Assembly (NCBI GenBank): GCA_045603665.1
Contig: JAZUMO010000090.1
Span: forward strand, 3,503 to 67,502
Reading direction: 5' to 3'
DNA from: Acutalibacteraceae bacterium
GTDB lineage: Bacteria > Bacillota > Clostridia > Oscillospirales > Acutalibacteraceae
Length of the DNA stretch: 64,000 nt
Shown here: positions 1 through 64,000 of the stretch, piece after piece
Position numbering within the stretch: the first letter of the stretch is position 1
How the letters are laid out: the number at the start of each line of letters is the position of its first letter
Notes under the pieces: generated by a model
Databases searched by the model: none
Told to the model about the DNA's origin: nothing
The model's input: only the letters and a program-made list of their open reading frames with translations
Program-made: the position numbers and the translations under genes

Positions 1-2
1 TC

Positions 3-1559
3 AAGTGGCTTAAGGAAAGGAACCTCAGAATTACCGTAAACCTTCACCCTGCACAAGGCATCCGTTTCTTTGAAGATATGTATGAGGATGTTGCAAAGGC
101 AATGGGTGTTGATCCCACGACAAAGAAAAGAATCGAATTTGACTTCACCGATCCGAAATATATCGATGCTTACTTCAATCTTGTTCACAAGCCTTATGAA
201 GATGACGGCGTGGATTTTTGGTGGATAGACTGGCAGCAAGGTAAAAATACAAAACTTAAAAACCTTGATCCCCTCTGGGCTCTCAATCATTATCACACCC
301 TCGCTAATGAAACAGGAGAAAAAAGACCTCTTATTCTTTCACGTTTTGCTGAGGTCGGCTCACACAGATATCCCCTCGGTTTCTCGGGCGATACCTTTAT
401 CAACTGGGAAAGTCTCGATTTCCAGCCTTACTTCACAAACACAGCCGCAAACATCGGCTACACCTGGTGGAGCCACGATATAGGCGGTCATCAGATGTGC
501 AGCAAAGATGACGAGCTTTATACACGTTGGGTGCAGTACGGTCTTTACAATCCGATTATGAGACTTCACTCCACAAGCAACGAATTTATGGGCAAGGAGC
601 CCTGGAAGCATAATTTCCAGGCCGAGGCAATTGCAACCTCCTGCCTTCGTCAGCGTCACGCTCTCATCCCCTATCTTTACTCCATGAACTATCGCACACA
701 TAAGCACTGTATCGCCCTCTGCGAGCCTATGTATTATGAATATCCAGAAGCACCCGAAGCTTATAAGGTCAGAAATCAGTACTTATTCGGCTCAGAGCTT
801 CTCGTTGCTCCCATCACGCAGAAGGCAGATCCAAAAACCTTCCTCGCTTCTGTAAAGGTATGGCTTCCCGAAGGAAGATGGACCGATATTTACACCGGTG
901 CAATTTATAACGGCGGTCAGATGATTACTATGTATCGCGGTATTGAAAGTATTCCTGTTCTTGCAAAGGAGGGTGCAATCATTCCTCTTTCAGCCAACGA
1001 CAGAGATAATTCAAGCGACAACCCTAAGGATATGATCCTTCGTATTTACAGAGGAAATAACAGCTTTGAGCTTTATGAAGACGACGGAATCAGCAACGAA
1101 TTCAAAAACGGTAATTTCGCAATTACTAAATACACCGTCGCCGAAAGAAACAGAGAGCTCATCTTTAATATCTGTCCTGCAGAAGGAAACTGCTCAACAG
1201 TTCCGGCAAGAAGAAATTACACTCTCGTTTTTGAAGATATCACCGACGCATCCGATATCAGCATAAAGGTAAACGGAAAAGCCGCCAATGCTGAAATCAA
1301 AAAGCTTAAGGGCAAAATTGAAATCACACTCAAGGGTATTTCACCCAAGGCTGCTGCAGAAATTATCTTTACATCCTTTACTGCAAGGAAAAACCGCTGC
1401 AAGAGAGAAATGGTCATTGAGCTTGTCACAAAGTATCAGCTCTCAGTAAATCTCAAGAAAATGAAATATAACTCCTTCCTTAAGGACGTGAGCGGAGAAA
1501 TTCCCGTAAAAGAAGAATGCTTCAGAGGTCCAATTGAGGAAGTTCAGAAGATGGCATAA
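3..1559 (+). CDS. Glycoside hydrolase family 31 enzyme (alpha-glucosidase/alpha-xylosidase-like); N-terminus lies outside the window
   Basis: The frame is open from nt 3 to the first ATG at 78 (KWLKERNLRITVNLHPAQG...), so the gene starts upstream of the window. WWIDWQQG and WSHDIGGH are GH31 catalytic-barrel signatures. Stop at 1559. Confidence 0.8.
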   Translation, partial: KWLKERNLRITVNLHPAQGIRFFEDMYEDVAKAMGVDPTTKKRIEFDFTDPKYIDAYFNLVHKPYEDDGVDFWWIDWQQGKNTKLKNLDPLWALNHYHTLANETGEKRPLILSRFAEVGSHRYPLGFSGDTFINWESLDFQPYFTNTAANIGYTWWSHDIGGHQMCSKDDELYTRWVQYGLYNPIMRLHSTSNEFMGKEPWKHNFQAEAIATSCLRQRHALIPYLYSMNYRTHKHCIALCEPMYYEYPEAPEAYKVRNQYLFGSELLVAPITQKADPKTFLASVKVWLPEGRWTDIYTGAIYNGGQMITMYRGIESIPVLAKEGAIIPLSANDRDNSSDNPKDMILRIYRGNNSFELYEDDGISNEFKNGNFAITKYTVAERNRELIFNICPAEGNCSTVPARRNYTLVFEDITDASDISIKVNGKAANAEIKKLKGKIEITLKGISPKAAAEIIFTSFTARKNRCKREMVIELVTKYQLSVNLKKMKYNSFLKDVSGEIPVKEECFRGPIEEVQKMA

Positions 1560-1579
1560 AATAAAAAGGAGGATTTAGA

Positions 1580-3415
1580 ATGAAAAGAATATCGATAAAG
1601 CTTTTACACGGTATTATTCTTTCTCTGTTCATCTTTCTGTTTACGACCAACGCCCTGGCGGGTGAGGTTTATACACACAATCTCATATACCAGTATGAGA
1701 AAGAATATTCAGAGGCAATGTTCGTAAAATACCTCGGAACGGGAACTTCTGTATATGTCCCTTCTTATATGGGCGGTTATCCCGTAACCTCTGTTGTAAG
1801 ACCTGCCTTTGAAAACAATAAAACCGTTGAAAGCGTCACTTTACCTTATACTGTAGAAGAGCTTGGAAACCATACCTTTTATAAAAGCACAGCGCTTAAA
1901 ACTGTCGATATGAGCAATTGCAGTAAGCTTACAAAAATCGGTGCTAACTGCTTTAACGGCTGTAAGAGTCTGACAACAGTCAAGCTTCCCAACAGTGTGT
2001 CACAGATCAGCTCAAATGCTTTTACGGATTGTACGTCTCTTGTCAGCATAACCTTGCCTAACAGTATCCGCTCCCTCGGCACCTCTGTTTTCAGCGGATG
2101 CAGTAAGCTTTCAAGCATAACTTTGCCGAGCAGTCTTACAACTCTCAGCTCCTTCACCTTCTCCTCCTGCTACGCACTCAAGGAGGTAAGACTTTCCGCA
2201 GGTATGAAAACAATCAGCTCAAATGCTTTCTTCAACTGCTACAGTATTGAAAGCCTGTATATTCCGAAAACACTCACAACCATAAACACTGATGCCTTCA
2301 ACTGTTCTTCAGTAAAAAACATTTATTATGCAGGCTCGAAGGCAGAATGGAACAGCATATCTATTGCAGAAAACAATAAAAGTGTTTTATCAAAGGCAAC
2401 CATCCATTATCTCGGTGAGCCTCATGTCCATGAGCATAAGAAAACCGTTACACCCGCATCCTGTACAGCTGACGGAAAAACAATCTACAGATGTGATTGC
2501 GGAAACACCTACTCAGAGATTATTAAAAAGTCAGGACATATTTTTTCAGATGTTCCGGCAGAAAAAGCAACAATGAAAAAAGACGGTCTTTCATTAAGAT
2601 ATTGCAAAAACTGTTCATATTCAGAGAAAAGAAATATTTATGCAATATCTCAAGTCACACTTGCAGCGGACAAATTTACCTATAATGGAAAAAACTGTGT
2701 TCCCGATGTAACAGTTAAGGACAGTAAGGGCATCTCATTAAAGAAAAACAGTGATTATATCCTTACATATCCTAAAATCTCAAAGGCTGCAGGTACATAC
2801 ACTGTCACAGTAACCTTCAAGGGCAATTATTCAGGCTCGAAAAAGCTCACCTACAAGGTTGTCCCTGACAAGCCCGGAAAACTCACAGCAGATACATCGG
2901 CTTCCGCTATCAAGCTTAAATGGTCGGCTGTCAAAGGAGCCAACGGATACAAAATTTACATTTACAACTCAAAGGGAAAGCTGCAATACACCGAAACAAC
3001 CGCAAAAACAGCCTTCAAGTTCACCGGCTTAAAGAAAGCTACGGTCTATAAATTCAAGATCAAGGCATATATTAAGTCCGGTAAAAATAAAATATGGTCG
3101 GATGCCACGGGATATTTTACAACTGCGACCTCGCCCTCGGCGCCATTACTCAAGGCTGTCGGTGAAAAAGGAAGGGTAAAGCTTTCCTGGACAAAGCAAA
3201 AGGGTGCGGACGGTTACATTGTTTATATGTCAGCCGATAAAAACGGTAAATTCAAATCCGTCTCAAACGAAGAAGGCGTCGCTAATCTTAGCATGACAAA
3301 AAAGGGACTTAAAAACAAAAAGAATTACTTCTTTAAGGTAAGAGCATATAAGCTTGCAGGGAAAGCAAAAATTTACAGCAGTTATTCAAAAGTAGTCAAA
3401 GTGAAAACAAAATAA
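1580..3415 (+). CDS. Secreted surface protein: signal peptide, BspA-type leucine-rich repeats, Cys-repeat modules, Ig-like region, two fibronectin type III domains
   Basis: RBS AAAGGAGG lies upstream. Signal peptide MKRISIKLLHGIILSLFIFLFTTNALA. Repeated ~22-aa LRR units (L..I.LP.S...IG..AF..C..L). Fn3 signatures LKWSAVKGANGYKIYIYN and LSWTKQKGADGYIVYM. Confidence 0.85.
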   Translation: MKRISIKLLHGIILSLFIFLFTTNALAGEVYTHNLIYQYEKEYSEAMFVKYLGTGTSVYVPSYMGGYPVTSVVRPAFENNKTVESVTLPYTVEELGNHTFYKSTALKTVDMSNCSKLTKIGANCFNGCKSLTTVKLPNSVSQISSNAFTDCTSLVSITLPNSIRSLGTSVFSGCSKLSSITLPSSLTTLSSFTFSSCYALKEVRLSAGMKTISSNAFFNCYSIESLYIPKTLTTINTDAFNCSSVKNIYYAGSKAEWNSISIAENNKSVLSKATIHYLGEPHVHEHKKTVTPASCTADGKTIYRCDCGNTYSEIIKKSGHIFSDVPAEKATMKKDGLSLRYCKNCSYSEKRNIYAISQVTLAADKFTYNGKNCVPDVTVKDSKGISLKKNSDYILTYPKISKAAGTYTVTVTFKGNYSGSKKLTYKVVPDKPGKLTADTSASAIKLKWSAVKGANGYKIYIYNSKGKLQYTETTAKTAFKFTGLKKATVYKFKIKAYIKSGKNKIWSDATGYFTTATSPSAPLLKAVGEKGRVKLSWTKQKGADGYIVYMSADKNGKFKSVSNEEGVANLSMTKKGLKNKKNYFFKVRAYKLAGKAKIYSSYSKVVKVKTK

Positions 3416-3433
3416 GTTTTAAATTAAAGACCT

Positions 3434-3473
3434 AAAAAAAGAGAACCGATCAACGAAAGTCGGTTCTCTTTAA
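3434..3473. terminator. Bidirectional rho-independent terminator between convergent genes
   Basis: AAAAAAAGAGAACCGA-tcaacgaaag-TCGGTTCTCTTTAATT: a 10-bp stem flanked by an A-run and a T-rich tail. Confidence 0.75.
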
Positions 3474-3518
3474 TTATAACAAAAATACAGGTATTCGTCA
3501 GAACACCTGCATCAAAAA

Positions 3519-4445
3519 TTATTTTTTACTGCACTCGAAGCACACCCAACCGCCTTCGGTATGTCTTGCCTCAATCTTAAAGCCGTATTTATCGAACGCG
3601 TCAATAACATCCTGCTCTCTTGTGTCAATGATACCCGAGGTAATAAACACAGCACCGTCCTTCATAAAGGAAGCAACATCCTTACAGAAAAGTATGATTA
3701 CATCAGCGACAATATTTGCAACAACCACATCAAATTTTCCACTGACCTTGTCGGTAAGATTGCCCTGAAGAATGTTATACTTAGGCGGATAAAAATCATT
3801 CGCTTCGCCGTTTTCGATGGCAGTTTTCACTGCAAGTGCGTCAATATCAACACCGGTTACCTCCTTTGCACCGAGAAGAAGCGCAGCTATTGAAAGTATA
3901 CCGCTGCCGCAGCCGATATCAAGAACCGTTGTGTCTTCGTTTATATGCTTTTCAAGAGTTTCGAGACAAAGACGGGTTGTTTCATGTGTGCCCGTACCGA
4001 AAGCAAGTCCCGGCTCAATATTAAGCACCTTACGGTCACCTGCTTCAAACTCATCCTCCCAGGTAGGTCTTATGAGAAGCTTTTCACCTACGGGAATAGG
4101 ATGAAAATACTGCTTCCAGTTATTTTCCCAGTCCTCGTTTTTACATTCATTGAGAATAATTTCGTTTTCAATACCCTCAGCAGTAAAACGCTCACGAAGA
4201 AAAGCAACGGCCTCCGCAGGGTTTTCCTCAGGTGAAATATAAACGTGGATGATTGCTTTAGTTCTGTCCTTACCGAGAAGCTCTTCGTCAATAAGGTCAA
4301 TATGTGCTATTTCCCAGGCTTCAGCCTCAAGGTCACGGTAATCCTCGATATAAATACCGTAGGGCACAACCATCGAAGCTATATCCCCCGCCCTTTCAAC
4401 ATCGTCAGCATTCACACTGATTTTAACTTCGGTCCAGTCACTCAT
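3519..4445 (-). CDS. prmA: Ribosomal protein L11 methyltransferase
   Basis: 308 aa. FGTGTHETTRLCLE and VLDIGCGSGILSIAA (SAM-binding) motifs; overall PrmA layout. Confidence 0.9.
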   Translation of the reverse strand: MSDWTEVKISVNADDVERAGDIASMVVPYGIYIEDYRDLEAEAWEIAHIDLIDEELLGKDRTKAIIHVYISPEENPAEAVAFLRERFTAEGIENEIILNECKNEDWENNWKQYFHPIPVGEKLLIRPTWEDEFEAGDRKVLNIEPGLAFGTGTHETTRLCLETLEKHINEDTTVLDIGCGSGILSIAALLLGAKEVTGVDIDALAVKTAIENGEANDFYPPKYNILQGNLTDKVSGKFDVVVANIVADVIILFCKDVASFMKDGAVFITSGIIDTREQDVIDAFDKYGFKIEARHTEGGWVCFECSKK

Positions 4446-6309
4446 AATAATTCTCCTTTTTAAGTATTACGGCATCAAGCGGACCAAGCTTAACACTTTG
4501 TCCCTGCATTGTGCCACCGAAAACTGCCCTTGAATTACACCATTCATTGGGCAGATAATAATCTATTTCGTGTTCATTACGATTTACTATTACCAAAATG
4601 CTGTCCCTTGTGTCCTTTCTTTCAAAAGCAAGACAGCCCAGCATTTCAGAAACAGTTCTGTATTCCCCTTCCTTAAGGCAGGAACAGCTTTTTCTTACAC
4701 CGCCGAGACTGCGGTAAAAATCAATAAGCTCTCTGTTTTCCTTGCCCCAGGGATAGCAATAACGATTAAAGGGGTCCTTGTAGCCCTCCATACCTGCCTC
4801 ATCACCGTAATAAAGGGAAGGCACACCGGGAAGTGTATACTGAATAACAGCTGCAAGCCTGAGAAGCCTTACACCCTTTTCATACTGTTCGGCTGTGAGA
4901 CGGGTTTTACTTTGCCAGCTTCTGTCTCTGTATTCACAGCTTTCACCTGCAAGCTGAGTAATTGCTCTCATTGTATCGTGAGTGCCGATATGATTCATAA
5001 GAACATCAACAGTACACTTGGGATAATTTTCAAGAATAGTAAGAATCTTATCTGAAAAGCCTTCAACCCTGCCTGTGCGAATAAAGGAATTTATGGCATC
5101 GGCAAAAGGATAATTCATAACGGAATCAAGCTGTCTGCCACCGAAATAGCGCCGTCTTTCACCGTAGCTGAATTTATTTGAAGCATCCTCCCATACCTCA
5201 CCGAGAACAAGCGCCTCGGGATTTTCTGCCTTAACAGCAGCTCTGAAGCGGTCAAGAAAAACATCGGGTAATTCGTCGGCAACATCGAGTCTCCAGCCTC
5301 TTACGCCGGCTCTGAGCCATTTTCTTGCAATACCGTTTTCACCGGTAATAAAATCAAGAAAGCCCTCTGATTCTTCAATTACCTCGGGAAGGATACTGAT
5401 TCCCCACCAGGAATGATACTTGTCAGGATGGTTTATAAATTTGTACCAGCTGTAATATGGAGATTTTTGAGACTGATAAGCACCGACGGAGTTGTATCTG
5501 CCATATTTATTAAAATAAATACTGTCATCACCCGTATGGCTGAATACACCGTCAACGATTACGGAAATTCCCTTTTCCCTTGCTTTTTCACAAAGGGAAA
5601 TAAGGTCATTTTCCGAGCCTAAAAGAGGGTCTATTTTGCTATAATCGGAGGTATCGTATCTGTGGTTGCTCTGTGCTTCAAAAATAGGATTAAGATAAAG
5701 ACAGGTAACACCGAGAGATGATATATAATCAAGCTTTTCCTCAATTCCCTTAAGGTCACCCTGAAAATAATCGTTATTAAGCACCTTGCCATCATTTGTC
5801 GGCTTCCATTCAGGCTCACCAAAAATATCATCACGAAGCTTACGGTCAACGGGCACACCTTTTTTTTCTTCACCCGAAAAATTAAAACGGTCAGGAAAAA
5901 TTTGGTAAAACAGCCCACCCTTAAGCCAGTCAGGTGTTGAAAAATCCTTTGAATAAACAGAAAGCTGCCAATCCTCGTCACCGGAGGACACCTTACCGAG
6001 ACAGTTTCCGCTATGTTTTATGAAGCTTCTGCCCCAGGCAGTATCATATTCAAAATGATAAAAGTAAATATCAGGCCTTTTTGCCGTGTAGCCGAGTGCC
6101 CACCATTCCTCATTATCACCTTCCATAGAAAACCATTTCAAAGGAAGATATTCATAGTCGCCCTTATCGCTTTTAATTACAAGGTCAACACCGGTAACAC
6201 CGAAGGAACGAGGCATAATAACCTTGAAAACTATGCTTTCATCCTCTTTAAGAGCGCCGAATTTACTTTTATGAAGAGTATTGCGTGAATTGTAAGGGAT
6301 AAAATCCAT
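4438..6309 (-). CDS. GH13 alpha-amylase-family enzyme (neopullulanase/cyclomaltodextrinase-like alpha-glycosidase)
   Basis: GH13 conserved regions DGVFSHTG, GWRLDVADE, EVWE and NHIGTHD. RBS AAAGGA sits 8 nt before the second ATG (MDFIPYNS), so the start is moved from 6318 to 6309. The gene overlaps the prmA start by 8 nt. Confidence 0.85.
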   Translation of the reverse strand: MDFIPYNSRNTLHKSKFGALKEDESIVFKVIMPRSFGVTGVDLVIKSDKGDYEYLPLKWFSMEGDNEEWWALGYTAKRPDIYFYHFEYDTAWGRSFIKHSGNCLGKVSSGDEDWQLSVYSKDFSTPDWLKGGLFYQIFPDRFNFSGEEKKGVPVDRKLRDDIFGEPEWKPTNDGKVLNNDYFQGDLKGIEEKLDYISSLGVTCLYLNPIFEAQSNHRYDTSDYSKIDPLLGSENDLISLCEKAREKGISVIVDGVFSHTGDDSIYFNKYGRYNSVGAYQSQKSPYYSWYKFINHPDKYHSWWGISILPEVIEESEGFLDFITGENGIARKWLRAGVRGWRLDVADELPDVFLDRFRAAVKAENPEALVLGEVWEDASNKFSYGERRRYFGGRQLDSVMNYPFADAINSFIRTGRVEGFSDKILTILENYPKCTVDVLMNHIGTHDTMRAITQLAGESCEYRDRSWQSKTRLTAEQYEKGVRLLRLAAVIQYTLPGVPSLYYGDEAGMEGYKDPFNRYCYPWGKENRELIDFYRSLGGVRKSCSCLKEGEYRTVSEMLGCLAFERKDTRDSILVIVNRNEHEIDYYLPNEWCNSRAVFGGTMQGQSVKLGPLDAVILKKENYYE

Positions 6310-6399
6310 AAGACACATCCTTTAGATGAGTTGTAAGTTCTAACTTTATAATTCAAACATATAATTTTATCAAAGAAATAATGATTGGTGGATAAAATT

Positions 6400-6897
6400 A
6401 TGTTTGTTGTTTCCGTAAAATCCGATAAGGCAATAAAAATTGCGCTCTGTGTACTGCTCGTCTGCGCCCTTTCGATAGGTGCGATAATGTCCGTTGCAAA
6501 AAACAAAGCATTGCCCGCAAGCAATATCGACACAATCACAATGAAAGCCGAAACACATAAGGAAAGAATGACCTTCTTTTCACAATTCGGCTGGAAAATT
6601 GATGAAAATCCCGTCCTTGTAAAGGAGGTTATAATTCCCTCTGAGTTCGACGAAACCTATGAGGATTACAACGATATTCAACGTCAGCAGAATCTTGACC
6701 TTGAAAAATACAAGGGCGCAAGAGTCAAAATGTGGAGCTATGACATACTTAATTACCCGGGCTATGAAGACACCGACGGAATAATAAGAGGAAACATTCT
6801 TGTATATGAAGGAGTCGTAATAGGCGGGGATATATGCTCAAATGAGCTCGGCGGCTTTATGCACACCTTCTCCATGCCTACAGAAGATAATCCTTGA
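6400..6897 (+). CDS. Membrane-anchored hypothetical protein (DUF4830-like)
   Basis: The track ORF starts at a TTG. ATG at 6400 is preceded by GGTGGA plus 7 nt. N-terminal TM segment IALCVLLVCALSIGAIM. Family assignment is from memory of similar Clostridia proteins. Confidence 0.6.
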   Translation: MFVVSVKSDKAIKIALCVLLVCALSIGAIMSVAKNKALPASNIDTITMKAETHKERMTFFSQFGWKIDENPVLVKEVIIPSEFDETYEDYNDIQRQQNLDLEKYKGARVKMWSYDILNYPGYEDTDGIIRGNILVYEGVVIGGDICSNELGGFMHTFSMPTEDNP

Positions 6898-8125
6898 TTT
6901 CATTTATAAGACTGATTTCAACGGTGGCTTTCATATAAAGACCGTCATCACGGTATTCTTCAAATTCAACCACACCCTCTTTTCTTATTCTTGCTGCGAC
7001 TGCTCCCGCTGAAAAAGGAATAAGAAATTCGGCCTTTCTTCTCGTCGGAGGAAGCTCCTTAAGAATAGCCTCAAGAAGCTCATCAAAGCCTTTACCCTCG
7101 AGAGCAGAAATCATTACGGTTTTACCGAAGGTGGGCATCGAATAAATGTCCCCCACAAGGTCACATTTATTCATAACCGAAATAATTGGCTTTCCTGTAC
7201 AGCCAAGCTCCTCAAGAAGATTTTTTGTAACCTCTAAATGCTCTGCACTATGCTCATCGGAAGCATCACAGACATTGAGAATAATTGTCGCCTGAGCAGC
7301 CTCCTCGAGAGTAGATTTGAATGCCTCAACCAATTTATGAGGAAGGCGGCGGATCAGACCAACTGTATCAACAAGCATAACCTGTCTGCCGTCGGGAAGG
7401 GTTAGAGCTCTTGATGTTGGGTCGAGCGTAGCGAAAAGCTTGTTTTCGGCAAGGACACCTGCATCTGTCAGTGCATTCATAAGAGTTGACTTTCCTGCAT
7501 TGGTATAGCCGACGATGGCTACAGTCTGCACTCCGTCCTTTTCTCTTCTCTTTCGCATCTGATTGCGTCGTTTTTCGAGATGCTCAAGCTCTTCCTGGAG
7601 CTTCTGTATTCTTCGTCTTATATGTCTTTTGTCGCTTTCAAGCTTGGTTTCACCGGGGCCTCTTGTACCGATACCGCCACCAAGTCTTGAAAGTGATGTA
7701 CCCTGACCTGCAAGTCGGGGAAGCTGATATTTAAGCTGGGCAAGCTCTACCTGAAGCTTACCCTCGCTCGTTCTTGCTCTCATAGCAAAAATATCAAGAA
7801 TAAGCATCGTGCGGTCAATAACTCTTACTGAGGTAAGCTTTTCAAGGTTTCTTTGCTGAGACGGAGAAAGCTCACTGTCAAAAATAAGAAGATCAACCTC
7901 ACTGCTGCGACAAAAGGTAATAATCTCTGCGAGCTTACCAACACCGACAAAGGTAGCCTTTTCGGGGACTTCCTTTTTTTGTATCACCTTGCCGACAACC
8001 TGTGCACCGGCGGTATATGCAAGCTCCTCAAGCTCATCAATAGAGGCTTCAGCGTCAAATTCACCTGTGTCCACGCTTACAAGAAGAGCCTTTTCCTGTT
8101 CAGTTCTGTTTTCATACATTGGCAT
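6878..8125 (-). CDS. hflX: GTPase HflX
   Basis: G-domain motifs GYTNAGKST, DTVG and NKCD; the HflX N-terminal domain has a glycine-rich segment LSRLGGGIGTRGPGE. The track start at 8128 is TTG. ATG at 8125 follows AAGGTGG plus 7 nt. Confidence 0.9.
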   Translation of the reverse strand: MPMYENRTEQEKALLVSVDTGEFDAEASIDELEELAYTAGAQVVGKVIQKKEVPEKATFVGVGKLAEIITFCRSSEVDLLIFDSELSPSQQRNLEKLTSVRVIDRTMLILDIFAMRARTSEGKLQVELAQLKYQLPRLAGQGTSLSRLGGGIGTRGPGETKLESDKRHIRRRIQKLQEELEHLEKRRNQMRKRREKDGVQTVAIVGYTNAGKSTLMNALTDAGVLAENKLFATLDPTSRALTLPDGRQVMLVDTVGLIRRLPHKLVEAFKSTLEEAAQATIILNVCDASDEHSAEHLEVTKNLLEELGCTGKPIISVMNKCDLVGDIYSMPTFGKTVMISALEGKGFDELLEAILKELPPTRRKAEFLIPFSAGAVAARIRKEGVVEFEEYRDDGLYMKATVEISLINEIKDYLL

Positions 8126-8148
8126 CAATATACCACCTTAAATAACAA

Positions 8149-9213
8149 TTATAAAACAATAAGCTTCTTTTCGCACTCGGTGAGATTTCTGTTTCCTTCG
8201 GCAGTAACAAGAGCCATATCCTCAATTCTTACGCCGAATTCACCGGGAAGATAAATACCGGGCTCAACAGTCACAATATGGCCTTCCTTAAGAACAGCCT
8301 TGCTTGAAGGATTAAGAGAAGGCAGCTCGTGAATTTCAACACCGACACCGTGTCCGAGACCGTGTCCGAAGAAATCACCGTAACCCTTGTCAGAGATAAT
8401 CTTTCTCGAAAGCGCATCAACATCCTTGCAGTTCACACCTGGCTTTACAGCCTCAAGGCCTGCCAGCTGTGCATTGAGTACAGTTTCATAAACCTCAATC
8501 TGCTTTGAGGAAACCTCGCCTACTGCAACAGTTCTTGTCATATCGGAATGATAGAACTCAGTTGTTGCACCGTAGTCCATAGTAATAAAATCACCGTTTT
8601 CGATTTTTTTATCCGTGGGAACACCGTGAGGAAGTGAGCTGTTTTTACCGCTGACACAGATGGTTTCAAAGGAAAGACCGTCAGCGCCGTTTTTAAGCAT
8701 AAAATATTCAAGCTCAAGAGCAACCTCTTTTTCGGTTTTATCAGTAGAAATAAAGCCTAAAATATAATCAAAGGCTTTTTCGGCAATTCTCTGTGCCTTG
8801 ACAATCTTTGCTGTTTCAGCTTTATTTTTAACAGTTCTTATTTCACTGACAGCCTTATCAAGCTCACCGTCACAGATGATTTCGGTAAAATCAAAAAGCT
8901 TCTTTACTTCGTTGAATCTTGAAACTGTTATTCTTTCGCTTTCGGTTTCAAGCTTTTTAATGTCAAGCTTTTTAAGGAGAGGTACAAGGTCGGATTCCAT
9001 TGATTTGATCTGCAAAATTTCGTCACAGCTTGTGATTTTATTCTGCGCCGCCTCAATGTAACGGGAGTCCGTAAGAAAATAGGCCTCATCCCCTGTTACA
9101 AGAAGATAACCGTTGGTTGAATGGAAAGAAGTGAAATAGCAGATGTTTTCTTCACTCATAATAAGTGCAGCACTACCCTTTTCTTTAAGATATGCTTTAA
9201 GTTTGTTAATCAT
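8149..9213 (-). CDS. Xaa-Pro aminopeptidase/dipeptidase (peptidase M24B)
   Basis: 354 aa. Creatinase-like N-domain plus the M24 metal-ligand region HGLGHGVGVEIHE...EPGIY...GVRIED. RBS AAGGAAGG. Confidence 0.85.
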   Translation of the reverse strand: MINKLKAYLKEKGSAALIMSEENICYFTSFHSTNGYLLVTGDEAYFLTDSRYIEAAQNKITSCDEILQIKSMESDLVPLLKKLDIKKLETESERITVSRFNEVKKLFDFTEIICDGELDKAVSEIRTVKNKAETAKIVKAQRIAEKAFDYILGFISTDKTEKEVALELEYFMLKNGADGLSFETICVSGKNSSLPHGVPTDKKIENGDFITMDYGATTEFYHSDMTRTVAVGEVSSKQIEVYETVLNAQLAGLEAVKPGVNCKDVDALSRKIISDKGYGDFFGHGLGHGVGVEIHELPSLNPSSKAVLKEGHIVTVEPGIYLPGEFGVRIEDMALVTAEGNRNLTECEKKLIVL

Positions 9214-9240
9214 AGGTATTACCTTCCTTTAGCAAAAAGT

Positions 9241-9281
9241 AAAAAAATCACCCAAAGGTATTAAGCCCTCGGGTGATTTTT
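9241..9281 (-). terminator. Rho-independent terminator downstream of rpsU
   Basis: Minus strand: AAAAATCACCC-gagggcttaataccttt-GGGTGATTTTTTT. Confidence 0.7.
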
Positions 9282-9290
9282 GCAATTCAA

Positions 9291-9468
9291 TTACTTAAAT
9301 TTACGCTTACGAGCAGCTTCAGACTTCTTTTTTCTTGCTACTGAAGGCTTTTCATAGTGTTCTCTTTTACGAACTTCCTGAATGATACCATCGCGTGAAG
9401 TCTGTCTCTTAAAACGTCTGAGAGCGCTGTCGAGTGACTCGTTCTCTTTAACTTTTACCTGACTCATT
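9291..9468 (-). pseudogene. rpsU: 30S ribosomal protein S21 gene interrupted by a 1-nt frameshift (or an assembly indel)
   Basis: The minus strand from 9468 reads [16 protein letters not shown], then QTF-stop. Shifted by one base, the rest reads [42 protein letters not shown]-stop at 9291. The span is 178 nt, which is not a multiple of 3. The gene is too short to appear in the ORF track. Confidence 0.7.
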
Positions 9469-9526
9469 TATATTTCCCTCCCTTACCTGTTAGCAGGGGT
9501 ATATTTCCGTTAAGGATACGAAAAAT

Positions 9527-9555
9527 ATTATACATTATAGAATTGCAGTTGTCAA
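9527..9555 (-). promoter_or_regulatory. Consensus sigma-70/SigA promoter for rpsU
   Basis: Minus strand TTGACA, 17 nt, TATAAT (perfect hexamers), about 60 nt upstream of the rpsU ATG. Confidence 0.75.
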
Positions 9556-9628
9556 GAGAATTTTTCAAACAATAACAAGATATTTGCACCGTTTTTTAAT
9601 TTTTTTGAGAAAAAAACGATAATTTATC

Positions 9629-12037
9629 TTATTTTACAACAATATTTACGAGTCTTCCCTTGACATAAAGCTCCTTGACAATTGTTTTACCTGCGATTTC
9701 AGAAGCAATCTTTTCATCAGCCTTTGCAAGTGCAATTGCATCAGCAGCTTCAATATCAGCGGCAACATTGATTTTTACCTTAACCTTACCGTTGATCTGA
9801 ACAACGATTTCGATTTCATCGTCAACGCACTTTGCTTCATCAAAGGTGGGCCACTGAGTTTCAGCGAGCATTCCGCTGTCAGCAAAAACAATGGAATTGA
9901 TTTCCTCAGTTACGTGAGGAGCAAAGGGATTCACAAGAAGAAGAAGTGTTTTAAGCTCTGCCTTATTGATTGATCCCTTGTTATAAACACCGTTGAGGAG
10001 AGTCATAAGAGCAGCGATAGCTGTGTTATATTTGAGTGCTTCGATATCTTCGGTAACCTTTTTAACTGTCTTGTGGAAGGATGAAGAAAGCTCGGCAGAA
10101 TATTCGTCACCGTCAGTAAGAATTTCCTGAAGATTCCAGATACGGTCAACAAAGCGCTTACAGCCCTTAACTGAGCTTTCTGACCAGGGAGCAGCCTGCT
10201 CATAGTCACCCATAAAGAGTACATATGTACGAAGAACATCTGCACCGTAAACATCAACAACCTCGTTGGGGTCGATAACATTACCGCGTGACTTACTCAT
10301 CTTTACGCCGTCAGGTCCGAGAATAAGACCCTGGGCTGTTCTCTTTGCATAAGGCACAGCACATGGAACTGCACCGATGTCATAAAGGAACTTATGCCAG
10401 AAACGGGAATAGATAAGATGACGGGTAACGTGCTCCATACCGCCGTTATACCAGTCAACGGGCATCCAATACTTAAGCTTATCCATATTTGCAAGCTCGT
10501 TATCGTTATGAGGATCGATATAACGAAGGAAGTACCAGGATGAGCCTGCCCACTGAGGCATTGTGTCTGTCTCTCTCTTTGCTGCGCCGCCGCACTTGGG
10601 ACAGGTGCAGTTAACAAAGGATTCGATCTTTGCAAGAGGACTTTCACCGTCCTGACCGGGTTCAAAGTTTTCAACCTCGGGAAGCTTGAGAGGAAGCTCA
10701 GAATAAGGAACAGCAACCATACCACACTTTTCGCAATGGACAATGGGAATAGGCTCGCCCCAATAACGCTGACGGTTGAACGCCCAGTCCTTCATTTTAT
10801 ACTGAACACCGCTTTCGCCGATACCCTTCTTTTCAAGCTCTTCAAGAATACGTGCGATAGATGACTTTTTATCTGTATAGCCGTTAAGATAATCGGAGTT
10901 GACCATTTCACCGTCACCGGTATAAGCTTCTACGTCCATATCTCCGCCCTTGATAACCTCGATGATGTCAACACCGAACTTCTTTGCGAAGTCATAGTCT
11001 CTCTGGTCGTGGGCAGGAACAGCCATAATAGCGCCGGTACCGTAGCCCATCATAACATAGTCAGAAATGAAGATGGGAATTTCCTTGCCGTTAACGGGAT
11101 TGATTGCAACAAAGCCGTCAAGCTTTACACCGGTCTTGTCTTTAACAAGCTGTGTTCTTTCGAATTCGGTTTTCTTTGCACATTCGCTTCTGTAATTTTC
11201 AACGTCTGCGAAATTGGAAATCATATCCTTATACTTATCGAGTAAGGGATGCTCGGGAGCCATAACCATAAAGGTTACACCGAAAAGTGTGTCGGGACGG
11301 GTTGTATAAATGCGAAGAGTTTCTTCTGTATTTTTAACTGTGAAGTTAACGAATGCACCCGTTGACTTACCGATCCAGTTTTCCTGCTGAAGCTTAACGT
11401 TGGGAAGATAGTCAACCTCTTTAAGACCTTCAAGAAGCTTGTCGGCATATTCGGTGATGCGGAGATACCATACATCCTTTGACTTCTGCACAATGTCGCT
11501 ATGGCAGATATCACACTTGCCTCCCTGAGAGTCTTCATTGGAAAGAACAACCTTACAGGAGGGACAGTAGTTTACGAGAGTCTTGTCTCTGAAAGCAAGA
11601 CCGTTTTCGAACATCTTGAGAAAAATCCACTGTGTCCACTTATAATAGCCTTCCTCAGTTGTGTCAACAACTCTGTTCCAATCGAAGGAAAAGCCTACTC
11701 TTTTAAGCTGACTTGTGAATTTTGCGATATTGGTGTCAGTAACCTGACGGGGATGAATGCCGTTTTTGATAGCATAGTTTTCAGTGGGAAGACCGTAAGC
11801 ATCAAAGCCGATGGGGAAAAGAACATTATAGCCTTCCATTCTGCGTTTTCTTGAAATTACCTCAAGACCTGAATAAGCCTTGATGTGACCGACGTGCATA
11901 CCTGCACCGCTGGGGTAAGGGAACTCAACAAGAGCATAGAACTTCTTTTTGTCGGAATTATCCTGTGCTTCAAATACACCTGAGTCTTCCCATTTCTTTT
12001 GCCATTTTGTTTCGGCATTTCTGAAATCGTAATTCAA
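9629..12037 (-). CDS. leuS: Leucine--tRNA ligase
   Basis: HIGH-type motif (GMHVGH), KMSKS (VKMSKSRGN) and the CP1 editing domain. The track start at 12046 is a GTG embedded in the RBS GGAG. TTG at 12037 has 8-nt spacing (MNYDFRNAETKWQKKW). The exact start is uncertain; 12046 remains possible. Confidence 0.9.
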   Translation of the reverse strand: MNYDFRNAETKWQKKWEDSGVFEAQDNSDKKKFYALVEFPYPSGAGMHVGHIKAYSGLEVISRKRRMEGYNVLFPIGFDAYGLPTENYAIKNGIHPRQVTDTNIAKFTSQLKRVGFSFDWNRVVDTTEEGYYKWTQWIFLKMFENGLAFRDKTLVNYCPSCKVVLSNEDSQGGKCDICHSDIVQKSKDVWYLRITEYADKLLEGLKEVDYLPNVKLQQENWIGKSTGAFVNFTVKNTEETLRIYTTRPDTLFGVTFMVMAPEHPLLDKYKDMISNFADVENYRSECAKKTEFERTQLVKDKTGVKLDGFVAINPVNGKEIPIFISDYVMMGYGTGAIMAVPAHDQRDYDFAKKFGVDIIEVIKGGDMDVEAYTGDGEMVNSDYLNGYTDKKSSIARILEELEKKGIGESGVQYKMKDWAFNRQRYWGEPIPIVHCEKCGMVAVPYSELPLKLPEVENFEPGQDGESPLAKIESFVNCTCPKCGGAAKRETDTMPQWAGSSWYFLRYIDPHNDNELANMDKLKYWMPVDWYNGGMEHVTRHLIYSRFWHKFLYDIGAVPCAVPYAKRTAQGLILGPDGVKMSKSRGNVIDPNEVVDVYGADVLRTYVLFMGDYEQAAPWSESSVKGCKRFVDRIWNLQEILTDGDEYSAELSSSFHKTVKKVTEDIEALKYNTAIAALMTLLNGVYNKGSINKAELKTLLLLVNPFAPHVTEEINSIVFADSGMLAETQWPTFDEAKCVDDEIEIVVQINGKVKVKINVAADIEAADAIALAKADEKIASEIAGKTIVKELYVKGRLVNIVVK

Positions 12038-12076
12038 ATTTATCACTCCGTTTAATTAATTTACTTATTTTAATAA

Positions 12077-12433
12077 TCAGTCTTCCGTAATTACATCGGA
12101 AATATCAACTGTTTTTGCATCCTGCCATAAGCGTTCAAGATTATAATAATCACGGCTTTCGCCTGTGAAAACATGAACGAGAACACCCGTATAATCGAGC
12201 AGTATCCAGCCTGTGGCTCTGCCTTCGATATGGTGAGGCTCAACGCCCTGCTGACTCAGCTCGTATTCAACCTCATCAGCAAGAGATTTAACGTGGGTAT
12301 TCGATGTACCCGAGGCAATAACGAAATAATCGGCAACAATGGAATGCTCGGTAATTTCGATAACCTTGATGTCAATTGCCTTTTTCTTATCAAGGACTTT
12401 AACTATTTCTTTGGAAAGTTCAAGCTCTGTCAT
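12077..12433 (-). CDS. rsfS: Ribosome silencing factor RsfS
   Basis: 118 aa. Typical RsfS/iojap pattern (DYFVIASGTSNTHVKSLADEV...GW.LLDY..V.VHVF) and conserved position after nadD/yqeK. Confidence 0.9.
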   Translation of the reverse strand: MTELELSKEIVKVLDKKKAIDIKVIEITEHSIVADYFVIASGTSNTHVKSLADEVEYELSQQGVEPHHIEGRATGWILLDYTGVLVHVFTGESRDYYNLERLWQDAKTVDISDVITED

Positions 12434-13610
12434 AGTTTTCTCCTTTATTTATTACAAGTTCATTATAAAAGCTGAGGCTGTCGGGATGGATGGCTGTCTC
12501 TTTTTCGGAAAGCGCTTTAAGAGTATACTTTAAAGAATAAAGACAAGCCTCGTCGAGTCCTTTTTCAAAAGAAAGCTGTCTCATAACATCCACATCGGGA
12601 TAATTTCTTTCGGCGGAGATATAATCAGCCACATAGATAATCTTATCAAAAAGGCTCATACCCGCTTTTCCCGTTGTATGATAGCGTACGGCTGAAAGGA
12701 TTTCTTCATCGGTAACACCAAGCTCTTCCCTCAAATAAGCCTCCCCTGCCATAGCGTGCCACAGCTTCGAGTTTGCTTTTTCAGTACGGCTTAATATTAT
12801 ACCACCTTTCGCGATACATTTCAACATTTCTTCGTCATTTTCATTTTTCATTATATCGTGAAGAAGACCTGCGAAGTATGCTTTTTCCTCATCAGCTCCG
12901 TACTTAAATGCAAGAGAAACCGCACTTTCAGCTACATTCAAAGAATGTAAAAAGCGGTAATCGTCGAGCTTTTCCCTTAAAAGTCTCTTATATTCCATAT
13001 AAGGACCTTCATAAAGAAGATTAAGCCTCATATAATCGTAAACCTTGTCTGAGACAAAAATTCTTACATCTGTCCCCTCTTTAAGAGAATCTCTTACCTG
13101 AGTCGAGCTGCACTCAAAGGGCTCAATATCAGCAAGGATTATTTCCTCTCTCTCACTGTCAAGGCCCAATACCTCAGAAGCATAACGGGACAAATCCTCA
13201 GAGGATATACTGTCAAGACGTGAGGCAACGCAAAGAGTTGCCATTGAAAGGATATCCTCATATCTGAACCACTTATCAAAGCATAAAAGCATATCCGAGC
13301 CGACAATAAGGAACAAATCATCCTCGGGATAAAGCTTCTTAAGAGCCGTCATAGTATCAACAGTATAGCTTTTACCCTCTCTCAGAAGCTCAATGTCACT
13401 GACGGAGTAATAATCCTCACAGAACATAAGACGGCACATTTCAAATCTGTCTTTTCCGTCAGCGAGGTCATGTCCGACCTTATGAGGAGAGGTAAAGGTG
13501 GGCATAATAATGATTTTGTCAAGCCTTGCCCTTAATTTAATTTCCTCGGCTAATTTTTTATGTCCCTTATGAACGGGATTAAAGGTACCGCCGAAAACAC
13601 CGATACGCAT
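12420..13610 (-). CDS. nadD: Fusion protein: nicotinate-nucleotide adenylyltransferase (NadD) plus HD-domain phosphohydrolase YqeK
   Basis: N-terminal GGTFNPVHKGH (H/TxGH nucleotidyltransferase motif). The C-terminal half carries HD-domain motifs (HSLNVAE...LLHDIMK). One uninterrupted 396-aa frame. Confidence 0.85.
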   Translation of the reverse strand: MRIGVFGGTFNPVHKGHKKLAEEIKLRARLDKIIIMPTFTSPHKVGHDLADGKDRFEMCRLMFCEDYYSVSDIELLREGKSYTVDTMTALKKLYPEDDLFLIVGSDMLLCFDKWFRYEDILSMATLCVASRLDSISSEDLSRYASEVLGLDSEREEIILADIEPFECSSTQVRDSLKEGTDVRIFVSDKVYDYMRLNLLYEGPYMEYKRLLREKLDDYRFLHSLNVAESAVSLAFKYGADEEKAYFAGLLHDIMKNENDEEMLKCIAKGGIILSRTEKANSKLWHAMAGEAYLREELGVTDEEILSAVRYHTTGKAGMSLFDKIIYVADYISAERNYPDVDVMRQLSFEKGLDEACLYSLKYTLKALSEKETAIHPDSLSFYNELVINKGENYDRA

Positions 13611-13615
13611 TATAA

Positions 13616-14011
13616 TCAGCCTTTCTTTGCACCTTTGAATGCGAACTTTTTATTTTTTTCTTTTCTTAAAGCAAGCTGCTTTTCTCTTTGAAGCTTTGCA
13701 GCCTTTTTTTTATTCTGTTCCTTTTTGAGTGCCTTTTCCTTAAGCTCCGGGCTTTCTCTGTAAAGAACAATTACACCGCCGATAACCTGAATAACCTCGG
13801 CACCTGTGGCAGCAGCGAGTTCGTCGGCTGTCTGTCTGGGGGTTATTGATGATGATTCCAGAAGAACCTTGACCTTAATAAGCTCACGGGCTCGGAGTGC
13901 ATCATCTGTCTGTTTTATGAGAGCATCGGACATGCCGCCCTTGCCTACCTGAAAAAGAGGTTCAAGGTGGTTAGCCTGCGCTCTGAATGCTGCTCTTTCT
14001 TTACCTGTCAT
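13616..14011 (-). CDS. yhbY: YhbY/CRM-domain RNA-binding ribosome-assembly protein with Lys-rich C-terminal tail
   Basis: FQVGKGGMSDALIKQTDDALRARELIKVKV matches the CRS1/YhbY signature. The tail is KKEQNKKKAAKLQREKQLALRKEKNKK. Confidence 0.85.
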   Translation of the reverse strand: MTGKERAAFRAQANHLEPLFQVGKGGMSDALIKQTDDALRARELIKVKVLLESSSITPRQTADELAAATGAEVIQVIGGVIVLYRESPELKEKALKKEQNKKKAAKLQREKQLALRKEKNKKFAFKGAKKG

Positions 14012-14802
14012 TTAATCTGCTCCTCTAATCTTTCTAAAATTAAATCTATATCTTCTGTGCTTTCGTATATTTTTTCTTCTAATTTTTCAAACTTCTCAAG
14101 AATCTTTTCGTGCTCGTCAAGATAATCCTCTGTTGCGCATGGGTCGGAAAAATCAAAGCCCGCAGGGAAAAGTGAAATAGCTTTTTTCAGCATCCTCGGA
14201 TAAATTTTTGATTTGTTCTTTTCAAGATATTCGGCAGTTATTACACAATGCCTTGAATAATCCGTGGAAAAATATGCTTCAAATCCGCCCGAATTAACTT
14301 CGCTTACGAAGCCGTCACAGAGAACAAACTCCTTTTCTTTTTCGCTCAAAACATCAATATTTTCACCGAAATTGCATTTGCTGTGAAGGTCTGTTTCATC
14401 TGTTTTTTTATTTTTGTTAAGAGCGGTCATTTTCTTTACCGCAAGCCATTCATCATAAAAGCCCATCGCCCCGGCATATTCGTCCCAATCGTAGGTACAA
14501 AGTATAAATGTATTAAAATATTTAATTGCATTCTCTTTATCTCCGTTTTTCAGAAGATGAGAGCCGATGAAAAAAAGCGTATCACCGAACAAGTCAAGGG
14601 ATGAGCATTTCATAAGATACTCGGCTTCATCGGAATAGGCTATACCAAGCTCTCTCTTAAATCTGATAAGATGCTCATAAACCTGAATTTTTTCCAAATC
14701 TTTTTTCTTTGACTTTTTTACGAACTCTTCAAGAAAAGCAACCGCTTCCTTTTGTTTACCTTCTTCAAAAAGAAGCATAGCCTCAACAGCTGAAGGATAC
14801 AT
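14008..14802 (-). CDS. Hypothetical protein with TPR-like N-terminal half and DUF4375 (DMP19-like) C-terminal half
   Basis: 264 aa. The C-terminal FVSEVNSGGFEAYFSTDYS resembles the NGGF.QYF core of DUF4375/DMP19. 4-nt overlap with yhbY and a 2-nt gap to rdgB. Confidence 0.6.
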   Translation of the reverse strand: MYPSAVEAMLLFEEGKQKEAVAFLEEFVKKSKKKDLEKIQVYEHLIRFKRELGIAYSDEAEYLMKCSSLDLFGDTLFFIGSHLLKNGDKENAIKYFNTFILCTYDWDEYAGAMGFYDEWLAVKKMTALNKNKKTDETDLHSKCNFGENIDVLSEKEKEFVLCDGFVSEVNSGGFEAYFSTDYSRHCVITAEYLEKNKSKIYPRMLKKAISLFPAGFDFSDPCATEDYLDEHEKILEKFEKLEEKIYESTEDIDLILERLEEQIK

Positions 14803-14804
14803 AT

Positions 14805-15398
14805 TTATTCCTCTTTTCCGAATTTAAGCTGAAGCTCTTTAAGTGCATTGCCTCTGTGGCTGATAGCATCCTTTTCCTCAGCGGTCATTTCGGCAAGACT
14901 TCTGTCCCCTACCATAAACACGGGGTCATAACCGAAGCCGTTTTCGCCCTTCTTTTCATAGCCGATTTTACCGTGGCATTTACCCTCGGCGATGATTTCC
15001 TTGCCGTCAGGAAAGCTCACGCAGATTGCGCAGGCAAAATGCGCTATTCTTTTTTCGTCGGGTACAGCTTCAAGCTTTTCAAGAAGCTTCATAATGTTGC
15101 CCTCGTCATCTCCGTGTACACCGCTGTAGCGTGCCGAATAAACCCCCGGCTCACCGCCTAAGGCATCGACACAAAGTCCGCTGTCATCGGCAATACAGAT
15201 AAGTCCGCTTTCCTTACATCCGCTTTCGGATTTAATACGGGCGTTTTCCATAAAGGTTGTACCCGTTTCCTCAACATCCGTAAGCTCAATACCGATATCT
15301 GTATCGTTAACAACCTCGTAACCCATAGGTGAAAGAATACGGGACATTTCAGTAAGCTTATGCTTATTATGGGTGGCTATAAGAATTTTCATTCTCAT
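14805..15398 (-). CDS. rdgB: dITP/XTP pyrophosphatase (Ham1/RdgB family)
   Basis: ATHNKHKLTE, EETG.TF.ENA, FGYDPVF and SHRG motifs. Confidence 0.9.
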   Translation of the reverse strand: MRMKILIATHNKHKLTEMSRILSPMGYEVVNDTDIGIELTDVEETGTTFMENARIKSESGCKESGLICIADDSGLCVDALGGEPGVYSARYSGVHGDDEGNIMKLLEKLEAVPDEKRIAHFACAICVSFPDGKEIIAEGKCHGKIGYEKKGENGFGYDPVFMVGDRSLAEMTAEEKDAISHRGNALKELQLKFGKEE

Positions 15399-16324
15399 TC
15401 CTCCTCAACGCTTGATGTATCCTCAAAGAGAGCCTTTGCGAAAACCTTTGGCTTGAAGGGCTGAAGATCGTCAATCTGCTCACCGACACCGATAAACTTA
15501 ACAGGAAGCTTAAGCTCGTTTTTAATTGCGAGAACGACACCGCCTCTTGCGGTACCGTCAAGCTTTGTAAGAGCAATACCCGTAAGCTCGGCAACATTCA
15601 TAAATTCCTTTGCCTGGTTAACGGCATTCTGACCTGTTGTGGCATCGAGAACGAGAAGAATTTCACGGTCAGCATAGGGAAGCTCTTTTTCAACAACACG
15701 GTAAATCTTAGCAAGCTCGTCCATAAGGTTTTTCTTGTTATGGAGTCTGCCAGCCGTGTCGCAGATAATTATATCGCAATCACGGGAAATACCTGCACTG
15801 ATAGTGTCGTAGACAACAGCGGCAGGGTCAGCACCCTCTTTATGCTTTACAATGTCAACTCCGGCTCTGTCTGCCCATACCTCAAGCTGCTCAATAGCGG
15901 CTGCACGGAAGGTATCGGCTGCACCGAGGATAACCTTTTTACCTTCCTTTTTGTACATAGCGGCAAGCTTGCCGATGGTTGTGGTTTTACCTACACCGTT
16001 TACACCGATTACAAGAATGATAGAGGGAATGGTGATAAGTCCCATATCCTCACCGCCGTCAATCATATCAGCAACGATATCAGCAATAATCATCTTTGCG
16101 TGCTTGGGGTTGCGAACCTCGTTTTTATTGACTCTTTTACGTAACTCTTCAACTATATCCGTAGCTGTCTTAACACCTACGTCGCCCATAATGAGAGCTT
16201 CCTCAAGGTCGTCAAACAAATCGTCGGTGATTTCCTCGTATGCTCCGAGAACGTCCTCGATTCTGCCTGTCATACCTTCTCTTGTCTTTTTAAGTCCGAA
16301 CCCGAACTTTTTAAAAATACCCAT
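15395..16324 (-). CDS. ftsY: Signal recognition particle receptor FtsY
   Basis: SRP-GTPase NG domain: GVNGVGKTTTIGKLA, DTAGR, TKLDGTARGG. Confidence 0.92.
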   Translation of the reverse strand: MGIFKKFGFGLKKTREGMTGRIEDVLGAYEEITDDLFDDLEEALIMGDVGVKTATDIVEELRKRVNKNEVRNPKHAKMIIADIVADMIDGGEDMGLITIPSIILVIGVNGVGKTTTIGKLAAMYKKEGKKVILGAADTFRAAAIEQLEVWADRAGVDIVKHKEGADPAAVVYDTISAGISRDCDIIICDTAGRLHNKKNLMDELAKIYRVVEKELPYADREILLVLDATTGQNAVNQAKEFMNVAELTGIALTKLDGTARGGVVLAIKNELKLPVKFIGVGEQIDDLQPFKPKVFAKALFEDTSSVEEE

Positions 16325-16336
16325 CTGTTTTACTCC

Positions 16337-19300
16337 TTATTCAGTAATTCCAAGTGTTTTTGCAAGCTCAGCGGTTTTCAGCTCAAGAAGCTTTGAAACA
16401 CCCTGCTCCTGCATTGTTATGCCGTAAAGCATATCAGCCTCTTCCATTGTACCTCTGCGGTGAGTGATGAGAATAAACTGTGTGTTTTCGGTCATTCGTC
16501 TTACATACTGTGCATAACGGGTTACGTTAACGTCATCAAGAGCCGCCTCAACCTCGTCGAAAATACAGAAGGGTGCGGGGTTAACCTTCATAATTGCAAA
16601 GAGAAGCGCAATGGCTGAAAGTCCCTTTTCACCGCCTGAAAGTGAGTCAAGACGTTTAACGTTTTTGCCCGGAGGCTGTAATTTGATATCAATGTTACTT
16701 TCAAGAACATCAGCGGGATCCTCGAGGATAAGCTCGGCCTTACCACCGCCGAAAAGCTCGCAGAAGGTTTCATTGAAATTATGGTTGATTTTTGTAAACT
16801 GCTCTCTGAACTGAGTAGACATTTTATCCGTAAGCTCACCGATGAGTCGGATAAGCTCTTTTTTGCTCTTTTCGACATCACCTACTTGGGTCGACATAAA
16901 CTCATAGCGCTCGCTTACTTCCTTATATTCTTCGATAGCACCGACATTTACCGAACCGAGAGCACGGATCGAGCCTTTGATTTCGTGAAGTCTCTTCTGT
17001 GCACCCTTGGGATCCTCGGGACGCTCTGCAACAGCCTCAGCCTCACGCTTTGTAAGCTGATATTCCTCAAATAGCTTTGAGAGAGTATCCTCGTAATCCT
17101 TGTTCATTGTCTCTTTTCTTTCCTCGAGACGGGCAAGCTCACCGCTGATTTTTTCTCTTTCGGCACTCTTTGACCTTTCAGTGAGACGAAGCTTTGAGGA
17201 ACGCTCCTCTTCATCACTTCTCTTTTTCTGCAGGGATAAAATCTCCTGACGGGACTTTTCAATTTCGGTACGGATGCTTTCAACAAGAAGAGTAAGAGCC
17301 TCAATTTCTTTTTCAATGTCAGCGTTTCTCTTCTTCAGTGCTTCAATTTCATAATCAAGCTGCTTGTCCTTGTCCTCGTGGTCAATAAGTCTTGCCTTAA
17401 GGAAATTGAGAGCCTGCTGACGGGCCGCAAGGTCCTTGTCAGCACCGTGGATATCCATATTGAGACGGGAAATTTCTAAAGCGATTTCTTCTCTTCTTTC
17501 GGAAAGCTCACTTCTCTTTTTGCCGAGAGACTCACCCTCAGCTTCTTTCTCCTCAATAGTCTTTGTAAGCTCACGCACTTTTTCCGAGGCTTCATCGCAG
17601 GAAAGCTGAATGCGGGCGATTCTTTCATCGGCACTGTTCTTTTCACCCATAAGCTCGTCCACTCCGCTTTTTGCTGTGTAGAACTGCTCACAGATAAGAT
17701 TGAACTGACCTTCAAGACGGATTTTTTCCTCCTGGGCAGCGAGAAGACTTTCTTTTTCGCTTTCAAGCTCACGGCTGATATGTGAAAGCTCCTCTTCAAG
17801 TTTGTCATACTTGCTCTGAAGCTCATTGACAGCAGAGGTAAGCTCTTTTTCCTTTTCCTTGAGCTTTTCGATTTCATTGCCTCGGGAAAGAATACCGATA
17901 TTCTGAATAGCAGAGCCACCGGTCATTGAGCCACCGGGGTTTACAACCTGACCGTCAAGAGTAACAATCTTGAAGCGGTGGGAATATTTTTTACCGATAG
18001 CAATAGCACAGCTTAAATCCTCGGCAATAACTGTTTTACCGAGAAGGGAAGAAATGATTTCGCTGTATTTGCTGTCATAGGCCAGAAGATTAATTGCGAT
18101 ATCAATATATCCGTAGCAATCGTCAAGGCCTTCCTCCTGAAGTGCTTTACCCTTGACTGAGGAAACAGGCTGGAAGGTTGCTCTGCCGGCATTTGCACTT
18201 TTAAGGAAGTTAATGGCTGCCTTTGCGTCGTTTTCCGTTTCGGTAACAATGTTCTGCACAGCATTACCGAGAGCTGTTTCAATTGCAACAGCATATTCTT
18301 CCTTAACAGATATAAGCTGGGAAAGTGTGCCGTGGATACCTCTTAAAGCACCCTTTTCACTTTCTTTAATTACCTTTTTAACTGCGCCCGAATAGCCCTC
18401 CATGCTCTTTTCAAGCTCTTCAAGCATCTTGATTTTAGATGTTACACGCTGAACATCAAAGGACTTTTCGTCAAGCTCCTTTTTAAGAGCATCAGCCTTG
18501 TCATCCTTGGTTTTGAATCTTAAGCTGTAGCCTTCAACAGAATTTGAAAGCTCCTCGATTTCCTTTTCACAATCCTTAAGTGCCTTTTCACTTTTTGATT
18601 TTTCGACACTAAGGCTGTCAACGGCTTCTTGTCTTTGAGCAATAAGAGAATCAATAACCTCTACTCTTGCCTTTATTTCAGAAATAGATGACAGTGCAGT
18701 TGAAACGGAAACACGGCAATCAGCAAGCTCTTTTGTAAGAAGAGCAACTGTACGGGCAATTTCGTTTGACTCGTCAAGAAGCGAGCCTCCTTCGTTTTGC
18801 ATCCTTTCAAGCTCTTCATTGACACTTTCAAGCTCTGCAACCTTTTCTGCACGGATGGTTTTAATCTGATTAATAAGCTTTTCTTCGTTTTCTATTTCCT
18901 TGAGAAGCTGATTCTGACTGCTTTCCGAATCATAACGGTCACGGGAAATTCTTTCAACAGTTTCGTTATTATGCTGAATGGAGCTTCTCAGAACCGCCTG
19001 CTCACTTGCGGCATTGGCGGCTTTTTCCTCTAAAAGAGAAATTCCCTGACGGATTTCGTCGATTCTTATGTTTATATTCTGCACATCAGCTATGCTTTTT
19101 TCGATCATACGCTCGATTTCGGCAAGTTCTTCCTCAGTCTGGGCATAATGACCGGAGGCGATAGTGATATTATCCTCCTGCTTACGGAGCTCTTCACGGA
19201 TTTTATCGATATTATAAAGCCACAAGCCGATTTCAAGCTCTTTTTTCTCTTCGGCAAGGACAAGGAATTTCTGTGCCTTTTCGCTCTGGTGCTTAAGCGG

Positions 19301-19912
19301 TCCAATTCTTCCTTCAAGCTCAGTGAGAATATCTCTGAGCCTTACAAGGTTTTCTTCGGCCTGACCAAGCTTTTTGAGAGAGTCGTTTCTGCGATAACGG
19401 TAGGAAGAAATTCCTGCTGCCTCCTCGAGCATATCGCGGCATTCCTTACCTTTTCCGCTGACCATATCGGCTATTTTGCCCTGACTGACCATAGAATAAC
19501 CGTCTCTGCCGAGACCTGTATCCATAAACAGCTCATGCACGTCTCTCAGACGGACATTGACTCCGTTGATTTTATATTCACTTTCACCCGAACGGTAATA
19601 TCTTCGGGTTATAGCAACCTCATCCGTATCAGCACCCTTGATTGATCTGTCCTTATTGTCAAGACGAAGGGTTACCTGGGCAAAGCCGTGTGCCTTTCTT
19701 ATTTTTGTGCCGTCAAAAATAACATCCTCCATCTTTGAACCGCGAAGAGATTTACTCGACTGTTCACCGAGAACCCATCTTACAGCATCGGAGATATTAC
19801 TTTTTCCGCTTCCGTTAGGGCCGACGACCGCCGTGATGCCCTTCCCGAAGGTTAGCACTGTTTTTTCAGGGAAGGATTTGAATCCCTGCATTTCAAGTGA
19901 TGTTAATATCAT
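16337..19912 (-). CDS. smc: Chromosome segregation protein SMC
   Basis: 1191 aa. N-terminal Walker A GPNGSGKSN, long coiled coils, a hinge, and C-terminal LSGGEK plus Walker B FCIFDEVEAALD. Confidence 0.95.
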   Translation of the reverse strand: MILTSLEMQGFKSFPEKTVLTFGKGITAVVGPNGSGKSNISDAVRWVLGEQSSKSLRGSKMEDVIFDGTKIRKAHGFAQVTLRLDNKDRSIKGADTDEVAITRRYYRSGESEYKINGVNVRLRDVHELFMDTGLGRDGYSMVSQGKIADMVSGKGKECRDMLEEAAGISSYRYRRNDSLKKLGQAEENLVRLRDILTELEGRIGPLKHQSEKAQKFLVLAEEKKELEIGLWLYNIDKIREELRKQEDNITIASGHYAQTEEELAEIERMIEKSIADVQNINIRIDEIRQGISLLEEKAANAASEQAVLRSSIQHNNETVERISRDRYDSESSQNQLLKEIENEEKLINQIKTIRAEKVAELESVNEELERMQNEGGSLLDESNEIARTVALLTKELADCRVSVSTALSSISEIKARVEVIDSLIAQRQEAVDSLSVEKSKSEKALKDCEKEIEELSNSVEGYSLRFKTKDDKADALKKELDEKSFDVQRVTSKIKMLEELEKSMEGYSGAVKKVIKESEKGALRGIHGTLSQLISVKEEYAVAIETALGNAVQNIVTETENDAKAAINFLKSANAGRATFQPVSSVKGKALQEEGLDDCYGYIDIAINLLAYDSKYSEIISSLLGKTVIAEDLSCAIAIGKKYSHRFKIVTLDGQVVNPGGSMTGGSAIQNIGILSRGNEIEKLKEKEKELTSAVNELQSKYDKLEEELSHISRELESEKESLLAAQEEKIRLEGQFNLICEQFYTAKSGVDELMGEKNSADERIARIQLSCDEASEKVRELTKTIEEKEAEGESLGKKRSELSERREEIALEISRLNMDIHGADKDLAARQQALNFLKARLIDHEDKDKQLDYEIEALKKRNADIEKEIEALTLLVESIRTEIEKSRQEILSLQKKRSDEEERSSKLRLTERSKSAEREKISGELARLEERKETMNKDYEDTLSKLFEEYQLTKREAEAVAERPEDPKGAQKRLHEIKGSIRALGSVNVGAIEEYKEVSERYEFMSTQVGDVEKSKKELIRLIGELTDKMSTQFREQFTKINHNFNETFCELFGGGKAELILEDPADVLESNIDIKLQPPGKNVKRLDSLSGGEKGLSAIALLFAIMKVNPAPFCIFDEVEAALDDVNVTRYAQYVRRMTENTQFILITHRRGTMEEADMLYGITMQEQGVSKLLELKTAELAKTLGITE

Positions 19913-20910
19913 TCGGTTAACCTCACACTTACTTCATATTTTTTATAATCGGAATTTCCTTTTATTTTCACTGTATATCCCATATCGGAAAGCTTCAGTA
20001 TATTCAACTTTCTCTGACCTGATGCCATCGAAATAAAAGGACTTCCGACAGTAACTTCTATTTTTGCATTTATAATTTTCAATTTTTCAAGCTCATCCTT
20101 AATAAGCTTTAAGTATATCCTGCTTTCAGCAAGCTCTCTGAATGCAGGGTGATATGCTCCAGCCACAAAGCCCTCTTCAACATTTCCGCCCGAATGAAGA
20201 CCGAGCCTTATTACCTTTATGTCTGCCTTATGAAACATCAGAAGAAGCTCTGCACAAAGCTCAGCCGCCTCCTCAGTACTCTGAGGAGTATACTTCCCTT
20301 TTTCATAAAGGGAAGCGAGAGCAGTATTTTCAAGAACGACAGTCGGATAAATTCTGGCTGTGTCGGGAGAAAGAGAAATAAGCTTACGGGCCGTTTCAAG
20401 TGATTTTTCTTTTGTATCACCGTAAAGTCCCATCATCATCTGCACCCCGAATTCAAAGCCGAAGCTTTTTATAAGACGGGCAGCTTCAATTATATGTGAC
20501 GATGTATGACCTCTTTCGTTAAGAAGAAGCACCTCGTCGTCCATACTCTGACAGCCAAGTTCAATAGATGTGACCTTGTTTTCTTTTAAAAGAGTAAGAA
20601 TTTCTGCATCAATACAGTCGGGACGGGTAGAAATTCTTATTCCTTTAAACAGTCCTTTATCAACATACTCCCTTGCCTTTTTCAGTAAGGAAAGCATATA
20701 CCCTCTTTCGATTGCCGTAAAGCTTCCGCCGAAAAAAGCAATTTCACCGTCTGAGCATTCAGATGATGCAAGTGCTGTTTCAACTGCCCTTTCAATGTCA
20801 GAAACAGTAAGAGGACGGCTTTTACCTGAAATTGTTTTCTGGTTGCAGAAGCTGCATCTGTGAGGGCATCCCTCGTCAGGCACGAACAGTGCAACATTTA
20901 TATGATTCAA
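19909..20910 (-). CDS. Radical SAM protein (ELP3/MiaB-like superfamily, function unassigned)
   Basis: CPHRCSFCNQ CxxxCxxC cluster motif near the N-terminus. 4-nt overlaps with both rnc and smc. Confidence 0.8.
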   Translation of the reverse strand: MNHINVALFVPDEGCPHRCSFCNQKTISGKSRPLTVSDIERAVETALASSECSDGEIAFFGGSFTAIERGYMLSLLKKAREYVDKGLFKGIRISTRPDCIDAEILTLLKENKVTSIELGCQSMDDEVLLLNERGHTSSHIIEAARLIKSFGFEFGVQMMMGLYGDTKEKSLETARKLISLSPDTARIYPTVVLENTALASLYEKGKYTPQSTEEAAELCAELLLMFHKADIKVIRLGLHSGGNVEEGFVAGAYHPAFRELAESRIYLKLIKDELEKLKIINAKIEVTVGSPFISMASGQRKLNILKLSDMGYTVKIKGNSDYKKYEVSVRLTE

Positions 20911-21587
20911 AACTTTACTCCCATAAGCTCAAGAGCCTGCTTTGCCGCTTGCTGCTCAGCTATTTTTTTGCTTTTACCCTTACCGCAGCCGATTGGATTG
21001 CTGTTGAGATAAACTTCAACCTCAAAGCGCTTATCATGGTCGGGTCCGCTTTCGCCAACAACAGCATATGAAAGATGCTCGTCGGGGTTTTTCTGGATAA
21101 TTTCCTGCAAAACTGTCTTATAATCAACAAATGAAAGCTGTTCAAGAGCGGCCTTTTTAACGAAATCTAGTACGAACTTACGGGCACTTTCAAGTCCTCC
21201 GTCAAGATAAATTGCACCGATAACCGCTTCAAAGGCATCAGCTAGAATTGAAGCACGCTTTCTTCCGCCCATTCTTTCCTCACCCTTACCGAGGAGTATG
21301 TAATCACCGAGATTGATTTCCTTTGCAAACCTGTGAAGAGATTTTTCGCAGGCACACGCGGCTCTCTTTTTTGTCATCTCACCCTCGGGAAGATGATTAA
21401 GATTATGATAAAAATATTCAGCGGTAATTATTCCAAGTACTGAGTCACCCAAAAACTCCAGTCTCTCATTACATTCACCGTTGAGATGTTTTTCGTTGGC
21501 ATAGGATGAATGGGTAAGTGCGGTCTGCAAAAGACCTTTATCTTTAAATTCGTAGTCTATGACCTTTTCAAAGTCTGCCGCAGTCAT
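20907..21587 (-). CDS. rnc: Ribonuclease III
   Basis: ERLEFLGDSVL signature and a C-terminal dsRBD (GKGKSKKIAEQQAAKQAL). Confidence 0.93.
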   Translation of the reverse strand: MTAADFEKVIDYEFKDKGLLQTALTHSSYANEKHLNGECNERLEFLGDSVLGIITAEYFYHNLNHLPEGEMTKKRAACACEKSLHRFAKEINLGDYILLGKGEERMGGRKRASILADAFEAVIGAIYLDGGLESARKFVLDFVKKAALEQLSFVDYKTVLQEIIQKNPDEHLSYAVVGESGPDHDKRFEVEVYLNSNPIGCGKGKSKKIAEQQAAKQALELMGVKF

Positions 21588-22904
21588 TTATTTCTCCCCT
21601 CCGTTCAGATAGTTTTCAAAATCGCTTAATCCTCTTTGTGATAAAGCCATATAACGTTCTTTTTTATCTCTTATTTTCGGCTCAATGGGCGGCAAAACAC
21701 CGAAGTTCGCACCCATAGGCTGAAAGTTTGTGACCGTCGGATCACTTATATAGCGGCTTAATGCTCCTATCATTGTCGTTTCAGGTAAAATCAGAGCCTC
21801 TTCACCTTTAAGACGGCGGAGCATATTAATTCCAGCCATAATTCCCGAAGCCGCTGATTCCATATATCCTTCAACGCCGGTTATCTGACCGGCAAAGAAG
21901 AGAGAAGGTCTTTTTCTGAAGCTGAAATCACCGTCAAGAAGCCTCGGAGAATCAACAAAGGTATTTCTGTGCATTACTCCGTAGCGCACAAATTCAGCAT
22001 TTTTCAAAGCAGGAATCATTGAAAATACTCTCTTCTGCTCACCGAATTTGAGATTGGTCTGAAAGCCGACGAGGTTAAAGAGTGTTCCGCTGCTATTTTC
22101 CTTTCGAAGCTGAAGAACTGCCCAGGGTCGGTGACCGGTTCTCGGATCACGCAGGCCAACTGGCTTCAGCGGTCCGAAGCGCATAGTGTCCTTGCCTCTT
22201 GAGGCCATAACCTCAATGGGCATACAGCCTTCATAAACATCTTTTCGCTTATCAAAGGAATGAACCTCAGCACTTTCGGCATTAATGAGTGCCTCATAAA
22301 AGGCCTCATACTCCTCTTTATTCATCGGACAGTTGATATAGTCATCCTCACCGCCTCTTTCATATCTTGAGGCACAGAAGGCACTTTCCATATCAATGCT
22401 TTCGAGAGTGACAATAGGAGCTGCGGCATCAAAGAAATGAAGTCCGCTGCCGCATATTCCAGCTATTTTTTCGCTCAGGGCGTCACTGGCGAGAGGCCCA
22501 GCGGCAATTATTACATTTCCCTCAGGAATACACGTAACCTCTTCGTTAATAACGGTGATATTCGGATGAGAAGAAATCTTTTCGGTTATGAGACGCGAAA
22601 ACTCGTCTCTGTCAACGGCAAGAGCACCACCTGCGGGCACCTTGCATTTGTAAGCACATTCAATACAGATTGATCCGAGTCTTCGCATTTCTTCCTTGAG
22701 AAGACCGGCTGCAGATTCAATTCTTTCCGCCTTAAGTGAGTTGGAGCATACAAGCTCGGCAAAGGTCGGCTTTTTATGAGCAGGAGAATATTTTACAGGC
22801 TTCATTTCATAAAGCTCGGTTTTAATTCCTGCATTTGCTGTCTGCCACGCCGCTTCAACACCTGCAAAACCTGCGCCTATTACTTTTACTGTTTCACTGC
22901 TCAT
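21588..22904 (-). CDS. trmFO: Methylenetetrahydrofolate--tRNA-(uracil54-C5)-methyltransferase TrmFO
   Basis: 438 aa. FAD fold VIGAGFAGVEAA, GidA-related body, and conserved dprA-topA-trmFO context. Confidence 0.9.
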   Translation of the reverse strand: MSSETVKVIGAGFAGVEAAWQTANAGIKTELYEMKPVKYSPAHKKPTFAELVCSNSLKAERIESAAGLLKEEMRRLGSICIECAYKCKVPAGGALAVDRDEFSRLITEKISSHPNITVINEEVTCIPEGNVIIAAGPLASDALSEKIAGICGSGLHFFDAAAPIVTLESIDMESAFCASRYERGGEDDYINCPMNKEEYEAFYEALINAESAEVHSFDKRKDVYEGCMPIEVMASRGKDTMRFGPLKPVGLRDPRTGHRPWAVLQLRKENSSGTLFNLVGFQTNLKFGEQKRVFSMIPALKNAEFVRYGVMHRNTFVDSPRLLDGDFSFRKRPSLFFAGQITGVEGYMESAASGIMAGINMLRRLKGEEALILPETTMIGALSRYISDPTVTNFQPMGANFGVLPPIEPKIRDKKERYMALSQRGLSDFENYLNGGEK

Positions 22905-22925
22905 TTTTTCACCGCTTTCATAATT

Positions 22926-25025
22926 TTATTCGCCTTTTTTCTTTCGTGTAGCCTTTGCTGAATAGCCGCACTTTTCATCAAGACAGTTGAGCATTCCGCC
23001 CTTTGCCTTGAAGAGTGATTTTCCACACTTGGGACATTTTTCATTTGTAGGCTTATCCCAGGTCATAAAGTTACATTCAGGCCATTTGTCACAGCCGAAG
23101 AAGGTGTAGCCTCTCTTGGATTTCTTTGAAATAACCTTACCGCCGCAAAGAGGACAGACTGCATCGGTTTCAACTACATAAGGCTTTGTTGTCTTACACT
23201 CCGGATAAGCAGGACAGGCAAGGAATTTACCGAATCTGCCAACCTTTATAACCATCATTCTGCCGCATTTTTCACAGGGAATATCTGTTTCATCTTCCTT
23301 AAGCTGAATCTTTACACCGTCCATTTCAGACTTTGCCTTCTGAAGAGTTTCCTCGAAGCCGTCATAAAATTCATGGAGCATTTTAATATAATCCTGCGTG
23401 CCCTCACCTACACGGTCAAGGTCAGATTCAAGCTGTGCGGTAAACTTGATATTTACAATGTTTTTGAACTTCTCTTTAAGAAGATTTACTATGGCCTCAC
23501 CAAGCTCTGTGGGAACAAGCTGCTTAGATTTTCTTACGACGTATTCACGCTTTACGATGGTTGAAATTATCGTAGCATAGGTACTCGGTCTGCCGACGCC
23601 GTTTTCCTCGAGGGTTTTGATAAGCGACTCTTCGGTATATCTTGCGGGAGGCTGAGTGAAGTGCTGTTCTTTATCGAGAGTCTTAAGCTTAAGGTCATCA
23701 CCGTCGTTGATGCCCTCGGGAAGCTTTGACTTGTCTTCTTCCTTGTCACCAAGGTCGTAAAGCACTGTAAAGCCGTCAAATTTTACCGAATAACCGCTTG
23801 CTGTAAAGAGACAGTATTTGTCTTCACTGTCCTTTACCCCTTTGATTTCGAGCTTCTGTGTGTTCTGGACACAGGAAGCCATAAGTGAAGCCACAAAGCG
23901 GTTCCAGATAAGTGTGTAAAGCTTGAACTGCTCAGGTGAAAGGCTGTCCTTAACCATAGCAGGTGTAAGAGAAACCGTTGAAGGTCTGATTGCTTCGTGT
24001 CCGTCTTGAGCATTACTTCTTGATTTATAATATCGGGGCTTTTCGGGAAGATATTTTGCACCGAAGTTATCTCGAATATAATCCTCCGTTGCTCTTCTTG
24101 CCTCTTCGGAAATACGCAGGGAGTCCGTTCTCATATAGGTTATAAGACCGATTGAGCCGTAGCCGGGTACCGTAACACCTTCATAAAGCTCCTGAGCAAT
24201 TTTCATTGTTCTTTCAGCTCGGAAGCCAAGCTTCTTTGAAGCCTCCTGCTGCAGAGTCGAGGTGATAAAGGGAGGTGCGGGATTTTTCTTTCTCGTACCG
24301 TTTTTAAGGGAGCTGATAAAATATCTCGCTCCATCAAGCCTTGAAATCACCTCGTCGGTCTGAGCCTCATTTTTAAGCTCGATTTTGCCCGTTTCGTCAC
24401 CGTAGAAGGAAGCAGTAAGCACCTTTCTTGAAACATTGAATTTCGCTTCAAGAGTCCAGTATTCCTCGGGTACAAAGGCACGGATTTCGTTTTCACGGTC
24501 AACAATCATTCTTACGGCAACACTCTGCACACGGCCTGCAGAAAGACCTCTTCGGATTTTCTGTGAAACGAAGGGGCTGAGCTTATAGCCGACGAGACGG
24601 TCAAGAATTCGTCTTGCTTGCTGAGCATTGACGAGATCAAGGTCAACCTTACGGGGATTGGCCATACCGTTTTTTACACCGGTTTTGGTAATTTCGTTAA
24701 AGGTAACACGATTACTTTTATTAAGGTCAAGACCTAAAATTTCAGCAAGATGCCAAGAAATTGCTTCTCCCTCACGGTCAGGGTCAGTTGCGAGAAAAAC
24801 CTCATCACTTTCGGCAATAGCAGCCTTAAGTTCCTTGACGAGCTTTTCCTTTCCTTTTACTATGCTATATTTAGGCGCGAAGTCATTTTTGACATCAACA
24901 CTGAGTCTTGCCGCAGGTAAATCTCTGATATGTCCTTTGGAAGCAACAATAGTAAAGCCGCTTCCGAGGTAGTTTTTGAGAGTTTTAGCCTTTGAGGGAG
25001 ACTCGACAATAATTAAATTTGCCAT
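22926..25025 (-). CDS. topA: DNA topoisomerase I
   Basis: Toprim start MANLIIVESPSKAKT; catalytic region; C-terminal Cys4 zinc ribbons (CEKCGRMM..CP, CPLCGG, CPKCGK). The track start at 25034 is a GTG inside the RBS AAAGGTGA. ATG at 25025. Confidence 0.93.
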   Translation of the reverse strand: MANLIIVESPSKAKTLKNYLGSGFTIVASKGHIRDLPAARLSVDVKNDFAPKYSIVKGKEKLVKELKAAIAESDEVFLATDPDREGEAISWHLAEILGLDLNKSNRVTFNEITKTGVKNGMANPRKVDLDLVNAQQARRILDRLVGYKLSPFVSQKIRRGLSAGRVQSVAVRMIVDRENEIRAFVPEEYWTLEAKFNVSRKVLTASFYGDETGKIELKNEAQTDEVISRLDGARYFISSLKNGTRKKNPAPPFITSTLQQEASKKLGFRAERTMKIAQELYEGVTVPGYGSIGLITYMRTDSLRISEEARRATEDYIRDNFGAKYLPEKPRYYKSRSNAQDGHEAIRPSTVSLTPAMVKDSLSPEQFKLYTLIWNRFVASLMASCVQNTQKLEIKGVKDSEDKYCLFTASGYSVKFDGFTVLYDLGDKEEDKSKLPEGINDGDDLKLKTLDKEQHFTQPPARYTEESLIKTLEENGVGRPSTYATIISTIVKREYVVRKSKQLVPTELGEAIVNLLKEKFKNIVNIKFTAQLESDLDRVGEGTQDYIKMLHEFYDGFEETLQKAKSEMDGVKIQLKEDETDIPCEKCGRMMVIKVGRFGKFLACPAYPECKTTKPYVVETDAVCPLCGGKVISKKSKRGYTFFGCDKWPECNFMTWDKPTNEKCPKCGKSLFKAKGGMLNCLDEKCGYSAKATRKKKGE

Positions 25026-25046
25026 ATATTTCACCTTTTCATAAAT

Positions 25047-26264
25047 TTATTGATTAAGACGGTAGCTGTCGGCACCTATCTTTGAGGCAATGCCGTTCAT
25101 TTCAAGCTCCGTGAGAGCAGAAAGGACACTTCGCACTTCAAGACCCGATTCACGGATAATGCTGTCAAAGTCACATATACCGTCGGACATTATATTATAC
25201 ACTATTCCTGCATTTTTAGAAATAGTTTCCAGATTAATTTTTTGATTTTTCAGGATATTTTTTTCTTCCTGCTGTATTTTTTCCGTTTCTTTTAACTTTT
25301 TGGAAGATTTTTTCTTCCCTCTCTTTTTGTAAGAAGAGGCTTCTTCTTCAATATGTTCAAAAGGCAGACCTGATTTCGGCACATAAATCCTCGTTATTTT
25401 TGCACCGGGAATTATATCCCTCGCGGAAAACACCGGCTTTGCACCTTCGGTTATAAGCTGATTCGAGCCTTCGTAATTTCCGCTTTTGATGTCACCGGGT
25501 AAAACAAATAAGCTTCTTCCTTGTCTGATTGCGTGTCTTGCCGTACTGAAGGTTCCGCTGTACTTTGCCGCTTCGGAAATAACCACACCCTCTGACATAC
25601 CCGAAATAATTCTGTTCCTTTGAGGAAAGGATCCGGGAGTCACATTTGTATAGGGCGGAAATTCGGTTACAAGAGCACCGTTTTCGGCAACTCTTTTTCT
25701 CAAAATACTGTTTTCGGGCAAATAACCTGTGCCGTGTCCGCAGCCCATAACAAGTACGGTTTTGCCGCCGCACTCAATGGCTGTACGGTGAGCAATAGTA
25801 TCAATTCCGACAGCGCCGCCACTGACGATAAGAACATCATTTTCGCAAAGCTGACTGACAATGGTCTGTGTGGCCTCTTCGCCGTATTTTGACGGTGTTC
25901 TGCTGCCAATGACACCATAGACCTTTTCTGCAGTAAGACACCTGAAGTCACCTCTTACATAAAGAGCGAGAGGAAAATTTTCAATTTCAAGGAGCTTTTT
26001 GGGGTAGTAAATACTGTCGGGAGTAACAATATGAATCTTATGCTTTCGGCAAAAATCAAAGATATCGTAATATTTTTCGATGTCCTCATCCTTCATTTTG
26101 CCTATCATTTGGGGACCGTAACCTTTAATGTGAGCTATTCTCAGGGCCTCGGAGGATGCTTCATAAACACCTTTAGCATCTTCAAAGGTATCAATTAGCT
26201 CCTTTACAGGCTTTGCATAGCCCGACACACCCTGAAGCCAGAGCCAGTATATTTCCTTTTCCAT
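25047..26264 (-). CDS. dprA: DNA-processing protein DprA
   Basis: Rossmann-like DprA core (GSRTPS.YG, SGGAVGID, FPQRNRIISG) plus a C-terminal winged-helix, joined by a Lys-rich linker. Confidence 0.88.
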   Translation of the reverse strand: MEKEIYWLWLQGVSGYAKPVKELIDTFEDAKGVYEASSEALRIAHIKGYGPQMIGKMKDEDIEKYYDIFDFCRKHKIHIVTPDSIYYPKKLLEIENFPLALYVRGDFRCLTAEKVYGVIGSRTPSKYGEEATQTIVSQLCENDVLIVSGGAVGIDTIAHRTAIECGGKTVLVMGCGHGTGYLPENSILRKRVAENGALVTEFPPYTNVTPGSFPQRNRIISGMSEGVVISEAAKYSGTFSTARHAIRQGRSLFVLPGDIKSGNYEGSNQLITEGAKPVFSARDIIPGAKITRIYVPKSGLPFEHIEEEASSYKKRGKKKSSKKLKETEKIQQEEKNILKNQKINLETISKNAGIVYNIMSDGICDFDSIIRESGLEVRSVLSALTELEMNGIASKIGADSYRLNQ

Positions 26265-27047
26265 TTATCTCATCATCTCCCACATAGTTATGGCGGCAGC
26301 CATTGAAGCGTTGAGAGATTCGGCATTACCTTGCATAGGTATGGTGATCTTTTTGCAAAGAGAAAACACCTCATCACTGACACCGTTACCTTCGTTGCCG
26401 ATTATACAGACAACTCCACCCTCCATTGACACCTCTGTAATTTTTTCGGATGAGGAGTCAGGTGATGTGGCATAAAGCTTCATCCCCTTTTCTTTGAGCA
26501 TAAGAATATCCTCGGAAAGGCTTTCACTCTCATATATAGGAAGTCGGAGCAAAGAGCCCATAGCCGCCCGCTGACTTTTGGGAGAAAAACGGTCACAGCA
26601 ACCGCATACAATCGCACCGTCAATACCGAGAGCCTCGGCAGTACGGCATATTGCACCGAGATTTGCAGGATCCTGGATATTTTCAAGAGCGATATATTTA
26701 CCCTTTTCATCGATGGATGAGAGAGACATTGACTTCTCTCTTTTACAAAGGCAGTAAAAGCCCTGGGAGCTTTCGGTAAGGGAAAGCTTGGCTGCAACAG
26801 CCTCGGGAATAAGGAAGGCTTCTTCTGCACTTGAAAAGATAAACTCGGCATCCTCGGTAAACCTTTCATATGCCTTATCTGTGACAAAAGCATATCTGAT
26901 AACAGTACCCGTCAGGGCGCTGTCACGGCAAAGCCGAAGACCCTCTAAAAAGAACAGACCTGTCTCTTTTCTTGCCTTTGAAGACTTGGAAATCTTAACG
27001 GCTGTTTTAATTTTTTCATTTGAAACACTGTCAAGTCTGTTCATCAT
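26265..27047 (-). CDS. SpoU/TrmH-family RNA 2'-O-methyltransferase
   Basis: SPOUT motifs NIQDPANLGAI.RTA, IIGNEGNGVS and ESLNASMAAAI. The start is placed at MMNRLD after AAAAGGGG; the upstream track extension lacks an RBS. Confidence 0.8.
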   Translation of the reverse strand: MMNRLDSVSNEKIKTAVKISKSSKARKETGLFFLEGLRLCRDSALTGTVIRYAFVTDKAYERFTEDAEFIFSSAEEAFLIPEAVAAKLSLTESSQGFYCLCKREKSMSLSSIDEKGKYIALENIQDPANLGAICRTAEALGIDGAIVCGCCDRFSPKSQRAAMGSLLRLPIYESESLSEDILMLKEKGMKLYATSPDSSSEKITEVSMEGGVVCIIGNEGNGVSDEVFSLCKKITIPMQGNAESLNASMAAAITMWEMMR

Positions 27048-27093
27048 TTTACCCCTTTTTATATAAATTTTTGTTCCTTTAAAAAACACAAAT

Positions 27094-27121
27094 ACGCCCG
27101 AGAAAAAGTAATCTCGGACGT
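27094..27121 (-). terminator. Rho-independent terminator of the infC-rpmI-rplT operon
   Basis: Minus strand ACGTCCGAG-attactttttc-CTCGGGCGT (9-bp stem) followed by ATTTGTGTTTTTT. Confidence 0.7.
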
Positions 27122-27133
27122 AAATTTTTGAAA

Positions 27134-27487
27134 TTAAAGAGCTGCCTTTGCCTTTTCAACAAGAGCTGTGAAAGCTGCGGGATCAGCAATAGCGATTTCG
27201 GAAAGCATCTTTCTGTTGAGAGTGATATCTGCTTTCTTGAGACCGTTCATAAATGTGGAATAGTTGATTCCGTTAGCCTTGCAAGCTGCTGAAATTCTTG
27301 TGATCCAAAGACGGCGGAAATCTCTCTTCTTCTGCTTTCTGCCGATGTATGCATAGTTGCCTGACTTCATAACAGCCTGCTTAGCTGTCTTGAAGAGGCT
27401 GTGCTTTGAGCCATAGTAGCCTTTAGCAAGCTTTAAAACTTTATTTCTTCTCTTGCGAGTCATCATTGCGCCTTTAATACGAGCCAT
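27134..27487 (-). CDS. rplT: 50S ribosomal protein L20
   Basis: [26 protein letters not shown]... is a canonical L20. Confidence 0.97.
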
Positions 27488-27532
27488 GATTAAGTACCTC
27501 CGTTAGTTATTAGAATTAAGTTGTTTTGTGAA

Positions 27533-27730
27533 TTATTTGTAAGGAATAAGACGCTTAATCTGCTTCTCGTTTGTCTTGTCGGCAACAGTTGTCTGACGAA
27601 GACCTCTCTTACGCTTTGTGTTCTTCTTTGTAAGGATGTGTGGCTTGTTTGCCTGATAACGGATGGGCTTACCGTTCTTGGAAAGCTTAAAACGTTTCTT
27701 TGCACCGCTGTGTGTTTTAATTTTAGGCAT
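27533..27730 (-). CDS. rpmI: 50S ribosomal protein L35
   Basis: [15 protein letters not shown]... is a canonical L35. Confidence 0.97.
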
Positions 27731-27748
27731 TGTTAATTCCTCCTGTTA

Positions 27749-28273
27749 TTACTTTTTTGGCTTTGGCGCCAGGAACATCATCATTGATTTACCTTCGAGC
27801 TTAGGTGCCTTTTCAAGATTACCGAATTCCATACATGCTTCGGCAAACTGCTGCATTGTGGTGATACCGAGTTCAGTGTGAGCCATTTCACGGCCTCTGA
27901 AGCGGATTGACACCTTTACCTTGTTGCCGCTTGTAAGGAAACGCTTGGCGTGGTTAACCTTTGTTTCGAAGTCATGCGTGTCAATGTTAAGTGAAAGTCT
28001 GATTTCTTTTACTTCAACAACATGTTGATTTTTCTTTGCTTCCTTTTCTCTCTTGGTTTGTTCAAAGCGATACTTTCCGTAGTCCATAATCTTACAAACC
28101 GGTGGAGCTGCGTGGGGAGCAATCAATACAAGGTCGAGATTTTTTTCTTCAGCAATTTTTAAAGCTTCCTCTGAGGACATAATGCCGAGGACTTCACCGT
28201 CACCGAGAATTACACGTACCTCTTTTTCATTGATCTCTTCATTGATTTGCATTTCTTTAATAGCGATGTTCAT
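27749..28273 (-). CDS. infC: Translation initiation factor IF-3
   Basis: INEEINEKEVRVI..DGE.LGI...EAL..A...LDLV is the IF3 N-domain, followed by the C-domain. The start is uncertain: ATG at 28273 lies only 3 nt after GGAGG, so an ATC or ATT start 9-15 nt downstream (ATT at 28261) is possible, as is usual for infC. Confidence 0.9.
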   Translation of the reverse strand: MNIAIKEMQINEEINEKEVRVILGDGEVLGIMSSEEALKIAEEKNLDLVLIAPHAAPPVCKIMDYGKYRFEQTKREKEAKKNQHVVEVKEIRLSLNIDTHDFETKVNHAKRFLTSGNKVKVSIRFRGREMAHTELGITTMQQFAEACMEFGNLEKAPKLEGKSMMMFLAPKPKK

Positions 28274-28426
28274 ACACCTCCAAAAATATTTATCGGTTTT
28301 CCCGAATAAAATCAAAGCGTGAACAGCAAGCCGTTCACGCACCAATACACCACTTAAGAAAGTTAGTTTATTGACCAAGCGGAAACAAAATTCCGAAGGT
28401 GAGAACGCACTGCTCTGCTTTGTTGT
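28274..28426 (-). promoter_or_regulatory. Untranslated leader of infC-rpmI-rplT with attenuator hairpin (L20-leader-like)
   Basis: About 150 nt lie between the promoter and the start codon. Minus strand GCGTGAACGG-cttg-CTGTTCACGC (28317-28340) is followed by TTTGATTTTATT. The arrangement matches the L20-autoregulated leader known from Firmicutes; I cannot verify the rRNA-mimic fold by eye. Confidence 0.5.
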
Positions 28427-28432
28427 GCAGAT

Positions 28433-28461
28433 ATATTATCACACAGTGCGCTTTTTGTCAA
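28433..28461 (-). promoter_or_regulatory. SigA-type promoter of the infC operon
   Basis: Minus strand TTGACA, 17 nt, TAATAT. Confidence 0.7.
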
Positions 28462-28483
28462 TAGTTTTTTTTGAAAAATTTTA

Positions 28484-29341
28484 TTAATATGCTATCCCCT
28501 TCATATCGAGATATTCCTCAAGGCAAAGACCGCTGTTTTTGATGTCCTCGGCATACTCAACACCAACATATCTCCAATGCCAGGGCTCATCAACTATACC
28601 CGTAATATTCATCTTGTCAGCTGTATATCTGAGTATAAACCCGTATTTATGTGCATTTTCCGTCAGCCACTTATATTCCTCAGTTTGTGCAAAAGAATCT
28701 TTTGTATTGCAAATATCCATAGCGAGACCTAAATTATGCTCACTTGTGCCGGGAGGAAGAATAACCGTTGCCGCCTTCTTTGCCGCTGCCTTTCGTGAAA
28801 GACCGTAGCGGGACATATAATCCTCGGTAAGGTTTTTATAGTTTCTTTCCTGTCTTTCATAAGAACGGTAGCCTGAATAAGGAGTAAGAATTATGCCCTC
28901 TTTTTTCGCAGCCTTGTACATTTCTTCATAGTGCGGCACAACCCTTGCATCCATATAGTAGCCCGTTGAAAGAATCTCCTTAAGTTCAGGCTTATAGTCA
29001 CGGGGCATCTCTCTGCTCATATTGACAACAACAAGATTCCACAGCTTTTGTTTCGGATTAATTACGATTCTGTCTGCTTCATCTTCATCATCAGTATTTT
29101 TCTTTGTAGTTATTTCTTTTTGAGTGGTCGTTTCTTTTTGAACAGTTGTTTCATTCACCGTAGTATTTTCATCTGAAGCATCTTCGGTAAAAGGCTCATC
29201 GGAAAAAGGCTTTACATCAACCGAAGATAAAGCCATAACCGCTGCAAGAGAACAGACTACCGCAGCCACAGAAGCTACAGCAACCGTCATAATATTTTTT
29301 TTGTTTTGCTTTTTCTTCTTCATAATTCTCACTGCCTGCAT
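28484..29341 (-). CDS. Membrane-anchored D-alanyl-D-alanine carboxypeptidase (peptidase M15B, VanY-like)
   Basis: Lys-rich N-terminus plus a TM segment, a Thr/Glu-rich linker, and M15 motifs SGYRSY, SEHNLGLAMD and WHWRYVG. Confidence 0.85.
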   Translation of the reverse strand: MQAVRIMKKKKQNKKNIMTVAVASVAAVVCSLAAVMALSSVDVKPFSDEPFTEDASDENTTVNETTVQKETTTQKEITTKKNTDDEDEADRIVINPKQKLWNLVVVNMSREMPRDYKPELKEILSTGYYMDARVVPHYEEMYKAAKKEGIILTPYSGYRSYERQERNYKNLTEDYMSRYGLSRKAAAKKAATVILPPGTSEHNLGLAMDICNTKDSFAQTEEYKWLTENAHKYGFILRYTADKMNITGIVDEPWHWRYVGVEYAEDIKNSGLCLEEYLDMKGIAY

Positions 29342-29437
29342 TTTTTATATATTATATCATCACAGCCGCAGCAAAGTCAATTACAATATAATTAACAAAC
29401 AAAAAAGGTACCGCAATGCAGTACCCTTTCTTATTAA

Positions 29438-30670
29438 TTAATAGCTGTCCTTAAGGCCCTGCTCATCATAAATGAAGAGAGTCTGAAGGGCAATATCAAG
29501 ACATTTTTCAACAGTCTTCATATTCATATTGTCAGCCGTGTCGCCTCTTGTGTGATAGTATCTCGGCGGGCCGGGATCCATAGATGCGAGAGTTACGGCA
29601 GGAATGCCGAGCTTCTGTACAGCGGCACCGTCAGATGCACCGACATAAACTGAGCTGTAAGGAAGATCCACACCGGCATATTCGCCGCCCTTTTTAACAA
29701 GGGCACATACTCTGGGATCCATCTTTACGGTACCTGTCATATCACGGGCATAAATTGCCATACTGTCATAATCTCTGAAGGTTTCAAGACCGATGAAAAC
29801 GGTAGGAATAGCCTTAAGCTCATCCAAATGACGCTTTACATAAGCCTTGGAGCCACGAAGACCGGATTCCTCAGAGCCGGCAGCAAGAGCCATAACCTCT
29901 GTGTTTTCAAAACGGATGTTGTTATCCTCAAGATACTTCATAATTGCTACTGAAGACATTGTGCCGGTAAGGTTATCATTAGCACCCTCAACAGTAATTT
30001 TGAAATTAACGAAGAACATAACAAGAATGCCTCCGGGAATGCAGGCAATCTGTGCCCATTTGAGAATTTCAAGAACTTCAGGTGAAGCAGCCTTAGCAAC
30101 AATAAGAATGGATGAAATAAGAAGATAGAACATACTTACAACACCGTAGCCACCAACTGCAAAAAGAAGAACTTTGCCGCCGAGACGGGTGTATGTCCAT
30201 TCGTGTGAGGAGTCAACGTGACCGGAGAAAATAATTCTTTGCTTTGCTTCTCCGCTTGCTTTTCTCACACCTGCGGTGTTATGTGATATTTTTTTCGGGA
30301 AAAGGAAATCATAAAATTCCCAATACATAAGGAATTCGCAGAAAAGGAATACAAGTGCAAGACCTGTAAGTGCGATTGCAACTGCGGGAAGTCCAAGCAA
30401 AGAGAAAATAACACCGATAATAACGAGTGCACCGTCAATTCTTACCCAACTCATAAAAGCCTCGGGAGCAAGCTTGAACTCTTCAATTTCAACCTCATCA
30501 CAGCAGGTCTTCATTTCTTCTGCTATGTACTTATGTGCCTTATACTCGGCTTCACTACCGGCAATTCTTGGGCCGATTTCTTTGCATATTTTTTTGATAG
30601 CTCTGACAGTGTAATTGGTATACATTCTGACAGATGATGCATAATTCTGAACGCTTTCTTCCGCTCTCAT
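29438..30670 (-). CDS. M28-family metallopeptidase with internal transmembrane segments
   Basis: 410 aa. GHVDS, NDNLTG, GSEESGLRGS and YHT..D motifs match M28 metal ligands. There are several hydrophobic helices between residues ~75 and 215. RBS AAGGAGG. Confidence 0.75.
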   Translation of the reverse strand: MRAEESVQNYASSVRMYTNYTVRAIKKICKEIGPRIAGSEAEYKAHKYIAEEMKTCCDEVEIEEFKLAPEAFMSWVRIDGALVIIGVIFSLLGLPAVAIALTGLALVFLFCEFLMYWEFYDFLFPKKISHNTAGVRKASGEAKQRIIFSGHVDSSHEWTYTRLGGKVLLFAVGGYGVVSMFYLLISSILIVAKAASPEVLEILKWAQIACIPGGILVMFFVNFKITVEGANDNLTGTMSSVAIMKYLEDNNIRFENTEVMALAAGSEESGLRGSKAYVKRHLDELKAIPTVFIGLETFRDYDSMAIYARDMTGTVKMDPRVCALVKKGGEYAGVDLPYSSVYVGASDGAAVQKLGIPAVTLASMDPGPPRYYHTRGDTADNMNMKTVEKCLDIALQTLFIYDEQGLKDSY

Positions 30671-30851
30671 GCATTAAATCCTCCTTAGATAATAGACATT
30701 TGTCACTGATTTGAAGACAAAAATCCTTTTAAAATTGTTTTAATAATACTAACACAAAACATTTAAATAGTCGAGTTTTTTTATGAAAATTCAATAAATG
30801 TTCAAAAAACAACGGCGTGTTTAAACAAAATGTTAATCAGTTAATATCCTT

Positions 30852-31154
30852 TTAAAACTCATAGTCCACACTTGCTCTGTTGTCTTTTATGAGAGCAACA
30901 TATGAAGAGATTTTTTTATGCTCGGGATGAACACGGTAACGTCCGACATCCTCAAGAGTGTCAAATGTGCTTATGAGAACCGCATCATACATCCCCTCTT
31001 TGGGATTGACGTTAATATTAACCTGTATTTCTCTTATAAAATCAATCTTTTCAGGCAAAGCCTCAAGCATCGTCTTTACCTTAAGAATATTTTCCTCACG
31101 GGTAAGACCTTCGGCAAAGTCCCTGAATTTCCACATAACAATATGTCTTATCAT
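30852..31154 (-). CDS. Dabb (stress-responsive alpha/beta barrel) family protein
   Basis: 100 aa. The MIRHIVMWKF start and size are typical of the Dabb domain. 4-nt overlap with the upstream MFS gene. Confidence 0.75.
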   Translation of the reverse strand: MIRHIVMWKFRDFAEGLTREENILKVKTMLEALPEKIDFIREIQVNINVNPKEGMYDAVLISTFDTLEDVGRYRVHPEHKKISSYVALIKDNRASVDYEF

Positions 31155-32551
31155 ACTTCCGCACCAACCTCATCAAGATTTGCGCCCTTGGTTTCCTTTA
31201 CCTTAAGAGCAAGCATAATAACAGCAACGATTACACAGGGAAGAGCAACAAGAAGACAGGTAAGCCAGACCTCCATAACAAGCATTCCGACAATTGTAAG
31301 GATATATCCGACTGCAAGACCGATAATTGTCAGAAGTCCTTCGGCACCAACAACAGAAGCTCTGATGTCTGTGGGAACCTTTTCTGTCATCATAATGTTC
31401 ATATAGTCTCTGCCTATCCAGTAGCAACCCTGATAAAGACCGCAAAGACCGCCGATAAAATAGGGATTCCAAAGATAATTTATGCCCGCAGCGAAAAGAA
31501 CAAAGCCTATAACGCAAAGAGCACCGGCGATGATTATAGTTTTCTTTCGACCGATAAAATCAGCAATAAAGCCCGAGAAAAGAGTAAGCAAGGCATATAC
31601 AACCGGCAAAACAAAGAGTGACTTCGTGATATCCTCCGTTGACATACCGGCAATATGCATTGAGGATTCATAATAAAGAGCAATTGCGGCCATACCCGCA
31701 TCAAAAATTATGTGTGAAATAATAAGGCTCTTTGTGTCTTTATTGGCAAAAATGTATTTAACGGCATTAAAAACGCCTGACTGATTTCTCTGAGCCTTCT
31801 TTTCTTCCTTGATTCTTTGCTTTTCAGCCTTTCTTACCTCATAGGGAATTGAAAGATAGGCTGTTCTTTCCTTAAGGAATACCTTGGTATCCTTTGCAAA
31901 GAAAAGAATAAGCACAGTTGCAATAACACCGCAGACAGCAGGAACCAAAAATATCTTTCTCCACTGGGTAGCATCGTTGCCCATAAGGAAGCTTCTCAGA
32001 ACGGGAATACAGACAACACCGAAAATACCGAGGCTTTTGAGTATACTGTAAATCATACCTCTGTGTTTATCGGGAGATTCCTCAAGAATATATATAATCT
32101 GTATATCGTGGCTGTAGAAAAAGCCTATAATTCCGTAGCCGAGAAGAAAAACAAGATAATTCGGTGAAAACCATATTACAAAAAGACCGATGCTCATACC
32201 GAAGGTCGATAAAGCGAAAAGCGGCTTTCTGCCCCATTTGTCGGCAAGAGCCTTATAAAAGGGCGTTATTATGCCGAACACATAACTGATAACACTAATT
32301 GTTGTATGCAAAGAAAGTCCTTCCTCAAAGGTATATGCCTTGCCGAGAAAGCCTTTGTTTACAAAAAATTCTGTTACAAAGGATGACTGAACCGAAACAG
32401 AAAGATTACTCGTAACCTCGTCAATAATATTTACAAATCCGACAAGGAACAAAAGCATTCCGAAATAGCCTGCCCAATTGCTTCCTGAACGGGCACGGTT
32501 TAATTTTTCCAACTGACGCTGTTCCTTTAAAATGATTTTATTTTCTTTCAT
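31151..32551 (-). CDS. MFS transporter
   Basis: 466 aa with ~12 predicted hydrophobic helices, a central charged loop (KAEKQRIKEEKKAQ) and a DKWGRKP loop motif. Confidence 0.8.
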   Translation of the reverse strand: MKENKIILKEQRQLEKLNRARSGSNWAGYFGMLLFLVGFVNIIDEVTSNLSVSVQSSFVTEFFVNKGFLGKAYTFEEGLSLHTTISVISYVFGIITPFYKALADKWGRKPLFALSTFGMSIGLFVIWFSPNYLVFLLGYGIIGFFYSHDIQIIYILEESPDKHRGMIYSILKSLGIFGVVCIPVLRSFLMGNDATQWRKIFLVPAVCGVIATVLILFFAKDTKVFLKERTAYLSIPYEVRKAEKQRIKEEKKAQRNQSGVFNAVKYIFANKDTKSLIISHIIFDAGMAAIALYYESSMHIAGMSTEDITKSLFVLPVVYALLTLFSGFIADFIGRKKTIIIAGALCVIGFVLFAAGINYLWNPYFIGGLCGLYQGCYWIGRDYMNIMMTEKVPTDIRASVVGAEGLLTIIGLAVGYILTIVGMLVMEVWLTCLLVALPCVIVAVIMLALKVKETKGANLDEVGAEV

Positions 32552-32564
32552 ACTATCCCCTCTT

Positions 32565-34712
32565 TTACCATCTTACGGCAACTGATTTTACCTTTGATAA
32601 ATTTCCGTAAACCTTTTTACTGCCGACTTTTTTGAATGCTCTTATTTTAAAATAATATTTTTTGCCCGATTTAAGATTATTTACAGCCTCAGACACCTTT
32701 TCTCCATCCGAAACTGTCAGTCTTTTTGGAGATTTAAGCTTTGAGTCGGTGCTGTACAAAATTCTGTAGCCGTCGGCACCCTTGACCTTATTCCACCTGA
32801 GCGTTACCTGCCCTCTTGCGTTATTTGAGACATACGTAAGCTCAGTCTTTAAAGGCATTGTAGCTGTTTGCAGATAAACATGGGAGTCTGAATTATATCT
32901 TTTATTTCCGACATCGGTATATGCCTTTACCCTGAATTTATACTTAGTGGCCGCTTTTAGTTTTTTAACATTGAGTGATGTCTTCTTTGTTGTAGCATAT
33001 TCAACATATTTTTTCTTTTTAGAATTGTAGATAAAAACCTTATATCCACTCGCACCTTCAACCTTTTTCCAGGTAAGCTTAATTGAATCCGTACTGCTTA
33101 CAGCTTTTACCTGCGAGGGTACACCGGGTCTTATTTTAAAAACACGGGTTTCTGTTCCGCTATATTTCCCTTTGAATTCAATAGTAACAGTGTAATTTCC
33201 AAGCTCTTTTCTTCCTGAGGGGTAATTTACAGTGTAGTCCTTTTCAGCATCAAGAAGCTTGCCCTCAGCATTTTTAACAATCACTTTGGGTTTTTTGCTC
33301 TTTCCGTCATAAGCATAAACGCTTTTACTGAGGCTGATGCTTGTTATTTTAGGTATTTTAACGTCGGAAATAACAGCCTTGCACACTGTACAGCTGACGG
33401 TCCTTCTTCCGTTAGAGGCAGTCGTTGCAGGCTTGAGAGCAACTGTATCCGAATGTCCCGTCGCCTTGAGTGTTGTTGCATTAACAATAATCTCCTTGCA
33501 AACCGAGCAGTACGCACTTCCCGATTTGCCTGCCTTTGTGCAGGTAGGTGCTACCGCCTTGTTATAAACAATCTTATGACCGCCTAAGCTTTGAATATAT
33601 TCCTGTTCACGAACAGTTTCACCGCAAACCGAACAGAAATACCCCTGACTGAGACCACCCGAAGTACAAGTCGGCTCAATGGACGGAAAAACATAAAGAA
33701 GATGCTCCCCTTCCTCGGCAAGGTATTTATCCATAAGAGTCTGTAAGCCGAACATATCGGCAGGAGAACGGAAAATATCGGTGAAATTCGTAGTCTTATC
33801 ACCGGAATAATGCTTCAGAGCAAAGGCGTCAATGTTGAACGCCGTGTTAATATCCGTGTCAAAGCAAAATACATAAGGAGAATAAAGTGCCGAACGGTTA
33901 GTGATGGCAGAGTAAATCATCTGTGCACAGACATAACCGGAAAGCGGATTCGGATGCTTATTGTCTCCGTTGGGATTTGCAATCAGCTTTCCCTTTGCAT
34001 CCTTTACAAAGGTGTTATCCTTAATAAAACTGCAAAAGTCAAACTTCATCGTTGAACCGGGTACAGCTGTATTCCCGCTGAAAACATCATAAACCAATCT
34101 GCCCCAATCGATAATTTCAATGTCCTCGTTTCTGAGCTCTTCGACACCGCTGATGATAATTTCGAGGTTATTGTAATACATCATCGGATGACACATAAAG
34201 AAAAACTCAGTCTTTTCGGGGAAAAGTGCTCTTATGCTTCTGTATACCTCGGGAATGTTATCCGTGCTCTTGTTGGCTTCAGCCAGAATCACATAATCCA
34301 CCTTTTCAAGCTCTTCAGAGCTGATATCCTTAAGATAATTGGAATAAATATACTTAAGAGTTTTTCCGGAATATGTATGGTCGATAACCGTAGCATTTTC
34401 ACCGAAAGAGGATATGAGCTGATAAAGATAGCCCTCGTCGCTTTTTCCTGCTTCGCCGTGTATTACGCAGTTTCCGTAATAAAGCATAGAGTTACCGACA
34501 ACCATTACTGTTTTTCCGTCAAGAGAAACAAGACTCTCTGCTTCGCAAGGTAACTGTGTTTCCTCCACAAGGTCGCTCAGGTCGTCCGTATCAGACAAAA
34601 CCGTTTCCGTATCGTATAAAGCAGTTGTTGCTTCTGAAGCCGACACATCATAAATAACCGCCGTCGGAATGAGTACAGCTATCAAAAATAAAAACAAAAC
34701 CAGCTTTTTCAT
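32565..34712 (-). CDS. Secreted SGNH/GDSL-like hydrolase fused to Cys-repeat modules, Ig-like region and two Fn3 domains
   Basis: Signal peptide MKKLVLFLFLIAVLIPTAV. Block I is VVGNSM (GNS in place of GDS) and block V is GDNKHPNPLSGY. Three CxxC repeats. LTWKKVEGASGYKVFIYN and LRWNKVKGADGYRILY are Fn3 signatures. The C-terminal half is paralogous to 1580..3415. Confidence 0.8.
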   Translation of the reverse strand: MKKLVLFLFLIAVLIPTAVIYDVSASEATTALYDTETVLSDTDDLSDLVEETQLPCEAESLVSLDGKTVMVVGNSMLYYGNCVIHGEAGKSDEGYLYQLISSFGENATVIDHTYSGKTLKYIYSNYLKDISSEELEKVDYVILAEANKSTDNIPEVYRSIRALFPEKTEFFFMCHPMMYYNNLEIIISGVEELRNEDIEIIDWGRLVYDVFSGNTAVPGSTMKFDFCSFIKDNTFVKDAKGKLIANPNGDNKHPNPLSGYVCAQMIYSAITNRSALYSPYVFCFDTDINTAFNIDAFALKHYSGDKTTNFTDIFRSPADMFGLQTLMDKYLAEEGEHLLYVFPSIEPTCTSGGLSQGYFCSVCGETVREQEYIQSLGGHKIVYNKAVAPTCTKAGKSGSAYCSVCKEIIVNATTLKATGHSDTVALKPATTASNGRRTVSCTVCKAVISDVKIPKITSISLSKSVYAYDGKSKKPKVIVKNAEGKLLDAEKDYTVNYPSGRKELGNYTVTIEFKGKYSGTETRVFKIRPGVPSQVKAVSSTDSIKLTWKKVEGASGYKVFIYNSKKKKYVEYATTKKTSLNVKKLKAATKYKFRVKAYTDVGNKRYNSDSHVYLQTATMPLKTELTYVSNNARGQVTLRWNKVKGADGYRILYSTDSKLKSPKRLTVSDGEKVSEAVNNLKSGKKYYFKIRAFKKVGSKKVYGNLSKVKSVAVRW

Positions 34713-34798
34713 TTTTTCCTCCCTGAATAATCGAAATATGTCAATTTAAATTTTAGCAAATGAATATGAGGAAACTATGAATAAAATCATACAATATA

Positions 34799-34827
34799 TA
34801 AAAAAGGCTGTATCTGAAGACACAGCC
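34799..34827 (-). terminator. Rho-independent terminator after the redox/transport operon
   Basis: Minus strand GGCTGT-gtcttcagat-ACAGCC followed by TTTTTT, immediately after the stop at 34835. Confidence 0.7.
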
Positions 34828-34834
34828 ATATATA

Positions 34835-36040
34835 TTATTTTGCAACAGGCACTTCCATTTCAATATCTGTAAGAGGGAAAGAGCAACAAGGATGTATACA
34901 GCCGAATTTATAGTCGGCAAGACGTCTGTATTCAAGCTGCTCAGGCACATAAACCTTACCTGAAAGAAGATGCGAATGACAAAATCCGCATTCACCACTG
35001 CGACAACGGGCAGGAACTGAAATACCGTTCTTTTCGAGAGTCTGCATAAGTGAATCTGCTGAATTACCCTCAACAGTATATGTTTTATCCTGAATCTTTA
35101 CCTTTACAGTTATTTTTTCGGGAATGCCTGCAGGATAATCCTCACGGGAAGCGGGATTATGGAATTCGCCGAACATTTCATGACGGATGTATTTCTTTTC
35201 AATTCCGAGTTTTGAAAGCTCACCGTCAAGGAAATCATACATTTGCTGAGGTCCGCAGATAAAGACGGAATAGGGCTCATTTTCGGGAGCATATTTTTTG
35301 ATAAGCTCAGCGGTGATGAAGCCTTTTTCGTCACCTTTTCTTGCTTTTGCCTTTGAATCGCTTATAACATTGATAACCTTGATTTTATCGCATTTTTTCT
35401 CAAGCTCCTTGAGCTCATCGGCAAATAGAACGCTTTTATAATTACGGCTGCCGTATAAAAGAGTAAGCTCAAAATCCTCGTCACCGTCAGCAATTGCATT
35501 TGCCATAGAAATAAACGGTGTTATTCCGCTGCCGCCGGCAAGACAGATAACCTTTTTTGCATCGCGTAAGGGCTGATACTCAAAGTTGCCCGAAGGAGCC
35601 GACACCTCAACCCTTGTTCCTTCTTTCCAGCTGTCAAAGATATATCTTGACATAAGTCCGCCCTCAACAAGCTTTATTGTAAGAACATATTTTCCGTCAA
35701 GAGAATCCTTGGGTGAGGATGAAATCGAATATGCTCTTGTTACAGGCATACCTTCGATTGTTTCAAAAACAGTAAGATATTTACCTGCACCAAAGTATGC
35801 AAGAGACTTGGTTCCCCTTTCTTCGTCAGGCACAAGAGTATAGCTTCTGCAGTCCCCCCCTCTTTCAGTCACCTTTTCAATTACAAGATACTGACGCTTC
35901 GGATGAAGAGCCTTAGCCAGAGCCATAGAATTATCCTCGATTTCGATAAGCTCAGCCTTGCCCTCGTTGAATCTTGCGTGACGGTCAGAGAGCATTGATA
36001 AAAACTTTTTTGCTTTTAATGATTTAAAATTATCAGCCAT
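34835..36040 (-). CDS. FNR-like flavin reductase with C-terminal plant-type [2Fe-2S] ferredoxin domain
   Basis: RAYSISS (FAD-binding RxYS), LAGGSGITPF (NAD(P)H-binding) and a C-terminal CRSGECGFC...C (C-x4-C-x2-C...C). Confidence 0.8.
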   Translation of the reverse strand: MADNFKSLKAKKFLSMLSDRHARFNEGKAELIEIEDNSMALAKALHPKRQYLVIEKVTERGGDCRSYTLVPDEERGTKSLAYFGAGKYLTVFETIEGMPVTRAYSISSSPKDSLDGKYVLTIKLVEGGLMSRYIFDSWKEGTRVEVSAPSGNFEYQPLRDAKKVICLAGGSGITPFISMANAIADGDEDFELTLLYGSRNYKSVLFADELKELEKKCDKIKVINVISDSKAKARKGDEKGFITAELIKKYAPENEPYSVFICGPQQMYDFLDGELSKLGIEKKYIRHEMFGEFHNPASREDYPAGIPEKITVKVKIQDKTYTVEGNSADSLMQTLEKNGISVPARCRSGECGFCHSHLLSGKVYVPEQLEYRRLADYKFGCIHPCCSFPLTDIEMEVPVAK

Positions 36041-36042
36041 AA

Positions 36043-37602
36043 TTATTTACCCTCCTTACTGAGTGCTTTGACAACCAGTCCGCCTGCTTTTTCACCGGTA
36101 TGATATGCACAGCCGTAGCCGTCGCCTCTTTCCTGGCTTGCACCGCAGAAATAAAAATTGCTGAAGGGCTGGTCAGAGAGATACTGAACTGTTCTTGGAA
36201 TCATGCTGTCCCATTTTTCGAGCATATAGCCATAGGGTGTACCGTAGGGAGTATTAAGATAACGGGCAAAGGTCGGCGGTAAGGCAATTTCAATTTCTTC
36301 AATATAGGGAGTGATTGAAATATTGAGAGCCTTTTCACAGGTTTCAATCATATCCTTAGCTACCTTTGTTTTGAATTTCTTATAATCCTGAGGCTTGATA
36401 TCCTTCATAACGTCACCAAAGGTCATTGTTGTAAGGAAAAGCTGACAGGTGCCCTCGGGAGTACAGTCGGGAATAATTTCGTTAAGGCAGTTGATAATGC
36501 AGAAGCCGCTGAAAAAGTCCTGAGCTGCCTCATACTGCTTATCTGAATCTGAATCGGGAGCGATAAATACGGAATAGTCCTTTATACCGAGCTCCTCTTT
36601 CGTTTTATTCATACCGAGATAAACCGTCGTAAGGGAGCAGGCTATCTTACGGGTATTGAGCATTTTAAGCTGCATTTCGGGAATATCCTTTTCAGCGAAA
36701 AGATCCTTCCATACAGAGTTCGGCGAAGAGTTACAGATAAAGTATTTGCCGTAAACCTCTTTTTCACCGTTAATGACGACACCCTCAGGCTTACCGTGCT
36801 TCATTAGCACCTTTGTAACCTCGGAATTATACCATATTTCACCGCCTGCATCACGGATTGACTTATCAATAGCAAGGCTCATTTCGTGGCTGCGGTAACG
36901 GGGAACGGCAGTTCCGTGCTCAACATAGCCGTGAATAACTGCCATATAGTAAAGGAAGTCGAATTTTGCGCCGGGTGAGCCCATGTAGCACCAATAGGTG
37001 TTGAAAATATCCTGAGCCTTTTTAGGCATACCAAGTGCATCGAGTCCTTCATTCATTGTGTGCGAAACCATTCGCATAATATCAGGGATATCCTTAAGAC
37101 TTGCAGGAAGCTTTTTAAGGTCGTCGAGACTGTCAAGAGCCTTATACATACGGGTTGATAAATCAAAAGCCTTCATACAGCTTTCATAGGAGCCGGGCAC
37201 AAGCTCATCAAGCTTTCTTGCAAAAGGATCAAATCCGACAGGCATACGTGCGTCAACGGTAACCTCAACTCCGTTTTCGTTGATGAAGGTATCTGTGTCC
37301 CCTTCTTTTGCGGGAACAACAAGGCGGAAGGTTGAATCGTGAGCGCACCATTCAACATCACTCTCAAAGCGTTTGAACATCGCTTCAATCTGGCCGGGCT
37401 TTTCTTCCGTACCGAAGCCTGCAAGCTCGTGAAGTGAAGGCTCAAATTCAAATCTTCCTCTTACAAAGGAAGAAGCTGAGCCACCGGGGATATTATGTCT
37501 TTCAAGAAGCAAGGTCGAAAGACCTGCGCGTGCACAGGTTGCTGCAGCGGCGAGGCCGCCGTTACCTGCACCGATTACGATTACATCGTAAGTTTTCATC
37601 AT
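36043..37602 (-). CDS. FAD-dependent oxidoreductase of the phytoene-desaturase/CrtI-like (RetSat-like) family
   Basis: N-terminal YDVIVIGAGNGGLAAA dinucleotide fold followed by LLERHN.PGG; 519 aa typical of the family. Substrate unknown. Confidence 0.75.
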   Translation of the reverse strand: MMKTYDVIVIGAGNGGLAAAATCARAGLSTLLLERHNIPGGSASSFVRGRFEFEPSLHELAGFGTEEKPGQIEAMFKRFESDVEWCAHDSTFRLVVPAKEGDTDTFINENGVEVTVDARMPVGFDPFARKLDELVPGSYESCMKAFDLSTRMYKALDSLDDLKKLPASLKDIPDIMRMVSHTMNEGLDALGMPKKAQDIFNTYWCYMGSPGAKFDFLYYMAVIHGYVEHGTAVPRYRSHEMSLAIDKSIRDAGGEIWYNSEVTKVLMKHGKPEGVVINGEKEVYGKYFICNSSPNSVWKDLFAEKDIPEMQLKMLNTRKIACSLTTVYLGMNKTKEELGIKDYSVFIAPDSDSDKQYEAAQDFFSGFCIINCLNEIIPDCTPEGTCQLFLTTMTFGDVMKDIKPQDYKKFKTKVAKDMIETCEKALNISITPYIEEIEIALPPTFARYLNTPYGTPYGYMLEKWDSMIPRTVQYLSDQPFSNFYFCGASQERGDGYGCAYHTGEKAGGLVVKALSKEGK

Positions 37603-38324
37603 ATTTCCTCCGTTTCGATTTTTTGTTTGTTTTGTTTTTTCTTTTTAGTGTAAAATCCCAGAGCAAGGGATATAAGAAGTGCAAAAAGAATTGCAGGAAG
37701 TGCATACAAAACTGAACGCGGATCGGATAGATCGGCCTTTGCACCGAGTATTGTCCAGAGTATATTCAGCAAAAGCATAGCAAGATTTGACGAGAAAAAA
37801 TAGGTTTTGAAGGGTATATCCATAGCGCCGAAAATGAAGTTGCTCAGATCCGAGGGTATGAGACCGACCTTGACAATAAACACAACCAGAAAAGAGTTTT
37901 CATCGGTAAAATCGTCAAGCTTTCTTACCGCCTTGAATCTGTCTTTAAGATAGTTTACAGCTCCGAGTCCCATAAACCTTCCAAGATAATACGGGAGTAT
38001 AAGACTACACACAGAACCGAGAACATTGACAAGAACCGCCGTAAGAAGGTCATCAAAAATTATTCCCGAAAGAACATAGAATACAGCCGGCGGAAAAATA
38101 AGAGTAAAGGATTTGGCTACATTCAAAGCAACGATAATGAGTGCCATTGATATTACTCCGCCCTTGAAATACTGTGCGAGAGAGCCGACATTACTGACTG
38201 AAATGTCATTTTTGCTGATGAATACTGCACACAGAATAATCATAGCCAGCATAACCACAACAGAGAAACCCATAAGGATTTTTACCGATAAGCTGCTTTT
38301 TACGGGGTTATTATCACTTTTCAT
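37599..38324 (-). CDS. TVP38/TMEM64 (DedA-related) family membrane protein
   Basis: 241 aa with ~5-6 helices. The pattern FPP..FYVLSG.IF and IPSDL.N...G resembles the SNARE-associated/TVP38 family. Lys-rich C-terminus. Confidence 0.65.
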   Translation of the reverse strand: MKSDNNPVKSSLSVKILMGFSVVVMLAMIILCAVFISKNDISVSNVGSLAQYFKGGVISMALIIVALNVAKSFTLIFPPAVFYVLSGIIFDDLLTAVLVNVLGSVCSLILPYYLGRFMGLGAVNYLKDRFKAVRKLDDFTDENSFLVVFIVKVGLIPSDLSNFIFGAMDIPFKTYFFSSNLAMLLLNILWTILGAKADLSDPRSVLYALPAILFALLISLALGFYTKKKKQNKQKIETEEI

Positions 38325-38336
38325 TTTTCTCTCCTG

Positions 38337-40421
38337 TTATACGCTTTGCATAAGGCGGTATCTTTCCTCAAGCTCCTCATAATAGGTATAGCTTTCAGAT
38401 TGGTGAATAAGGTTTTCAGCCTCGGTATACGGCTTTGTTGCCCTTGCATAATCGGAAGCAGCCTTCAGCCATTTATTAAGCTCACGCTTGATTTTAAGGC
38501 TTTCAGCAAATGAAGAGGCCTCCTTATTCATAATAGCATCTCTTACAGCCTCGTCAGGCTCTCTGAGATTATCAAGACCGTATTTTCTTATAAGAGAAGC
38601 GGCTTCTTTTTTTATCTTTGCATTTTTGATTGCATCGTCACGGATTTCTTTTTCATCCTTTGTTCCTTTGGGAAGTGCCTTAGCCCTTGCAAGCTCTTCG
38701 GCAGCATCCTCGTAGAAATAAAGCTTTCCCTTTGCAACGTCAATTTCAGCCTGAGCAATTCTAGCAAGGCCTGCCGGAGTTGTAAACTTATTAAGGTCCT
38801 GCATAATAATCTGCGATCTTTCAATTGCACGGTTTATCTCTTTAGCTTCTTTTCTTGTTGTTCTGTCATCGCCTTTATTTACGGGAACTTTCTCCATTCC
38901 TGCATATTTTCTTGCTTCGAGAATAATCGGCATAGTCTCTTCAAGCTCACCGTCATCGAGAACGCCAAGAGTATGGTTTTCAAACATTGAACGGATTCTC
39001 AGCACGCCCACATAGCCTGCGTGCTTGTTTTCCGTAAGATCATAAAAGAAATAGGGAATGAGATTGAGAAGAGCACCAAATGCGGACATTATGATAAGAA
39101 CCTCAAAAAGATTGTTTCTTACAGTGTCGTCGTAAAGAACATTATAATCTTCCACAAGTCCCATCTTTTCATAAACGGCAGGATAAACCATACCTGTAAA
39201 GAAGCCGATAACCGTGCCTATGATGCCGAGAGGGCCGAAAAGGCCGTCAACACGCACACCTGTTTTCCATTGGTGATAATCCCTCATATCGGCGCTTATC
39301 TGGTGCTGAACAATGTTCCAGAAGGTATTGATGAATGTGTTTATGTACCAAATAACACAAATCATTATAAGATTCTGATATACGAAATAAAGTATGAGAA
39401 GAATGACAATATTAATGGCATTGGCTGTAATGAGAAGGTTTCTTTTGCCGATAGCCTTGATTACAACAGGACAAAGAAGCATCGACCATAAAGCAGCATT
39501 ACCGATGATTGTGTTAGCAAGACCGAGAGAGGCCTGATACTGGCCGCCGTGGCTGTAAACAAACGACCAGGCAAGAACCACACCATAACCCGATTCAAGG
39601 AAAACAACCCAACCTGCTGCCTGAATAATCCAATAGTATTTGTTTTTTGCAACTTCACGGATTGCATCGATCATTCTGACAGGCTCAGGCTTCTTTTTGG
39701 GAAGAATGAGCCTTTCCTTAACCTTGCGGAAAAAGATAAGACAAAGAACCAAGCCTACTGCAGAGAAGCCCGGATAAATAATTCTGTAAGTCCATATATT
39801 GTTAAGACCCCAGGTAAGACCTGCGACCAAAGGAACAACAAGCTGGGTTATAGTAGGAGCAAGAGAGTAAATAACCTGAGATATACTCATAACATTTGCT
39901 CTTTCCTGAGAGTTAGGGGTAATTATTTGCTGAAAATAAACATAGCTTTCACTGAAAAAAGAAGTGAAAAGACTAAGAATCATATGCATAAACCAAACAA
40001 TAGCCGCCTTGGTTAAATACTGCATATTCTCATAGGGTAGCCACACAAAAACCGTAGAAATGAGAACGATGGGAAGACAAGTCATCTTTATAAAAGGAAG
40101 AAATTTTCCACCCTTAAGATGGTGATTATCGTAATACCAAGCGCGGAAAATACCCAAAGGTATACCGATGATGTTTGCTATTATAAGCATTATCTGAAGG
40201 TCTGTTGGCTTGAGACCGATACTTGCACCGACCAAAAAGCTCGAAGCACTGAGGCTGATTTGGGACGAAAGCAATGTCATCCAGTGCACACCAAAGCCGG
40301 CACCGCTGAGGCTTGCAACCTCCTTGTAAGGAATATAATTTCCCTTCGGTGGCTCTGTCCAGTATTCTTTTGCGGTTTTAAGAACATATTTTGCTTTAGC
40401 AACAATACCTTTATTTTCCAT
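38337..40421 (-). CDS. GPH/MFS-type transporter with ~235-aa C-terminal soluble helical extension
   Basis: Residues 1 to ~455 are polytopic (12 hydrophobic segments, glycoside-pentoside-hexuronide-like). Residues ~460-694 are charged and helical (EAKEINRAIERSQ..., AEELARAKALPKG...). RBS GGAGG. Confidence 0.75.
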   Translation of the reverse strand: MENKGIVAKAKYVLKTAKEYWTEPPKGNYIPYKEVASLSGAGFGVHWMTLLSSQISLSASSFLVGASIGLKPTDLQIMLIIANIIGIPLGIFRAWYYDNHHLKGGKFLPFIKMTCLPIVLISTVFVWLPYENMQYLTKAAIVWFMHMILSLFTSFFSESYVYFQQIITPNSQERANVMSISQVIYSLAPTITQLVVPLVAGLTWGLNNIWTYRIIYPGFSAVGLVLCLIFFRKVKERLILPKKKPEPVRMIDAIREVAKNKYYWIIQAAGWVVFLESGYGVVLAWSFVYSHGGQYQASLGLANTIIGNAALWSMLLCPVVIKAIGKRNLLITANAINIVILLILYFVYQNLIMICVIWYINTFINTFWNIVQHQISADMRDYHQWKTGVRVDGLFGPLGIIGTVIGFFTGMVYPAVYEKMGLVEDYNVLYDDTVRNNLFEVLIIMSAFGALLNLIPYFFYDLTENKHAGYVGVLRIRSMFENHTLGVLDDGELEETMPIILEARKYAGMEKVPVNKGDDRTTRKEAKEINRAIERSQIIMQDLNKFTTPAGLARIAQAEIDVAKGKLYFYEDAAEELARAKALPKGTKDEKEIRDDAIKNAKIKKEAASLIRKYGLDNLREPDEAVRDAIMNKEASSFAESLKIKRELNKWLKAASDYARATKPYTEAENLIHQSESYTYYEELEERYRLMQSV

Positions 40422-40435
40422 AATATAACCTCCGT

Positions 40436-40452
40436 TTCTGTGTCACAGAAAA
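40436..40452. promoter_or_regulatory. Perfect 8+1+8 palindrome between promoter and RBS of the transporter operon (candidate operator)
   Basis: TTTCTGTG-T-CACAGAAA at 40436-40452, located between the -10 (40486-40491) and the RBS/start (40421). Confidence 0.4.
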
Positions 40453-40485
40453 TCCGATTCCGTCAACACAAGTTTATCCTGAAAA

Positions 40486-40514
40486 TTATAACACATTTTT
40501 TCCGCTCATACAAG
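40486..40514 (-). promoter_or_regulatory. SigA-type promoter (extended -10) of the transporter/redox operon
   Basis: Minus strand TTGTAT, 17 nt, TATAAT with TGT immediately upstream of the -10. Confidence 0.6.
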
Positions 40515-40561
40515 AAGATTTTTCTCAAATTACCAAATATTTGTCAAGAGTTCCGATAAAG

Positions 40562-40590
40562 AAAAAAAGTCCGTCGGTTTCAACGGACTT
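40562..40590 (-). terminator. Rho-independent terminator after the DUF4091 gene
   Basis: Minus strand AAGTCCGT-tgaaaccg-ACGGACTT followed by TTTTTTC, 7 nt after the stop at 40597. Confidence 0.8.
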
Positions 40591-40596
40591 AATCTT

Positions 40597-42216
40597 TTAT
40601 TTCGCAGCTTTTTTTATCGCCTCATTTACCGCCTCTCTTGTGTTAAGCAGCCAGAGGCTGTCATGGGGATAATCCCTGAAGGAAAGAGAGTGTCTGCCGT
40701 TTTCCTCAATAACATCGAGGCAGGTCTTTTTATCCGTCAGCCGACTAAGAGTCTTAAGCGCAGCCATATCCTGCAAGCCGTCGTAAAACACCTTAAGACG
40801 AAGTGAATGGTAAGCTGTTCCGTCCTTTGCGGGATATACCATAAAGCTGTCGCCCGAAGGAAAAGACTTATCTGCATCGGTAACGGTAAAGGGGTCAATA
40901 AGACCCTTTGAAAGGCGGCGGTAATAGAAATTATATCCCCAGTGCAAAAAGCCTTTTATGTCATATCTGAACATCTGATAGCCGATAACTCTTGTTCTCA
41001 GGGACTCGTTACAAAAAAATCGGTTTGAAACATTGTGCTTTGTCTGTGCACTGCAGTAATATACCCAAAGATTTTTTACCTTGCCGAGGAATTTATCAAT
41101 ATGGTCGTTGCAGGGTATCGGGTTCGGAACAAGCTTCAGCCTGTAAAACCAATAATCCGATAAGGCATCCATAATTCTGTATCCCTTGAAAAGCCTCCTG
41201 ATGAGCTTTGATGCCTTTGCATATGTGGAAATTACACCGAAATTCGGCTCATCACTGACATGGATAAAAACCTTGTCCTTCATATTTCTTTTTTCAAAAT
41301 ACCGCTTAAGCTCCACGGAAAAAGCCTCAAGAAAGGCTTTGTATTCCTTTGAATCAGACCTTGTTTTCCAGCCGAAAAGCTGTTTATATTCACCGTCAAC
41401 AGTTGCCATAATTTTCGGTGCGCTTCTTGCACCCCACTGTGTAAAGAAATGGGAAAGCTCGAAATATTCGATTCCGCAGCGGTGAGCCATTTCAATCCAT
41501 CGGGTAAGCTTATCAAAGTTAAAGGAATATTTTCCACCGTCAAGTCTTATATCTACAAGCTGAACGGTAGGTCTTTCACCGCCCTGCTCGGTATCAAGAG
41601 GCGGTGTGAACAAGGGAGTGAGCACACAATTCTGTCCGTACTCCCCTGCTGTTTTCAGATAATTTTCCGTCACTCTCCAATACTCATCGGAAAAATCCTC
41701 AAAATTATAATAAGACATAAGGCAGTCTGTATGGAACCAGCAGGTATAAACAAAATCCCTGAAATCAAGCTCCGCATCAATAATCTCCACACCGAGAGAA
41801 GCCGTCTTATCCCCGACAGTTAATATTATTGTATTTTCTCCGATTTTACCGTCAGCACCGTTCACCTCGAACCAAAGGACATTAATTCCTTTTTTGAGAT
41901 TAATACTTTTTCCCGTGACAGGCAAAAGCAAATCGGGATAATACCCGCTTTCACTGAAACGGAAATAGCTGTCTGCTCCTTTGCTCATAGGTAAATCTGA
42001 CTTTACGTGCTCAACAGTATAGACCTTTATACTGTCAAATGTGCTTTCTGTTCTTAATTCAGCTTCGGTATCAGCACATACCTTCACGGCAAGCTGAAAG
42101 GATTTCTTTTCATTTTTTAGCATTGAAAAGCCTTTATACTCTCTTTCGGTAATTTTGTCCGTATCATAAAGCTTTTCGAGGGATGACATTATTTTAATTG
42201 AATTTATACTGTTCAT
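40597..42216 (-). CDS. DUF4091 domain protein (glycoside-hydrolase-like, GH123-related fold)
   Basis: 539 aa with no signal peptide. The central region (IEYFELSHFFTQWGA, VFIHVSDEP, WVYYC) resembles DUF4091 proteins as I remember them. Family call only. Confidence 0.6.
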   Translation of the reverse strand: MNSINSIKIMSSLEKLYDTDKITEREYKGFSMLKNEKKSFQLAVKVCADTEAELRTESTFDSIKVYTVEHVKSDLPMSKGADSYFRFSESGYYPDLLLPVTGKSINLKKGINVLWFEVNGADGKIGENTIILTVGDKTASLGVEIIDAELDFRDFVYTCWFHTDCLMSYYNFEDFSDEYWRVTENYLKTAGEYGQNCVLTPLFTPPLDTEQGGERPTVQLVDIRLDGGKYSFNFDKLTRWIEMAHRCGIEYFELSHFFTQWGARSAPKIMATVDGEYKQLFGWKTRSDSKEYKAFLEAFSVELKRYFEKRNMKDKVFIHVSDEPNFGVISTYAKASKLIRRLFKGYRIMDALSDYWFYRLKLVPNPIPCNDHIDKFLGKVKNLWVYYCSAQTKHNVSNRFFCNESLRTRVIGYQMFRYDIKGFLHWGYNFYYRRLSKGLIDPFTVTDADKSFPSGDSFMVYPAKDGTAYHSLRLKVFYDGLQDMAALKTLSRLTDKKTCLDVIEENGRHSLSFRDYPHDSLWLLNTREAVNEAIKKAAK

Positions 42217-42283
42217 AAGCGTTCACCTTTTAAACGTTTATTTTTGAAATAATAACATCAGACAAGGTTTTTCTCATCAGCCG

Positions 42284-42859
42284 TCAGTTATTCTCCTTTG
42301 AATAAACCACCATACCGACGCCGTGATCTCTGACTAAAATATCGTCGGGGAACCGTGAAAATTTTGCCGTCACAAAAAAATCTCCCGCTGCACCCGATAT
42401 ATTTGTTATCTGAATAAAATATATCACCCAGAACCACTCCTCATTTACCATCAGATTCACAACAGCCAAAACAATTCCCCATAACACCACAGGGGCAAGA
42501 GCAATAAATATATAAGGCTTTTTTGAATAGTAATCCTGACTTCCTGCAAAGGCATACATACCCGTAAAGCCATATTTGACCTTCTTTGTTCCGCAAAGCT
42601 TCATTGCTATGCCGTGTACAAGTTCATGCAGAATCATATATAATACCGACAAAACCGCTAAGGCAAGTATTCTAATTAAAAAGCCGTCATCAAAATTAAA
42701 AAGCTCACTTATCGGTATTACAAAATGCATCGGTAAAGCCATAGCCGCACCGATAACCAATGCAATTATATTTACAGTAAGTGCCATTTTTTTGTCTTTT
42801 TGTAAATTGACGGAATAAAACTCCTTGTATCCTTCAGGTAAAGTGCCGATTGCTTTCAT
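42284..42859 (-). CDS. DUF3267-like membrane protein with HExxH motif (putative zincin peptidase)
   Basis: 191 aa, 4 hydrophobic helices, HELVH motif in helix 2. Confidence 0.6.
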   Translation of the reverse strand: MKAIGTLPEGYKEFYSVNLQKDKKMALTVNIIALVIGAAMALPMHFVIPISELFNFDDGFLIRILALAVLSVLYMILHELVHGIAMKLCGTKKVKYGFTGMYAFAGSQDYYSKKPYIFIALAPVVLWGIVLAVVNLMVNEEWFWVIYFIQITNISGAAGDFFVTAKFSRFPDDILVRDHGVGMVVYSKENN

Positions 42860-42988
42860 AAAATCACCTCTTAGGAAATTATATCAGTATCGCTATGAAA
42901 AATCAAGAAAGATATTTCAGGCTGAAAATTACTGCTTTAAACAGAGAAATCATAAGCTGTTTTATGAGCCTGATGAAACATACAAACA

Positions 42989-43012
42989 GCCGTCGGGATT
43001 TTTCCCGACGGC
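42989..43012 (-). terminator. Rho-independent terminator after LCAT-like gene 1
   Basis: GCCGTCGGG-attttt-CCCGACGGC (9-bp GC stem), followed on the minus strand by TGTTTGTATGTTT. Confidence 0.65.
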
Positions 43013-43029
43013 CTTTGTAATAATTTTAA

Positions 43030-44739
43030 CTATTTGAATATTTTTGTGATAAGCTCAAAGAGCCATTTGAGTAAAGCAGTTACTGCAACAAAAATCTTTC
43101 CGTATTTATCCTTCGGATTGTCGAGTCTTTCTTCTGCCTCCCAATTTTCCGTATCACAGTTTTCTGTTGTCATTGTCTCAATTTCACCGTCGGAATCCTC
43201 GTCGGGATTGGTGTAAGAATAAACAACAAACTGTGAGGGCCAGCAGGAATTGTTGATTGTAACCTTTTCCTCAGATGAAGCAATTTCATAAAGGAGTCTT
43301 AATTCCCAATCAGACCAATTGGAATGGCTGGAGCCCTTTATAAACCAGGTACTTTCGGGGAAAAGACAGGTTGAAGCGTCAATCTGACCATCGGGAGAAA
43401 TATACTTACCGAGACCTGCTTCTTCCTTTGCGGCAATATAATCAGCGGGAAGGTCGTTATAAATTGTGCCCGTTGTTGCACCGAAGGATGAACGGCCGAC
43501 TGAAGCAAACTGGTCAGAAATAAGATAGTTTGTCTCACAGATGGGAAGAGTCTGGAAGCCGTATTTTGAAATTACACCGAAATTAATGCCGCTGCCGACA
43601 GCGTTTGTAAGAATTTCGGGAATTCTTTGGCGGACAACAGTGTTATAATTTTCAAGCTTTGAAATAAGACCTGCATATTCTTTTCTCTTTTCACTGCCGT
43701 CGGGACCGAATACATATTCCATAGCTGTACTATAGTCCTGGGGAGATACGCAAGCCCAGTAATTAGGCCATGTGTAGAAGGTTGAAAGAGCAAGTGCTGA
43801 GGTTACACCCTCAACCAGCTTGTAATAAATCCAGTCCTTACCCTTGCCGATAACTGTATCAAGCACACCGGTTCTGTCAAGCATTTCGAGAGTTGTGTTG
43901 ATAAATCCGTCAATATTGAACATTCCGATTGCACCGCAATCCTTAAGTGTTCTGTTAATTGCGGCAGCATCAATATTGAACTTACCGCTGATTGCTTCGC
44001 TGAGCATTTCTGCACCGCTTACAACGCTTCCGTCAAAGGCAATACCTCTGATACTTTCAGCTGCGTGCTCGGGATAAGAAGCAAGATAAGCAGTAACAAC
44101 ATTTGTGCCGAGACAGCTGGCAACAATACCAACCTCACCGCAGCCTGTTGAAGCTATAATATCGTCGATATAAGACTTGAGCTCGCCTGCACTTTCAATG
44201 GGATCAAGTCTCCAGTCATAGTAGAACCAATATCTGTCGTGAACATAGTATTTAACACCTTCAGAGGTGCGCCATGCCTGGTCGTTATGTCTGATGTTGT
44301 TCATTTTATTGATTCTCTCCTGTCTCAGACCGGTGCCGTACTGTGCGTTACCGTCCTTGTCGAGAAGTGAATTTTCAAAAAGCTCACTGATTTCAGTCTG
44401 GAGATTTTTATAATAGGGATCCCAATTGTCGTTAAGCAGACCGTCAATGAGGAAAGGCATAAGAATATTGGCTATTGATTCAAGAAGTGCGCTGTCATCC
44501 TCATCCTCTTCTTCGTCATCACTGTCAAGAATTGAAGCAAAATCCTTGTAATGGAAAACCTTATTGCCGTTTTTGTCAACAAGCTTTTCGCCGTCGCCTG
44601 AGATACGGATTACAGGAATATCACTCAAGCTCTGAGAAATCCATTCTGTCGGCTTGGCATATGCTGTCACAGACCAGACGCCGATAAGCATTATGAGAGC
44701 AAGAAAAAACGAAAGAGATTTTTTTATATTTCTTTTCAT
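43030..44739 (-). CDS. Secreted LCAT/PGAP1-like alpha/beta-hydrolase paralog 1 (Cys at nucleophile position), C-terminal hydrophobic tail
   Basis: GGAGG lies 9 nt before ATG 44739 (MKRNIKKSLSFFLALIMLIGVWSVTAYA signal peptide). YDWRLDP motif; elbow IVASCLG (Cys codon 44113-44115); SDQFAS and SSHSNW as candidate Asp and His; tail IFVAVTALLKWLFELITKIFK. Confidence 0.75.
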   Translation of the reverse strand: MKRNIKKSLSFFLALIMLIGVWSVTAYAKPTEWISQSLSDIPVIRISGDGEKLVDKNGNKVFHYKDFASILDSDDEEEDEDDSALLESIANILMPFLIDGLLNDNWDPYYKNLQTEISELFENSLLDKDGNAQYGTGLRQERINKMNNIRHNDQAWRTSEGVKYYVHDRYWFYYDWRLDPIESAGELKSYIDDIIASTGCGEVGIVASCLGTNVVTAYLASYPEHAAESIRGIAFDGSVVSGAEMLSEAISGKFNIDAAAINRTLKDCGAIGMFNIDGFINTTLEMLDRTGVLDTVIGKGKDWIYYKLVEGVTSALALSTFYTWPNYWACVSPQDYSTAMEYVFGPDGSEKRKEYAGLISKLENYNTVVRQRIPEILTNAVGSGINFGVISKYGFQTLPICETNYLISDQFASVGRSSFGATTGTIYNDLPADYIAAKEEAGLGKYISPDGQIDASTCLFPESTWFIKGSSHSNWSDWELRLLYEIASSEEKVTINNSCWPSQFVVYSYTNPDEDSDGEIETMTTENCDTENWEAEERLDNPKDKYGKIFVAVTALLKWLFELITKIFK

Positions 44740-44778
44740 TTGTATTTTCCTCCTATAGAATATATCTTTCATAGTTAT

Positions 44779-44806
44779 ATTATATTAAAAAATGTAAAAA
44801 AGTAAA
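44779..44806 (-). promoter_or_regulatory. Candidate promoter of LCAT-like gene 1
   Basis: Minus strand TTTACT, 16 nt, TATAAT, about 40 nt upstream of the start codon. Confidence 0.5.
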
Positions 44807-44893
44807 TATATTTATTGAAAAACGTTAATAATTTTTTAAGAGCTATAAATATTTTGCAGATTTCAGAAAAATGAACTATCTTTATCAATGATA

Positions 44894-45115
44894 CAGTCGG
44901 GTGCGGCTGTCCTGCCCATGCTTATTCACTTTTCCCTACTACTTATTACGAGCTTGCGAGTAACAAGGTTCTCCGAAACAAAGAAATCTTTGATTTCGTC
45001 TTGTTTCGTGAGGTTCTTATTACTTTCAAAAATCGACCCGAAGATTAGTGGAGAGTGAATAGTGAAGAAGTAAAAAGTAAAATCGACGAACCTCTGTCGA
45101 AATTCGTCGATTTTT
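44894..45115. repeat. Structured intergenic module, copy A (GTGAATA subtype) ending in the terminator of LCAT-like gene 2
   Basis: GC box cagtcGGGTGcGGcTGTCCtGCCc. Left arm CTTATTCACTTTTCCCTACTACTTATTAC. Inner hairpins CGAAACAAAGAAATCtttGATTTCgtCTTGTTTCG. Loop box AAAAATCGAC. Right arm GAGTGAATAGTGAAGAAGTAAAAAGTAAAA. Terminator AAAATCGACGAA-cctctgtcgaaa-TTCGTCGATTTTT (45079-45115). Confidence 0.7.
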
Positions 45116-45124
45116 ATGTATGTG

Positions 45125-46801
45125 TTATTTCTTAAATAATGATATCAGGAAATTTATCAGCGCTGTAAACCATCTGATAAGAACTGTAAATCTTGAAGTT
45201 GTATCTGTGGTATCCTTGCTGACATCCTTGTTTTCATCGGTAAGAGGTGTGAGAATTCCTACCTGCTCAACCTTACCGTGTGACATTTCTTCAAAAGTAG
45301 GCTCATAATACATAAACTGTGAATATGTGCCGTGAAGACCTGTGAAGGATTCCGTTGCTTTAATATAAGCATCATCATAGAAAAGGTCAAGTGCCATATA
45401 ATCCACACTGTGGGGATAGGTGTCGTGCTTGAGTTCTTTTATGTACCAGGTGTAATCGGCAAAGGGTGCAGTTGAGCCGTCAACCATTTTATCTGCCGAG
45501 ATATACTTGCCGAAGCCTGCTTCAACTCTTCCGGCAATATAATCATCGGAAAGCTTGCCCTTTAACTCTGAGGTTGTGGCACCCTCAAAGCTCTGTTTAC
45601 GAAGAGATACTACACCGTCACCGAGAAGATCGCTTTCTTCAATAACGGGATACATCTGGTCGCCGTATTTGGTCAGAATATATACCTTTACACCGGCATT
45701 CTGCATTTCCTTGAGCGTTGAAACAGCGGCTTTTTTAATTTCGTTATAACCGTAAATCTTATCAATAAGCTTATCATATTTGCCGTCAGCATTATCGCTT
45801 CCGAGCACAAATTCAACAGCTTCGTCTATTACCTCATCACTTACCATACCCCACCAACCGGGACACTGTCCAAAGACTTCACGGATAAGACGAGGCAAAA
45901 GATTAAGAGATATTTTATCATAGATACCCATAATAAAATCTGTTCCGCCTTCAAGAAGTCCGGTAAATGTTGCGAGATTGACTGTTTGCTTAACCAGGTC
46001 AAGAACGGGGCTTGTATCAATAAAGGTGTTTACAAAGCGGTTCAATCCATCAGGATCAAGATTAACCTTATTGGTATATACCTGATCTGCAATTTCAGCA
46101 CCCATAGCAATACTGTTATACATTATAACGCTTTCGACTTCGTTTTTTGCCTCTTCTGCAAACATATTGAGATATGCATTGACAATAACATTACCCTCAC
46201 AGCGACAGAGAATATTAACCTTGTCATGGCCTGTGCTTTTCTTAACTGCGTCAACAAAGCGTTTAAAATCCTTCGCATTTTCTCTGGGGTCAAGACGCAT
46301 ATCATACTGGAACTGTATGTGCTGAGCCCAGCTGATAGCATCGTTTGTATGACTGGTGTTTCTGCCGCTGTACCTTTTTAACAGATTCTCAATCTGATAT
46401 TCTGTCTGGATACCGGTGATATTTCCCTCGCCCTTTTCACCGTCATCGTTGAGCTTATAGCCGTCATAAATAGGTACGATTTCCTCTAAAAGAATATCAC
46501 AGTACTCATCCCACTCGTCAGTTAAAAGAGCTGCACCGAGAGCAGGGAGAATATTTGACGCTGCTTCGATGACAGAGTCTGTGCCGCCGGAAAGATTGGT
46601 TTCAGCCATATTTTCACTGCCGGTACCGAGAGACGGATCTTTGTAGATGTTTGTTCTGCCCTTAACGTAAATAACAGGGGTGACACCGCAGTTGCATTTG
46701 TAACCGTCTGCTGCAAAAACTGTAAAGCATACGGAAGCGGTGCTTACAAGCATAATTACGGTAAGTAATAATGCAAATGATTTTCTGAGTGTTCCTTTCA
46801 T
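45125..46801 (-). CDS. Secreted LCAT/PGAP1-like alpha/beta-hydrolase paralog 2 (Cys at nucleophile position), C-terminal hydrophobic tail
   Basis: GGAGG lies 8 nt before ATG 46801 (MKGTLRKSFALLLTVIMLVSTASVCFTVFA). YDMRLDP motif; elbow ILCRCEG (Cys codon 46199-46201); GDGVVS and LKHDTY as candidate Asp and His; tail RFTVLIRWFTALINFLISLFKK. Confidence 0.75.
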   Translation of the reverse strand: MKGTLRKSFALLLTVIMLVSTASVCFTVFAADGYKCNCGVTPVIYVKGRTNIYKDPSLGTGSENMAETNLSGGTDSVIEAASNILPALGAALLTDEWDEYCDILLEEIVPIYDGYKLNDDGEKGEGNITGIQTEYQIENLLKRYSGRNTSHTNDAISWAQHIQFQYDMRLDPRENAKDFKRFVDAVKKSTGHDKVNILCRCEGNVIVNAYLNMFAEEAKNEVESVIMYNSIAMGAEIADQVYTNKVNLDPDGLNRFVNTFIDTSPVLDLVKQTVNLATFTGLLEGGTDFIMGIYDKISLNLLPRLIREVFGQCPGWWGMVSDEVIDEAVEFVLGSDNADGKYDKLIDKIYGYNEIKKAAVSTLKEMQNAGVKVYILTKYGDQMYPVIEESDLLGDGVVSLRKQSFEGATTSELKGKLSDDYIAGRVEAGFGKYISADKMVDGSTAPFADYTWYIKELKHDTYPHSVDYMALDLFYDDAYIKATESFTGLHGTYSQFMYYEPTFEEMSHGKVEQVGILTPLTDENKDVSKDTTDTTSRFTVLIRWFTALINFLISLFKK

Positions 46802-46880
46802 TATCATATCCTCCTGATAAAAATTAATAAACCGCTAAGATTCGAAGATACTCCGAGCCTTGACTGTTAATTATAAATTA

Positions 46881-46909
46881 ATTATATCAAAATAAAATTA
46901 ATTTGTAAA
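46881..46909 (-). promoter_or_regulatory. SigA-type promoter of LCAT-like gene 2
   Basis: Minus strand TTTACA, 17 nt, TATAAT. Confidence 0.6.
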
Positions 46910-46920
46910 TAGAGAATTTT

Positions 46921-46992
46921 AAATTTAAAATCCGAGCACTTTACCCGGAAAGTAAAAATCGACGAACTTCTGTCGAAATTCGTCGATTTTTT
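46921..46992. repeat. Eroded module relic (copy B) plus terminator of the 47060-47557 gene
   Basis: AAAATCCGAGCACTTTACCCGGAAAG resembles the copy C terminator AAAATCCGCCCACTTTCGTGAACGG. It is followed by AAAAATCGACGAA-cttctgtcgaaa-TTCGTCGATTTTTT (46954-46992), which differs by 1 nt from the copy A terminator. Confidence 0.6.
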
Positions 46993-47030
46993 GTGTTTAC
47001 AGCTTAATTTAGCAACAACCCGATAAATTG
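46993..47030. repeat. Conserved 3'-flank box, copy 1
   Basis: GTGTTTACAGCTTAATTTAGCAACAACCCGATAAATTG lies between the gene stop (47060) and its terminator. Near-identical copies are at 47796 and 48985. Confidence 0.7.
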
Positions 47031-47059
47031 AAATATATATGATTGTTTGTTTTTTAATA

Positions 47060-47557
47060 TCAATGAACAATTTTTGATACGCAATAGTATTCTGAAGTTG
47101 TTTTGTTATAAACCAACAGTAGATTTTCTTGACCATATAAAAGAGTATTGCGAATGTCTATATTATAGTATATGCCCTTATCCAAATCATATAGACAATA
47201 AAATATTTCATCCGACTCCTTATAATCAAAAAGAAATCCATTAAAATATACTTCATTTATAAGTTTTGTTTCTTCATTGGACACCATTTGCCATACATCG
47301 ATTGACAAATCATTATTTATCTTTTCTATTTCTTTGTTATTAAGCTTATACTTCCAAATTCTATGGTCTTCATTTGGACTAATAATAGTAATACCTTTAT
47401 ATCCATTTGCTACACCTTCGGGATAAAAAACAGTTATTGCACTTTCATCAACTATAAAATTAGAAAATGTAAAAGTATACAACCTAAAAAATATAATAGG
47501 AATGCTAACCAAAAACAACAAAGCTATAAAAACTATTCTGCGTTTGCCTGTTTTCAT
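47060..47557 (-). CDS. Hypothetical membrane-anchored protein
   Basis: GGAGGTGA lies before ATG 47557 (the track start is GTG). MKTGKRRIVFIALLFLVSIPIIFF signal-anchor. AT-rich. I recognise no family. Confidence 0.6.
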   Translation of the reverse strand: MKTGKRRIVFIALLFLVSIPIIFFRLYTFTFSNFIVDESAITVFYPEGVANGYKGITIISPNEDHRIWKYKLNNKEIEKINNDLSIDVWQMVSNEETKLINEVYFNGFLFDYKESDEIFYCLYDLDKGIYYNIDIRNTLLYGQENLLLVYNKTTSEYYCVSKIVH

Positions 47558-47593
47558 AATTATCACCTCCAGAAATTATTATTTATAGATGCA

Positions 47594-47622
47594 ATTATAT
47601 CACACCCGATACAAAATTACAA
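47594..47622 (-). promoter_or_regulatory. SigA-type promoter of the 47060-47557 gene
   Basis: Minus strand TTGTAA, 17 nt, TATAAT. The -35 abuts the GC box of module C. Confidence 0.65.
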
Positions 47623-47792
47623 TCGGGTTAGGGTGTCCTGCCTATAATTATTCATTATTCATCAGCAAAGCGACTTCAATATTCATTATTCATTTGAAAA
47701 TCCGTTCTTGCACTAAATGAATAATGAATGATGAATATTGAATAATGAATAATACAAACGAAAATCCGCCCACTTTCGTGAACGGATTTTCG
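47623..47792. repeat. Structured intergenic module, copy C (TGAATAA subtype)
   Basis: GC box TCGGGTTAGGGTGTCCTGCC. Left arm ATTATTCATTATTCA [bulge TCAGCAAAGCGACTTC] AATATTCATTATTCATTT. Loop GAAAATCCGTTCTTGCACT. Right arm AAATGAATAATGAATGATGAATATTGAATAATGAATAAT. Terminator CGAAAATCCG-cccactttcgtgaa-CGGATTTTCG (47759-47792). Confidence 0.75.
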
Positions 47793-47795
47793 TTT

Positions 47796-47834
47796 GTGTT
47801 TACAGCTTAAAATAGCAACAACTCGATAAATTGG
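47796..47834. repeat. Conserved 3'-flank box, copy 2
   Basis: GTGTTTACAGCTTAAAATAGCAACAACTCGATAAATTGG lies between the small-ORF region and its terminator. Confidence 0.7.
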
Positions 47835-47869
47835 AATTTACAACTTTCTTTTATTCACGAAAGCACTAA

Positions 47870-48034
47870 TCAGCATAGCAATAATACCGACAAGCAGCAT
47901 ACAGAGGGTTGATTGCAAAGAATAGTAAAAAGCAAATAGCCATTCCTGCACCACCTGCAAATGTTACTGCAAGCCAAGGGAAACCTATCATCAAAATCAA
48001 TGCGGATATAGTCCAAGCAATCAGTTTTTTTCAT
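47870..48034 (-). CDS. Small ORF of uncertain frame (54-aa Cys-rich peptide as written; alternative frames encode hydrophobic helices)
   Basis: AAAGGAGTGTGATTGT-ATG is nearly identical to the RBS context of the lipoprotein gene upstream. ATG is followed by A7. See the finding for the frame problem. Confidence 0.35.
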   Translation of the reverse strand: MKKTDCLDYIRIDFDDRFPLACSNICRWCRNGYLLFTILCNQPSVCCLSVLLLC

Positions 48035-48066
48035 ACAATCACACTCCTTTGTCAAATTGGAATAGT

Positions 48067-48747
48067 TTAATCTATTGCATTACCGTTTTCGTCAATGAAG
48101 TATTCAGTAACAGTTTCATTATCAATGATTTTCAGTTCGTATTGCCCTTTATAGAAAAACAGATTGTAGGTGTACATCAGTTTATCTGCATCATAATCGT
48201 AGGAATACTGAATTGTTTCCTTTATAAACTCTTCATCACTTTTTAGTTTCTTCTGTTCTTGGGTGTGTTTTTCCTTAAAAGTTGCAACTCTTGAGACAAT
48301 ATCATCTTCATCAACAGTTTTGCTTATATTGGAATATGCGACAGAATTTATTACACCATTTTCGTAATGGAATGTAATGCTTTTATCTGTCAGGATTTCG
48401 TTGTTGATAACATATCTAAACTGAACCAATCCCGTGGTCTGTTGCTCATCGTAAAAATGAACCATATACTCCCAATTACTGTTCAACACATTGGGGTACT
48501 GATAGTTTATCAACGAAACAAGTTCGGGCAAAACACCATCCGTATATTTTGTATAACTTGTTTCTGCAAGGTTAATTTCAATGTAATCAACCTCTGCCAT
48601 CACCATTTCTTGACCATCGGTCAAATATTCACTATCCACACCAAGTTTGTGGTTTAATTTCAAGGTAGTTTTTGTGTCTGTTGTACTACACCCAACGAGA
48701 CCAAAAATAAGAACAACAGCAAATGCCAATACTATTATCCTTTTCAT
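48067..48747 (-). CDS. Hypothetical lipoprotein
   Basis: AAAGGAGTATGATTGT-ATG at 48747. MKRIIVLAFAVVLIFGLVGC has the lipobox LVGC. I recognise no family. Confidence 0.7.
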   Translation of the reverse strand: MKRIIVLAFAVVLIFGLVGCSTTDTKTTLKLNHKLGVDSEYLTDGQEMVMAEVDYIEINLAETSYTKYTDGVLPELVSLINYQYPNVLNSNWEYMVHFYDEQQTTGLVQFRYVINNEILTDKSITFHYENGVINSVAYSNISKTVDEDDIVSRVATFKEKHTQEQKKLKSDEEFIKETIQYSYDYDADKLMYTYNLFFYKGQYELKIIDNETVTEYFIDENGNAID

Positions 48748-48787
48748 ACAATCATACTCCTTTTCCAAATTCTTATTTGTCGAGTTG

Positions 48788-48816
48788 ATTGTATCACATA
48801 TAATCTAAAATTACAA
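48788..48816 (-). promoter_or_regulatory. SigA-type promoter of the lipoprotein/small-ORF unit
   Basis: Minus strand TTGTAA, 17 nt, TACAAT. The -35 abuts the GC box of module D. Confidence 0.6.
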
Positions 48817-48978
48817 TCTGGTGCGGGTGTCCCACCAATTATTCATTATTAATTATTCATCAGCAAAGCGATTTCATTATTCATTAAGAAAAGTCGCATA
48901 ACAGCAATGAATAATGAAAAATGAACATTGAATAATGAATAATAAAAAAAGAAAAGCCACACTATCGTGCGACTTTTC
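48817..48978. repeat. Structured intergenic module, copy D (TGAATAA subtype)
   Basis: GC box TCTGGTGCGGGTGTCCCACC. Left arm AATTATTCATTATTAATTATTCA [TCAGCAAAGCGATTT] CATTATTCATT. Loop AAGAAAAGTCGCATAACAGC. Right arm AATGAATAATGAAAAATGAACATTGAATAATGAATAAT. Terminator GAAAAGCCAC-actatc-GTGCGACTTTTC (48951-48978). Confidence 0.75.
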
Positions 48979-48984
48979 TTTTTT

Positions 48985-49010
48985 GTGTTTACAGCTTAAA
49001 ATAGCAACAA
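48985..49010. repeat. Conserved 3'-flank box, copy 3
   Basis: GTGTTTACAGCTTAAAATAGCAACAA lies between the stop at 49020 and the terminator at 48951-48978. Confidence 0.7.
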
Positions 49011-49019
49011 ATCAAAAAT

Positions 49020-49514
49020 TCAACCAACACAAATCCATTTTCCAAAATCAAAAAACTTCGCTGTATCCCTATTGTACGGAATTAAAATTTGAGTATTTAT
49101 ATCATAACTTCCTACAATATTTTTTGAAAAAATACTTTTTCGTGGTATGTATTTAAACGTAGTGTTAGAAACAAGTATAAATTTATTTCTGGAATAAACT
49201 CCTTCTGCTTCTTCAAATATAGCATAATAAACAGTACGTTGATTATTTACAAAAGCTATTTTTTTATTAAACAACACAGACTGAAAACCCGTTTCATTTA
49301 ATATTACATCGGTCAACAATCTGCGAGCAGAATATGTAAGAAAAAGTGAACATAGAATATAAACTAGCACACAGCTACCTAATACAATAAACATTTCCAA
49401 ATCTTTGTTTAATATCGAACATACAACAACAGCAATAGTAATCATAATATCAATACCAAGAATAAATTTTACCTGCTTTTTCCAATATATAGAAGTAGCA
49501 ATCTTTGTTTCCAT
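49020..49514 (-). CDS. Hypothetical two-TM membrane protein
   Basis: ATG at 49514 after AAAGGAGTG. Helices FILGIDIMITIAVVVCSIL and MFIVLGSCVLVYILCSLFL are followed by a ~95-aa soluble tail. I recognise no family. Confidence 0.6.
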   Translation of the reverse strand: METKIATSIYWKKQVKFILGIDIMITIAVVVCSILNKDLEMFIVLGSCVLVYILCSLFLTYSARRLLTDVILNETGFQSVLFNKKIAFVNNQRTVYYAIFEEAEGVYSRNKFILVSNTTFKYIPRKSIFSKNIVGSYDINTQILIPYNRDTAKFFDFGKWICVG

Positions 49515-49551
49515 CTTAACACTCCTTTGTATAATTCTAATTCATATAAAA

Positions 49552-49580
49552 ATTATACCACATATATTATTGATTTGCAA
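49552..49580 (-). promoter_or_regulatory. SigA-type promoter (extended -10) of the 49020-49514 gene
   Basis: Minus strand TTGCAA, 17 nt, TATAAT with TGG directly upstream of the -10. Confidence 0.65.
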
Positions 49581-49600
49581 TTCTCCTAATTTCATAAATT

Positions 49601-49812
49601 CCGTTTGCCCGAAGGGCAACATCATTGTGCCGAAGGCACACTTCATTGCATCAGCACTTCATTTGCCGTAAGGCAACTTCATTCCTTTATGTACGCTTTG
49701 CTGATAATGAAGTTGACAGCAAGCTGTCAAATGAAGTACTCGCTTCGCTCGTAATGAAGTTATGTCCTGCGGACATAAATGAAAAATCGACTTGTCGAAA
49801 CAAGTCGATTTT
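49601..49812. repeat. Structured intergenic module, copy E (AATGAAG subtype with GC mini-hairpins) ending in the tRNA-operon terminator
   Basis: Five mini-hairpins (49605-49619, 49626-49640, 49663-49676, 49713-49730, 49762-49776) are separated by CATCATT/CTTCATT units (left half) and AATGAAG units (right half). Central GTACGCTTTGCTGAT is the inverted form of TCAGCAAAGCG in C and D. Terminator AAAAATCGACTTG-tcgaaa-CAAGTCGATTTTT (49782-49812). Confidence 0.7.
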
Positions 49813-49887
49813 TGGCAGGGATGGCAGGATTCGAACCTACGAATGCAACAGTCAAAGTGTTGTGTCTTACCGCTTGACGACATCCCT
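49813..49887 (-). tRNA. tRNA-Gln (anticodon UUG)
   Basis: Cloverleaf read by hand: acceptor AGGGATG/CATCCCT, anticodon stem CAACA/TGTTG with loop CTTTGAC, T-arm GTAGG-TTCGAAT-CCTGC, encoded CCA. Confidence 0.9.
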
Positions 49888-49899
49888 ATAAATAAAAAA

Positions 49900-49977
49900 T
49901 GGGGTGGATAATCGGAGCCGAACCGACGACCTCCAGGGCCACAACCTGGCGCTCTAACCAACTGAGCTATATCCACC
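49900..49977 (-). tRNA. tRNA-His (anticodon GUG) with encoded G-1
   Basis: Acceptor GTGGATA/TATCCAC, an extra 5' G opposite discriminator C, anticodon loop TTGTGGC in stem CCAGG/CCTGG, encoded CCA. Confidence 0.9.
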
Positions 49978-49983
49978 ACTTAT

Positions 49984-50060
<77 letters not shown>

Positions 50061-50067
50061 ATATTTT

Positions 50068-50141
50068 TGGAGCGGGTGATGGGAATCGAACCCACACGAC
50101 CAGCTTGGAAGGCTGGGATTCTACCATTGAACTACACCCGC
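50068..50141 (-). tRNA. tRNA-Gly (anticodon UCC)
   Basis: Acceptor GCGGGTG/CACCCGC, anticodon stem CCAGC/GCTGG with loop CTTCCAA, T-loop TTCGATT, encoded CCA. Confidence 0.9.
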
Positions 50142-50161
50142 AAACCGATGCAACGCTGATT

Positions 50162-50190
50162 ATTATACACAACCGGCGTTGCATTGTCAA
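50162..50190 (-). promoter_or_regulatory. Consensus promoter of the Gly-Arg-His-Gln tRNA operon
   Basis: Minus strand TTGACA, 17 nt, TATAAT (perfect), about 20 nt upstream of the tRNA-Gly 5' end. It is embedded in a 9-bp inverted repeat (50148-50156 / 50176-50184). Confidence 0.75.
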
Positions 50191-50224
50191 GTCTTTTTTG
50201 AAAATTAGATGAAAAATTTATATC

Positions 50225-52537
50225 TTATATATGAGTAAGAGAAAGGCTTCCCTCTTTGACATCAATTGCGATTGCACAAACGGGTGAGTCAGCGTTATCA
50301 ATAATGATATTTGCGATTTCGTCCTCAATCTCTTTTCTTATAAGATTGCGTAAATCTCTGGCACCTCTTGAGCCTCCTTCAGACTTTTGAGCAAGATAGG
50401 TGTTGACCTCTTCCGTCCACTTAAGGTCAATCCCCTTTTCGCTGAGAGATGTCTTAAGCTCGCCGAGAAGAAGGTCGGAAATCCTTTTATAGTCCTCGAC
50501 AGACAGAGAATTGAACACTGCAACCTCGTCAACTCTTCCGATAAATTCGGGACGAAGGAAATCGGAAAGAGCCTTCATAACCTTTTCCTTGGTTGCCTCA
50601 CTCTTATCCTTGCCGAAGCCGATTGAGCCACCCTTTCTTTCGCTTCCCGCATTGGAGGTCATAATAATTACCGTATTTTCGAAATTGACTGTTCTGCCCT
50701 GTGCGTCGGTAATTCTACCCTCGTCAAGAATCTGGAGCAGAATATTCATTACATCGGGATGAGCCTTTTCAATTTCGTCAAAAAGAATAACGCTGTAGGG
50801 CTTTCTTCTTACCTTTTCCGTAAGCTGGCCTGCCTCGTCATATCCCACATAACCCGGAGGTGAGCCGATAATGCGGGACACACTGTGCTTTTCCATAAAC
50901 TCACTCATATCGAGTCTTATAAGAGTTTCTGGAGTAGAGAAAAGCTCAGTCGAAAGCTGCTTTACAAGCTCGGTTTTACCGACACCTGTGGGACCTACAA
51001 AGATAAAGGATGCAGGTCTGCGGCGAGGACTTATCTGGACACGGTTGCGCTTGATGGCGGCTGCAACAGCCTTGATTGCCTCATCCTGACCGATAACCTT
51101 ACTTTTCAGCTTATCTTCAAGACCGCCAAGCTTTTTAAGGTCGCTTTCGATAATTTTTGAGGAAGGTACACCCGTCCAAAGCTCGATAACCTTTGCAATA
51201 TCTGTCTCCGTTACAGCATTATCGTTTGCCGCATCCGTAAGAAAAGACATATCGCTTTCGCATCTTACGATTTCAGCCTTAATCTTTGCTATAGCCTCAT
51301 AATCAACGGTGTCGGAGTCGTTCATAAGCTCCTCTTCGTCCTCTTTCAGCTCGGAAAGCTTTCTTTCACTGATTTCGAGGTCGCTGATTGCCTTGTTTCG
51401 AAGGTTTGCACAGGTGCAAGCCTCATCAAGAAGGTCGATTGCCTTGTCGGGAAGAAAGCGGTCGGTAATGTATCTTTCGGAAAGAATTACTGCCTTTCGC
51501 ACAAGCTCGTCGGAAATTCTTACTCTGTGGTAGCCTTCGTAATATTTTTTGATACCGAGAAGAATTGTTATGGCATCCTCAATTGAGGGCTCCTCAATTT
51601 TAACGGGCTGGAAACGTCTTTCAAGAGCAGCGTCCTTTTCGATATTCTTTCTGTATTCGGTGAAGGTGGTTGCACCAACAACCTGGATTTCACCTCTTGA
51701 AAGTGCAGGCTTGAGGATGTTGGCGGCATTCATTGAGCCTTCTGCATCACCGGTACCCACAAGATTATGCACCTCGTCGATGAAAAGAATAATATTTCCG
51801 TTATATTTTACCTCGTCAACAAGGCTTTTGATTCTGCTTTCAAACTGACCTCTGAACTGTGTACCTGCCACAAGAGCAGTAAGGTCAAGAAGATGAATCT
51901 CTTTATCGGCAAGCTTTGCGGGAACCTTGCCCTCGGCAATTTTCTGGGCAAGAGCCTCAGCAATGGCTGTTTTACCGACACCGGGCTCACCGATAAGACA
52001 AGGATTATTTTTTGAACGTCTGCAAAGAATCTGGATAACTCTTTCGAGCTCCTTATCTCTGCCGATAATATTGTCGATTTTACCGCTTTTTGCTTTTTCC
52101 GTAAGGTCGGTACAGTAAAGAGAAAGGAACTTACGCTTCTTTTCCTTTTTTCTGTCCTTCTTTTTGCCTGTCCCCTTTTGCTCCGTAGCAGGTGCAGAGG
52201 CTTTCGGAAGATTATCGGCACCATCATTTCTTACGGTAAGTCCGTTTGCAAGATCACCGAAAAGCCCTTGCATAAAGGGCATTGTCGGTGAGCCGCCTGC
52301 CTCGAAATCTCCATCCTCATCGGAATCAGGGAACATACTTGAAAACTGTTCGCTGATGGAATCAACATCCTCCTCGGTGATACCCATGCTTTCCATCATC
52401 TGCTTGATGGGGCCGATGTTCATTTCCATAGCGCAATTGAGGCAAAGCCCCTCGGGTACAGTTTTGCCGTCAATTATCTTTGAAATAAATATAACTGCAG
52501 GACGCTTTTTACATCTGCTGCATGTAACCTTTTTCAT
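50225..52537 (-). CDS. clpE: Class I Clp/Hsp100 AAA+ ATPase with N-terminal zinc ribbon (ClpE-like)
   Basis: N-terminal CSRCKK...CLNC. Two AAA+ modules (GEPGVGKTA; GPTGVGKTE) and the Clp signatures. 770 aa with no ClpB-length middle domain. The ClpE assignment rests on the zinc ribbon replacing the Clp-N repeats. Confidence 0.75.
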   Translation of the reverse strand: MKKVTCSRCKKRPAVIFISKIIDGKTVPEGLCLNCAMEMNIGPIKQMMESMGITEEDVDSISEQFSSMFPDSDEDGDFEAGGSPTMPFMQGLFGDLANGLTVRNDGADNLPKASAPATEQKGTGKKKDRKKEKKRKFLSLYCTDLTEKAKSGKIDNIIGRDKELERVIQILCRRSKNNPCLIGEPGVGKTAIAEALAQKIAEGKVPAKLADKEIHLLDLTALVAGTQFRGQFESRIKSLVDEVKYNGNIILFIDEVHNLVGTGDAEGSMNAANILKPALSRGEIQVVGATTFTEYRKNIEKDAALERRFQPVKIEEPSIEDAITILLGIKKYYEGYHRVRISDELVRKAVILSERYITDRFLPDKAIDLLDEACTCANLRNKAISDLEISERKLSELKEDEEELMNDSDTVDYEAIAKIKAEIVRCESDMSFLTDAANDNAVTETDIAKVIELWTGVPSSKIIESDLKKLGGLEDKLKSKVIGQDEAIKAVAAAIKRNRVQISPRRRPASFIFVGPTGVGKTELVKQLSTELFSTPETLIRLDMSEFMEKHSVSRIIGSPPGYVGYDEAGQLTEKVRRKPYSVILFDEIEKAHPDVMNILLQILDEGRITDAQGRTVNFENTVIIMTSNAGSERKGGSIGFGKDKSEATKEKVMKALSDFLRPEFIGRVDEVAVFNSLSVEDYKRISDLLLGELKTSLSEKGIDLKWTEEVNTYLAQKSEGGSRGARDLRNLIRKEIEDEIANIIIDNADSPVCAIAIDVKEGSLSLTHI

Positions 52538-52608
52538 TTATAAATTGCCATAAGACCGCCGGAAGCAGTCTCCCTTTCTTGAGTATTTGCCAATCCCTTA
52601 AGGGAAAA

Positions 52609-53226
52609 TTATTTGCCTTCCTTGGAAAATCTTTCCTTGAACTGACGGAAGGTTTCAGGCATATAGCTTGCAAAAGCAACGATTGTCATAACAGCGCAGA
52701 TAACAACGATAGCACCTGTTATAAAGTTAGGAAGAATGAAGTACTGACTGAATGCACCGACCTCGGGTCCAAAGAGAAGAATGATTACCATTCCGACATA
52801 GAAGAAAACAGTTGCAAGCTTGCCGTAAATTTCAGCAGCGCCGGGTCTGATGCCGAAAAGAAGCATTACAAGACCGCCGATGAGCATAATAGCTTCCTTG
52901 GCAAGGAAAACGATAAACACATAACCGAAGGCCTTCATAAAGGGATCGTTGGCTGTGTGGAATTCGATAAGAAGAATAACAGCGATTGTAATCTGCTGAA
53001 TTTTGTCTGCAACGGGGTCAAGGATTTTGCCCAGTGCACTTACCTGGTTGAACTTTCTTGCAATCTGGCCGTCGAAGGTATCGGAAAGAGCAGAAACAGC
53101 AAGAATGATAACTGCGGGAATTTTAACATCAGTTACAAAAAGATAAGCAATTACGGGAGTAAGAAGAATTCTCGTAAATGATAAAAAGTTAGGGATAGTT
53201 GCCCAGCCTTTAAATAAATCTTTCAT
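52609..53226 (-). CDS. pgsA: CDP-diacylglycerol--glycerol-3-phosphate 3-phosphatidyltransferase (CDP-alcohol phosphatidyltransferase family)
   Basis: DTFDGQIARKFNQVSALGKILDPVADK matches D-x2-DG-x2-AR-x8-G-x3-D-x3-D. Polytopic. Confidence 0.8.
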   Translation of the reverse strand: MKDLFKGWATIPNFLSFTRILLTPVIAYLFVTDVKIPAVIILAVSALSDTFDGQIARKFNQVSALGKILDPVADKIQQITIAVILLIEFHTANDPFMKAFGYVFIVFLAKEAIMLIGGLVMLLFGIRPGAAEIYGKLATVFFYVGMVIILLFGPEVGAFSQYFILPNFITGAIVVICAVMTIVAFASYMPETFRQFKERFSKEGK

Positions 53227-53246
53227 CTTATTTTACCTCGCTTTTT

Positions 53247-53957
53247 TTATTTTAATACTGCGCCGCTTAAGGACGACATAATTTCCTGAGCCGAAGAAAC
53301 AATAACCGAATTATTTACAGCTTCAATTATTGTCTCGTTTCCGATAAAGCTTACAACCGTACCGAGAAGCATCGATACAATCAATACGGTAATAAGACCT
53401 CTGAGAATGCCGATAACCACGCCTAGTCCCTTGTTGAGACTCTTGACCACGGGAAGTCTTTTGATGATAAAATCAAGAAGCTTTACAACTATTTTAAGAA
53501 CAATTGTAATTACAACGGCCAAAATAACGAAAAGAACAAACTGAATAATAGCCGTGCCGACGGGTGTTACGATGTTTTCCATTATGTTATCGACAAGATT
53601 TCCCTGAGCAAGGTCAGATGCAGCAAGCTTATCAAGAACAGCCTGCTTGTCAATACCGATAAAGCTCATTATTCCGTTAAAGGAATCGGGTATTGAATTG
53701 ATTGCGTTTTCAACCTGTGCACCGTAATCAGTAGTCCCTGCAGTACCGAGAGTATTGGTAAGTGTTGCTTTTGCAGGCTCTCTTATAAACATTTCAAAGC
53801 CCTTCGGTGCAAGAGAAGCAGATGCAATTCTTGCCGCTAAAATAGCAACTAAAGTACCGATCAGGTCGAACAGACTTTTGAAAAAGCCTTTTTTATAAGA
53901 GACAATAACAGTGATAAGAAAAACCGCAATAATAATTATATCAACTATGTATGTCAT
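53247..53957 (-). CDS. CvpA-family membrane protein
   Basis: N-terminal DIIIIAVFLITVIVSYKKGFFKSLFDLIG pattern typical of CvpA/colicin V production proteins. 236 aa, 4 helices. Confidence 0.65.
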   Translation of the reverse strand: MTYIVDIIIIAVFLITVIVSYKKGFFKSLFDLIGTLVAILAARIASASLAPKGFEMFIREPAKATLTNTLGTAGTTDYGAQVENAINSIPDSFNGIMSFIGIDKQAVLDKLAASDLAQGNLVDNIMENIVTPVGTAIIQFVLFVILAVVITIVLKIVVKLLDFIIKRLPVVKSLNKGLGVVIGILRGLITVLIVSMLLGTVVSFIGNETIIEAVNNSVIVSSAQEIMSSLSGAVLK

Positions 53958-54020
53958 TAAATGCCTCCTGAATAAATTTTTATTATTGTATCACATTAAG
54001 CTTAAATAAACAATAGAAAT

Positions 54021-55250
54021 TTAACTGTTTATATCAATATGACCTGTTGAATGATAATAAAGCCTGCTTTTACAAATCACCAGCCCTTCACCGGAGATTT
54101 CCTTGGAGCCAACGGGAGAAAAGCTTCCTTCGGATCCGGATTCATATATCGCCTTATCGGAAAGGAAATAAACCTTCTTTCCTCGACAGATAACATCGAT
54201 GACCTCTTCATCAGTGAAACCTACATAAATTATCTCATTGTTTTTATTATATACGCAAATTTCCTTTTGTGAAATCGAGCCGACTTTATCGCTGACAATT
54301 ACCGTGTTTCCGCTTGAATCGGAATAAAAAGAGTCTGCTGATTCGGAAATAGGTATATGCTCGTCCTTGACGGCGTTGCCTCTGAAGGTGAATATACTGC
54401 GGCTGTTGTTAGTTGTAACCACAGCCTTTCTGCCGACAAGTCTTACATCAACAACTGCACTGTCATCAATTCTGAACTCATAGGGTTCCTTTTCGGAATA
54501 GGTTTCAAGTCTGTAAAGCTTTGAATAAACTGAGCCGTTTTCCGAGCCGACGGTACCGCAGATAATTTCCCTTCCGTCATCGGAAAGGTCAACTGTCACA
54601 CCGTATTCCTCAGCACATGCCCAGATGTAAAGCACCTCGCCCTTTTTGTCAGTCAAAGACACTCTGCAGGCGGCATCGTCGCTTTTCGTAACAAGACAGA
54701 CATCGCCGTTATTATTGATTTTCGCAGTTATTATATGCTTTTTATTTTCGCTTTCGCCCTCATAGATTACACCCTTTTCATTAAAGATGAAATACTTCGA
54801 GGAGCCTCTGTCATAAACGAGACCGTATCTTTCACTGACGGTCATATCGGGATTTGTAAAGGTAAAAATACGGTTGTATTTAACCTTACCTCTGTCGGAA
54901 ACACAGGTAAGAATCTTTTTACCGAGAACAAAAATTCTCGACGAAAAGGATTCAACTCTTATAATATCGTTATTTGAAAAGGTAACGGGAAAACCCATTT
55001 CATCGGCACTGACCGTCGAAAGAAGCTCACTGTTTTCCGAGGAAACCTTGTCATTCTCGAGAACCTTATCCGATGAAAACACAAGAGCACCGAGGATTAT
55101 AAGCAAAGCTGTAAGTGCAACAATGCCTATAAGAACGATTACGTTACCCTCGTTCTTTTTCTTTTTTCTTCTTTTAGGCTGAGACCTTGTTCTCTGCGGT
55201 CTTTTCTGACCGTTTTTCATTTCTTTTGTCATATTTATCTCCTGTATCAA
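54021..55250 (-). CDS. Membrane-anchored hypothetical protein with repeat-rich (beta-propeller-like) ectodomain (DUF5711-like)
   Basis: Basic N-terminus (KRPQRTRSQPKRRKKKK), one TM segment, then a ~340-aa beta-rich region. The family name is from memory only. 4-nt overlap with truA. Confidence 0.55.
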   Translation of the reverse strand: MIQEINMTKEMKNGQKRPQRTRSQPKRRKKKKNEGNVIVLIGIVALTALLIILGALVFSSDKVLENDKVSSENSELLSTVSADEMGFPVTFSNNDIIRVESFSSRIFVLGKKILTCVSDRGKVKYNRIFTFTNPDMTVSERYGLVYDRGSSKYFIFNEKGVIYEGESENKKHIITAKINNNGDVCLVTKSDDAACRVSLTDKKGEVLYIWACAEEYGVTVDLSDDGREIICGTVGSENGSVYSKLYRLETYSEKEPYEFRIDDSAVVDVRLVGRKAVVTTNNSRSIFTFRGNAVKDEHIPISESADSFYSDSSGNTVIVSDKVGSISQKEICVYNKNNEIIYVGFTDEEVIDVICRGKKVYFLSDKAIYESGSEGSFSPVGSKEISGEGLVICKSRLYYHSTGHIDINS

Positions 55251-55984
55251 TAAAATACCTTATTAAGATAAAGGCCCTCCGGTTTTACGGTTAAACCCGC
55301 TCTTATTCTGTCCTTTGAAAGAATAATATCGGGGATGGTATCCTTTTCTATTTTTCCGCCGTTTATATAAAGGAGTGTGCCGACCATTATTCGCACCATA
55401 TTGTAAAGAAAGCCATCACCCGTAACGGAAAAGGTCACAAGATCCCCTTCCCTTTTTACGGAAAAATCCTTTATTGTTCTCACTGTATCCTTCACAACAC
55501 TTCCTGCAGCACAAAAGGCAGCAAAATCATGAGTGCCGATAAAACCCTTCGCCTGGGCATCAAGAAGCTTTTCATCAAGGTCATAGGGATAAAAGAGAGA
55601 ATATCTTTGCATAAAGGGGTTGCCCGTCTTTCCGTTCCAAACCTTATAGATGTATTCCTTTCCCTTGCAGTCAAAACGGGAATGAAAGCCAAGAGGTACG
55701 TATTCGCATCCGAAAACTCTTATATCCACGGGGAGCTGTGAATTCATGCCGAGAATTATTTTATCCTCGGCTCTTTCACCGTCAAAACGGAAGTTACAGC
55801 AAAATTCATTAGCGTGTACTCCGCTGTCGGTACGGCTGCAGCCGTTAACGGATATTTTCTGTGCAAAGATTTTTTCCGCCGCACGGGTCACACATTCCTG
55901 AACACTTATTGCATTTTCCTGCATCTGCCAGCCGTGATAATCCGTTCCGTCATAGGTAATAAACAGCCTTACATTTTTTTCCAT
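55247..55984 (-). CDS. truA: tRNA pseudouridine(38-40) synthase
   Basis: GCSRTDSGVHA catalytic-Asp motif, 245 aa, classical position after ecfT. Confidence 0.92.
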   Translation of the reverse strand: MEKNVRLFITYDGTDYHGWQMQENAISVQECVTRAAEKIFAQKISVNGCSRTDSGVHANEFCCNFRFDGERAEDKIILGMNSQLPVDIRVFGCEYVPLGFHSRFDCKGKEYIYKVWNGKTGNPFMQRYSLFYPYDLDEKLLDAQAKGFIGTHDFAAFCAAGSVVKDTVRTIKDFSVKREGDLVTFSVTGDGFLYNMVRIMVGTLLYINGGKIEKDTIPDIILSKDRIRAGLTVKPEGLYLNKVFY

Positions 55985-55985
55985 T

Positions 55986-56801
55986 TTATATTACCACACC
56001 AAAAAATTTATTTAAAGCAATCACTCCGCCGAGAGCTGCAGCAAAAACAAACAGTGCCGCAAAGTCCGTCGGGTGAAGCTTCATCTGCTTCATTCTTGTT
56101 CTGCCCTCACCGCCCGTATAGCATCGGCAATTCATTGCGAAGGCAAGCTCATAGGCTCTTCGGAAGGCAGAAACGAAAAGAGGAATAAGCACAGGAACGA
56201 GAGCCTTTGCTCTGTCGGTGAAGCTTCCGTTTTCAAAATCTGCTCCCCTCGCCTTCTGGGCATTCATTATTCTCTCAATCTCTTCAATAAGAGTGGGAAT
56301 AAAGCGAAGAGCAAGAGTCATCATCATAGCAAGAGTATGAACCTGGATATGAAAGATTTTAAGGGGTGAAAGAAGCTTTTCAATGGCATCGGTAAGCATT
56401 GTCGGTACGGTGGTATAGGTAAGAATGGAGCTGCTCATTATAAGAAGCACAATTCTTATTGCCATAAATACCGCAGTAAAGACACCCTTTGAGGTGATTT
56501 TCACAAAGCCGAGGGAAATAAGCTCTGTTCCGCCGCCGATATAAAAGATGTTTATTACAGCAGTAAAAAGCACTATAGGAATAATAGGCTTAAGGCTTTT
56601 GAAAAACATTTTAAAGGGCACCTTTGACATTAAAATTGATGCCGTAAGAAGCGCCGCTGTCAATAAAAGAGAGTAAAAGTTTTTGCACATAAAAATTATT
56701 ACTACGAAAAGCACGGTAATAATGATTTTTATGCGGGGGTCCATTTTGTGGACAAAGGAATCACCCTTATAATACTGACCGATTGTGATGTCGGAAATCA
56801 T
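55986..56801 (-). CDS. ecfT: Energy-coupling factor transporter transmembrane subunit
   Basis: 271 aa, polytopic. ARG..F...S (AxxxA/RG coupling-helix region: NAQKARGADFENG). Follows two ECF ATPase genes. Confidence 0.9.
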   Translation of the reverse strand: MISDITIGQYYKGDSFVHKMDPRIKIIITVLFVVIIFMCKNFYSLLLTAALLTASILMSKVPFKMFFKSLKPIIPIVLFTAVINIFYIGGGTELISLGFVKITSKGVFTAVFMAIRIVLLIMSSSILTYTTVPTMLTDAIEKLLSPLKIFHIQVHTLAMMMTLALRFIPTLIEEIERIMNAQKARGADFENGSFTDRAKALVPVLIPLFVSAFRRAYELAFAMNCRCYTGGEGRTRMKQMKLHPTDFAALFVFAAALGGVIALNKFFGVVI

Positions 56802-57667
56802 CAGCTGTTACCCCCTTTCAAAAGAGAAACAAGCTCATCTCTCGCTTTTTCGAGGGTATATACATCTGTTTTCACATCATAGCCTTTTTCTCTGAGCTTA
56901 AGGAAAAGTGAGGTCAGAACAGGAATATTGAGTCCCATACCCTTTAACTCCTCACTGTGGGAGAAAACACCGTCAACAGTGTCGTAATAAGCAAGTCTTG
57001 ATTCGTTCATCACAAGAACCTTTGTAGCAATTTTTGAAATATCCTCCATACTGTGAGAAACCACAAGAACCGTGCTACCCGTATTTTCGCGGTAATCGCT
57101 GATAAGAGAAAGAACAGTATCTCTTCCCTTCGGGTCAAGACCTGCGCAGGGCTCATCAAGAATAAGCACATCGGGCTCCATAGCCATAACACCGGCTATG
57201 GCAACTCTTCTTTTTTCGCCGCCCGAAAGGTCAAAAGGAGATTTATCAAGATAGGATTCATCGAGACCTACAAAGCGTATAACACTTTTTACCCTGCGGT
57301 CGATTTCATTTCCATCGAGCTTCATATTTGTCGGCCCGAAAGCTATATCCTTATAGACCGTTTCCTCGAAAAGCTGATATTCCGGGTACTGAAAGCAGAT
57401 ACCCACACGGAAGCGGACATTACGGATTTTACTTTTATCCTCCCATATATCCTTTCCGTCAAGAAGGACAGTACCCGAGGTACCCTTGAGAAGGCCGTTA
57501 AAATGCTGAATAAGGGTGCTTTTACCTGAGCCTGTATGGCCAATTATGCCCACAAGCTCACCCTTTTCGATTTTAAGGCTTATATCCCTGATTGCATCAA
57601 CCTGGGATGTGGTACCCTTTGAATAAACATGGGTAAGATCTTTTGTTTCTAAAATTGAAATGCTCAA
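56801..57667 (-). CDS. ecfA2: ECF transporter ATPase subunit A2
   Basis: Walker A GHTGSGKST, signature LSGGEKRR, Walker B ILDEP. 288 aa. Confidence 0.9.
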   Translation of the reverse strand: MSISILETKDLTHVYSKGTTSQVDAIRDISLKIEKGELVGIIGHTGSGKSTLIQHFNGLLKGTSGTVLLDGKDIWEDKSKIRNVRFRVGICFQYPEYQLFEETVYKDIAFGPTNMKLDGNEIDRRVKSVIRFVGLDESYLDKSPFDLSGGEKRRVAIAGVMAMEPDVLILDEPCAGLDPKGRDTVLSLISDYRENTGSTVLVVSHSMEDISKIATKVLVMNESRLAYYDTVDGVFSHSEELKGMGLNIPVLTSLFLKLREKGYDVKTDVYTLEKARDELVSLLKGGNS

Positions 57668-58518
57668 TTTTTGTCCTCCATCAGTTTTTCTATATAAGAA
57701 AACAATTCGTCAATGTCAAGTATGTCCTCGGGCAGATCAATACCCTTTTCAATAAGCATACGGGTAAGCTCCGTTGCCTCAGGCACGTCAAGGCCGATGT
57801 TTTTCAGAGTGTCAATATGGGTAAAAATCGACTTAGGCTTTCCGTCAAGGACGATTTTCCCCTTATCCATAACGATAACACGGTTTGCCTTTACAGCCTC
57901 GTCCATATAATGAGTGATGAAAATTACAGTTATTCCATATTCCTCATTAAGGCGTTTAACCGTTGCCATAACCTCACGGCGGCCTCTCGGGTCAAGCATA
58001 GCTGTCGGCTCATCGAGGACAATGCAATCAGGCTTCATTGCAATAATGCCCGCAATGGCAACTCTTTGCTTCTGTCCGCCCGAAAGCTTATGAGGCTCAA
58101 AATTACGGAATTCATACATACCGACATTTTTTAGTGCTTCGTCGACTCTCCGTCTTATTTCTGCCGGCTCAACCCCTAAGTTTTCGGGGCCGAAGGCAAC
58201 ATCGTCCTCAACGATTGTTGCTACAATCTGGTTGTCGGGATTCTGGAAAACCATACCGACTCTTTGTCTTATATCATAAAGTCTGTCTTCGTCGGCGGTA
58301 TCGATACCGTCAATATAAACCTTGCCCTGCTGAGGCACCAATATTGCATTGCAGAGCTTTGCAAGGGTAGATTTTCCGCAGCCGTTATGACCTAAAACAG
58401 CAACAAAATCTCCCTTTTCGATTTTAAGATTCATATTTTCAATAACATTCTCTGCCTGAAGGCTTTCTTCCTCCTCATAGGCAAAGGTAACGCTGTCGAA
58501 ATCAATAAAGCTTTTCAT
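57664..58518 (-). CDS. ecfA1: ECF transporter ATPase subunit A1
   Basis: Walker A GHNGCGKST, signature LSGGQKQR, Walker B VLDEP. 284 aa. Confidence 0.9.
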   Translation of the reverse strand: MKSFIDFDSVTFAYEEEESLQAENVIENMNLKIEKGDFVAVLGHNGCGKSTLAKLCNAILVPQQGKVYIDGIDTADEDRLYDIRQRVGMVFQNPDNQIVATIVEDDVAFGPENLGVEPAEIRRRVDEALKNVGMYEFRNFEPHKLSGGQKQRVAIAGIIAMKPDCIVLDEPTAMLDPRGRREVMATVKRLNEEYGITVIFITHYMDEAVKANRVIVMDKGKIVLDGKPKSIFTHIDTLKNIGLDVPEATELTRMLIEKGIDLPEDILDIDELFSYIEKLMEDKN

Positions 58519-58527
58519 AATAACCTC

Positions 58528-59391
58528 TTATTTTTCCCATATGGCTGAAGCGCCGCAGGGAAGAATCATACCTGTCTCCGTCACGGGAAGACCGATTTCC
58601 GAAGAAGATATTCTGCCGCCGAATTTAGTTTTTACAACGGCACCTAAAATATATTCCATAACCGAGGAGGAAAGACCTGTGGTATAGGAATTGATGAGCA
58701 TCATAAGGGAATCCTCATATAAAAGCTCACTGCAAAGCTCAACAAGACCGTAAACCTCATCCTCAAGCTTCCACACCTCACCGCCGGGACCTCTGCCGTA
58801 GGAGGGAGGATCCATAATAATTATGTCGTACTTATTGCCTCTGCGGATTTCTCTTTGAACAAACTTCACACAGTCGTCAACAATCCATCTCACGCTTCCG
58901 TCGGCAACACCCGAGGAAACGGCATTTTCCTTTGCCCAGGCTACCATACCCTTTGAAGCATCAACATGTACAACCTGTGCGTTTTCACTGAGAGGGGCAA
59001 TTGTGGCGCCACCCGTATATGCAAAGAGATTGAGGACCTTGACAGGTCTTCCTGCCTTACGGATAATCTCTCTCGTATAATCCCAGTTTACTGCCTGCTC
59101 GGGGAAAAGTCCCGTATGCTTGAAGCCCATTGTTTTGATATTGAAGATAAGGTCCTTATATTTTATGCTCCAGAAGGGAGGCATTTTGCTTCTCACATCC
59201 CATGCACCGCCGCCTGACTTTGAACGGTGGTAATAGGCATTTGCCTTTTTCCATAAGGGATTGGTTTTCGGTGTTTTCCATATAACCTGGGGGTCAGGTC
59301 TTACAAGGATAATATCGCCCCATCTTTCAAGGCGTTCACCCGATGAGCAGTCGATAAGCTCATAATCTTTCCAGTCTTTTGTATATCTCAT
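58528..59391 (-). CDS. Class I SAM-dependent (RlmI/RlmK-like) RNA methyltransferase
   Basis: VLNLFAYTGGATIA (motif I) and IIMDPPSYGRGP (motif IV, DPPxF/Y-like). 287 aa. Confidence 0.75.
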   Translation of the reverse strand: MRYTKDWKDYELIDCSSGERLERWGDIILVRPDPQVIWKTPKTNPLWKKANAYYHRSKSGGGAWDVRSKMPPFWSIKYKDLIFNIKTMGFKHTGLFPEQAVNWDYTREIIRKAGRPVKVLNLFAYTGGATIAPLSENAQVVHVDASKGMVAWAKENAVSSGVADGSVRWIVDDCVKFVQREIRRGNKYDIIIMDPPSYGRGPGGEVWKLEDEVYGLVELCSELLYEDSLMMLINSYTTGLSSSVMEYILGAVVKTKFGGRISSSEIGLPVTETGMILPCGASAIWEK

Positions 59392-59410
59392 AATTGAAGG
59401 TTATTCTCCC

Positions 59411-60430
59411 TTAAAACAATTTTTGCTGTCCCGGCATAGGGATTCCTAAATGCTCATAGGCTGCAGCTGTTGCTACTCTGCCTCTCGGTGTTCTGCCTAA
59501 AAAGCCTATCTGCATAAGATAAGGCTCGTAAACATCCTCGATGGTTATCGCCTCTTCACCGATAGCCGCCGCAATGGTTTCAAGACCTACAGGGCCGCCG
59601 CCGTAATTTTTTATCATAGTTTCAAGTAAAAGTCTGTCAATTGAGTCGAGACCGATATGGTCAATTTCCATTTTGCTCAGAGCCATATCTGCGCTTTCCT
59701 CGTCAATTATGCCGTTGCCGACAACCTGGGCGAAGTCTCTCGCTCTTTTGAGAAGTCGGTTTGCAATACGTGGTGTGCCTCTTGAACGGGAAGCAATTTC
59801 AAGTGCTCCGTATTTTTCGATGTCAATTCCGAGAATGCCCGCACTTCTTGTAACAATCTGTGCAAGCTCTCCGGGTGTATAAAGCTCGAGACGCAAAATC
59901 ACACCGAAGCGGTCGCGAAGAGGCGCCGAAAGCTGACCTGCTCTCGTTGTGGCACCGACAAGAGTAAATTTCGGAAGATCGAGTCTTATGGAGCGTGCCG
60001 AGGGGCCCTTGCCGATGATAATATCAAGAGCGTTATCCTCCATAGCCGGATAAAGCACCTCTTCAACGCTGCGGTTGAGACGGTGAATTTCGTCGATGAA
60101 AAGCACGTCGCCCTCATTGAGATTGGTAAGAAGCGCCGCAAGGTCACCCTGCTTTTCAATGGCAGGTCCCGAGGTAACACGGAAATTGACATTCATCTCG
60201 TTGGCAATGATGCCCGCAAGAGTTGTCTTACCGAGTCCCGGAGGGCCGTAAAGAAGCACGTGGTCAAGACTTTCGCCTCTTTCCCTTGCCGCTTTGATGT
60301 ATATTTCAAGATTTTCCTTTGCCTTTTCCTGTCCGATGTAATCAGTGAGTATCTTCGGTCTCAGAGAGGTTTCGATATCGCTGTCAAAGGAGGTAAGGTC
60401 AGGAGCTATGATTCTTTCTTCGTTATCCAT
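59411..60430 (-). CDS. ruvB: Holliday junction branch migration ATPase RuvB
   Basis: [24 protein letters not shown]. Confidence 0.95.
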
Positions 60431-60436
60431 TTTTTA

Positions 60437-61039
60437 TCACCCTAAAGATAATAATTTAAGTGCGCCCTTAATAAGATTTTCTGTTGAAAGGGAGCTATCA
60501 AGCTTACTGACAGCAACAGCCGCATCGGATTGGGTATAGCCGAGCATTGTAAGAGCAGCTATAGCCTCGCTTGTGTTTGGCATATCCCCTGCCGCCGAAA
60601 CGGCCCCTATATCGGCACTGCCCTCAGAAACGGGAGCAATACCCTTTACCTTGTCCTTGAGGTCAAGGATAATTCTTTGTGCAAGCTTGGGACCTACACC
60701 CTGAGCCTTTGTGATTGCCTTGGCATCGGAAGCGGAAATACAAAGAGCAAGTCTGTCGGGAGAAAGCTCGGAAAGGATGGCAAGAGCAGCCTTGGGGCCG
60801 ACACCGTTGACGGTGATGAGCATTTTGAACCAATCAAGCTCATATTCACTTTTGAAGCCGAAAAGGTCGAGAGCATCCTCTCTTACATTGAGATAGGTAT
60901 AAACCGTAATCTTTTCACCGGGTATCACCTCGGAAAGAGTGGCAAAGGAGCTTTGCAGACGGAAGGCAACCCCTCCGCATTCAACGGCAAATTCCGTAAG
61001 TCCCTTATAAACCACATTACCTGTCAAGCTGTAAAACAT
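60437..61039 (-). CDS. ruvA: Holliday junction DNA-binding protein RuvA
   Basis: MFYSLTGNV start, HhH motifs (VNGVGPKAALAIL; AQGVGPKLAQRI), C-terminal domain III. Confidence 0.93.
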   Translation of the reverse strand: MFYSLTGNVVYKGLTEFAVECGGVAFRLQSSFATLSEVIPGEKITVYTYLNVREDALDLFGFKSEYELDWFKMLITVNGVGPKAALAILSELSPDRLALCISASDAKAITKAQGVGPKLAQRIILDLKDKVKGIAPVSEGSADIGAVSAAGDMPNTSEAIAALTMLGYTQSDAAVAVSKLDSSLSTENLIKGALKLLSLG

Positions 61040-61040
61040 A

Positions 61041-61547
61041 TCAGATTCCCTTTCTTATCCTCATATTCTGCATAAGTGAGCCGCTTGCGTGGGCATGGCA
61101 TACAGCCATTGCAAGGGCGTCAGCCGTGTCGTCGGGTTTCGGCACCTTTTCAAGAGCAAGTATGCGCCTTATCATTTCCTGCACCTGCTTTTTTTCGGCT
61201 CTGCCGTAGCCGACAACGCTTTGCTTTACCTGAAGAGGTGTGTATTCGTAAGCGGTCAGACCCTTTTTCTGTGCGGCGAGCATTATAACACCTCTCGCCT
61301 GACTTACGTCGATAACCGTTTTTGCATTACTGTTATAAAAGACCTTTTCAATGGCCATTGCCTCGGGTGAATATTTTTCAATAATTGCCGTCAGCTCATC
61401 GTAAATAATTTCAAGTCTTTCATTAAAGGGTGTTTTTGCATCGGTGGTAATTGCACCGTAATCAATAACGGAAAAATGATTGTTACGGTAGCTGATAACA
61501 CCGTAACCGACTATTGCGTAACCCGGGTCAATTCCCAGAATAATCAT
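61041..61547 (-). CDS. ruvC: Crossover junction endodeoxyribonuclease RuvC
   Basis: MIILGIDPGYAIVGYG catalytic start. The track start at 61553 is TTG; ATG is at 61547. The acidic residues of the RNase H fold are present. Confidence 0.92.
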   Translation of the reverse strand: MIILGIDPGYAIVGYGVISYRNNHFSVIDYGAITTDAKTPFNERLEIIYDELTAIIEKYSPEAMAIEKVFYNSNAKTVIDVSQARGVIMLAAQKKGLTAYEYTPLQVKQSVVGYGRAEKKQVQEMIRRILALEKVPKPDDTADALAMAVCHAHASGSLMQNMRIRKGI

Positions 61548-61580
61548 AAACAAACACTACCTCACTATAATTATCAAGTT

Positions 61581-61609
61581 ATTATATCATACATTAATAA
61601 TTAAGACAA
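61581..61609 (-). promoter_or_regulatory. SigA-type promoter of the ruvCAB-ecf-truA unit
   Basis: Minus strand TTGTCT, 17 nt, TATAAT. Confidence 0.6.
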
Positions 61610-61630
61610 GAGAAAAAGGGTAAAAAGTGC

Positions 61631-61666
61631 AAAAAGAAAATAGGCAGTTTCATTGAACCGCCTATT
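61631..61666 (-). terminator. Rho-independent terminator after the 61696-62097 gene
   Basis: Minus strand AATAGGC-ggttcaatgaaact-GCCTATT followed by TTCTTTTT. Confidence 0.6.
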
Positions 61667-61695
61667 AAATGACTGATTGAACTCAGGAAAATTTT

Positions 61696-62097
61696 TCAGT
61701 TAAAGTCTACTTCACTAATCTTATTTTTAGTTCTGCTTTTGATACCGTATATTATTATATTCGGCACAACAAAAACCGAGCTTATTAAAAGTTCAACAGG
61801 AAACAAAAAAGTCATAATTACAACCACAACCACAGGCCAATGTTTAAACCCGATAGCCGATTTTATAATCATTGCAGTCATGAAAAAATTAAACCATCCT
61901 CCGGCAAAACTTCCGGACAATAAAGCTCTGAACAGCCAGACACCTATAGTATCCTTTTCAAGATCCATATTAATTATATGAATTTCACTTATGGGACGAC
62001 CAATCGCCAAAGATATAAACTCCGCCAGAAACATACACGAAAATGCAACAAGTAAGATTATGAATGCTTTTTTAAACATTTCGGAAGGAACTCTCAT
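61696..62097 (-). CDS. Hypothetical polytopic membrane protein
   Basis: The track start at 62106 is GTG within the RBS GAGGTG; ATG is at 62097. About 4 hydrophobic helices. I recognise no family. Confidence 0.55.
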   Translation of the reverse strand: MRVPSEMFKKAFIILLVAFSCMFLAEFISLAIGRPISEIHIINMDLEKDTIGVWLFRALLSGSFAGGWFNFFMTAMIIKSAIGFKHWPVVVVVIMTFLFPVELLISSVFVVPNIIIYGIKSRTKNKISEVDFN

Positions 62098-62115
62098 AGC
62101 TATCACCTCAGGCTC

Positions 62116-62144
62116 ATACTAACATAAAAAGAAACTACTGTCAA
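62116..62144 (-). promoter_or_regulatory. Candidate promoter of the 61696-62097 gene
   Basis: Minus strand TTGACA, 17 nt, TAGTAT. Confidence 0.55.
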
Positions 62145-62166
62145 TGAAAGGCGAAAAAACAATCAC

Positions 62167-62318
62167 TTACAATACTGCGGGTGTCCCGCCCACACTTATT
62201 CACTAATACTTCTTACCTATTACTTCGCCAAAAATTGACCCGAAGGAAAAGTGAATAGTGAATAGTAAAGAAGTAAAAAGTAAAATCAACAGCCTTCTGT
62301 CGAAGACTGTCGATTTTT
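62167..62318. repeat. Structured intergenic module, copy F (GTGAATA subtype) ending in the tRNA-Leu terminator
   Basis: TTACAA plus GC box TACTGCGGGTGTCCCGCCCAC. Left arm CTTATTCACTAATACTTCTTACCTATTACTTCGCC. Loop box AAAAATTGACCCGAAGG. Right arm AAAAGTGAATAGTGAATAGTAAAGAAGTAAAAAGTAAAA. Terminator AAAATCAACAG-ccttctgtcgaaga-CTGTCGATTTTT. Confidence 0.7.
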
Positions 62319-62404
62319 GGTGCCGGTGGCGGGGGTCGAACCCGCACGGTATCGCTACCAACGGATTTTGAGTCCGCCTCGTCTGCCAATTCCAACACAC
62401 CGGC
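62318..62404 (-). tRNA. tRNA-Leu (anticodon CAA), long variable arm
   Basis: Acceptor GCCGGTG/CACCGGC, anticodon loop CTCAAAA in stem GCGGA/TCCGT, variable arm TGGTAGCGATACCG, T-arm GCGGG-TTCGACC-CCCGC, encoded CCA. Confidence 0.88.
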
Positions 62405-62427
62405 GCACCGTGTAAAACACAATGGCT

Positions 62428-62456
62428 ATTATATATCAACCTTCATCCGTTGTCAA
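62428..62456 (-). promoter_or_regulatory. Consensus promoter of tRNA-Leu
   Basis: Minus strand TTGACA, 17 nt, TATAAT (perfect), about 23 nt upstream of the tRNA 5' end. Confidence 0.75.
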
Positions 62457-62474
62457 GATGTGAGGGAGATTTTA

Positions 62475-63275
62475 TTATCTTGCATAAAGCATTCCGACTA
62501 TGTAATTTCTTACCGATGAGGGGAAAATTTTACATAAAACAGCAAGAAATTTATAGGAAAATCCGATTGCGTAGGCAGGCTTAACATTCTTTTTAAGAGC
62601 AATTTTGGCAATATACTCCCCTGCCTTTTCGGCGCTCATACCCTTTTCCTCGTCTCTTTCCATTCCCGCAACGCTTTTAGCTATTCTTCCGCAGTAAACA
62701 TCGTCGCCCTCAAAGGATTTTTCTCTTGCCGCAGTAAAGGCTGTGGCTATATCTCCCGGCTGAATTGCCGTAACAGAGATACCGAAGGGTCTTACCTCGT
62801 TTGCAAGGCAGCAGGTATAGCTCTCTATAGCGGCCTTTGAGGCTGAATAATAGGTCTGGAAGGGAATATGCGCAACGGCGGCAACGGAGCTTATATTGAC
62901 TATTCTGCCGCACTTATTCTCTCTCATAAAGGGAAGAACTGCCTTTGTTACATTGACTGCTCCGAAGAAATTTACATCAAACTGCTTTCTCGCTTCCGAT
63001 TCTTCGGTAAATTCAACGGCACCCGAAATACCGAAGCCTGCACAGTTGATAAGAATATCAATTTTTCCTTCAGCTTCGATAACATTATTTACAGCCGAAA
63101 TAACTGCTTTTTCGTCGGTAACATCAGCCGTTAAATGAGTTATACCGTCAGCAGGAATGTCACGTCGGCTGATTTCATAGACCTTACAGCCTATATCTCT
63201 TAAAGCTTCTGCAGTGCATCTGCCAATGCCTGAGCTTCCGCCGGTCACAAGTGCAATTTTGCCGTCATTTTTCAT
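62475..63275 (-). CDS. Short-chain dehydrogenase/reductase (SDR) family oxidoreductase
   Basis: TGGSSGIGR cofactor motif, NCAG, catalytic YSASKAA. The track start is GTG; ATG 63275 (MKNDGKIALVTGG) follows AGGTGA plus 5 nt. Confidence 0.85.
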   Translation of the reverse strand: MKNDGKIALVTGGSSGIGRCTAEALRDIGCKVYEISRRDIPADGITHLTADVTDEKAVISAVNNVIEAEGKIDILINCAGFGISGAVEFTEESEARKQFDVNFFGAVNVTKAVLPFMRENKCGRIVNISSVAAVAHIPFQTYYSASKAAIESYTCCLANEVRPFGISVTAIQPGDIATAFTAAREKSFEGDDVYCGRIAKSVAGMERDEEKGMSAEKAGEYIAKIALKKNVKPAYAIGFSYKFLAVLCKIFPSSVRNYIVGMLYAR

Positions 63276-63315
63276 ATTCTTCACCTGCTGTATCACTTTG
63301 TACTTCACATATCAA

Positions 63316-63981
63316 TTACTCCCCGTAGGGACAAACCTTCATACAGATTCCGCAAACGGCACCTCTGCCGATATGCTTGAAATGAGTCTTCATATATGTA
63401 CTGCATTTTTCCGGATCAAACATATCTTCACGGGTTGTATTTTCATCCCAGAGCTTGCCGAGAATAGCACCCGAGGGACAGGCCTTTACGCACTTGTCGC
63501 AATCAAGGCAGGGCGAAACATAATCTGTCTTTTCTGTTTCAAAAGGACAATCGGTCACAATCGTTCCGAGTCTTACCCTCGCGCCGTATTTTCTATGCAG
63601 AAACATGGAGCTTTTGCCCACGGTACCGAGTCCTGCAAGGCAGGCGGCCTTTTTATGGGAATATCTGCCCTTATAATTCCAGCCGTCCTTATTTATGCTC
63701 TGTGAGGCGGCAACGGTGATATAACGGTAGCCCTTATTCTGGAGAAAAATCCCCGCCTTTAAAAGAAGAGAATCAATAAAGGCGTTGACACTTCTGTAAT
63801 GGTTGAAGTAGGTATGGGTCGGCTCTGCACCGATTTCATCGACAATGGAATCGGAGAGACGCACAGCGATGCTGACAGCATATCTGCATTCGCCGAAATC
63901 ACCGTCGGGAAGAAGACAGAAGCCTACATCGGAAGCACCCTGAGACAAAAGATATTCCTTTAATTCGTCCTGTATTTTCAT
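63316..63981 (-). CDS. Epoxyqueuosine-reductase-like 4Fe-4S protein (QueG-related, short form)
   Basis: CLDCDKCVKACP and CGICMKVCPYG ferredoxin-type clusters at the C-terminus. The N-terminal region resembles QueG/reductive-dehalogenase-like folds. The start is either ATG 63981 or TTG 63987. Confidence 0.6.
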   Translation of the reverse strand: MKIQDELKEYLLSQGASDVGFCLLPDGDFGECRYAVSIAVRLSDSIVDEIGAEPTHTYFNHYRSVNAFIDSLLLKAGIFLQNKGYRYITVAASQSINKDGWNYKGRYSHKKAACLAGLGTVGKSSMFLHRKYGARVRLGTIVTDCPFETEKTDYVSPCLDCDKCVKACPSGAILGKLWDENTTREDMFDPEKCSTYMKTHFKHIGRGAVCGICMKVCPYGE

Positions 63982-64000
63982 TTTCAATCAGCCTTTGTAA

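Follow-up and report, generated by a model that had tools for sequence, protein, structure and literature searches.

Six intergenic modules in the window

The analysed stretch (the window, 64,000 nucleotides from an Acutalibacteraceae bacterium) carries six intergenic sites, A to F, which a preliminary description had grouped by architecture and all of which are present at the coordinates it assigned to them (Table 1). All predicted promoters and terminators in the window lie on the minus strand, and its remaining intergenic regions are ordinary and lack the features described here. The GC-rich box attributed to the modules was found in A, C, D and F (pattern matches at 44905, 47631, 48825 and 62179), while E is box-less; these four matches to the degenerate pattern, all on the plus strand, compare with 1.3 expected in the window, which is weak evidence alone. 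Heptamer arms and their complementarity were recovered by a repeat finder (families D2, D9 and D14), and an inverted-repeat search returned the arms as inverted pairs of 17-23 nt at 82-95%. The proposed folding into imperfect hairpins was borne out as well, as all modules beat dinucleotide shuffles on both strands (z -2.9 to -9.9). The hairpin with a GC stem and T-tract, read as terminating the upstream gene or tRNA of the minus strand, was predicted as a terminator in all six modules, in each case on the minus strand alone.

Several details needed revision. TTACAA can be read as a minus-strand -35 hexamer (TTGTAA) in C and D, where a 17-nt spacer and a TG-extended -10 accompany it, but not in F, which has no -10 partner. 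The 16-nt bulge of C recurs in D (family D14, 93%) and is inverted in E as suggested, but only for about 11-12 nt of its length (approximately 49695-49706, read directly). Further, the idea of one architecture with several subtypes holds in that the family is genuine, but E forms a separate multi-hairpin subfamily without a GC box, with further copies at L111 (90%), L087, L062, L092, L202 and L203. The repeat unit is also larger than first thought and runs from the leader and promoter (e.g. 47572) to a conserved stretch past the terminator (47839; families D3 and D5).

Module A is of the F type but carries, at 44950-45015, a nested hairpin of 66 nt with the direct repeat CTTATTAC on both flanks; this variant is also found at L006, L018 (twice) and L031, making five unlinked places in all. 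The centre of A is a copy of the proximal arm of its terminator and a complement of GTCGATTTTT at 45106-45115. The terminator of relic B is 97% identical to that of A, and the terminator of F replaces the one that relatives carry at that position. Small hairpins have stable-looking loops, for example the apex CCUUCGGG of A and F in gene sense (read directly).

Table 1 Features of modules A to F and adjacent predicted promoters. Coordinates refer to the window.
Feature	Position	Strand	Basis
A, degenerate GC box GGGTGCGGCTGTCCTGCC	44899-44916	+	box pattern
A, left (G-poor) arm, type 1	44921-44949	+	inverted-repeat search, folding
A, nested 66-nt hairpin insertion (44950-45015) and second CTTATTAC copy (45016-45023)	44950-45023	+	
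A, centre X AAAAATCGAC	45028-45037	+	inverted pair I5
A, right (C-poor) arm	45046-45078	+	repeat family D4, inverted repeats
A, predicted intrinsic terminator of gene 45125-46807	45079-45114	-	16 pairs, minus strand only
Predicted promoter TTTACA-17-TGnTATAAT of gene 45125-46807, left of relic B	46881-46909	-	promoter call
B (relic), small hairpin, type-1 right-arm remnant, predicted terminator	46931-46991	-	family D7, terminator call
B, conserved stretch past terminator, TGTGTTTACAGCTTAA...CCGATAAATTGAAAT, right end of repeat unit	46990-47048	+	family D3
C, conserved leader (left-end inverted repeat) and predicted promoter TTGTAA-17-TGaTATAAT of gene 47060-47566	47572-47622	-	families D5, D6
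C, GC box GGGTTAGGGTGTCCTGCC	47625-47642	+	box pattern
C, left arm, TTATTCA units, one-sided bulge/mini-hairpin TCAGCAAAGCGACTTC	47647-47695	+	family D14, folding
C, centre X GAAAATCCGTTC	47696-47707	+	perfect complement of terminator distal arm GAACGGATTTTC
C, right arm, TGAATAA units	47715-47753	+	family D2, inverted repeats
C, predicted intrinsic terminator	47754-47797	-	20 pairs, two G.U in gene sense only
C, spacer TGTGTTTACAGCTTAAAATAGCAACA and right-end inverted repeat TCGATAAATTGGAATTT	47793-47839	+	family D3; abuts stop codon of upstream ORF
D, leader (left-end inverted repeat AAATTCTTATTTGTCGAG) and predicted promoter TTGTAA-17-TGaTACAAT of gene 48067-48768	48767-48816	-	families D5, D6
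D, GC box TGGTGCGGGTGTCCCACC	48819-48836	+	box pattern
D, left arm, centre X (AAGAAAAGTCGCA at 48886-48898), right arm	48838-48943	+	repeats, folding
D, predicted intrinsic terminator	48945-48984	-	terminator call
D, conserved spacer past terminator, TGTGTTTACAGCTTAAAATAGCAACAA	48982-49010	+	family D3
Predicted promoter TTGCAA-17-TGgTATAAT of gene 49020-49514, same promoter family, left of E	49552-49580	-	family D6
E, box-less subfamily: small GC hairpins with CTTCAT (left) and ATGAAG (right) between	49601-49781	+	
E, predicted terminator, directly after tRNA-Gln	49782-49813	-	terminator call
Predicted promoter TTGACA-17-TAGTAT of gene 61696-62106, outside the repeat	62116-62144	-	promoter call
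F, TTACAA remnant of family promoter -35 and GC box CTGCGGGTGTCCCGCC	62168-62190	+	box pattern
F, left arm, centre X (AAAAATTGAC at 62230-62239), right arm, type 1	62195-62281	+	family D4, folding
F, predicted terminator, directly after tRNA-Leu	62282-62317	-	terminator call

Modules A to F belong to a dispersed repeat family

A pattern search for the GC box and heptamer detected at least 120 stretches, nearly all from Acutalibacteraceae, Clostridia and Ruminococcus gut MAGs. Pattern-selected loci number 6-8 per genome in five genomes (counted from contig prefixes); part of the uniformity seen among these loci stems from their selection by the box pattern. The family core combines the box ATCGGGTGCGGGTGTCCCGCC, which forms a hairpin, with G-poor repeat units of roughly 7 nt after it. 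Loci and window together yielded 139 boxes, 85 of them identical to the 18-nt sequence GGGTGCGGGTGTCCCGCC, and one pair of the box stem covaries (C-G 68, A-U 5, U-A 5). The box was absent from 0.98 Mb of sequence from relatives with ClpC identity of 69% or lower, and the box pattern had no matches in phages or plasmids. Surrounding the core are mosaic parts: a terminator, a complementary arm, a sigma-A promoter with a conserved leader and 17-nt inverted repeats flush with neighbouring ORFs. Copies are dispersed over unlinked loci in many genomes and are 75-93% identical between genomes and species, compared with 65-80% for syntenic genes. The contigs of one MAG end at inward-facing boxes. No known family was recognised in the original description, and none was matched in Rfam at gathering or permissive thresholds. 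Modules A to F are real copies of an undescribed modular DNA repeat family of uncultured gut Clostridia.

Position and transcription signals

Nearly all boxes are intergenic (135/139), and between tandem genes one orientation prevails (49 vs 13). For 55 of the 109 boxes with enough flank, a strict criterion places a terminator in gene sense no more than 300 nt away on the heptamer side, compared with 23 in the opposite sense. A promoter of the form TTGNNN/16-18 nt/TANNNT adjoins 40 of the 139 boxes, leaving 99 without an adjacent consensus promoter. The family sigma-A promoter reads TTGTAA, 17 nt, TGnTATAAT and carries the conserved leader, the combined consensus being ACAAATTCTTATTTGTCGAnnTGATTATATCACAnnTAATCTGAAATTACAATC and then the box; the distance from box to start codon is 64-77 nt in 17 of 26 cases. 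At the other end of the unit, stop codons are found at a distance of 0-25 nt from the right-end repeat. Terminator and promoter activity of the modules is predicted at the consensus level. Terminator stems show compensatory changes and have G.U pairs in gene sense only, with plus-strand stems carrying C.A mismatches; covariation within modules is confined to the terminators and the one box pair.

Arrays of 3-4 modules occur at L015 and L018, and the bracketed genes are diverse and accessory, including XRE regulators, GH13/31/39/43, GNAT proteins and orphans. Many boxes are single and located next to housekeeping genes.

Arm pairing and mobility

The long arms show no compensatory evolution. 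Arms form equally stable duplexes with their own partner and with those of other copies (self -21.9 vs cross -22.2 kcal/mol, permutation p ~0.7), the complementarity of the arms is a general property of the repeat units, and RNAalifold found zero variation in arm pairs.

Exchange of modules is illustrated by the slot between SDR/tRNA-Leu and ruvCAB, where variable DNA begins exactly at the tRNA 3' end. The window has a type-1 module and a 136-aa gene at this slot. Relatives carry an E-type module, family promoter and 115-aa gene (L202), an E-type module inside which the contig stops (L203), a remnant and a GNAT gene (L204), or a D-type terminator and a lipase-like gene (L205); L207 and L208 have no module there. 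Target-site duplications were absent from the ends of seven full units. No transposase or integrase is encoded in the window, and none was found among 23 scanned promoter-linked ORFs adjoining boxes.

Interpretation

The two alternatives originally put forward were a structured RNA and a MITE-like DNA element. A DNA repeat fits better, since the family is scattered over unlinked loci in many genomes, is mosaic with nested insertions propagating as units, and varies in presence and type at an orthologous site. A structured RNA is unsupported for the long hairpin, given generic arm complementarity and invariant arm pairs, and a classical MITE is not demonstrated either, with neither target-site duplication nor transposase found. 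We consider it somewhat probable that the modules are MITE/BIME-like mosaic intergenic repeats, restricted to a lineage mostly labelled Acutalibacteraceae, which act as transcription-unit junctions in the flexible genome. Terminator and promoter signals are present, both on the gene-sense strand, and the unit brackets ORFs tightly. At an orthologous slot, its gain, loss or replacement goes along with that of accessory genes.

In gene sense (window minus strand), the first part of a full unit is a 17-nt end repeat just past the upstream stop codon, after which come a spacer and the intrinsic terminator. Next are the pyrimidine-rich arm, built of ~7-nt units, a centre copying one arm of the terminator, and the purine-rich arm. 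The conserved GC-box hairpin and the sigma-A promoter follow, and last is a conserved leader that forms the inverted repeat of the first part, with RBS and start codon of the next ORF immediately behind it. We hypothesize that this unit halts transcription coming from the upstream gene or tRNA and that the following gene is then transcribed anew. When read-through occurs, the AU-rich hairpin of 35 bp together with the GC hairpin might provide a backup barrier in the RNA or a processing site, e.g. for RNase III; they may also, or instead, be what is recognised by the machinery that copies or recombines the element. Spread would occur with single-gene accessory cassettes through recombination or horizontal transfer among related species, and presumably not by a classical cut-and-paste transposase. 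It should be noted that a terminator-plus-promoter role leaves the GC box, the most conserved part, unexplained. About half of the 109 boxes lack a strict gene-sense terminator within 300 nt and 99/139 lack an adjacent consensus promoter, so the universal core does something beyond punctuation, or nothing. Instead of recent transfer, selection for a role as RNA or in protein binding could also explain why copies from different species are so similar.

It is possible, but unlikely, that the modules are non-autonomous transposable elements (MITE or REP/PATE-like hairpins) mobilised in trans by a transposase from another place in the genome, which would recognise either the hairpin of the GC box or the terminal inverted repeats of 17-19 nt, promoter and terminator being incidental, selected cargo. 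Terminal inverted repeats (ACAAATTCTTATTTGTCGA and TCGATAAATTGGAATTTAC) do bound the full unit, and the family is multi-copy, dispersed and intergenic. Nested insertions lie between short direct repeats, with the nested variant itself propagated, and the centre of each long hairpin duplicates one terminator arm, resembling duplication at a hairpin target. The covarying box pair and the contig breaks at inward-facing boxes in one MAG are also in line with transposition. However, the seven full units have no target-site duplication, no autonomous partner was seen and numerous copies, e.g. beside tRNA genes, have only one terminal repeat or none. The constant 64-77-nt distance between box and start codon is unexpected under random insertion, and subtypes are common to several species instead of being homogenised per genome.

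Cassette recombination is a quite improbable explanation. Here, the whole 150-290-bp imperfect palindrome would be a functional attC analogue, folded as single-stranded DNA, with a site-specific recombinase acting at the AAATTC/GAATTT end repeats and ORFs entering and leaving as cassettes beside tRNA genes. This would account for the inverted 17-mers bracketing ORFs within 0-25 nt, for arrays of small, co-oriented and mostly orphan or accessory ORFs, for one hairpin architecture with a one-sided bulge kept across sequence subtypes, and for the differing cassettes and module types at the tRNA-Leu slot. Box orientation is likewise biased with respect to gene direction, and hence also to replication direction. 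Nevertheless, no recombinase lies near the window arrays or among cassette genes, RYYYAAC/GTTRRRY core sites are not apparent by eye at module ends, and homologous recombination in conserved flanks can explain slot exchange. The modules also carry their own terminator and promoter, which integron cassettes do not, and the many single boxes beside housekeeping genes do not fit a cassette system.

We regard as very doubtful that the modules function as structured RNA, either a plus-strand small RNA extending from the box to a bidirectional terminator or a 3'- or 5'-UTR element with a functional long hairpin. Strong folding z-scores on both strands, stable-looking small-hairpin loops, the covarying pair of the box hairpin and high sequence conservation between species are consistent with this proposal, and the cassette mRNA leader and 3' flank would be complementary at 14/17 positions. 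Against it stand the lack of an Rfam match, long arms with invariant pairs and no compensatory evolution, C.A mismatches in plus-strand terminator stems, and zero plus-strand promoters pointing into a module among the promoter calls. In gene sense, arms and box lie past a strong terminator and ahead of the next promoter and would therefore be transcribed by read-through only; moreover, the element is missing from the orthologous site in relatives.

Finally, AT-rich low-complexity drift by ordinary terminators with local segmental duplication, to which the low-complexity heptamer arrays with generic complementarity, the weak enrichment of the box pattern in the window and a possible local duplication of C and D (families D3 and D5) might point, is already refuted by 75-93% identical modules at unlinked loci in dozens of other genomes, by 85 identical 18-nt boxes and by window intergenic regions without these features.

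Comparison with known systems

Correia elements (CREE/NEMIS) of Neisseria are multi-copy intergenic repeats of 100-160 bp with inverted ends. Their terminal inverted repeats measure 26 bp, they duplicate a TA target and they contain an IHF site. They carry outward promoters, can terminate transcription and alter neighbouring gene expression, and form long hairpins in read-through RNA that are cut by RNase III. The present family is similar in being composed of short multi-copy intergenic repeats with inverted ends and promoter and termination signals. For Correia elements, PMC11602168 cites Siddique et al. 2011 and Black et al. 1995. In contrast to them, our modules have no target duplication, contain heptamer arrays and a conserved GC hairpin as well as an intrinsic terminator of their own, and are unrelated in sequence and from another phylum.

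BOX elements of Streptococcus pneumoniae (boxA-boxB(n)-boxC) are modular, vary in internal unit number, are predicted to form stable hairpins and have no transposase of their own. Both families are thus modular intergenic Firmicute repeats with predicted hairpins and no own transposase, but they are unrelated in sequence, BOX modules measure 45-59 nt compared with the 7-nt units found here, and BOX has neither a defined terminator-plus-promoter pair nor tight ORF bracketing.

REP/BIME sequences of enterobacteria and pseudomonads are GC-rich imperfect palindromes in mosaics, extragenic, mostly downstream of genes and oriented to transcription. A conserved GC-rich palindrome within an extragenic mosaic and an orientation bias are shared features. 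However, REPs have a conserved GTAG at the 5' side, commonly form inverted pairs, are tied to a RAYT (Y1 transposase) gene and number in the hundreds, whereas here a single box without GTAG is flanked by AT-rich heptamers, no RAYT was seen and tens to ~100 copies per genome are estimated (extrapolated from 4 boxes in 64 kb).

Like integron attC sites (e.g. Vibrio cholerae repeats), the modules are imperfect palindromes between packed, co-oriented, mostly orphan ORFs, keep their architecture across sequence subtypes and have bulges on one arm. They differ in that no IntI was found in the window, no R''/R' core sites are apparent by eye, and units measure 150-290 bp compared with 57-141 bp for attC and include their own terminator and promoter. 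Firmicutes are not known to carry integrons.

Phage morons are likewise accessory single-gene units, each preceded by a promoter and followed by an intrinsic terminator. They have no shared bounding repeat family, whereas the boundary sequence described here is chromosomal, has no phage match and is itself a conserved, repeated entity.

A family of intergenic repeats in gut Clostridia

The recurrent intergenic module is a real finding, and neither Rfam nor the searchable literature describes the family it defines. The preliminary description had recognised no known RNA family in the modules, and this agrees with an Rfam search of the window, in which tRNAs alone reached the gathering score. 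The best non-tRNA match scored 29 bits against a threshold of 58 (44700-49900, E-value limit 10), and all such matches are at chance level. The literature search returned nothing specific on the box sequence or on corresponding MITE or intergenic repeats in Ruminococcus or Clostridia.

Scanning one genome per species with the pattern GGGTGTCCNNCCN{1,7}TTATTCAYT identified at least 120 matching stretches. Among the matches listed, all but about five chance ones are located in gut MAGs of ruminant, horse and human, labelled Acutalibacteraceae, Clostridia, Ruminococcus or Oscillospiraceae, with single genomes yielding six to eight of these listed loci, as judged by contig prefixes. Phage and plasmid collections contained no matches, and the sole pattern match in IMG/VR is a chance one without the remaining box and heptamers. 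No box was found in 0.98 Mb around the ClpC homologues of relatives with at most 69% ClpC identity; these box-free, ClpC-anchored metagenome loci were rejected as orthologous empty sites, the relatives being too distant.

Setting and organization of the six sites

All genes around the modules are encoded on the minus strand (referred to as gene sense), so that each module follows the 3' end of one gene or tRNA and precedes the 5' end of the next. Direct inspection of the window confirmed the module sequences originally quoted. A repeat finder likewise recovered the complementary arms as inverted pairs of 17-23 nt at 82-95%, together with direct-repeat families representing the common right arms (D2), box and left arm (D9), the bulge (D14), the homology of A and F (D4) and the near-identical terminators of A and B (D7, 97%). 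As claimed, the modules can fold: all of them beat dinucleotide shuffles (z -2.9 to -9.9), the minus strand usually being better. The single architecture initially assigned to all six sites holds for the terminator, present throughout, but not for the GC box, which E lacks, and the extents first assigned cover only part of a repeat unit that reaches past them on both sides (families D3 and D5). Module A is of the F type but contains a 66-nt hairpin nested within it and flanked by CTTATTAC as a direct repeat. One small ORF of this module (44888-45058) was discarded as an explanation, as it is not conserved in other modules and the 7-nt period cannot be coding. The remaining intergenic regions of the window contain plain terminators and none of the module features.

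Modules and associated features in the window and in the tRNA-Leu/ruvC slot
Feature	Position	Strand	Description
Module A	44894-45115		type 1
Module B	46921-46992		relic
Module C	47623-47792		type 2
Module D	48817-48978		type 2
Module E	49601-49812		box-less subfamily
Module F	62167-62318		type 1
Centre X of long hairpins	47696-47707, 48886-48898, 45028-45037, 62230-62239		repeats terminator proximal arm
Predicted promoter of C		minus	TTGTAA-17-TATAAT, TG before -10
Predicted promoter of D		minus	TTGTAA-17-TACAAT, TG before -10
Predicted promoter left of E		minus	TTGCAA-17-TATAAT, TG before -10
tRNA-Gln-His-Arg-Gly	49813-50141
tRNA-Leu	62318-62404
Slot, window	61554-62317		type-1 module and 136-aa membrane protein
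Slot, L202			E-type module, family promoter, 115-aa gene
Slot, L203			E-type module, contig ends within module
Slot, L204			remnant and GNAT gene
Slot, L205			D-type terminator only and lipase-like gene
Slot, L207 and L208			no module; downstream genes differ

The array at 43.0-49.8 kb lies between the tRNA cluster and ClpC, at one end, and GH123/peptidase genes, at the other end. The stretch at 46-50 kb forms a low G+C islet (0.34 compared with about 0.42 elsewhere) with small ORFs that have no Pfam match; this islet co-localizes with the array of cassettes that lies downstream of the tRNA cluster. Module A lies between two genes (43030-44772 and 45125-46807, minus strand) encoding paralogous secreted proteins of about 560-580 aa, both with a weak alpha/beta-hydrolase match; their homologues are module-flanked cassettes in L015, a locus from another genome, and occupy the tRNA-Leu/ruvC slot in L205. 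At 47843-48040 (minus strand), a small membrane-protein gene (MKKLIAWTISALILMIGFPWLAVTFAGG...LLVGIIAMLISAFVNKRKL) can be read only by bridging two frameshifts, one located at an A7 run right behind the ATG; either this is a cassette gene that has decayed, or the sequence contains homopolymer sequencing errors.

The GC box is nearly invariant

The core common to the family is (A)ATCGGGTGCGGGTGTCCCGCC followed by heptamer-type repeats. Allowing up to three substitutions, 139 boxes were collected from the pattern-selected loci and the window, 85 of which are exactly GGGTGCGGGTGTCCCGCC; 14 copies lack TTATTCA but have other G-poor repeats of ~7 nt behind the box, for example CTTCACT or TTTTCAA. 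The box palindrome, GGG-T-GCGGG-TGT-CCCGC-CC, is able to fold into a GC stem of 5 bp capped by a 3-nt loop, with one or two extra pairs past a bulged T. Standard pairs occupy 93.5% of cells in 88 distinct box sequences. One pair changes on both sides (C-G 68, A-U 5, U-A 5, U-G 3) and the others are nearly constant. The conserved ATCGGGT left of the box is unaccounted for by box pairing, and the wobble pairs leave the strand of the box undecided. Boxes are intergenic in 135 of 139 cases, and between tandem genes one orientation predominates (49 vs 13). The pieces around the core vary by subfamily: simple versions consist of box, repeats and terminator, to which the window types add a complementary arm and other genomes different hairpins. 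At six loci of other subfamilies (L013, L053, L093, L095, L098 and L099), the inverted repeat AAATTC...GAATTT makes a compact hairpin beside the heptamers, enclosing a GC stem with a GCAA or GTAA loop; in the window type, the same inverted repeat is split between the two module ends.

That the 21-nt GC box hardly varies would suggest that it has a specific partner, protein or processing enzyme, whose identity could reveal how the element spreads; no partner enzyme was found in the window or in the scanned module-adjacent ORFs. Three other identities were rejected. An intrinsic terminator would need a U tract, which is not consistently present on either side of the box; TTATTCACT is only a near-match to a DnaA box and TTATTCATT a worse one; and for DNA uptake sequences the copy number is too low, and uptake in Firmicutes is not sequence-specific.

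Predicted terminators and promoters bracket single ORFs

Each of the six modules contains a GC stem-loop and U tract in gene sense, and a consensus scan calls a terminator at every one of them on the minus strand only, in keeping with the terminator role first proposed for this hairpin. The stems show compensatory changes between subtypes; where their pairing departs from Watson-Crick, the gene strand has G.U and the opposite strand C.A. Of 109 boxes, 55 have a strict gene-sense terminator no more than 300 nt away on the repeat side, compared with 23 for the opposite sense. The conserved terminator loops at 45090-45103, 46966-46975, 49793-49800 and 62294-62303 contain TGTCGAA, which fits the Spo0A-box consensus TGNCGAA, although this may be a coincidence.

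The same scan places TG-extended minus-strand promoters left of B, C, D and E, and at C, D and left of E the hexamers are 17 nt apart and upstream of a gene, within the 16-18 nt characteristic of sigma-70/sigma-A promoters. The TTACAA preceding the box, previously read as a minus-strand -35 hexamer, is part of such a promoter in C and D but lies outside any promoter in F. The window-type left flank is conserved over ~52 nt as ACAAATTCTTATTTGTCGAnnTGATTATATCACAnnTAATCTGAAATTACAATC followed by the box, corresponding on the gene strand to TTGTAA, 17 nt, TGnTATAAT and a leader. This kind of predicted sigma-A promoter adjoins the box in 40 of 139 copies, and in 17 of 26 cases a start codon with ribosome-binding site is found 64-77 nt from the box. 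As read from sequence, both terminator and promoter functions are predictions.

Full units start with ACAAATTCTTATTTGTCGA and finish with TCGATAAATTGGAATTT, which constitute terminal inverted repeats. Past the terminator comes a spacer of one of two kinds and then TCGATAAATTGGAATTT, which is the leader's inverted repeat and lies 0-25 nt from the upstream ORF's stop codon. As a result, ORFs are tightly bracketed. The right end repeat is missing in many copies, for example beside tRNA genes. Arrays of three or four modules are found in L015 and L018, and the bracketed genes are diverse and accessory, including XRE regulators, GH13/31/39/43, GNAT, thioesterase and orphans; no transposase or integrase was present among the bracketed genes scanned or near modules in the window. 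Head-to-tail arrays of whole modules were seen at two other loci, L094 (about 2900-3365; three type-1 units spaced by 123 and 141 nt, with their junctions inside the terminator loop) and L051 (6030-6430; four boxes at intervals of 118-147 nt, accompanied by TTTTCAA repeats and a stretch of N), and may reflect real tandem amplification or assembly artefacts.

The long hairpin and its centre

One option initially put forward was an undescribed structured RNA. Arm complementarity is indeed real and conserved across copies, which follows from the arms being built from complementary repeat units, but it lacks compensatory support. Among 26 type-1 copies, arms pair no better with their own partner than with that of another copy (-21.9 vs -22.2 kcal/mol; permutation p about 0.7, either strand), and the arm pairs of 14 type-2 copies are invariant. 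Compensatory base changes are absent from the long helix in type-1 and type-2 arms and limited to the terminator and one box pair; the structured-RNA option is not supported for the long hairpin.

The central part of the long hairpin between the heptamer arms, centre X, is in every case a perfect complement to the distal arm of the terminator, and the proximal terminator arm carries two transitions tolerated as G.U in gene sense only. Centre X corresponds to the copy's own terminator class in 8/8 C-like and 7/7 D-like members of 15 aligned type-2 copies; L074 is a recombinant. Type-1 centres likewise track terminator class, and the pattern holds across genomes. Centre X could be the scar of a duplication at the terminator hairpin or provide an alternative pairing. 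A riboswitch-like antiterminator formed by X was rejected, as X is transcribed after the terminator in gene sense.

Copies across genomes and the tRNA-Leu/ruvC slot

Unlinked module copies are 75-93% identical between genomes, compared with 65-80% for syntenic genes at the DNA level. C and D are closer to their L018 counterparts (89.5% and 92%) than to each other, the nested-hairpin variant of A occurs in five unlinked places in four genomes, and the E type is found at no fewer than six other loci. Inward-facing boxes are also found at the ends of short contigs, most of which come from a single MAG, RUG14020; this fits a picture in which the assembly breaks at the repeat and would imply a high copy number in that genome. 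Box pairs of this kind were observed in L013, L053, L091 and L093 (MAG RUG14020) and in L003 (another MAG), and each of the four RUG14020 contigs (2.5-4.5 kb) has at least one box of its pair at a contig end. Between the boxes of the pairs found, no transposase was identified. Together, the identities, the recurrence of variants and the contig ends are read as evidence that the modules are repeats belonging to the flexible genome.

The interval from SDR and tRNA-Leu to ruvCAB, which holds module F in the window, was compared in relatives with 83-87% SDR identity, which gave the most direct test. This slot is hypervariable, four relatives each carrying a different single gene, with variation beginning precisely at the 3' end of the tRNA. 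The module terminator of the window takes the place of the relatives' terminator. The lipase-like gene of L205 has homologues that are module-flanked cassettes in the window and L015. The slot is filled, differently filled or module-free across relatives and gene content differs too, leaving no clean empty site. The mode of module spread, like the roles of box and arms, is something we infer.

Possible significance

We consider it unlikely that gut Clostridia have a gene-cassette system, so far unrecognised, for which the junction modules serve as recombination sites. In such a system, ORFs would enter and leave precisely at the AAATTC/GAATTT inverted repeats, or modules would be copied via their hairpins as single-stranded DNA; the enzyme would be encoded elsewhere and recognise the invariant GC-box hairpin, and unlike in integrons, every cassette would bring its own terminator and promoter.

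If our main reading of the modules holds, as mosaic intergenic repeats at the junctions between transcription units, a clade of abundant uncultured rumen and gut Clostridia would arrange part of its accessory genome as single-gene units separated by a common, portable terminator-hairpin-promoter junction. For annotation, the repeats would mark operon boundaries, promoters and terminators where transcriptomes are lacking. They would also break MAG assemblies and flag tRNA-adjacent hot spots exchanging glycoside hydrolases, regulators and orphan genes. The family would further represent a natural, compact insulator/promoter part for Clostridia.

Comparison with known element classes

Integron arrays consist of tightly packed, co-oriented and mostly promoterless ORFs separated by imperfect palindromes. 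In this family the packing, the common orientation and the palindromes are present, but the ORFs are not promoterless, each unit carrying a predicted TTGTAA-17-TATAAT promoter. No IntI or other recombinase was found in the 43.0-49.8 kb array, and no RYYYAAC ... GTTRRRY core was apparent by eye at the AAATTC.../...GAATTT ends. MITE-like features are the terminal inverted repeats at both ends of full units and a dispersed, many-copy, non-coding character at a size below about 500 bp. In contrast to MITEs, no target-site duplication is visible at seven full units. Neither a related autonomous IS nor a trans-acting transposase was found in the window or in module-adjacent ORFs. REP/BIME elements resemble the family in that its box is a conserved, extragenic, GC-rich imperfect palindrome, but the box is preceded by (A)ATC rather than GTAG; no Y1 transposase (RAYT) was found in the window or in the scanned module-adjacent ORFs. 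The family is best filed beside Correia, BOX and REP/BIME among the mosaic intergenic repeats of bacteria, from which it is distinguished by a near-invariant GC hairpin with heptamer arrays, by a predicted built-in pair of gene-sense terminator and sigma-A promoter, and by the tight bracketing of accessory ORFs in arrays beside tRNA genes.

Follow-up and report, generated by a model that had tools for sequence, protein, structure and literature searches.

A 64,000-nt stretch of DNA from an Acutalibacteraceae bacterium (the window) contains four copies, C, D, A and F, of a repeat module that combines a terminator with a long hairpin. The initial annotation had noticed that the loop of this hairpin carries a 10- to 11-nt box that complements the 3′ arm of the terminator of the same copy, and that the box changes when the terminator changes. 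It took this to be the mark of a selected alternative pairing, such as an antiterminator-like switch or a pseudoknot; a target-site duplication around an inserted arm was offered as another reading. What keeps box and terminator matched: a switch in RNA, the scar of an insertion, or something at the level of DNA?

Layout and strand of the repeat module

Every plausible gene in the part of the window examined for genes (40–64 kb) lies on the minus strand, as do five tRNAs. Read on this strand, the order is upstream ORF or tRNA, terminator, arm R of the long hairpin, linker v, box, arm L, a small GC hairpin and the promoter of the next gene. This promoter is of the σ70 type and has its −35 hexamer (TTGTAA) at the module edge; an RBS and the ORF follow. 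The −35 belongs to the conserved module end CCCGATTGTAA throughout the family, and at many loci the module end brings TTGTAA while TATAAT is located 17 nt further on. The whole element is ≈ 100 to 150 nt. Coordinates are given in the table.

The terminator consists of a 5′ arm (a), a loop that is usually GNRA, a 3′ arm (a*) with one or two G·U pairs, and a T-run. A conserved block, GTTGTTGCYAWWTTRAGCTGTAAACAC, sometimes lies between the upstream ORF or tRNA and the terminator. The linker between arm R and the box is variable (5–9 nt), the gap between box and arm L is 0 to 3 nt, and the box is located 45 to 60 nt downstream of the terminator. In the minus-strand sense, the box is a direct repeat of the terminator 3′ arm plus T-run. 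The arms of the long hairpin are arrays of 7-nt units (TGAATAA in C and D; GTGAATA or GTAAGAA in A and F) that end in a T-run or the GC hairpin, and the latter has the motif GGBTGTCCYRCC on the + strand. We considered a possible resemblance of the heptad arms to ω/RHH-type operator arrays or to CodY and Spo0A boxes.

Positions of the modules and related sites in the window
Feature	Position	Strand	Remarks
Module C, conserved block preceding the terminator	47796..47837	−	GTTGTTGCTAWWTTAAGCTGTAAACAC; further copies at 46993-47030 and 48985-49012
Module C, terminator of the upstream minus-strand ORF	47754..47797	−	20 pairs including 2 G·U; GAAA loop
Module C, "3′ arm" of the initial annotation	47781-47791	−	5′ arm on the transcribed strand
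Module C, arm R	47716..47753	−	7-nt TGAATAA-type repeats; first arm past the terminator
Module C, linker v between arm R and box	47708..47715	−	≈ 45% conserved in class-C copies
Module C, box	47696..47707	−	12 nt; exact complement of terminator 5′ arm; abuts arm L
Module C, arm L	47647..47695	−	Heptad array; bulge CAGCAAAGCG
Module C, small GC hairpin	47625..47642	−	Motif GGBTGTCCYRCC
σ70-type promoter of the gene downstream of C	47594..47622	−	TTGTAA, 17 nt, TATAAT with TG
Module D	48820..48984	−	
Module D, GC hairpin	48820-48836	−	
Module D, arm L	48838-48885	−	
Module D, box	48886-48898	−	
Module D, arm R	48906-48944	−	
Module D, terminator	48945-48984	−	18 paired stem positions
Module A	44899..45115	−	
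Module A, GC hairpin	44899-44917	−	
Module A, nested mini-hairpin insert in arm L	44967-45016	−	
Module A, box	45028-45037	−	
Module A, arm R	45044-45078	−	
Module A, terminator	45079-45115	−	
Module F	62177..62318	−	Directly after tRNA-Leu (62318-62404)
Module F, GC hairpin	62177-62189	−	
Module F, box	62230-62239	−	
Module F, arm R	62247-62281	−	
Module F, terminator	62282-62318	−	
Site B	46954..46992	−	Type-1 terminator with 97% identity to the module A terminator; no arms, no box
Site E	49590..49813	−	Type-1-like terminator (49782-49813) after tRNA-Gln; no box

Two further sites in the window have a related terminator and no box. At site B the terminator is followed by a small second hairpin, and at site E by a different "comb" module in which the 8-mers ACTTCATT and AATGAAGT are interleaved with unique mini-palindromes.

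The strand on which the terminators work could be read from several signatures. GNRA was found in 83 of 170 four-base terminator loops in the minus sense and in none of the 170 in the antisense direction. On the minus strand, and there only, the terminators are fully paired; they have 16 to 20 pairs, loops of 4 nt and a T-run, and come immediately behind ORFs or tRNAs, as is characteristic of intrinsic (Rho-independent) terminators. About 11% of the stem pairs are G·U, and compensatory changes are present (the set of generic terminators assembled for comparison of the wobble frequency was full of false hairpins). In 88 aligned copies, 86.7% of the terminator cells were paired, a value reached by none of 500 shuffles. 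By these sequence signatures, the terminators are shown to be of a kind that would act as RNA on the minus strand. The long hairpin formed by arms R and L behaved differently in the same test for an RNA strand: it is ≈ 85% paired, and its mismatches are mostly non-wobble, with no clear strand bias. The arms therefore look conserved as sequence rather than as a helix.

Distribution of the module and the match of its box

With two conserved module segments as queries, we obtained more than 110 loci each from a species-representative genome collection. In all, these pattern searches yielded more than 230 matches in genome contigs, every one of them from gut MAGs assigned to Acutalibacteraceae, Oscillospiraceae or "Clostridia"; the module-bearing loci come from animal and human guts. 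By a 560-aa protein encoded nearby, the window was assigned to Acutalibacteraceae or Ruminococcus MAGs. A genome scan with the 15-mer AGCTGTAAACACAAA gave mostly chance matches in unrelated phyla. No Rfam family matched, whether the threshold was gathering or permissive (the output was limited to tRNAs and sub-threshold noise), BLAST against phage and plasmid collections gave no match, and a viral contig collection contained a single exact match to the L-arm pattern. In the literature we found no description of the element, nor relevant work on terminator-targeting MITEs of Firmicutes or on PF05635.

The module sits between genes of many kinds. A tRNA-like 3′ end lies within 50 nt before the module in 110 of 181 cases (≈ 60%), and the conserved block precedes it in 23. 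A co-oriented ORF with a Shine–Dalgarno sequence follows within 330 nt at 182 of 253 anchors, and 37 more anchors are near the end of a locus. The proteins encoded downstream form 97 clusters of unrelated functions, including GNAT and NUDIX proteins, kinases, hydrolases and TIM proteins. No recombinase, transposase, integrase or invertase was among these clusters, which cover the first genes downstream of the modules in the 64-kb window and the 8-kb loci. The only recurrent neighbor, found at 26 of 154 sites, is a 115- to 118-aa four-helix-bundle protein of PF05635/TIGR02436, the 23S rRNA IVS protein family, to which the Avd proteins of DGRs also belong. The window contains no PF05635 gene.

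The complementarity in the window was as first described. In module C, GAAAATCCGTT (47696–47706) complements AACGGATTTTC (47781–47791), and the match reaches 12 nt (47696–47707 vs 47780–47791). In D, 48888–48898 complements 48968–48978, with a full length of 13 nt (48886–48898). The pairs of A (45028–45037 and 45106–45115) and F (62230–62239 and 62309–62318, with one T:G position) were also found. The box of C and D is perfect where the + strand 5′ arm of the terminator is imperfect, as the initial annotation held; the mismatches of the latter are C·A, which correspond to G·U on the minus strand.

Box and terminator change together in all four window copies and in 183 non-redundant related modules with a recognizable terminator, which were parsed from 268 anchors. 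In this set (n = 183), 78% of the boxes had at least 10 exact nucleotides to their own terminator, compared with 19% when a module was drawn at random. Of 291 terminator-like hairpins, counted in the first 138 loci and the window, 14 had a downstream complement of at least 9 nt, and 13 of the 14 were these modules. The match is thus far above chance.

To describe the diversity of the terminators, 18 classes were set by an 8-mer in the 5′ arm, into which 166 modules could be placed. The 5′ arms of the classes range from AAAAATCGAC, GAAAATCCGTTC and GAAAAGTCGCA through to the unrelated AAGCCCCAAGGAC and GCGAAACGCTTG. The box was that of the own class in 129 of the 166 modules, that of another class in 6 and that of no class in 31; ≈ 4% of the modules thus carry a foreign-class box, and in 19% the match is no more than partial. 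At least one matched box was present in 15 of the 18 classes.

Covariation was scored on a MAFFT alignment of 88 modules, and the complementarity was indeed kept in the homologous modules of other genomes. Box and 5′ arm were paired in 82.6% of the cells, compared with 32 to 63% when the partner was slid. Cells changed on both sides numbered 35, compared with 10.3 in shuffles, and none of 500 shuffles reached this number. Relative to the class consensus, 39 of 43 doubly changed box/5′-arm positions were compensatory. Individual modules illustrate this: in L217 a single-step compensatory change affects box and 5′ arm, and in L147 three substitutions and an indel of the 5′ arm are mirrored in the box and absent from the 3′ arm.

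The wobble positions of the stem reveal which arm the box follows. Where such positions align with the box, its base was the complement of the 5′ arm in 210 cases and agreed with the 3′ arm in 7. The same 5′-arm columns that form U·G with the 3′ arm in 41 to 43 sequences form U–A with the box in 46 to 49 sequences and U·G in 0 to 1. Interior mismatches between box and 5′ arm are rare (9 in ≈ 150 modules) and have no wobble preference on either strand. As judged from these counts, the box is a DNA-level, exact Watson–Crick inverted copy of the terminator 5′ arm or, equivalently, a direct copy, free of wobbles, of the 3′ arm with its T-run.

In class C, the box is 95 to 99% conserved while the adjacent linker is ≈ 45% conserved. 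Conservation is 90 to 99% for the 5′ arm, the two heptad arms and the box, compared with 40 to 80% for linker v, the variable base of the loop and the wobble positions, and 40 to 60% for unconstrained positions. The box is as conserved as the arms and the linker is not, which indicates that the box is under constraint and is not a decaying relic; conservation of this strength implies some function. The box is still matched where arm R is shortened to 10 to 17 nt. Arms R and L, in turn, are 85 to 95% alike between modules in which a, a* and box are entirely different. The module is therefore a mosaic of the form variable–conserved–variable–conserved, and the two variable parts match each other. 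The observation that prompted this work is confirmed as real, strong and general across the family.

Pairing in RNA

The antiterminator or pseudoknot reading supposes a + strand RNA that contains the long hairpin and has its end at the terminator; in it, the box in the loop and the imperfect 5′ arm would be rivals for the 3′ arm. On this strand box and 5′ arm are identical in sequence, and the box could compete for the 3′ arm only. The perfect pairing of the box beside a local 5′ arm with C·A mismatches (C and D) fits such a switch, and T-runs are found on both sides of the terminator. In the predicted + strand fold, however, a 17-bp terminator stem still forms and the box stays in the loop. 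Forcing a nested pairing of box and 3′ arm costs +36.3 (C), +20.6 (D) and +19.3 (A) kcal/mol relative to the minimum-energy fold, and a pseudoknot would have to bridge a helix of ≈ 38 bp. The helix of the box has essentially no G·U, unlike that of the terminator, and GNRA loops and G·U pairs exist on the minus strand only.

A + strand promoter match lies just upstream of D (48777–48804) at chance level, but C and D share no conserved promoter on the + strand, and the blocks that are conserved are the minus-strand −35 and extended −10. Past the terminator, a + strand transcript would be antisense to the upstream gene or tRNA, which leaves nothing to regulate. A switch in the minus-strand RNA was rejected as well, since the minus-strand order puts the box downstream and it is transcribed after the terminator.

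Attenuators, T-boxes and antiterminators do share with the module three segments, one of which can pair with either of two others, beside a U-tract. In the module, however, the competing segment comes after the terminator in the direction of transcription, and there is no leader, regulated ORF or competitive energetics; neither the segment order, nor the energetics, nor a conserved promoter with a regulated gene was that of an attenuator or antiterminator. A possible resemblance of the UGG in AF-type loops to the NCCA contact of T-boxes was also considered. The antiterminator reading is unlikely, and we give a + strand switch or pseudoknot very little weight. Of the selected alternative pairing proposed at the outset, the covariation is real and the box appears to be tied to its terminator by constraint, so that a selected or templated relationship of the two stands; the antiterminator or pseudoknot in + strand RNA found no support.

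Turnover of the junctions and the role of the box

One orthologous site offers a view of how the modules change. The site upstream of the gene for the 560-aa protein is empty in the window (site B) and filled in two close relatives (L001 and L002). What precedes the filled site is a tRNA and a type-1 terminator in L002, whereas L001 has a different terminator there, AAAATCCC...GGGATTTT, and the matching box GGGATTTTT. The two relatives are alike from just past the box onward, while the upstream gene, terminator, arm R and box differ. This breakpoint indicates that the box travels with the terminator and arm L with the downstream gene; at this site, box and terminator form one heritable block. 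A single site can hence be empty, filled or replaced in different relatives. Exact-protein contig look-up returned no strain-level variants on record.

Other loci contain rearranged forms. L271 and L328 are chimeras with a class-C terminator and a class-D box, L322 is the reverse, and the second copy in L042 has a foreign box. The chimeras indicate that an R-v-b-L unit (b, box) moved to a new terminator keeps its old box, which is not rewritten. In short forms (L192, L205, L223, L250, L251 and L188), diverse unrelated terminators are directly followed by arm L. L329 has arm R alone, and L076 has a 1-kb segment inside a terminator loop. The module-linked terminators are dominated by a few related classes, while the generic terminators of these genomes are diverse. 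A terminator that travels with the module fits this dominance better than repeated capture of resident terminators, a route that we disfavor on this ground and on that of the chimeras with their un-rewritten boxes.

The module could be an ordinary MITE-like insertion, with the box as a neutral leftover of target-site duplication that has no current role. Like a MITE, it is small and non-coding, occurs in many copies, is built of imperfect inverted arms, and may be present in one genome and absent from a close relative. A direct repeat of the terminator 3′ arm flanks arm R, and L025 and L170 are apparent deletions between 3′ arm and box that lack arm R and one repeat copy. This much of the target-site duplication considered by the initial annotation holds: the direct repeat exists. 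It is not a classical duplication, however. The repeat brackets arm R only and is variable in length (10–16 nt) where a fixed length would be expected, and comparison of the empty site B with the filled site of L002 gave an insert of R-v-box-L with no duplication around the whole. In addition, the box follows the ideal complement of the 5′ arm where the actual 3′ arm departs from it, changes in compensation with the 5′ arm, and is 95 to 99% conserved where the linker and other unconstrained positions are at 40 to 60%. A neutral leftover is accordingly improbable.

Alternatively, the box may physically pair with the terminator 5′ arm, as single-stranded DNA, RNA:DNA or RNA:RNA, and this pairing may itself be the selected function. 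Examples would be a folded recombination site at the box/L boundary, comparable to an attC cassette junction; guide-like addressing of insertion to matching terminators; or a hairpin RNA, released by processing, with a loop that would act in trans to open terminator hairpins of the matching class. The exact complementarity in 15 classes, the compensatory changes not shared by the 3′ arm and the conservation of the box beside a varying linker all fit this proposal. So does the strict Watson–Crick nature of the match, without G·U, which would suit pairing at the DNA level or a short AU-rich helix. The homology breakpoint coincides with the box/L boundary, and in L189 a PF05635 gene is flanked on both sides by the same terminator and module, a direct repeat expected after cassette integration.

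Pairing in cis, on the other hand, would be a strained pseudoknot, as only 0 to 3 nt separate the box from arm L and the 5′ arm would need to extend to the tip of a ≈ 38-bp hairpin. For nested alternatives the penalty is +19 to +36 kcal/mol, and the box is unpaired in the minimum-energy folds of both strands. The modules with the box of another class or only a partial match also count against pairing as the selected function, as does the lack of an associated enzyme among the downstream neighbors. We regard a physical pairing role as a serious rival, unlikely but clearly ahead of the other alternatives discussed here.

Among known guide systems, the EBS/IBS pairings of group II introns, the guides of IS200/IS605 and the bridge RNA of IS110 likewise have a loop segment that covaries with the DNA immediately upstream of the insertion point. 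The location beside terminator hairpins is a further likeness; class C group II introns target terminators. Unlike these introns, the module is only ≈ 100 to 150 nt and has no ribozyme core or Rfam match. It also has no gene for a recombinase, RT or TnpA among its downstream neighbors, and its matched 10 to 16 nt pair with the far (5′) arm instead of junction-proximal sequence.

Integron attC sites are also imperfect palindromes of 100 to 150 bp at the 3′ ends of co-oriented, unrelated and often uncharacterized genes, and the gene content of cassettes similarly differs between close relatives, with breakpoints inside the palindrome. On reading the module arms, however, we found no R″/R′ core sites (RYYYAAC/GTTRRRY). 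Each module gene has its own promoter, no IntI is encoded among the downstream neighbors, and the breakpoint is at the boundary of loop and arm instead of the hairpin base.

In a further interpretation, the box would be an address whose exact matching to the 5′ arm licenses recombination or insertion of junction cassettes at the 3′ ends of tRNAs and genes. Matching would take place in folded single-stranded DNA or through a hairpin RNA, and the machinery might involve the recurrent PF05635 (Avd-like) four-helix-bundle protein. We consider such an address doubtful. If true, it would be a new type of cassette system that carries a guide and targets terminators.

As exact inverted repeats of 10 to 16 bp that lie ≈ 70 bp apart, the 5′ arm and the box could in principle bound an invertible switch, with the cwpV terminator switch of Clostridium difficile as the model. 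Flipping of the loop-a*-R-v segment would swap the G·U stem for a C·A-mismatched one and weaken the terminator in one state; some PF05635 genes indeed follow the module with no recognizable promoter in between. Yet no inverted-state junction was present among ≈ 180 genome-derived modules, a scan of metagenome contigs gave 0 inverted-state and 19 normal-state matches, and no invertase gene was among the first genes downstream of modules. Because the repeats are not the same from class to class, no one recombinase could recognize them all. An inversion switch is hardly credible.

The repeat is closest in kind to the REP/BIME/BOX-type mosaics. Like REP, BIME and REPIN elements of Proteobacteria and the BOX elements of pneumococcus, it is multi-copy, exclusively intergenic, placed just past the 3′ ends of genes and fixed in orientation. 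It has modular sub-units (arms, linkers and the comb variant) and long imperfect hairpins, and occurs in presence/absence and nested variants between close relatives. Unlike these elements, the unit includes an intrinsic terminator and the −35 of the next promoter, follows tRNA genes in ≈ 60% of its copies, and carries in its loop a class-specific exact copy of a terminator arm. Also in contrast to them, no RAYT-like or other transposase was seen among the 97 downstream protein clusters, and PF05635 is the sole recurrent neighbor.

Our preferred interpretation, held tentatively and at somewhat less than even chances, is that the element is a modular terminator–promoter junction repeat of one bacterial family, in which the box is a DNA-level matched copy and not an antiterminator. 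The variable length of the repeat and its position around arm R alone count against this view, as do the dominance of a few terminator classes, the chimeras, a conservation of the box strong enough to imply a function, and the lack of a recombinase or transposase gene among the downstream neighbors. Several routes to the arrangement a-loop-a*-R-v-b-L were worked out on paper. Staggered-cut duplication, fold-back priming and strand switching do not yield it. Tandem duplication with inversion and cruciform resolution do not reproduce a box matched to the terminator immediately upstream, nor does Campbell-type integration via a common core give this order with a matched box. The terminator 3′ half may have been duplicated when arm R was installed between terminator and arm L, to give t-R-t-L (t, terminator half). 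Purifying selection would then keep the copy, and the matched pair of 10- to 16-bp repeats would most likely be used by the process that maintains, spreads or recombines the junctions. We infer both the origin by duplication of the 3′ half and the upkeep through use in recombination or propagation with moderate confidence.

The repeat has practical consequences: it breaks MAG assemblies (the contigs of L001 and L002 end inside modules), and terminator, small-RNA and riboswitch searches could be led astray by it. If the constraint on the box is real, a family-wide element of gut Clostridia joins a terminator, a long palindrome and the promoter of the next gene, and its loop sequence is matched to a terminator arm by a rule unlike that of RNA pairing. 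This points to a process acting on DNA at tRNA and gene 3′ ends, be it copying, recombination or targeting, and such a process could explain the shuffling of accessory genes at these sites.

Module architecture and its variants
Features of the modules (the intergenic repeats) and their surroundings are collected in the table. The arm L bulge of modules C and D occurs again at 49694-49705, in the opposite orientation, where it lies within the apical loop of the comb module at site E; this site follows tRNA-Gln. Most other genomes read GCGAAGC at this position instead of ATCAGCAAAGCG; GCGAAGC is a DNA mini-hairpin motif known for its unusual stability. The nested insert in arm L of module A is absent from the orthologue of that module in L002 (2101-2250), one of the related loci, designated by L-numbers, from other gut Clostridia. 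It was also found in L001, at the upstream site of L002, and in L076, L145, L257, L336 and L349.

The comb module is a second module type, located behind type-1-like terminators, that lacks the terminator-matched box (a loop segment complementary to the 5' arm of the module's own terminator). It is built from the 8-mers ACTTCATT, TATATCAT, ATATCACT and TATGTAAT, which recur with a period of 20-24 nt and are separated by mini-palindromes, every one of them unique yet always foldable, often with C-GNA-G triloops. In the window, an inverted copy of the array comes after it, and the two together make up a long, comb-shaped hairpin. Modules of this type also occur at L002 (2320-2423), L120, L025, L190, L278 and L299.

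Features of the modules and flanking sequences
Feature	Location	Strand	Remark
Conserved non-coding block (CCAATTTATCGRGT)TGTTGCYAWWTTRAGCTGTAAACAC	window 46993-47030, 47796-47837, 48985-49012	minus	directly upstream of terminators
TGTCGAA in terminator loop	window 45095, 46971, 49793, 62298		4/4 type-1 terminators
tRNA-like 3' end GGTTCTAAAATGAGACGTACCTCCA	L001 1-25, L259, L297, L306, L325, L328, L335, L339, L353		before module
~1 kb segment	L076 578-1590		inserted in class-C terminator loop
Tandem paralogous genes, 580 and 560 aa	window 43030-44772 and 45125-46807	minus	
Arm L bulge ATCAGCAAAGCG, modules C and D	window 47661-47672, 48859-48870	plus	
Nested mini-hairpin insert (GAACCTCACGAAACAAGACGAAATCAAAGATTTCTTTGTTTCGGAGAACC...), ~70 nt	window 44967-45016		within arm L of module A
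Comb module	window 49590-49781		behind type-1-like terminator

Terminators and preceding sequences
TGTCGAA, the heptamer of the type-1 terminator loops, matches the Spo0A-box consensus. Shared ancestry of the terminators alone may account for its presence in all four loops. The L076 insertion encodes a 189-aa membrane-protein ORF on the opposite strand with its own terminator; TGGGC is found at both junctions, and the segment has short inverted ends (TAAGGACA / TGTCCTTA). Several modules are preceded by the conserved tRNA-like 3' end, whose T-arm is unusual.

Genes associated with modules
Each of the 580- and 560-aa paralogues is bracketed by modules. Their N-termini resemble signal peptides, and both gave a weak alpha/beta-hydrolase match. 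The module repeat breaks assemblies, since L001 and L002, the MAG contigs carrying the orthologue, end within modules.

Behind 26 of 154 modules lies a gene for a 115- to 118-aa four-helix-bundle protein of PF05635 / TIGR02436 (L147, L154-L158, L179, L185, L189, L190, L215-L221, L228, L230, L246, L254, L274, L278, L293, L299, L311, L334, L341 and L343). In a subgroup, the gene starts 34 nt past the GC hairpin and a recognisable promoter is absent; in L189, the same terminator and module flank the gene on both sides. The conserved non-coding block stands directly 3' of the PF05635 stop codon in other genomes and sometimes follows a module with no intervening gene (L002 2250-2300). PF05635 / TIGR02436 is the 23S rRNA IVS protein family, of which Avd of the DGRs is also a member.
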